From assembly GCF_003334315.1 (NCBI RefSeq), contig NZ_QOWR01000074.1: a DNA stretch of 16,712 bases; one strand, given 5' to 3'. This document shows, piece after piece, positions 1 to 16,712 of the stretch. How positions within the stretch are numbered: position 1 is the stretch's first letter; each line of letters opens with the position of its first letter. A model generated the notes under the pieces. It was not told where the DNA came from. It worked only from the letters and a program-made list of their open reading frames with translations, and ran no database searches. The position numbers and the translations under genes were made by a program. Origin of the DNA: Escherichia coli. Its GTDB lineage: Bacteria > Pseudomonadota > Gammaproteobacteria > Enterobacterales > Enterobacteriaceae.

Positions 1-8253: not shown

Positions 8254-10230
8254 ATGTCTGACGACATGTCTATGGGTTTGCCTTCGTCAGCGGGCGAACA
8301 CGGTGTACTACGCTCCATGCAGGAGGTTGCAATGAGCTCCCAGGAAGCCAGCAAGATGCTGCGTACTTACAATATTGCCTGGTGGGGCAATAACTACTAT
8401 GACGTTAACGAGCTGGGCCACATTAGCGTGTGCCCGGACCCGGACGTCCCGGAAGCTCGCGTCGATCTCGCGCAGTTAGTGAAAACTCGTGAAGCACAGG
8501 GCCAGCGTCTGCCTGCACTGTTCTGTTTCCCACAGATCCTGCAGCACCGTTTGCGTTCCATTAACGCCGCGTTCAAACGTGCGAGGGAATCCTACGGCTA
8601 TAACGGCGATTACTTCCTTGTTTATCCGATCAAAGTTAACCAGCACCGCCGCGTGATTGAGTCCCTGATTCATTCGGGCGAACCGCTGGGTCTGGAAGCC
8701 GGTTCCAAAGCCGAGTTGATGGCAGTACTGGCACATGCTGGCATGACCCGTAGCGTCATCGTCTGCAACGGTTATAAAGACCGCGAATATATCCGCCTGG
8801 CATTAATTGGCGAGAAGATGGGGCACAAGGTCTATCTGGTCATTGAGAAGATGTCAGAAATCGCCATTGTGCTGGATGAAGCAGAACGTCTGAATGTCGT
8901 TCCTCGTCTGGGCGTGCGTGCACGTCTGGCTTCGCAGGGTTCGGGTAAATGGCAGTCCTCCGGCGGGGAAAAATCGAAGTTCGGCCTGGCTGCGACTCAG
9001 GTACTGCAACTGGTTGAAACCCTGCGTGAAGCCGGGCGTCTCGACAGCCTGCAACTACTGCACTTCCACCTCGGTTCGCAGATGGCGAATATTCGCGATA
9101 TCGCGACAGGCGTTCGTGAATCCGCGCGTTTCTATGTGGAACTGCACAAGCTGGGCGTCAATATTCAGTGCTTCGACGTCGGCGGCGGTCTGGGCGTGGA
9201 TTATGAAGGTACTCGTTCGCAGTCCGACTGTTCGGTGAACTACGGCCTCAATGAATACGCCAACAACATTATCTGGGCGATTGGCGATGCGTGTGAAGAA
9301 AACGGTCTGCCGCATCCGACGGTAATCACCGAATCGGGTCGTGCGGTGACTGCGCATCACACCGTGCTGGTGTCTAATATCATCGGCGTGGAACGTAACG
9401 AATACACGGTGCCGACCGCGCCTGCAGAAGATGCGCCGCGCGCGCTGCAAAGCATGTGGGAAACCTGGCAGGAGATGCACGAACCGGGAACTCGCCGTTC
9501 TCTGCGTGAATGGTTACACGACAGTCAGATGGATCTGCACGACATTCATATCGGCTACTCTTCCGGCATCTTTAGCCTGCAAGAACGTGCATGGGCTGAG
9601 CAGCTTTATTTGAGCATGTGCCATGAAGTGCAAAAGCAGCTGGATCCGCAAAACCGTGCTCATCGTCCGATTATCGACGAGCTGCAGGAACGTATGGCGG
9701 ACAAAATGTACGTCAACTTCTCGCTGTTCCAGTCGATGCCGGACGCATGGGGGATCGACCAGTTGTTCCCGGTTCTGCCGCTGGAAGGGCTGGATCAAGT
9801 GCCGGAACGTCGCGCTGTGCTGCTGGATATTACCTGTGACTCTGACGGTGCTATCGACCACTATATTGATGGTGACGGTATTGCCACGACAATGCCAATG
9901 CCGGAGTACGATCCAGAGAATCCGCCGATGCTCGGTTTCTTTATGGTCGGCGCATATCAGGAGATCCTCGGCAACATGCACAACCTGTTCGGTGATACCG
10001 AAGCGGTTGACGTGTTCGTCTTCCCTGACGGTAGCGTAGAAGTAGAACTGTCTGACGAAGGCGATACCGTGGCGGACATGCTGCAATATGTACAGCTCGA
10101 TCCGAAAACGCTGTTAACCCAGTTCCGCGATCAAGTGAAGAAAACCGATCTTGATGCTGAACTGCAACAACAGTTCCTTGAAGAGTTCGAGGCAGGTTTG
10201 TACGGTTATACTTATCTTGAAGATGAGTAA
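8254..10230 (+). CDS. speA: Biosynthetic arginine decarboxylase (PLP-dependent), 658 aa
   Basis: Translation [49 protein letters not shown]... The track ORF starts at a TTG four codons upstream; the ATG at 8254 is taken as the start. Confidence 0.96.
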
Positions 10231-10299
10231 GTCCTGTGTTACTTGAATCCGCTTAATTTAGCGGTGATAATCCGCCACAATTTATTGTGACAAATCCAA

Positions 10300-10339
10300 C
10301 CCTTCCTCGTCGGGCCTAACGACGCGGAAGGGTTTTTTT
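10300..10339 (+). terminator. Intrinsic terminator / attenuator between speA and speB
   Basis: Inverted repeat cccttcctcgtcg (10300-10312) / cgacgcggaaggg (10320-10332), one mismatch, followed by a run of seven Ts at 10333-10339. It starts 70 bp after the speA stop and ends about 30 bp before the speB start. Confidence 0.7.
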
Positions 10340-10367
10340 ATATCGACTTTGTAATAGGAGTCCATCC

Positions 10368-11288
10368 ATGAGCACCTTAGGTCATCAATACGATAACTCA
10401 CTGGTTTCCAATGCCTTTGGTTTTTTACGCCTGCCGATGAACTTCCAGCCGTATGACAGCGATGCAGACTGGGTGATTACTGGCGTGCCGTTCGATATGG
10501 CCACTTCTGGTCGTGCGGGTGGTCGCCACGGTCCGGCAGCGATCCGTCAGGTTTCGACGAATCTGGCCTGGGAACACAACCGCTTCCCGTGGAATTTCGA
10601 CATGCGTGAGCGTCTGAACGTCGTGGACTGCGGCGATCTGGTATATGCCTTTGGCGATGCCCGTGAGATGAGCGAAAAGCTGCAGGCGCACGCCGAGAAG
10701 CTGCTGGCTGCCGGTAAGCGTATGCTCTCTTTCGGTGGTGACCACTTTGTTACGCTGCCGCTGCTGCGTGCTCATGCGAAGCATTTCGGCAAAATGGCGC
10801 TGGTACACTTTGACGCCCACACCGATACCTATGCGAACGGTTGTGAATTTGACCACGGCACTATGTTCTATACCGCGCCGAAAGAAGGTCTGATCGACCC
10901 GAATCATTCCGTGCAGATTGGTATTCGTACCGAGTTTGATAAAGACAACGGCTTTACCGTGCTGGACGCCTGCCAGGTGAACGATCGCAGCGTGGATGAC
11001 GTTATCGCCCAAGTGAAACAGATTGTGGGTGATATGCCGGTTTACCTGACTTTTGATATCGACTGCCTGGATCCTGCTTTTGCACCAGGCACCGGTACGC
11101 CAGTGATTGGCGGCCTGACCTCCGATCGCGCTATTAAACTGGTACGCGGCCTGAAAGATCTCAACATTGTTGGGATGGACGTAGTGGAAGTGGCTCCGGC
11201 ATACGATCAGTCGGAAATCACTGCTCTGGCAGCGGCAACGCTGGCGCTGGAAATGCTGTATATTCAGGCGGCGAAAAAGGGCGAGTAA
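10368..11288 (+). CDS. speB: Agmatinase (agmatine ureohydrolase, arginase family), 306 aa
   Basis: Translation [60 protein letters not shown]... includes the arginase-family Mn-binding motifs GGDH and DAHTD. Confidence 0.96.
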
Positions 11289-11299
11289 GCACCAGATGC

Positions 11300-11485
<186 letters not shown>

Positions 11486-11493
11486 ACCAGGCT

Positions 11494-12252
11494 TTACTTA
11501 ATCCCATCCGCGCTCATGCGATCGCGAATATGCTGGGCGCGTTCGGCGGATGCAGGATGGTCGTCAAACATTGAGCTTTGGCGACCTTCTTCCAGTTTTG
11601 CCAGTTTTTCAAAGCTGGTGGCAAGACCTGCCGGGCTGATGCCGCGTTGGCGCAGAAGATCGTAAGAATAATCATCGGCTTCTGCTTCCTGGCGCTGGGA
11701 GAATTGCGAATTGACTAATTTCTCGCCCAGATTACCAAGTTGTGATTGAGATAAACTTCCGACAATCCCGCCCGCAGAGGCCGCAGCTACTCGCACGGCA
11801 TTTGTACCAAGTGCCACCTGCATTCCTTTTTTCACATGGCCTAACGCCACGTGCCCCATTTCGTGACCGATCACCGCTTCGACTTCGTTATCCGTCATCA
11901 TATCCATCAGCCCGCTATAGACACGGATACAGCCGTTAGCCATTGCAAAGGCGTTCACATCCTTCGCCATATACACTTTGTAATTTACCGGCTGACCGTT
12001 GATATTGTTGCCTAGCGCATTGGCAATAGTTGTCAGACGTTTAGCGTATTCGCTATTGGCTGGCGCAATCGTCGCCTTGCTGTCCATCTCCTGACATGCC
12101 TGATCGCTCAGGGCTTTCACCTGCGCATCACTCAAACTGTAAGCCTGAAAAGCTTCCGCTCCTGATGAGAGCAGTCCGTTGGAGTCCATATTCTGGCAAC
12201 CGGTCAGTACCGTTGCCACGCTCATTGCTACCAATAAGGCGCGAATTTTCAT
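11494..12252 (-). CDS. loiP: Outer-membrane M48-family zinc metalloprotease LoiP (YggG), 252 aa
   Basis: The ORF contains MKIRALLVAMSVATVLTGCQ (lipoprotein signal) and a HEMGH zinc motif. Start trimmed from the 325-codon track ORF to the ATG at 12250-12252. Confidence 0.88.
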   Translation of the reverse strand: MKIRALLVAMSVATVLTGCQNMDSNGLLSSGAEAFQAYSLSDAQVKALSDQACQEMDSKATIAPANSEYAKRLTTIANALGNNINGQPVNYKVYMAKDVNAFAMANGCIRVYSGLMDMMTDNEVEAVIGHEMGHVALGHVKKGMQVALGTNAVRVAAASAGGIVGSLSQSQLGNLGEKLVNSQFSQRQEAEADDYSYDLLRQRGISPAGLATSFEKLAKLEEGRQSSMFDDHPASAERAQHIRDRMSADGIK

Positions 12253-12529
12253 GTTTTCTCTTCCGCACAAGGTCAGGATTATTCTAAAAATGCGCCGTTT
12301 GCAGGTGAATCGACGCTCAGTCTCAGTATAAGGAAAAGCGCAGCGGACGGGCGAGTAGATTGCGCAACATGCGAGCATGATCCAGAGATTTCTGAAGCGG
12401 CAAAAGGATGTTCCATGTACATGACGCGCGGCTTGCGGTAAATTGTTGGCAAATTTTCCGGCGTAGCCCAAAACGCGCTGTCGTCAAGTCGTTAAGGGCG
12501 TGCCCTTCATCATCCGATCTGGAGTCAAA

Positions 12530-14521
12530 ATGTCCTCACGTAAAGAGCTTGCCAATGCTATTCGTGCGCTGAGCATGGACGCAGTACAGAAAGCCAAATC
12601 CGGTCACCCGGGTGCCCCTATGGGTATGGCTGACATTGCCGAAGTCCTGTGGCGTGATTTCCTGAAACACAACCCGCAGAATCCGTCCTGGGCTGACCGT
12701 GACCGCTTCGTGCTGTCCAACGGCCACGGCTCCATGCTGATCTACAGCCTGCTGCACCTCACCGGTTACGATCTGCCGATGGAAGAACTGAAAAACTTCC
12801 GTCAGCTGCACTCTAAAACTCCGGGTCACCCGGAAGTGGGTTACACCGCTGGTGTGGAAACCACCACCGGTCCGCTGGGTCAGGGTATTGCCAACGCAGT
12901 CGGTATGGCGATTGCAGAAAAAACGCTGGCGGCGCAGTTTAACCGTCCGGGCCACGACATTGTCGACCACTACACCTACGCCTTCATGGGCGACGGCTGC
13001 ATGATGGAAGGCATCTCCCACGAAGTTTGCTCTCTGGCGGGTACGCTGAAGCTGGGTAAACTGATTGCATTCTACGATGACAACGGTATTTCTATCGATG
13101 GTCACGTTGAAGGCTGGTTCACCGACGACACCGCAATGCGTTTCGAAGCTTACGGCTGGCACGTTATTCGCGACATCGACGGTCATGACGCGGCATCTAT
13201 CAAACGCGCAGTAGAAGAAGCGCGCGCAGTGACTGACAAACCTTCCCTGCTGATGTGCAAAACCATCATCGGTTTCGGTTCCCCGAACAAAGCCGGTACC
13301 CACGACTCCCACGGTGCGCCGCTGGGCGACGCTGAAATTGCCCTGACCCGCGAACAACTGGGCTGGAAATATGCGCCGTTCGAAATCCCGTCTGAAATCT
13401 ATGCTCAGTGGGATGCGAAAGAAGCAGGCCAGGCGAAAGAATCCGCATGGAACGAGAAATTCGCTGCTTACGCGAAAGCTTATCCGCAGGAAGCCGCTGA
13501 ATTTACCCGCCGTATGAAAGGCGAAATGCCGTCTGACTTCGACGCTAAAGCGAAAGAGTTCATCGCTAAACTGCAGGCTAATCCGGCGAAAATCGCCAGC
13601 CGTAAAGCGTCTCAGAATGCTATCGAAGCGTTCGGTCCGCTGTTGCCGGAATTCCTCGGCGGTTCTGCTGACCTGGCGCCGTCTAACCTGACCCTGTGGT
13701 CTGGTTCTAAAGCAATCAACGAAGATGCTGCGGGTAACTACATCCACTACGGTGTTCGCGAGTTCGGTATGACCGCGATTGCTAACGGTATCTCCCTGCA
13801 CGGTGGCTTCCTGCCGTACACCTCCACCTTCCTGATGTTCGTGGAATACGCACGTAACGCCGTACGTATGGCTGCGCTGATGAAACAGCGTCAGGTGATG
13901 GTTTACACCCACGACTCCATCGGTCTGGGCGAAGACGGCCCGACTCACCAGCCGGTTGAGCAGGTCGCTTCTCTGCGCGTAACCCCGAACATGTCTACAT
14001 GGCGTCCGTGTGACCAGGTTGAATCCGCGGTCGCGTGGAAATACGGTGTTGAGCGTCAGGACGGCCCGACCGCACTGATCCTCTCCCGTCAGAACCTGGC
14101 GCAGCAGGAACGAACTGAAGAGCAACTGGCAAACATCGCGCGCGGTGGTTATGTGCTGAAAGACTGCGCCGGTCAGCCGGAACTGATTTTCATCGCTACC
14201 GGTTCAGAAGTTGAACTGGCTGTTGCTGCCTACGAAAAACTGACTGCCGAAGGCGTGAAAGCGCGCGTGGTGTCCATGCCGTCTACCGACGCATTTGACA
14301 AGCAGGATGCTGCTTACCGTGAATCCGTACTGCCGAAAGCGGTTACTGCACGCGTTGCTGTAGAAGCGGGTATTGCTGACTACTGGTACAAGTATGTTGG
14401 CCTGAACGGTGCTATCGTCGGTATGACCACCTTCGGTGAATCTGCTCCGGCAGAGCTGCTGTTTGAAGAGTTCGGCTTCACTGTTGATAACGTTGTTGCG
14501 AAAGCAAAAGAACTGCTGTAA
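12530..14521 (+). CDS. tktA: Transketolase 1, 663 aa
   Basis: Translation [41 protein letters not shown]... Start at the ATG at 12530, preceded by a ggag Shine-Dalgarno at 12521-12524. The track ORF begins at an upstream GTG. Confidence 0.97.
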
Positions 14522-14535
14522 TTAGCATTTCGGGT

Positions 14536-14566
14536 AAAAAGGTCGCTTCGGCGACCTTTTTTATTA
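14536..14566 (+). terminator. Intrinsic terminator of tktA
   Basis: Stem aggtcgc (14540-14546) / gcgacct (14551-14557) with loop ttcg, followed by ttttttatt. An A-run precedes it, so it could function bidirectionally. It lies 15 bp after the tktA stop. Confidence 0.8.
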
Positions 14567-14834
14567 CCTTGATATGTCCGTTTGCGGACAAGCAATAGAT
14601 AAGGCGTGTTGTAGATCACAAATATTTATATGCAATAAATATCAATTATGTAATATGCATCACGATATGCGTATTGACATTTGTTGTTATATCTATAACT
14701 CAATGTTATATAAGAAATTAATAATTCACTGTTTTCAAAACACCGGTTTCCCTGCTCAATTGCTTTCATTAAACCGCACGAGTATTTTATTTTTACCGCC
14801 GGACGGTACCCTAAAAATAAAATAAGGATAATTT

Positions 14835-15251
14835 ATGCGGCTTAGTGATTATTTTCCAGAATCATCAATCTCAGTTATACATTCAGCAAAAGATTGGCAG
14901 GAAGCTATCGATTTCTCGATGGTATCATTGCTGGATAAAAACTATATCAGCGAGAATTACATTCAGGCAATTAAAGATTCCACCATTAACAATGGCCCTT
15001 ATTATATTCTCGCACCAGGCGTGGCAATGCCTCATGCGCGACCGGAATGTGGGGCGCTTAAAACCGGGATGTCTTTGACATTACTTGAACAAGGTGTTTA
15101 TTTTCCGGGGAATGACGAACCAATTAAATTACTCATCGGACTCTCTGCTGCCGATGCCGATTCGCACATTGGCGCTATTCAGGCGTTAAGTGAATTACTG
15201 TGCGAAGAAGAAATACTCGAACAACTCTTAACAGCATCATCAGAAAAATAA
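14835..15251 (+). CDS. cmtB: Cryptic mannitol-specific PTS EIIA component, 138 codons here; likely C-terminally truncated by a nonsense codon
   Basis: Translation MRLSDYFPESSISVIHSAKDWQEAIDFSMVSLLDKNYISENYIQAIKDSTINNGPYYILAPGVAMPHARPE... is a PTS EIIA(Mtl/Fru)-type domain. The frame stays open for 8 more codons (LADIISRG) beyond the TAA at 15249-15251. Confidence 0.85.
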   Translation: MRLSDYFPESSISVIHSAKDWQEAIDFSMVSLLDKNYISENYIQAIKDSTINNGPYYILAPGVAMPHARPECGALKTGMSLTLLEQGVYFPGNDEPIKLLIGLSAADADSHIGAIQALSELLCEEEILEQLLTASSEK

Positions 15252-15305
15252 TTAGCGGACATTATCAGCCGCGGATAATTACTCTCTCCTCTACAGGATA
15301 ATATT

Positions 15306-16508
15306 ATGGAAAACAAGTCTGCTCGTGCAAAGGTCCAGGCTTTTGGGGGCTTTTTGACTGCAATGGTCATCCCCAATATTGGTGCTTTTATTGCCTGGGG
15401 TTTTATTACTGCGTTATTTATTCCCACCGGTTGGCTGCCTAACGAACATTTCGCCAAAATTGTCGGCCCGATGATTACCTATTTATTGCCCGTGATGATT
15501 GGTTCTACAGGTGGTCATCTGGTCGGCGGTAAACGCGGGGCGGTCATGGGCGGAATAGGTACTATTGGTGTGATCGTTGGCGCAGAGATCCCGATGTTCC
15601 TTGGCTCAATGATCATGGGGCCGCTCGGTGGGTTGGTCATAAAATATGTCGATAAGGCACTGGAAAAACGCATACCTGCCGGTTTTGAGATGGTTATCAA
15701 TAACTTCTCATTAGGTATCGCGGGGATGCTCCTTTGTCTGCTGGGTTTTGAAGTTATCGGCCCGGCGGTGTTAATTGCCAATACTTTCGTCAAAGAGTGT
15801 ATTGAGGCGCTGGTACATGCGGGTTATCTGCCATTGTTGTCAGTCATCAATGAACCGGCGAAAGTGCTTTTCCTCAATAATGCGATCGATCAGGGCGTCT
15901 ATTATCCGCTGGGAATGCAACAGGCTTCGGTTAACGGTAAATCCATCTTCTTTATGGTGGCCTCTAACCCAGGTCCGGGCCTGGGGCTGCTGCTGGCGTT
16001 TACCTTGTTTGGTAAAGGGATGAGTAAACGTTCTGCGCCCGGGGCGATGATTATTCACTTCCTCGGTGGGATCCACGAACTGTATTTCCCGTATGTGCTG
16101 ATGAAGCCGCTGACCATTATTGCCATGATTGCGGGCGGTATGTCTGGCACCTGGATGTTTAACTTACTGGACGGTGGTCTGGTGGCTGGCCCAAGTCCGG
16201 GGTCTATCTTTGCTTACCTGGCACTGACGCCGAAAGGCTCGTTCCTGGCGACAATTGCCGGTGTTACGGTAGGTACCCTGGTGTCCTTTGCTATTACTTC
16301 GCTGATACTGAAGATGGAAAAAACGGTGGAAACGGAGAACGAAGATGAGTTTGCTCAGTCAGCCAATGCGGTTAAGGCGATGAAACAAGAGGGTGCATTC
16401 TCGTTAAGCAGGGTTAAGCGTATCGCCTTTGTTTGCGATGCGGGGATGGGCTCCAGTGCGATGGGCGCGACCACCTTCCGTAAACGCCTGGAAAAAGCGG
16501 GGCTGGCA
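15306..16508 (+). pseudogene. cmtA: Cryptic mannitol-specific PTS EIICB component, truncated at codon 401 by IS1 insertion
   Basis: Translation MENKSARAKVQAFGGFLTAMVIPNIGAFIAWGF... is an EIIC membrane domain followed by the start of EIIB (FVCDAGMGSS). The frame runs into the IS1 IRL at 16509 and ends after 8 IS1-encoded codons (GDAANLLI) at 16535. Confidence 0.85.
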
Positions 16509-16712
16509 GGTGATGCTGCCAACTTACTGATTTAGTGTATGATGGTGTTTTTGAGGTGCTCCAGTGGCTTCTGTTTCTATCAGCTGTCCCTCCTGTTCAG
16601 CTACTGACGGGGTGGTGCGTAACGGCAAAAGCACCGCCGGACATCAGCGCTATCTCTGCTCTCACTGCCGTAAAACATGGCAACTGCAGTTCACTTACAC
16701 CGCTTCTCAACC
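16509..16712 (+). mobile_element. IS1 insertion sequence, partial (23-bp IRL at 16509-16531 plus 5' part of insA); continues beyond window end
   Basis: ggtgatgctgccaacttactgatttagtgtatgatggtg... matches the canonical IS1 left end as I recall it. It is the reverse complement of 1-204. Confidence 0.95.
16564..16712 (+). CDS. insA: IS1 InsA, 5' fragment running off the window
   Basis: The GTG at 16564 translates to [49 protein letters not shown]. Confidence 0.88.

Follow-up and report, generated by a model that had tools for sequence, protein, structure and literature searches.

The hairpin and T-run located between speA and speB of Escherichia coli are a real site of RNA 3'-end formation that is already present in published tables, and they very probably constitute a Rho-independent terminator in the speB leader which acts as a leader attenuator of speB. 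This assignment draws on the structure itself, on RNA 3' ends within the U-tract, on a transcription start site upstream of the stem, on transcripts that read through, and on conservation, all of which are observed in the sequences or documented in published data. The speB gene serves the last step of the arginine-to-putrescine route, and two promoters feed one strongly conserved terminator ahead of it. Therefore, the amount of SpeB made would depend on how often polymerase reads through a single element of 40 nt. This element is ordinary as a terminator, and both the terminator and the transcription units are already known from public data sets. The additions made here are a corrected position of the speB promoter, the observation that the element travels with speB, and its unusual conservation.

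The window and its genes

The window (the whole stretch of 16,712 nucleotides that was analysed) is E. coli K-12-type DNA with galP, metK, speA, speB, loiP, and tktA. An 801-nt query round the site matched K-12 derivatives at 100% identity, and the matched region is annotated there with speA and speB. For conversion to the minus strand of MG1655, window position x becomes 3083797 + (10368 - x). The limits of speA were converted in this way from the MG1655 RefSeq annotation and those of speB are taken from annotation, both with a 100% match to K-12 strains. The features of the region are listed below.

8254-10230, plus strand: speA coding sequence, biosynthetic arginine decarboxylase; the stop codon ends at 10230
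10243-10271, plus strand: speB promoter from a promoter scan, with -35 TTGAAT (10243-10248), a 17-nt spacer, and -10 GATAAT (10266-10271)
10279, plus strand: start site of the speB-only transcript, SMRT-Cappable-seq unit b2937, 3083886 reverse, as listed in PMC6131387, Supplementary Data 2
10279-10367, plus strand: speB 5' leader of 89 nt, from the start site to the speB ATG, with the terminator inside
10298-10334, plus strand: speA-speB terminator hairpin, with arms 10298-10312 and 10320-10334, loop 10313-10319, and a U.C mismatch at 10307/10325
10333-10339, plus strand: T-run (U-tract) of seven T, read from the sequence, with a Term-seq 3' end at 10338 and a TRS terminus at 10333-10344
10356-10360, plus strand: speB Shine-Dalgarno AGGAG, read from the sequence, within a weak local hairpin (10345-10362) of the leader fold
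10368-11288, plus strand: speB coding sequence, agmatinase

Several other structures occur in the window. The spacer between the convergent speB and loiP genes (11329-11471) contains REP-type palindromes resembling GCCGGATGCGGCGTGAACGCCTTATCCGAC. The classical tktA terminator, AAAAAGGTCGC TTCG GCGACCTTTTT, is found at 14536-14561, and downstream of tktA, at 14783-14824, lies an A+T-rich inverted repeat, TATTTTATTTTTA / TAAAAATAAAATA, whose 13-nt arms match perfectly and are 16 nt apart. At the other end of the operon, a Rho-dependent 3' end has been mapped 57 nt into speA (MG1655 3085854, window 8311), downstream of the small ORF yqgB (Adams et al., PMC7815308), and the terminator scan returned a hairpin with a T-rich tail upstream of yqgB at 8036-8055. 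Thus, speA appears to have premature-termination control of its own at that end.

Hairpin and T-run

As read from the sequence, the core of the hairpin consists of the 5' arm CCCTTCCTCGTCG (10300-10312), the 7-nt loop GGCCTAA (10313-10319), and the 3' arm CGACGCGGAAGGG (10320-10332). The core stem has 13 pairs with one T.C mismatch, 10307 opposite 10325. Pairing of AA at 10298-10299 with TT at 10333-10334 extends it to 15 pairs, and the arms are 93% complementary. The speB ATG at 10368 lies 28 nt beyond the last T of the run. The earlier note on this DNA had described a 13-bp stem with one mismatch and seven Ts ahead of speB, and had proposed a folding check of 10295-10345; the description is correct, and the predicted fold of that segment has a free energy of -24.4 kcal/mol (z = -6.1). 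Shuffles of the same segment averaged -10.8 ± 2.2 kcal/mol, with equal stability reached in 0 of 200. Both structural hallmarks of an intrinsic terminator, a stable G+C-rich stem-loop and an adjacent U-tract, are therefore present.

An inverted-repeat survey of the 16.7-kb window (arms of at least 13 nt, complementarity of at least 85%) returned, besides this hairpin, three REP-type palindromes, one A+T-rich repeat, and one 13-nt repeat in speA (9981-10009). A simple consensus terminator scan missed the speA-speB hairpin because it allows no internal mismatch, and this omission is thus not evidence against the element.

Three other explanations of the palindrome were considered and rejected. 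Termination of antisense transcription is rejected since the minus strand of the region lacks a U-tract and pairs less well in most species, with a minus-strand hairpin of about -18 or -19 kcal/mol in most variants. Coding is rejected as well; the reading frame that runs through the hairpin and ends at a TGA overlapping the speB ATG opens just past a stop at 10288-10290 and contains no start codon, and variation of the T-run between 6 and 9 nt would shift the frame. A repeat or mobile element is discarded, given a single copy per genome in 5426 E. coli genomes.

RNA 3' ends at the site

In Term-seq data (Adams et al. 2021, PMC7815308, Supplementary file 1, sheet M63), an RNA 3' end falls on the sixth T of the run, at window 10338 or MG1655 3083827(-). 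This end is classed there as 'orphan' and is placed 30 nt upstream of the speB ORF in Supplementary file 3. It occurs in the minimal-medium sheet only and is absent from the two LB data sets of that study; the Rho scores given cover the LB data set, where 3083827(-) is unlisted (PMC7815308). Additionally, the TRS study of 2023 reports a terminus at 3083821-3083832, or window 10333-10344, with R = 0.85-1.0, R being 1 minus local read-through (PMC10687069). The same table gives R values of 0.93 for thrC and 0.77 for the thrL attenuator, and the value at the speA-speB site is comparable with those of such accepted terminators. The site is labelled there as an alternative primary terminus of speA within the transcription unit, and the same predicted fold is drawn (PMC10687069).

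Taken together, in vivo 3' ends within the U-tract were obtained in two independent studies with two methods, in LB data of TRS and in minimal-medium data of Adams et al., which is what is expected of an intrinsic terminator. The earlier note had proposed that the hairpin terminates transcription and had named a T-run devoid of 3' ends as the observation that would speak against it; the published ends map exactly there. The site is absent from the supplements of Ettwiller 2016 and TERMITe 2025. A literature search on the E. coli speA/speB terminator, the speB leader, attenuator or promoter, RIL-seq, and ProQ returned nothing relevant, the original S1-mapping papers on speA and speB from the Boyle laboratory lying outside its scope. 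Most of its matches concerned Streptococcus SpeB or were word accidents.

The speB promoter and leader

The promoter and start site of speB are both situated upstream of the hairpin. Among the SMRT-Cappable-seq units listed, 3083886(-) is the sole start of a speB-alone transcript (Yan et al. 2018, PMC6131387). This start (10279) is 8 nt past GATAAT and 19 nt upstream of the stem, and the hairpin with its T-run occupies +20 to +61 of the speB leader, on a start site defined by one data set plus the conserved promoter motif. The same source lists speA-speB units starting at 3085928, 3085945, and 3085946, and a yqgB-speA-speB unit starting at 3086409 (PMC6131387). Full-length units of both kinds listed there, b2937 and b2938|b2937, cross the hairpin. 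No speA-only unit is found among those listed (PMC6131387), which fits substantial read-through. Of 5426 complete E. coli genomes, all 5426 have the leader (10279-10367) exactly once, and no annotated feature overlaps it.

The 28 nt between the T-run and speB contain the ribosome-binding site only. Since the promoter and start precede the hairpin, no speB message can be made from either promoter without read-through of it. Moreover, the position of the start upstream of the stem means that the hairpin acts on transcripts from speB's own promoter, and it is thus a leader terminator and not merely a divider between speA and speB. The earlier note was right in giving speB a promoter of its own, whereas its placement of that promoter in the short downstream spacer is not upheld, as start 10279 and GATAAT are both upstream of the hairpin. 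The read-through from speA that it envisaged agrees with the full-length speAB transcripts among the published units (PMC6131387), and such read-through may, as the note also allowed, be regulated.

With respect to attenuators, a terminator (10298-10334) lies between a start site (10279, from the listed units) and a start codon (10368), and terminated and read-through transcripts both exist in the published data consulted. A competing antiterminator structure or leader peptide was looked for and not found in the leader: besides the terminator, its fold holds only a weak hairpin round the ribosome-binding site, with no conserved alternative pairing, and the frame through the hairpin lacks a start codon. 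In view of the lack of a leader peptide, alternative pairing, Rfam family, and clear condition dependence, any regulation would act on the hairpin itself.

Distribution across Enterobacterales

Relatives were collected by a SpeB search with one genome per species, which yielded 80 Enterobacteriaceae loci. A hairpin followed by a run of 6-9 T is present just upstream of speB in all 80 species. In a wider sample of 85 hairpin-bearing sequences, an exact GATAAT occurs within 75 nt upstream in 80, and the distance from its end to the stem is 26-28 nt in 71 of those 80. The module of promoter, hairpin, and T-run is also present in an Erwinia-like genome, in Edwardsiella, and, despite a SpeB identity of only about 80%, in Pantoea, where the -10 hexamer is only about 12-14 nt from the stem. 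The element is absent from Morganella, Providencia, Sodalis, and Acerihabitans, the latter two having a speA-speB gap of 13 nt. Its lack in several Enterobacterales indicates that it is not essential for speAB function. Plesiomonas (locus L090, about 160-259) has an unrelated, non-homologous hairpin with T7 just ahead of the speB ribosome-binding site, which suggests independent evolution of a terminator before speB.

The upstream context varies. The distance to speA is 105-292 nt in some loci, with the extra space filled by REP-like palindromes; other loci carry insertions of 1.5-2 kb or have no speA within 3.5 kb. In Salmonella the module is present and the upstream gene is an unrelated hydrolase instead of speA, and in loci L009, L010, L041, and L082 the element is likewise next to speB with speA not adjacent. 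As the module stays next to speB whatever lies upstream, the element belongs to speB and not to speA. The variable speA-speB spacers of other genera contain, besides REP-like sequences, CCCTCTCCC...GGGAGAGGG palindromes.

A degenerate pattern of the hairpin was also matched against metagenomes. All 11 true hairpins recovered are directly upstream of speB. The remaining 109 of the 120 matches are unrelated coding DNA of G+C-rich organisms, mostly ABC-ATPase Walker A codons, and were set aside as pattern collision and not homology. In one frame, 10306-10332 of the hairpin spells 10 residues, and the pattern derived from it matched more than 100 Walker A sites (LVGPNGAGKT; loci L092-L211), which we regard as a coincidence.

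Three records of the survey deserve separate mention. In an Enterobacter MAG (L048), the hairpin is 22 nt after the speA stop, the speB promoter region is missing, and the gap is 105 nt, which may reflect either natural loss of the promoter or an error of assembly. A contig titled Chryseobacterium sp. 18061 (L075) carries an enterobacterial speA-speB locus with a SpeB 96% identical to that of E. coli, and an agmatinase labelled Vagococcus sp. WN89Y (P0007 / L091) is 88% identical, with the enterobacterial leader present. Both are probably contaminated or mislabelled assemblies.

Lipoprotein-gene polymorphism in E. coli

The K-12 arrangement, with speA next to the module, is found in 1871 of 5426 complete E. 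coli genomes. In 3555 of the 5426, including O157:H7 Sakai and not K-12, speA is separated from the speB promoter by a gene for a 243-residue lipoprotein. From window position 10291 on the two haplotypes do not differ, but upstream they diverge sharply (window 10231-10291; L001 5066-6000). Among sampled E. coli variants, differences are located outside the hairpin. The lipoprotein matched no Pfam family and no credible NCBIfam family. Its gene is present at the locus in some Escherichia, Citrobacter, Kluyvera, Klebsiella, and Enterobacter, and the lipoprotein-gene loci of other genera have one promoter variant in common, TTTTAAGGCGATAATTA, which looks as though gene and adjacent promoter moved together as a cassette.

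E. coli strains with the lipoprotein gene have a separate speA terminator right after the stop codon (L001 5082-5124), consisting of a 15-bp stem followed by UUUCUUUUU (-20.6 kcal/mol, z = -4.7). Consequently, a joint speA-speB transcript in those strains would require read-through of two terminators.

Constraint on the hairpin

Mean pairwise identities over the 80 species are as follows.

Hairpin: 0.93
speB promoter: 0.78
Spacer from the -10 hexamer to the stem: 0.64
Spacer from the T-run to the ATG: 0.59
speB nucleotides: 0.87
speB four-fold degenerate sites: 0.58

Hairpin and T-run together occur in only 23 distinct versions among the 85 sequences. Among 18 distinct sequences, pairing is kept in 99.2% of cells, and 9 of 14 pairs are without variation. 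Compensatory double changes (A-U to U-A and C-G to U-A) occur at two pairs, and G.U variants (U-A or C-G to U-G) at three. Such U-G changes pair only in the plus-strand RNA and thus indicate selection on that RNA. The plus-strand stability is -21.5 to -24.4 kcal/mol in all variants but one. Little or no variation is seen in the upper stem, in most of the loop, or at the U.C mismatch; the mismatch is kept everywhere (U.U in one species), and its repair would give a computed fold of -29.7 kcal/mol. At the same loci, the tktA terminator keeps its position, its loop varies widely, its stem also varies across genera, and it is replaced outright in several species. As the single comparison terminator, it calibrates the exceptionality of the speB hairpin only roughly.

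Proposed mechanism and alternative explanations

In the mechanism that we favour, RNA polymerase would reach the element after starting at the speA promoters or at the promoter of speB itself, which lies 20 nt upstream of the stem. Once the G+C-rich hairpin and the U-tract are transcribed, many transcripts would be released within the U-tract, and the polymerases that read through would produce speB mRNA. In K-12-type genomes, the element is the first canonical terminator after speA and would also end speA messages. It would thus have a dual job, as the end of the speA message and as a throttle on speB output from both promoters. The 3' ends are most plausibly formed by termination and not by trimming. 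We infer both the efficiency of termination at the hairpin and the limitation of SpeB synthesis by it.

Another explanation makes the attenuator effector-controlled, with a ligand (agmatine, putrescine, or spermidine) or an RNA-binding protein setting read-through into speB. It is possible, on the less likely side, and several observations recommend it. The sequence is conserved beyond the needs of pairing, with the upper stem, most of the loop, and the mismatch near-invariant; stability is held near -24 kcal/mol although mismatch repair would reach -29.7; the tktA comparison terminator is far more variable; and a terminator after a gene's own promoter is wasteful unless modulated. Furthermore, Szumanski and Boyle reportedly described in 1992 a response of speB to agmatine and cAMP. 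However, the leader has no conserved antiterminator pairing and no leader peptide, its flanks are poorly conserved, no Rfam match was found, guanidine riboswitch classes included, the 3' end is seen in LB as well as in minimal medium, and the comparison involves one terminator only. Conservation, the kept mismatch, and the capped stability do leave room for an effector. A more specific and rather doubtful version is that the hairpin is a sequence-specific regulatory RNA element of Enterobacterales, in which an effector recognising the invariant upper stem, loop, and U.C mismatch sets termination efficiency; an RNA that binds agmatine or a polyamine, or a dedicated RNA-binding protein, could fill this role. 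If true, the effector reading would subject putrescine synthesis to feedback control at the speB step and account for the response to agmatine that has been reported.

Stable hairpins block 3' exonucleases, and trimming of longer RNAs to such a hairpin can also yield a 3' end. The element might accordingly be a processing barrier, at which polymerase reads through and exonucleases trim the cleaved RNA to the hairpin, protecting speA mRNA. The full-length speAB transcripts among the units listed in PMC6131387 are compatible with this, but a U-tract of 6-9 is found in every relative, which a mere barrier does not need, and the 3' ends fall within the U-tract as intrinsic termination predicts. 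It is therefore an improbable explanation. Nor does an ordinary end-of-gene terminator of speA followed by a speB promoter, as pictured in the earlier note, seem at all likely. The hairpin with its U-tract is indeed the first after the speA stop in K-12-type genomes, and the TRS label is that of a speA terminus (PMC10687069). Against this, the hairpin is preceded both by the start site mapped in the listed units and by the conserved promoter, and the 28-nt downstream spacer holds the ribosome-binding site only. Moreover, the element stays by speB when speA is not adjacent (Salmonella and the four loci named above), and about two thirds of E. coli genomes have a separate speA terminator and an intervening lipoprotein gene. 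The least likely proposals are that the RNA of about 60 nt from the speB start to the U-tract is a trans-acting small RNA, or that the palindrome is a DNA operator; we give them very little credence. A promoter followed by a terminator with a U-tail does resemble a small-RNA gene, and the repeat is a near-perfect palindrome. However, the single-stranded 5' part is poorly conserved (identity 0.64) and shrinks to little or nothing in Pantoea, with its -10 about 12-14 nt from the stem; the literature search found no RIL-seq or other mention of a small RNA and no northern, Hfq, or ProQ data on a speB leader RNA of about 60 nt; and the G.U variants and conserved U-tract favour a one-strand RNA structure over an operator.

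The leader terminator thus remains the preferred explanation, and its significance depends on how read-through behaves. If read-through is modulated, the element would supply the missing mechanism for the reported agmatine and cAMP effects and would be a compact new cis-regulatory RNA in well-studied organisms. If it is constitutive, the element would be a clear example of a terminator fixing the speA:speB ratio.

Comparison with known systems

Guanidine riboswitches (ykkC, mini-ykkC, and ykkC-III) are also leader RNA structures upstream of arginase-family 'speB' genes, in other phyla. The association of ykkC-III with speB and its conserved ACGA were noted by Weinberg et al. 2010 (PMC2864571). 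The 3' arm of the speB hairpin contains ACGA as well, a resemblance to be read as a lead only. The speB element is, however, a single long hairpin and not an ACGR tetraloop pair or a pseudoknot. Rfam searches gave no match at the gathering score across the window and none at E <= 10 in 10200-10420, and the covariance models of ykkC, mini-ykkC, and ykkC-III accordingly do not recognise it.

The trp and thr leaders, and the 5' UTR 3' ends of Adams et al., share with speB a terminator between start site and start codon. In contrast to the trp and thr leaders, no leader peptide, antiterminator pairing, or known effector was found in the speB leader, and the likeness extends to membership of the general class only.

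The element resembles the intrinsic terminators of E. coli in having a G+C-rich stem-loop followed by a U-tract, with 3' ends there that are listed in Term-seq and TRS data. Unlike ordinary intrinsic terminators, it lies downstream of the promoter of the following gene, and in stem and loop it varies far less in sequence than the tktA terminator does.

The rplL-rpoB attenuator and T1 in rpsU-dnaG-rpoD are intercistronic partial terminators that set the ratios of operon genes. The speB element is similar to them as a partial terminator between co-transcribed genes. It differs in that the internal promoter of speB is upstream of the terminator whereas theirs are downstream, and speB's own transcripts are thus affected too.

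Follow-up and report, generated by a model that had tools for sequence, protein, structure and literature searches.

The chromosomal segment examined here raises the question of whether a shortened gene next to a disrupted one records the decay of a whole operon. The window, i.e. the complete stretch of 16,712 nucleotides of Escherichia coli DNA that was analysed (assembly GCF_003334315.1, contig NZ_QOWR01000074.1), carries the so-called cryptic operon cmtBA, in which the reading frame of cmtB stops earlier than expected and cmtA runs into an insertion sequence. A sequence-only reading of this DNA had taken the cmtB stop for a probable nonsense mutation at codon 139 of a gene expected to be 147 codons long, and had seen in the two lesions together the mutational decay of the entire operon. 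We therefore asked whether the stop is truly a mutation, how old and how widespread it is, what it would do to the protein and to the gene downstream, and whether it has anything to do with the insertion in cmtA.

The gene order tkt - cmtB - cmtA is present in the window as in annotated K-12 and other regions. The short cmtB allele occupies positions 14835-15251 on the forward strand and, in the list of open reading frames of the window, consists of 138 codons followed by an ochre stop at 15249-15251. Beyond this stop the same frame stays open for TTA GCG GAC ATT ATC AGC CGC GGA (LADIISRG) before it meets another TAA at 15276-15278, and a sense reading of codon 139 would make the gene 147 codons long. 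Eight open codons after any stop have a chance expectation of (61/64)^8 = 0.68, so that the open frame on its own is uninformative and it is homology that makes it significant. Between the start codons of cmtB and cmtA, a distance of 471 nt, the only difference between K-12 and the window is a C to T change at 15249 (nt 415 of cmtB), which converts CAA (Gln139) into TAA. The 27 nt 3' of the early stop (15252-15278, forward strand) are an untranslated remnant of cmtB, identical and in the same frame to K-12 codons 140-147 plus the ancestral TAA. K-12 CmtB (b2934; PDB 2OQ3), the EIIA of a 'cryptic' mannitol-family phosphotransferase system (PTS), is identical to the window product at all 138 translated residues, is encoded at the same place between tkt and cmtA, and has the same PTS_EIIA_2 domain; unlike it, the window CmtB lacks residues 139-147.

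The direction of the change is established by the state of codon 139 elsewhere. In a table of single nucleotide polymorphisms over the collinear speA-cmtA segment, position 15249 is C in K-12, BL21 (T7Express), ATCC 8739, LR-48, O157:H7 and the B2 strain O25b:H4, and T in the window, 510016, B379, 2024CK-00616, PEC414 and HS30-1, while GN04979, a more divergent strain, also has CAA at codon 139; the ancestral codon had been guessed as CAA or GAA, and CAA was found in K-12 and the other genomes compared. The expected length was likewise borne out, with the cmtB of K-12-derived MC4100 annotated as 444 nt (147 codons) and residues 1-147 covered by the CmtB structure 2OQ3. CmtB orthologues were mostly exactly 147 aa long, with a few of 145-146, among the matches listed in the protein search, which came from E. 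albertii, Citrobacter, Enterobacter, Kluyvera, Atlantibacter, Klebsiella, Yokenella, Scandinavium, Serratia and Raoultella. In 28 aligned orthologues Q139, L140, D142 and I143 are invariant (Gln139 in 28/28) and A141 is nearly so, and the tail QLADII(S/A)R(G/A) is kept across about ten enterobacterial genera. On these sequence comparisons the TAA at codon 139 is a derived nonsense change, because CAA/Gln139 and the length of 147 residues are kept both in diverse E. coli and in the orthologues. A natural family end at residue 138 was considered and is ruled out by the same matches, mostly of 147 aa, and by the invariant Gln139. Orthologues with the same TAA, which had been named beforehand as grounds for giving up the mutation, do exist and make up about 6.5% of E. 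coli, but the TAA in them is itself derived and is not the normal stop of the family. Hence what RefSeq presents as an ordinary protein under WP_001239647.1 is in fact a conserved 147-residue EIIA cut short by a derived nonsense change.

The allele is by no means confined to the window. An exact 57-mer with the TAA at its centre occurs in 350 of the 5,426 complete E. coli genomes and the corresponding CAA 57-mer in 4,285, and the exact 138-aa protein was recovered from at least 1000 contigs, one source naming it MULTISPECIES [Enterobacteriaceae]. The protein of the window is identical to WP_001239647.1, which RefSeq annotates as an ordinary CDS with no pseudogene flag (in 510016, HS30-1, B379, PEC414, 2024CK-00616, 98227 and others), and strain 510016 has identical DNA over the 471 nt. 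Among the carriers sampled the TAA was found only on a K-12-like haplotype, and the CAA in phylogroup-diverse genomes; the carrier lineage is thus defined solely by the K-12-like haplotype of the tkt-cmtBA region. The window differs from five of six sampled carriers by 1-4 SNPs (3.7-7.3 kb compared) and from 510016 at 29 sites, the visible ones mostly in speA, with only 2 lying between tkt and cmtA nt 1203; from K-12 it differs at 5 sites in the compared segment, the C/T at 15249 among them.

A single origin of the TAA is the most economical reading of these sequences, drawn from six carriers and a short region of low diversity; recombination could have been an alternative route by which the allele spread. 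A C to T transition changing codon 139 of cmtB from CAA to TAA would have occurred once on the K-12-like tkt-cmtBA haplotype, the allele would then have been inherited by a sizeable lineage, and the window would have it by descent. That one such change was inherited by the lineage, and that the IS1 insertion in cmtA came later as a separate event, we regard as very probable. The cmtB stop is accordingly an inherited polymorphism, already catalogued and common to a lineage, and is neither private nor recent. The result carries little weight beyond a correction of annotation and a possible use of the C/T at cmtB nt 415 as a simple lineage marker within K-12-like E. coli.

Another short form of the protein was encountered in the same searches. 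It is a CmtB variant of 135 aa (cluster P0033, 538 member sequences). Its first ~17 residues (MIIFQNHQSQLYIQQKI) correspond to the 5' end of cmtB read in the +1 frame and are joined to normal CmtB sequence starting at about residue 30, which suggests that a further lesion of cmtB, an independent frameshift, may be in circulation.

As to the protein, the profile PF00359 (PTS_EIIA_2) matches full-length K-12 CmtB over residues 6-146 (E = 2e-29). The window CmtB equals the K-12 protein over residues 1-138, and the cmtB gene of a contig assembled from SRR1122540 also contains PF00359. The window translation retains His67 (in the motif AMPHARPE) and His111, neither of which varies in the orthologue alignments; we take His67 to be the phospho-acceptor and His111 to be the second conserved histidine, a catalytic role known from EIIA-Mtl. 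CmtB is a protein by itself, and in MtlA the EIIA makes up the fused C-terminal domain. The EIIA-Mtl of MtlA (PDB 1A3A, 1J6T, 2FEW) is a distant paralogue of CmtB (E = 3e-10) within the same fold family, and the alignment spans CmtB residues 17-144, including the C-terminal helix. An AlphaFold model made from the 28 orthologues (mean pLDDT 91.2) places this last helix at residues 137-145. The stop at codon 139 takes off the last nine residues (QLADIISRG) and with them nearly the whole helix, and the window therefore encodes an incomplete EIIA domain, its reading frame ending at 138 and the Pfam match running to 146. On the terminal amphipathic helix L140, I143 and I144 form a hydrophobic i, i+3, i+4 face, which suggests that in the modelled protein the helix packs on the core, and we infer that its loss would destabilise or weaken the EIIA domain. 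The product would be CmtB(1-138), with His67 and His111 kept and most of the C-terminal helix missing. The truncated protein may still work, since the allele lasts in hundreds of genomes that have an intact cmtA, no further lesions in cmtB and no pseudogene flag.

With the TAA allele, the distance from the cmtB stop to the cmtA ATG grows from 27 nt to 54 nt. A Shine-Dalgarno-like motif AGGA, of putative function and read from the sequence, is found at 15295-15298 on the forward strand, 7 nt upstream of the cmtA ATG, and suggests that cmtA may be translated from its own signal, independently of coupling to cmtB. No terminator-like site was found between cmtB and cmtA, and promoter-like matches at the site numbered 3 against 2.8 expected, i.e. 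the level of chance; the making or loss of a terminator or promoter by the C to T change was therefore rejected. Given the AGGA motif, the modest shift of the stop from 27 to 54 nt and the lack of a terminator-like site, we infer that the cmtB stop would have no polar effect on cmtA.

The damage to cmtA is of a different kind. The 5' part of the gene extends over 15306-16508 on the forward strand (codons 1-401, as aligned to K-12 and 510016), and homology to cmtA ends after 16508, at cmtA nt 1203, where the IS1 terminal repeat (GGTGATGCTGCC) takes over from 16509. The sequence at 16509 (GGTGATGCTGCCAACTTACTGAT) is the terminal inverted repeat of IS1, after which insA begins, and directly abuts the interrupted gene; matches to this IS1 end fall under annotated transposases of the IS1A/IS1B family. 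The IS1 end fills positions 16509-16712 on the forward strand and adds GDAANLLI* to the CmtA frame. In K-12 CmtA the Pfam domains are EIIC at residues 20-277 and PTS_IIB at 372-454, so the cut protein keeps the full EIIC and the first 30 of the 83 IIB residues. The independent Logan assembly of SRR1122540 matches the window exactly over 11380-16535, the TAA and the IS1 junction included, and the truncation of cmtA by IS1, which had been read from the window, is thereby reproduced. The window ends 204 nt into IS1 and the SRR1122540 contig 27 nt into it.

We also observed that window positions 1-204 match IS1 1-204 in reverse complement and that 16509-16712 correspond to IS1 1-204, a single site, IS1 position 8, distinguishing the two (A vs C). 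The IS1 sequence breaks off at the same position at either end of the window, which therefore has the look of a whole short-read contig that ended in IS1 repeats, and the piece between is a 16.3-kb chromosomal segment flanked by two IS1 copies whose insA-proximal ends both face inward.

This insertion appears to belong to a small clone. A G to A change at window position 16339, giving S345N in CmtA, is absent from the other nine genomes covering the site and is also present in the SRR1122540 contig, and on that account it is a sequence marker of a small clone with this cmtA::IS1 insertion. SRR1122540 and four other samples were the only ones to contain the exact 409-aa CmtA-IS1 fusion reading frame with S345N, and the IS1-cmtA junction of the window was met in none of the complete E. 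coli genomes. In seven of those genomes an IS1 end lies at most a few hundred nt from cmtA nt 1144-1203, but the spacing takes several values, and a junction shared with any of them was accordingly rejected. The element has entered the same gene elsewhere at other sites: at nt ~393 in HS30-1 (extracted region 3295-5459), which has the TAA allele of cmtB, and at nt ~1230 in LR-48 (extracted region 2974-5139), which has full-length cmtB, compared with nt 1203 here. As the insertions lie at different sites in strains with either form of cmtB, IS1 hits on cmtA are recurrent and independent of the cmtB allele; the recurrence could mean a hotspot for IS1 or a gene that is frequently dispensable. Later than the cmtB stop and separately from it, IS1 would have inserted after codon 401 of cmtA in the small source clone and destroyed the IIB domain. 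It is clearly this insertion, and not the cmtB stop, that inactivates the permease in the clone.

Several other explanations of the cmtB stop have to be set against a single inherited transition. An error of sequencing or assembly in contig NZ_QOWR01000074.1 might be suspected for a one-base change inside an A-rich run (GAAAAATAATT) of a draft contig that resembles short-read output, but the change is a substitution and not an error of homopolymer length, and the same base stands in the 350 complete genomes, which come from many laboratories and platforms, and in the independent assembly of SRR1122540; these last two observations rule out error as the source of the TAA, and we give it practically no credence. 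Hardly more credible is the notion that the stop is suppressed or read through, for example by an ochre-suppressing tRNA-Gln, so that full-length CmtB is still made. The 27 nt downstream are intact and in frame, and by our own reasoning a suppressor inserting glutamine would restore the exact wild-type sequence; yet 27 intact nucleotides are expected by chance in a young lineage, and the stop is followed by T. The context TAAT, reportedly the most efficient for termination in E. coli (Poole, Brown and Tate 1995), makes read-through unlikely. A more serious contender, though in our judgement a doubtful one, is that CmtB(1-138) is a functional and effectively neutral short isoform, and the allele a harmless length polymorphism. 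In its favour are the persistence of the allele in at least 350 complete genomes and at least 1000 contigs, the intact cmtA, yggP, glpX, fumE and yggC of carriers, the retention of both histidines and of 133 of the 141 Pfam-matched residues (6-146), and the annotation as a normal CDS in RefSeq. It is weakened by the nature of what was lost, namely four residues (Q139, L140, D142 and I143) that are invariant in the 28 orthologues and among the most conserved of the family, on a confidently modelled terminal helix with its hydrophobic face, and by the youth of the carrier lineage (at most 5 SNPs per 7.3 kb), which makes persistence weakly informative on selection.

The remaining readings concern the operon as a whole. 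A coordinated decay, with the cmtB stop and cmtA::IS1 as successive steps under relaxed selection on a useless cryptic operon, would agree with the damage to both genes in this clone; the recurrence of IS1 in cmtA in several E. coli genomes would also fit dispensability in some niches, and the 135-aa variant is a possible second lesion of cmtB in circulation. This we nevertheless think improbable. Carriers of WP_001239647.1 mostly have an intact cmtA, unlike the window with its IS1 after codon 401 and its S345N: the gene has its full 462 codons in all six of the evenly spaced TAA carriers sampled (510016, 98227, GENOMIC23-001, B379, 2024CK-00616 and PEC414) and is intact in 6/7 of the TAA carriers examined, the exception being HS30-1 with its IS1. 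Conversely, cmtA of LR-48 is interrupted by IS1 and its cmtB is full-length. Genes downstream were also intact in the four TAA carriers examined with wider flanks, the block cmtB-cmtA-yggP-glpX-fumE was collinear in every genome examined, and cmtB was found in 5,401 of the 5,426 complete E. coli genomes. Between K-12 and B2-type strains (window 12500-16508 vs O25b:H4 and GN04979) dN/dS was 0.16-0.19 for cmtB and 0.03-0.04 for cmtA, values that show clear purifying selection on both genes across E. coli phylogroups, despite the name "cryptic", and the operon is conserved in related genera as well. CRP activates the cmtB promoter (PMC3105977), and growth of EHEC in bovine digestive contents induces cmtB (PMC6199705); what targeted searches of the literature on cmtBA returned was limited to CRP regulation and expression data, and neither the substrate of the operon nor the Q139* allele was the subject of any paper found. 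Much less likely still is that Q139* was selected in the K-12-like (phylogroup A-type) lineage, for instance through altered EIIA cross-talk with PTS partners or regulators, and that the recurrence of IS1 in cmtA reflects selection against the transporter in certain hosts. We thus return to two separate lesions: the operon is maintained in the species, and this clone has lost it to a stop that is older and inherited and to an insertion that is recent. Of the decay of the whole operon that had been proposed, the damage to both genes in this clone stands, but the lesions are separate and the operon is kept species-wide. The locus offers a caution that two nearby lesions need not be one decay process, the stop here being an older lineage-wide allele and the IS1 insertion a recent event in one clone.

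Comparison of the neighbouring loci yielded a few further differences in gene content. In B2-type strains (O25b:H4, extracted region 4329-5237; GN04979, 1216-2124) tkt and cmtB are separated by a prohibitin-family gene on the opposite strand, which both K-12-like genomes and the window lack. In O157:H7 TT12A an additional lipoprotein gene separates speA from speB (extracted region 281-1012), and in T7Express, a BL21 derivative, speA is annotated as partial and adjoins an ISVsa5-type IS4 transposase (extracted region 1-1010).

Follow-up and report, generated by a model that had tools for sequence, protein, structure and literature searches.

A close described counterpart of the locus analysed here is cmtA of Escherichia coli K-12 MG1655 (b2933, 1389 nt), which encodes the 462-aa EIICB protein of a cryptic mannitol-like PTS. 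The label 'cryptic' reportedly goes back to Sprenger (1993). In K-12, the genes are arranged in the order tktA-cmtB-cmtA, and yggP starts 14 nt after cmtA. The length of 462 aa is shared by nearly all listed members of the 90%-identity cluster, including that of E. fergusonii. A second point of comparison is MtlA, which combines three domains in one protein (EIICBA); in the case of CmtA, the EIIA is a separate protein, CmtB. The structures of the MtlA EIIB domain (1VKR, 1VRV and 2FEW) align with residues 366-462 of CmtA along their full solved length, the CDAGMGSS phosphorylation loop included.

Disrupted versions of cmtA have been annotated as well. In E. coli LR-48 (NZ_AP027543.1) and Q65 (NZ_CP180222.1), the gene is interrupted by IS1, a 768-bp element of E. 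coli and Shigella (IS1A, IS1B and IS1R types), and PGAP lists both alleles as cmtA 'incomplete, missing C-terminus'. The Q65 record names the system a cryptic mannitol PTS. An earlier note on the DNA studied here had likewise called the operon cryptic, in agreement with this PGAP note and with the UniRef name for the system. Here, we analysed a 16,712-nt stretch of E. coli DNA (contig NZ_QOWR01000074.1, assembly GCF_003334315.1; below, the window), in which cmtA occupies its orthologous position downstream of tktA and cmtB and runs directly into an IS1 end.

The cmtA reading frame enters IS1 after codon 401

A base-by-base comparison of the window with cmtA of K-12 MG1655 showed that nucleotides 1-1203 of the gene are identical except for G1034A, and that all remaining differences start at nucleotide 1204, which corresponds to window position 16509. 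The break coincides with a codon boundary: codon 401 (GCA, Ala) ends at position 16508, and IS1 takes the place of codon 402 from 16509 on. A three-way alignment of the window, K-12 and LR-48 placed the break at the identical position. As the next base is A in K-12 and the first base of IS1 is G, the two sequences share no base here and the position of the junction is unambiguous. The features at this end of the window are as follows.

15306 to 16508, plus strand: native part of cmtA, codons 1-401 of 462, PTS mannitol-family EIICB (K-12 cmtA nucleotides 1-1203 except G1034A; order tktA-cmtB-cmtA as in K-12 and in E. coli VTB96935v)
16338 to 16340, plus strand: codon 345, AAC (Asn) versus AGC (Ser) in K-12 and VTB96935v (S345N, G to A at 16339), between the EIIC and EIIB matches
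16509 to 16535, plus strand: IS1-encoded tail of eight codons (GDAANLLI) and the TAG stop at 16533-16535, from the translation of the open reading frame
16509 to 16712, plus strand: IS1 nucleotides 1-204, cut by the window end, with the left terminal repeat (IRL) at 16509-16531 and the 5' part of insA from GTG at 16564 (terminal repeat, matches to transposase loci, InsA profile)

The 23-nt terminal repeat of IS1, GGTGATGCTGCCAACTTACTGAT, occurs at 16509-16531 on the plus strand with 0 mismatches, compared to 0.00 occurrences expected in 200 shuffles. Thousands of E. coli records contain annotated IS1 transposase loci that match the 204 nt at the right end of the window. The GTG at 16564, about 55 nt into the element, opens the zinc-binding N-terminus of InsA. 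The 49 residues of InsA that lie within the window passed the NF050000 profile (42.8 versus a cut-off of 28); owing to this short length, they scored 39.1 against NF033558, below its cut-off of 100.

The cmtA-derived open reading frame extends from 15306 to 16535 on the plus strand and encodes 409 aa. Its native part, ending in RKRLEKAGLA (FVCDAGMGSSAMGATTFRKRLEKAGLA), is followed by GDAANLLI and the stop. The earlier note had described a cmtA frame that enters IS1 at 16509 after codon 401 and ends eight codons later; the K-12 comparison, the exact IS1 terminus and the TAG at 16533-16535 bear this out. It had also put the TAG inside the IRL. The stop indeed belongs to the IS1 end, but the canonical repeat is 23 bp long and the TAG, at IS1 nucleotides 25-27, lies two bases past it. 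Whichever of the three frames is used on entering the left end of IS1, a stop follows within 27 nt (TGA at 3-5, TGA at 20-22 and TAG at 25-27), so that a gene interrupted in the same orientation gains at most eight foreign residues. The frame used by cmtA gives the longest of the three possible tails.

Two further sequence elements were observed around the junction. An 8-bp hairpin spans it at 16502 to 16523 on the minus strand, formed by host GCTGGCAG and IS1 CTGCCAAC and followed by CCCGCTTTTT, which gives it a terminator-like appearance; the junction probably created it by chance. The consensus scan that picked up this hairpin also returned a promoter-like site within the IS1 left end (16516-16543). 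The overall counts of the scan were not above those of shuffled controls. A scan of the whole window against Rfam returned no RNA family at the gathering score.

Truncated CmtA keeps its membrane domain and loses most of EIIB

Compared to the intact 462-aa protein, the window product lacks 61 residues. The parts of the protein concerned are encoded as follows.

15330 to 16337, plus strand: EIIC membrane domain, residues 9-344, intact (TIGR00851, 480.8 bits versus a cut-off of 468.4; Pfam PTS_EIIC, PF02378, at residues 20-277)
16419 to 16508, plus strand: EIIB remnant, residues 372-401, comprising strand 1, the Cys377 loop and helix 1 (positions 1-30 of the 90 of the Pfam PTS_IIB model)
16434 to 16436, plus strand: TGC codon of Cys377, the predicted phosphorylation site (aligned in MtlA IIB with a Cys of 1VKR, in place of which the 1VRV/2FEW chain has Ser)

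Both the window product and K-12 CmtA pass the mannitol-type EIIC model TIGR00851, and the Pfam PTS_EIIC match covers residues 20-277 in the intact and the truncated protein alike. The two proteins differ in EIIB. The Pfam PTS_IIB match (PF02302) spans residues 372-454 of intact K-12 CmtA (model positions 1-89 of 90) and only residues 372-401 of the window product (model positions 1-30 of 90). Thus, the window allele keeps about the first third of a domain that is complete in MtlA and in K-12 CmtA. Cys377 is retained, at a position which we take to be equivalent to the phosphorylated Cys384 of MtlA, but the domain around it is no longer complete.

The structural extent of the loss was estimated from an AlphaFold single-sequence model of residues 362-462 of intact CmtA (pLDDT 90.5, pTM 0.83). 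In this model, strand 1 (372-377) and helix 1 (383-397) precede the break. Strand 2 (403-408), strand 3 (418-422), helix 2 (423-432), strand 4 (437-440) and helix 3 (447-460) follow it, so that three of the four strands and two of the three helices of the intact domain are lost after residue 401. As judged from the domain matches and this model, the remnant should neither fold into a phosphotransfer domain nor take phosphate from CmtB. In line with this, the NCBIfam model NF011663, whose curated cut-off is 589, gave 548 bits for truncated CmtA and a passing 592.9 for K-12 CmtA, and the open reading frame is therefore better described as a truncated derivative of the CmtA family than as a functional member. 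Given this domain architecture, PTS function is very likely lost, while the membrane domain may still be made.

These results agree with the earlier proposal that the insertion cuts EIIB soon after the phospho-cysteine loop and removes its distal part. The FVCDAGMGSS stretch put forward as this loop contains Cys377, which aligns with the MtlA IIB cysteine of 1VKR, and the alignment to full-length CmtA accounts for the missing C-terminal residues. CmtA homologues do not end near residue 401: full-length CmtA continues to residue 462, as do the alignments of the MtlA IIB structures. The proposed IS-mediated inactivation of cmtA is likewise supported, in so far as the loss of EIIB suggests it.

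A second, inverted IS1 end lies at the other side of the window

The earlier note made no mention of IS1 at the left end of the window, where a second copy begins.

1 to 204, minus strand: second IS1 end, IS1 nucleotides 1-204 in reverse complement, inserted 44 bp beyond the stop of ruvX, IRL pointing into the window (terminal repeat and comparison with the right copy)

Its terminal repeat, at 182-204 on the minus strand, shows 1 mismatch to GGTGATGCTGCCAACTTACTGAT, and the two IS1 ends differ solely at IS1 nucleotide 8. This copy is located in the yggR-ruvX intergenic region, and the flank from position 205 on is collinear with E. coli VTB96935v (NZ_CP178662.1). Over window positions 205-16508, only 2 mismatches to the latter were seen in 16,304 nt, one at 5300 (galP) and one at 16339. 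A Shigella origin, initially suspected from the many IS1 copies, was rejected on the strength of this near-identity to an E. coli chromosome. The inverted IS1 pair brackets these 16,304 bp of core chromosome, which carry ruvX, yqgE, gshB, rsmE, endA, sprT, galP, metK, speA, speB, loiP, tktA, cmtB and the truncated cmtA.

The window looks like a whole short-read contig with an IS1 copy at either end, the two being inverted and both cut at IS1 nucleotide 204, and the IS1 ends explain the positions at which the contig stops. Only nucleotides 1-204 of each copy of the 768-bp element are accordingly included. The insA-insB' programmed frameshift and the right-end repeat of the cmtA-side IS1, the target duplication of a simple insertion and the 3' end of cmtA, which the earlier note expected on the far side of this copy, would all fall beyond the window.

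Occurrence of the junctions and state of the operon

Neither the cmtA-IS1 junction nor the IS1 junction on the ruvX side was found in complete E. coli genomes (0 of 5,426 for each). The cmtA-IS1 junction was also not found in GTDB representative genomes or in JGI metagenome contigs. The identical junction is present in an independent Logan assembly of SRR1122540. The contig concerned stops at the same TAG and is listed for 5 samples, and the junction is therefore not an assembly quirk of the window. For the exact 409-aa protein, there is a single recorded contig, which comes from a Logan assembly and ends at the TAG. The far-side junction predicted for a simple insertion (IRR-GGGCTGGCA-ATTGAAGT; IRR + GGGCTGGCA + ATTGAAGTAAAAC) was absent from the JGI metagenome contigs, a collection that also lacks the observed junction. 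Among the longer contigs, matches to the 51-aa open reading frame expected from the cmtA 3' remnant came solely from unrelated genomes, most of them frameshift-rich assemblies. A literature search for cmtA with cmtB or IS1 yielded nothing relevant to the window allele.

The upstream gene of the operon also deviates from K-12.

14835 to 15251, plus strand: cmtB (EIIA), 138-aa allele, upstream gene of the same operon as cmtA (TAA at 15249-15251 in place of K-12 Gln139, CAA; NF007358, 307.6 versus a cut-off of 192)

CmtB thus has 138 aa in the window versus 147 aa in K-12. We considered this stop as a sign of further operon decay and rejected the idea, as the 138-aa allele (WP_001239647.1) is widespread, being found on at least 1000 contigs, and scores above the NCBIfam equivalog cut-off. 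Downstream, the 14-nt spacing in K-12 means that yggP may be co-transcribed with cmtA. IS1 insertions are classically polar, so that expression of yggP-glpX-fumE may be lowered as well.

Other strains carry independent insertions in the cmt region

Eight complete genomes carry an IS1 in the same orientation at most about 600 bp downstream of the window site, and six of these (LR-48, Q65, 64EVA, NH-21, 1368KP and EC21Z-137) were examined. The elements are located as follows.

LR-48 (NZ_AP027543.1): IS1 after cmtA nucleotide 1229, 9-bp duplication CGCCATAGA
Q65 (NZ_CP180222.1): IS1 after cmtA nucleotide 1235, 9-bp duplication AGAAAACGT
64EVA: IS1 after cmtA nucleotide 1371
NH-21: IS1 after cmtA nucleotide 1372
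1368KP: IS1 after cmtA nucleotide 1420
EC21Z-137: IS1 after cmtA nucleotide 1519, in yggP

All examined elements are 768 bp long and flanked by target duplications of 8 or 9 bp, and the distal sequence is retained in 6 of 6. The LR-48 and Q65 alleles resemble that of the window most closely in gene, IS family and orientation, with EIIB cut 26 and 32 nt further downstream, respectively. In contrast to the window, the full 768-bp IS1, the 9-bp duplications and the cmtA 3' remnant are all visible in these two strains. As the insertion sites differ from that of the window (nucleotide 1203), the LR-48 and Q65 events are independent of it. Beyond these, IS30-like (ISAeca1), IS4-like (ISVsa5) and further IS1A/IS1B insertions occur in cmtA or cmtB of other strains. 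Such scattered hits are consistent with a dispensable operon.

With the window included, three IS1 events fall within 33 bp (nucleotides 1203, 1229 and 1235). This hints at a local target preference, although statistically it is unconvincing. We therefore did not retain an IS1 micro-hotspot (1203/1229/1235; 1371/1372): a rough estimate built on the counts of genomes and IS1 places gave about 0.2-0.4 same-orientation events expected by chance near the window site versus 2 observed, and for dispensable DNA the number of hits there differs from random expectation by no more than a few-fold.

A simple insertion is the most likely origin of the truncation

Taken together, it is highly probable that IS1 transposed into cmtA, most likely through a simple 768-bp insertion, and that the gene became a pseudogene with the loss of most of EIIB. 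In this scenario, IS1 would have transposed into cmtA of a phylogroup-A-like E. coli, the element adjoining the gene right after nucleotide 1203, with its IRL and insA in the same direction as cmtA. Translation of cmtA would then enter IS1 and stop at the TAG after eight codons. With the truncated CmtA, phosphate would no longer be transferred from CmtB onto the sugar, making cmtA a pseudogene. A simple insertion would further place a predicted 9-bp duplication, GGGCTGGCA, and cmtA nucleotides 1195-1389 beyond IS1. That the insertion was a simple one is most likely by analogy with the six other E. coli genomes.

Several other readings of the locus have to be weighed against this one. The window resembles a short-read contig with both ends stopping at IS1 nucleotide 204, and it could hence be a chimera that joins cmtA to a collapsed IS1 repeat. 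Both the break at the exact IS1 terminus and the identical junction in the independent Logan assembly, on a contig recorded in 5 samples, argue against such an artefact, which we regard as extremely improbable. A deletion is another candidate. IS1 can generate adjacent deletions, and by this route, or by recombination between direct IS1 copies, the 3' end of cmtA and downstream genes (yggP, glpX/yggF, fumE and beyond) would be gone and the far side of IS1 would be unrelated DNA. The far side lies beyond the window, and the junction predicted there was not found in the metagenome contigs, as a deletion would have it; however, the latter scan is uninformative since those contigs lack the observed junction too, and the comparator events were without exception simple insertions with the distal sequence kept. 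A deletion thus appears quite unlikely.

The second IS1 end at 1-204 makes an inversion, like a deletion, a real alternative. With IS1 nucleotides 1-204 at both ends and the IRLs pointing toward the segment, the two copies form an inverted pair, the geometry expected of inversions, and neither junction occurs in any of the 5,426 complete genomes. The 16.3-kb segment from ruvX to the truncated cmtA could accordingly be inverted relative to its flanks, through recombination within the inverted pair or through a single intramolecular event of duplicative inversion; the yggR side would then lie beyond the IS1 that adjoins cmtA. The same four junction sequences are expected, however, from two independent simple insertions, from an inversion by later recombination and from a duplicative inversion, and only long-range linkage separates them. 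Nothing in the window favours an inversion, and the difference at IS1 nucleotide 8 speaks mildly against one copy being a fresh replicative product of the other. We consider an inverted segment rather unlikely. The broader proposal that the pair represents an IS1-driven inversion or a composite-transposon-like unit of the 16.3-kb core block (ruvX, gshB, galP, metK, speAB, tktA, cmtB), with the truncation of cmtA as its by-product, is similarly doubtful. The truncation itself is identical whether it arose by insertion, deletion or inversion. A different question is whether truncated CmtA might still be useful as a mannitol-family permease reduced to EIIC, with MtlA supplying the EIIB in trans. 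Its EIIC is intact and passes TIGR00851, and separately expressed MtlA domains can complement each other. Nevertheless, the window holds no separate EIIB gene, annotators call the system cryptic even in its intact form, and IS insertions are scattered across cmtA and cmtB in other strains, as expected of a dispensable gene; such a role is very improbable.

Implications for the cmt operon

Simple insertion of IS1 into cmtA thus remains the preferred reading, and its outcome is an ordinary IS1-generated pseudogene in a dispensable, poorly expressed operon. As none of the 5,426 complete E. coli genomes has the cmtA-IS1 junction and at least 5 SRA samples do, it could be used as a lineage marker. 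The correct label for the locus is cmtA pseudogene (cmtA::IS1) rather than a 409-aa transporter, and the finding has little import beyond annotation. For the biology of E. coli, it represents one further case of insertion sequences striking a dispensable, cryptic sugar-uptake operon.
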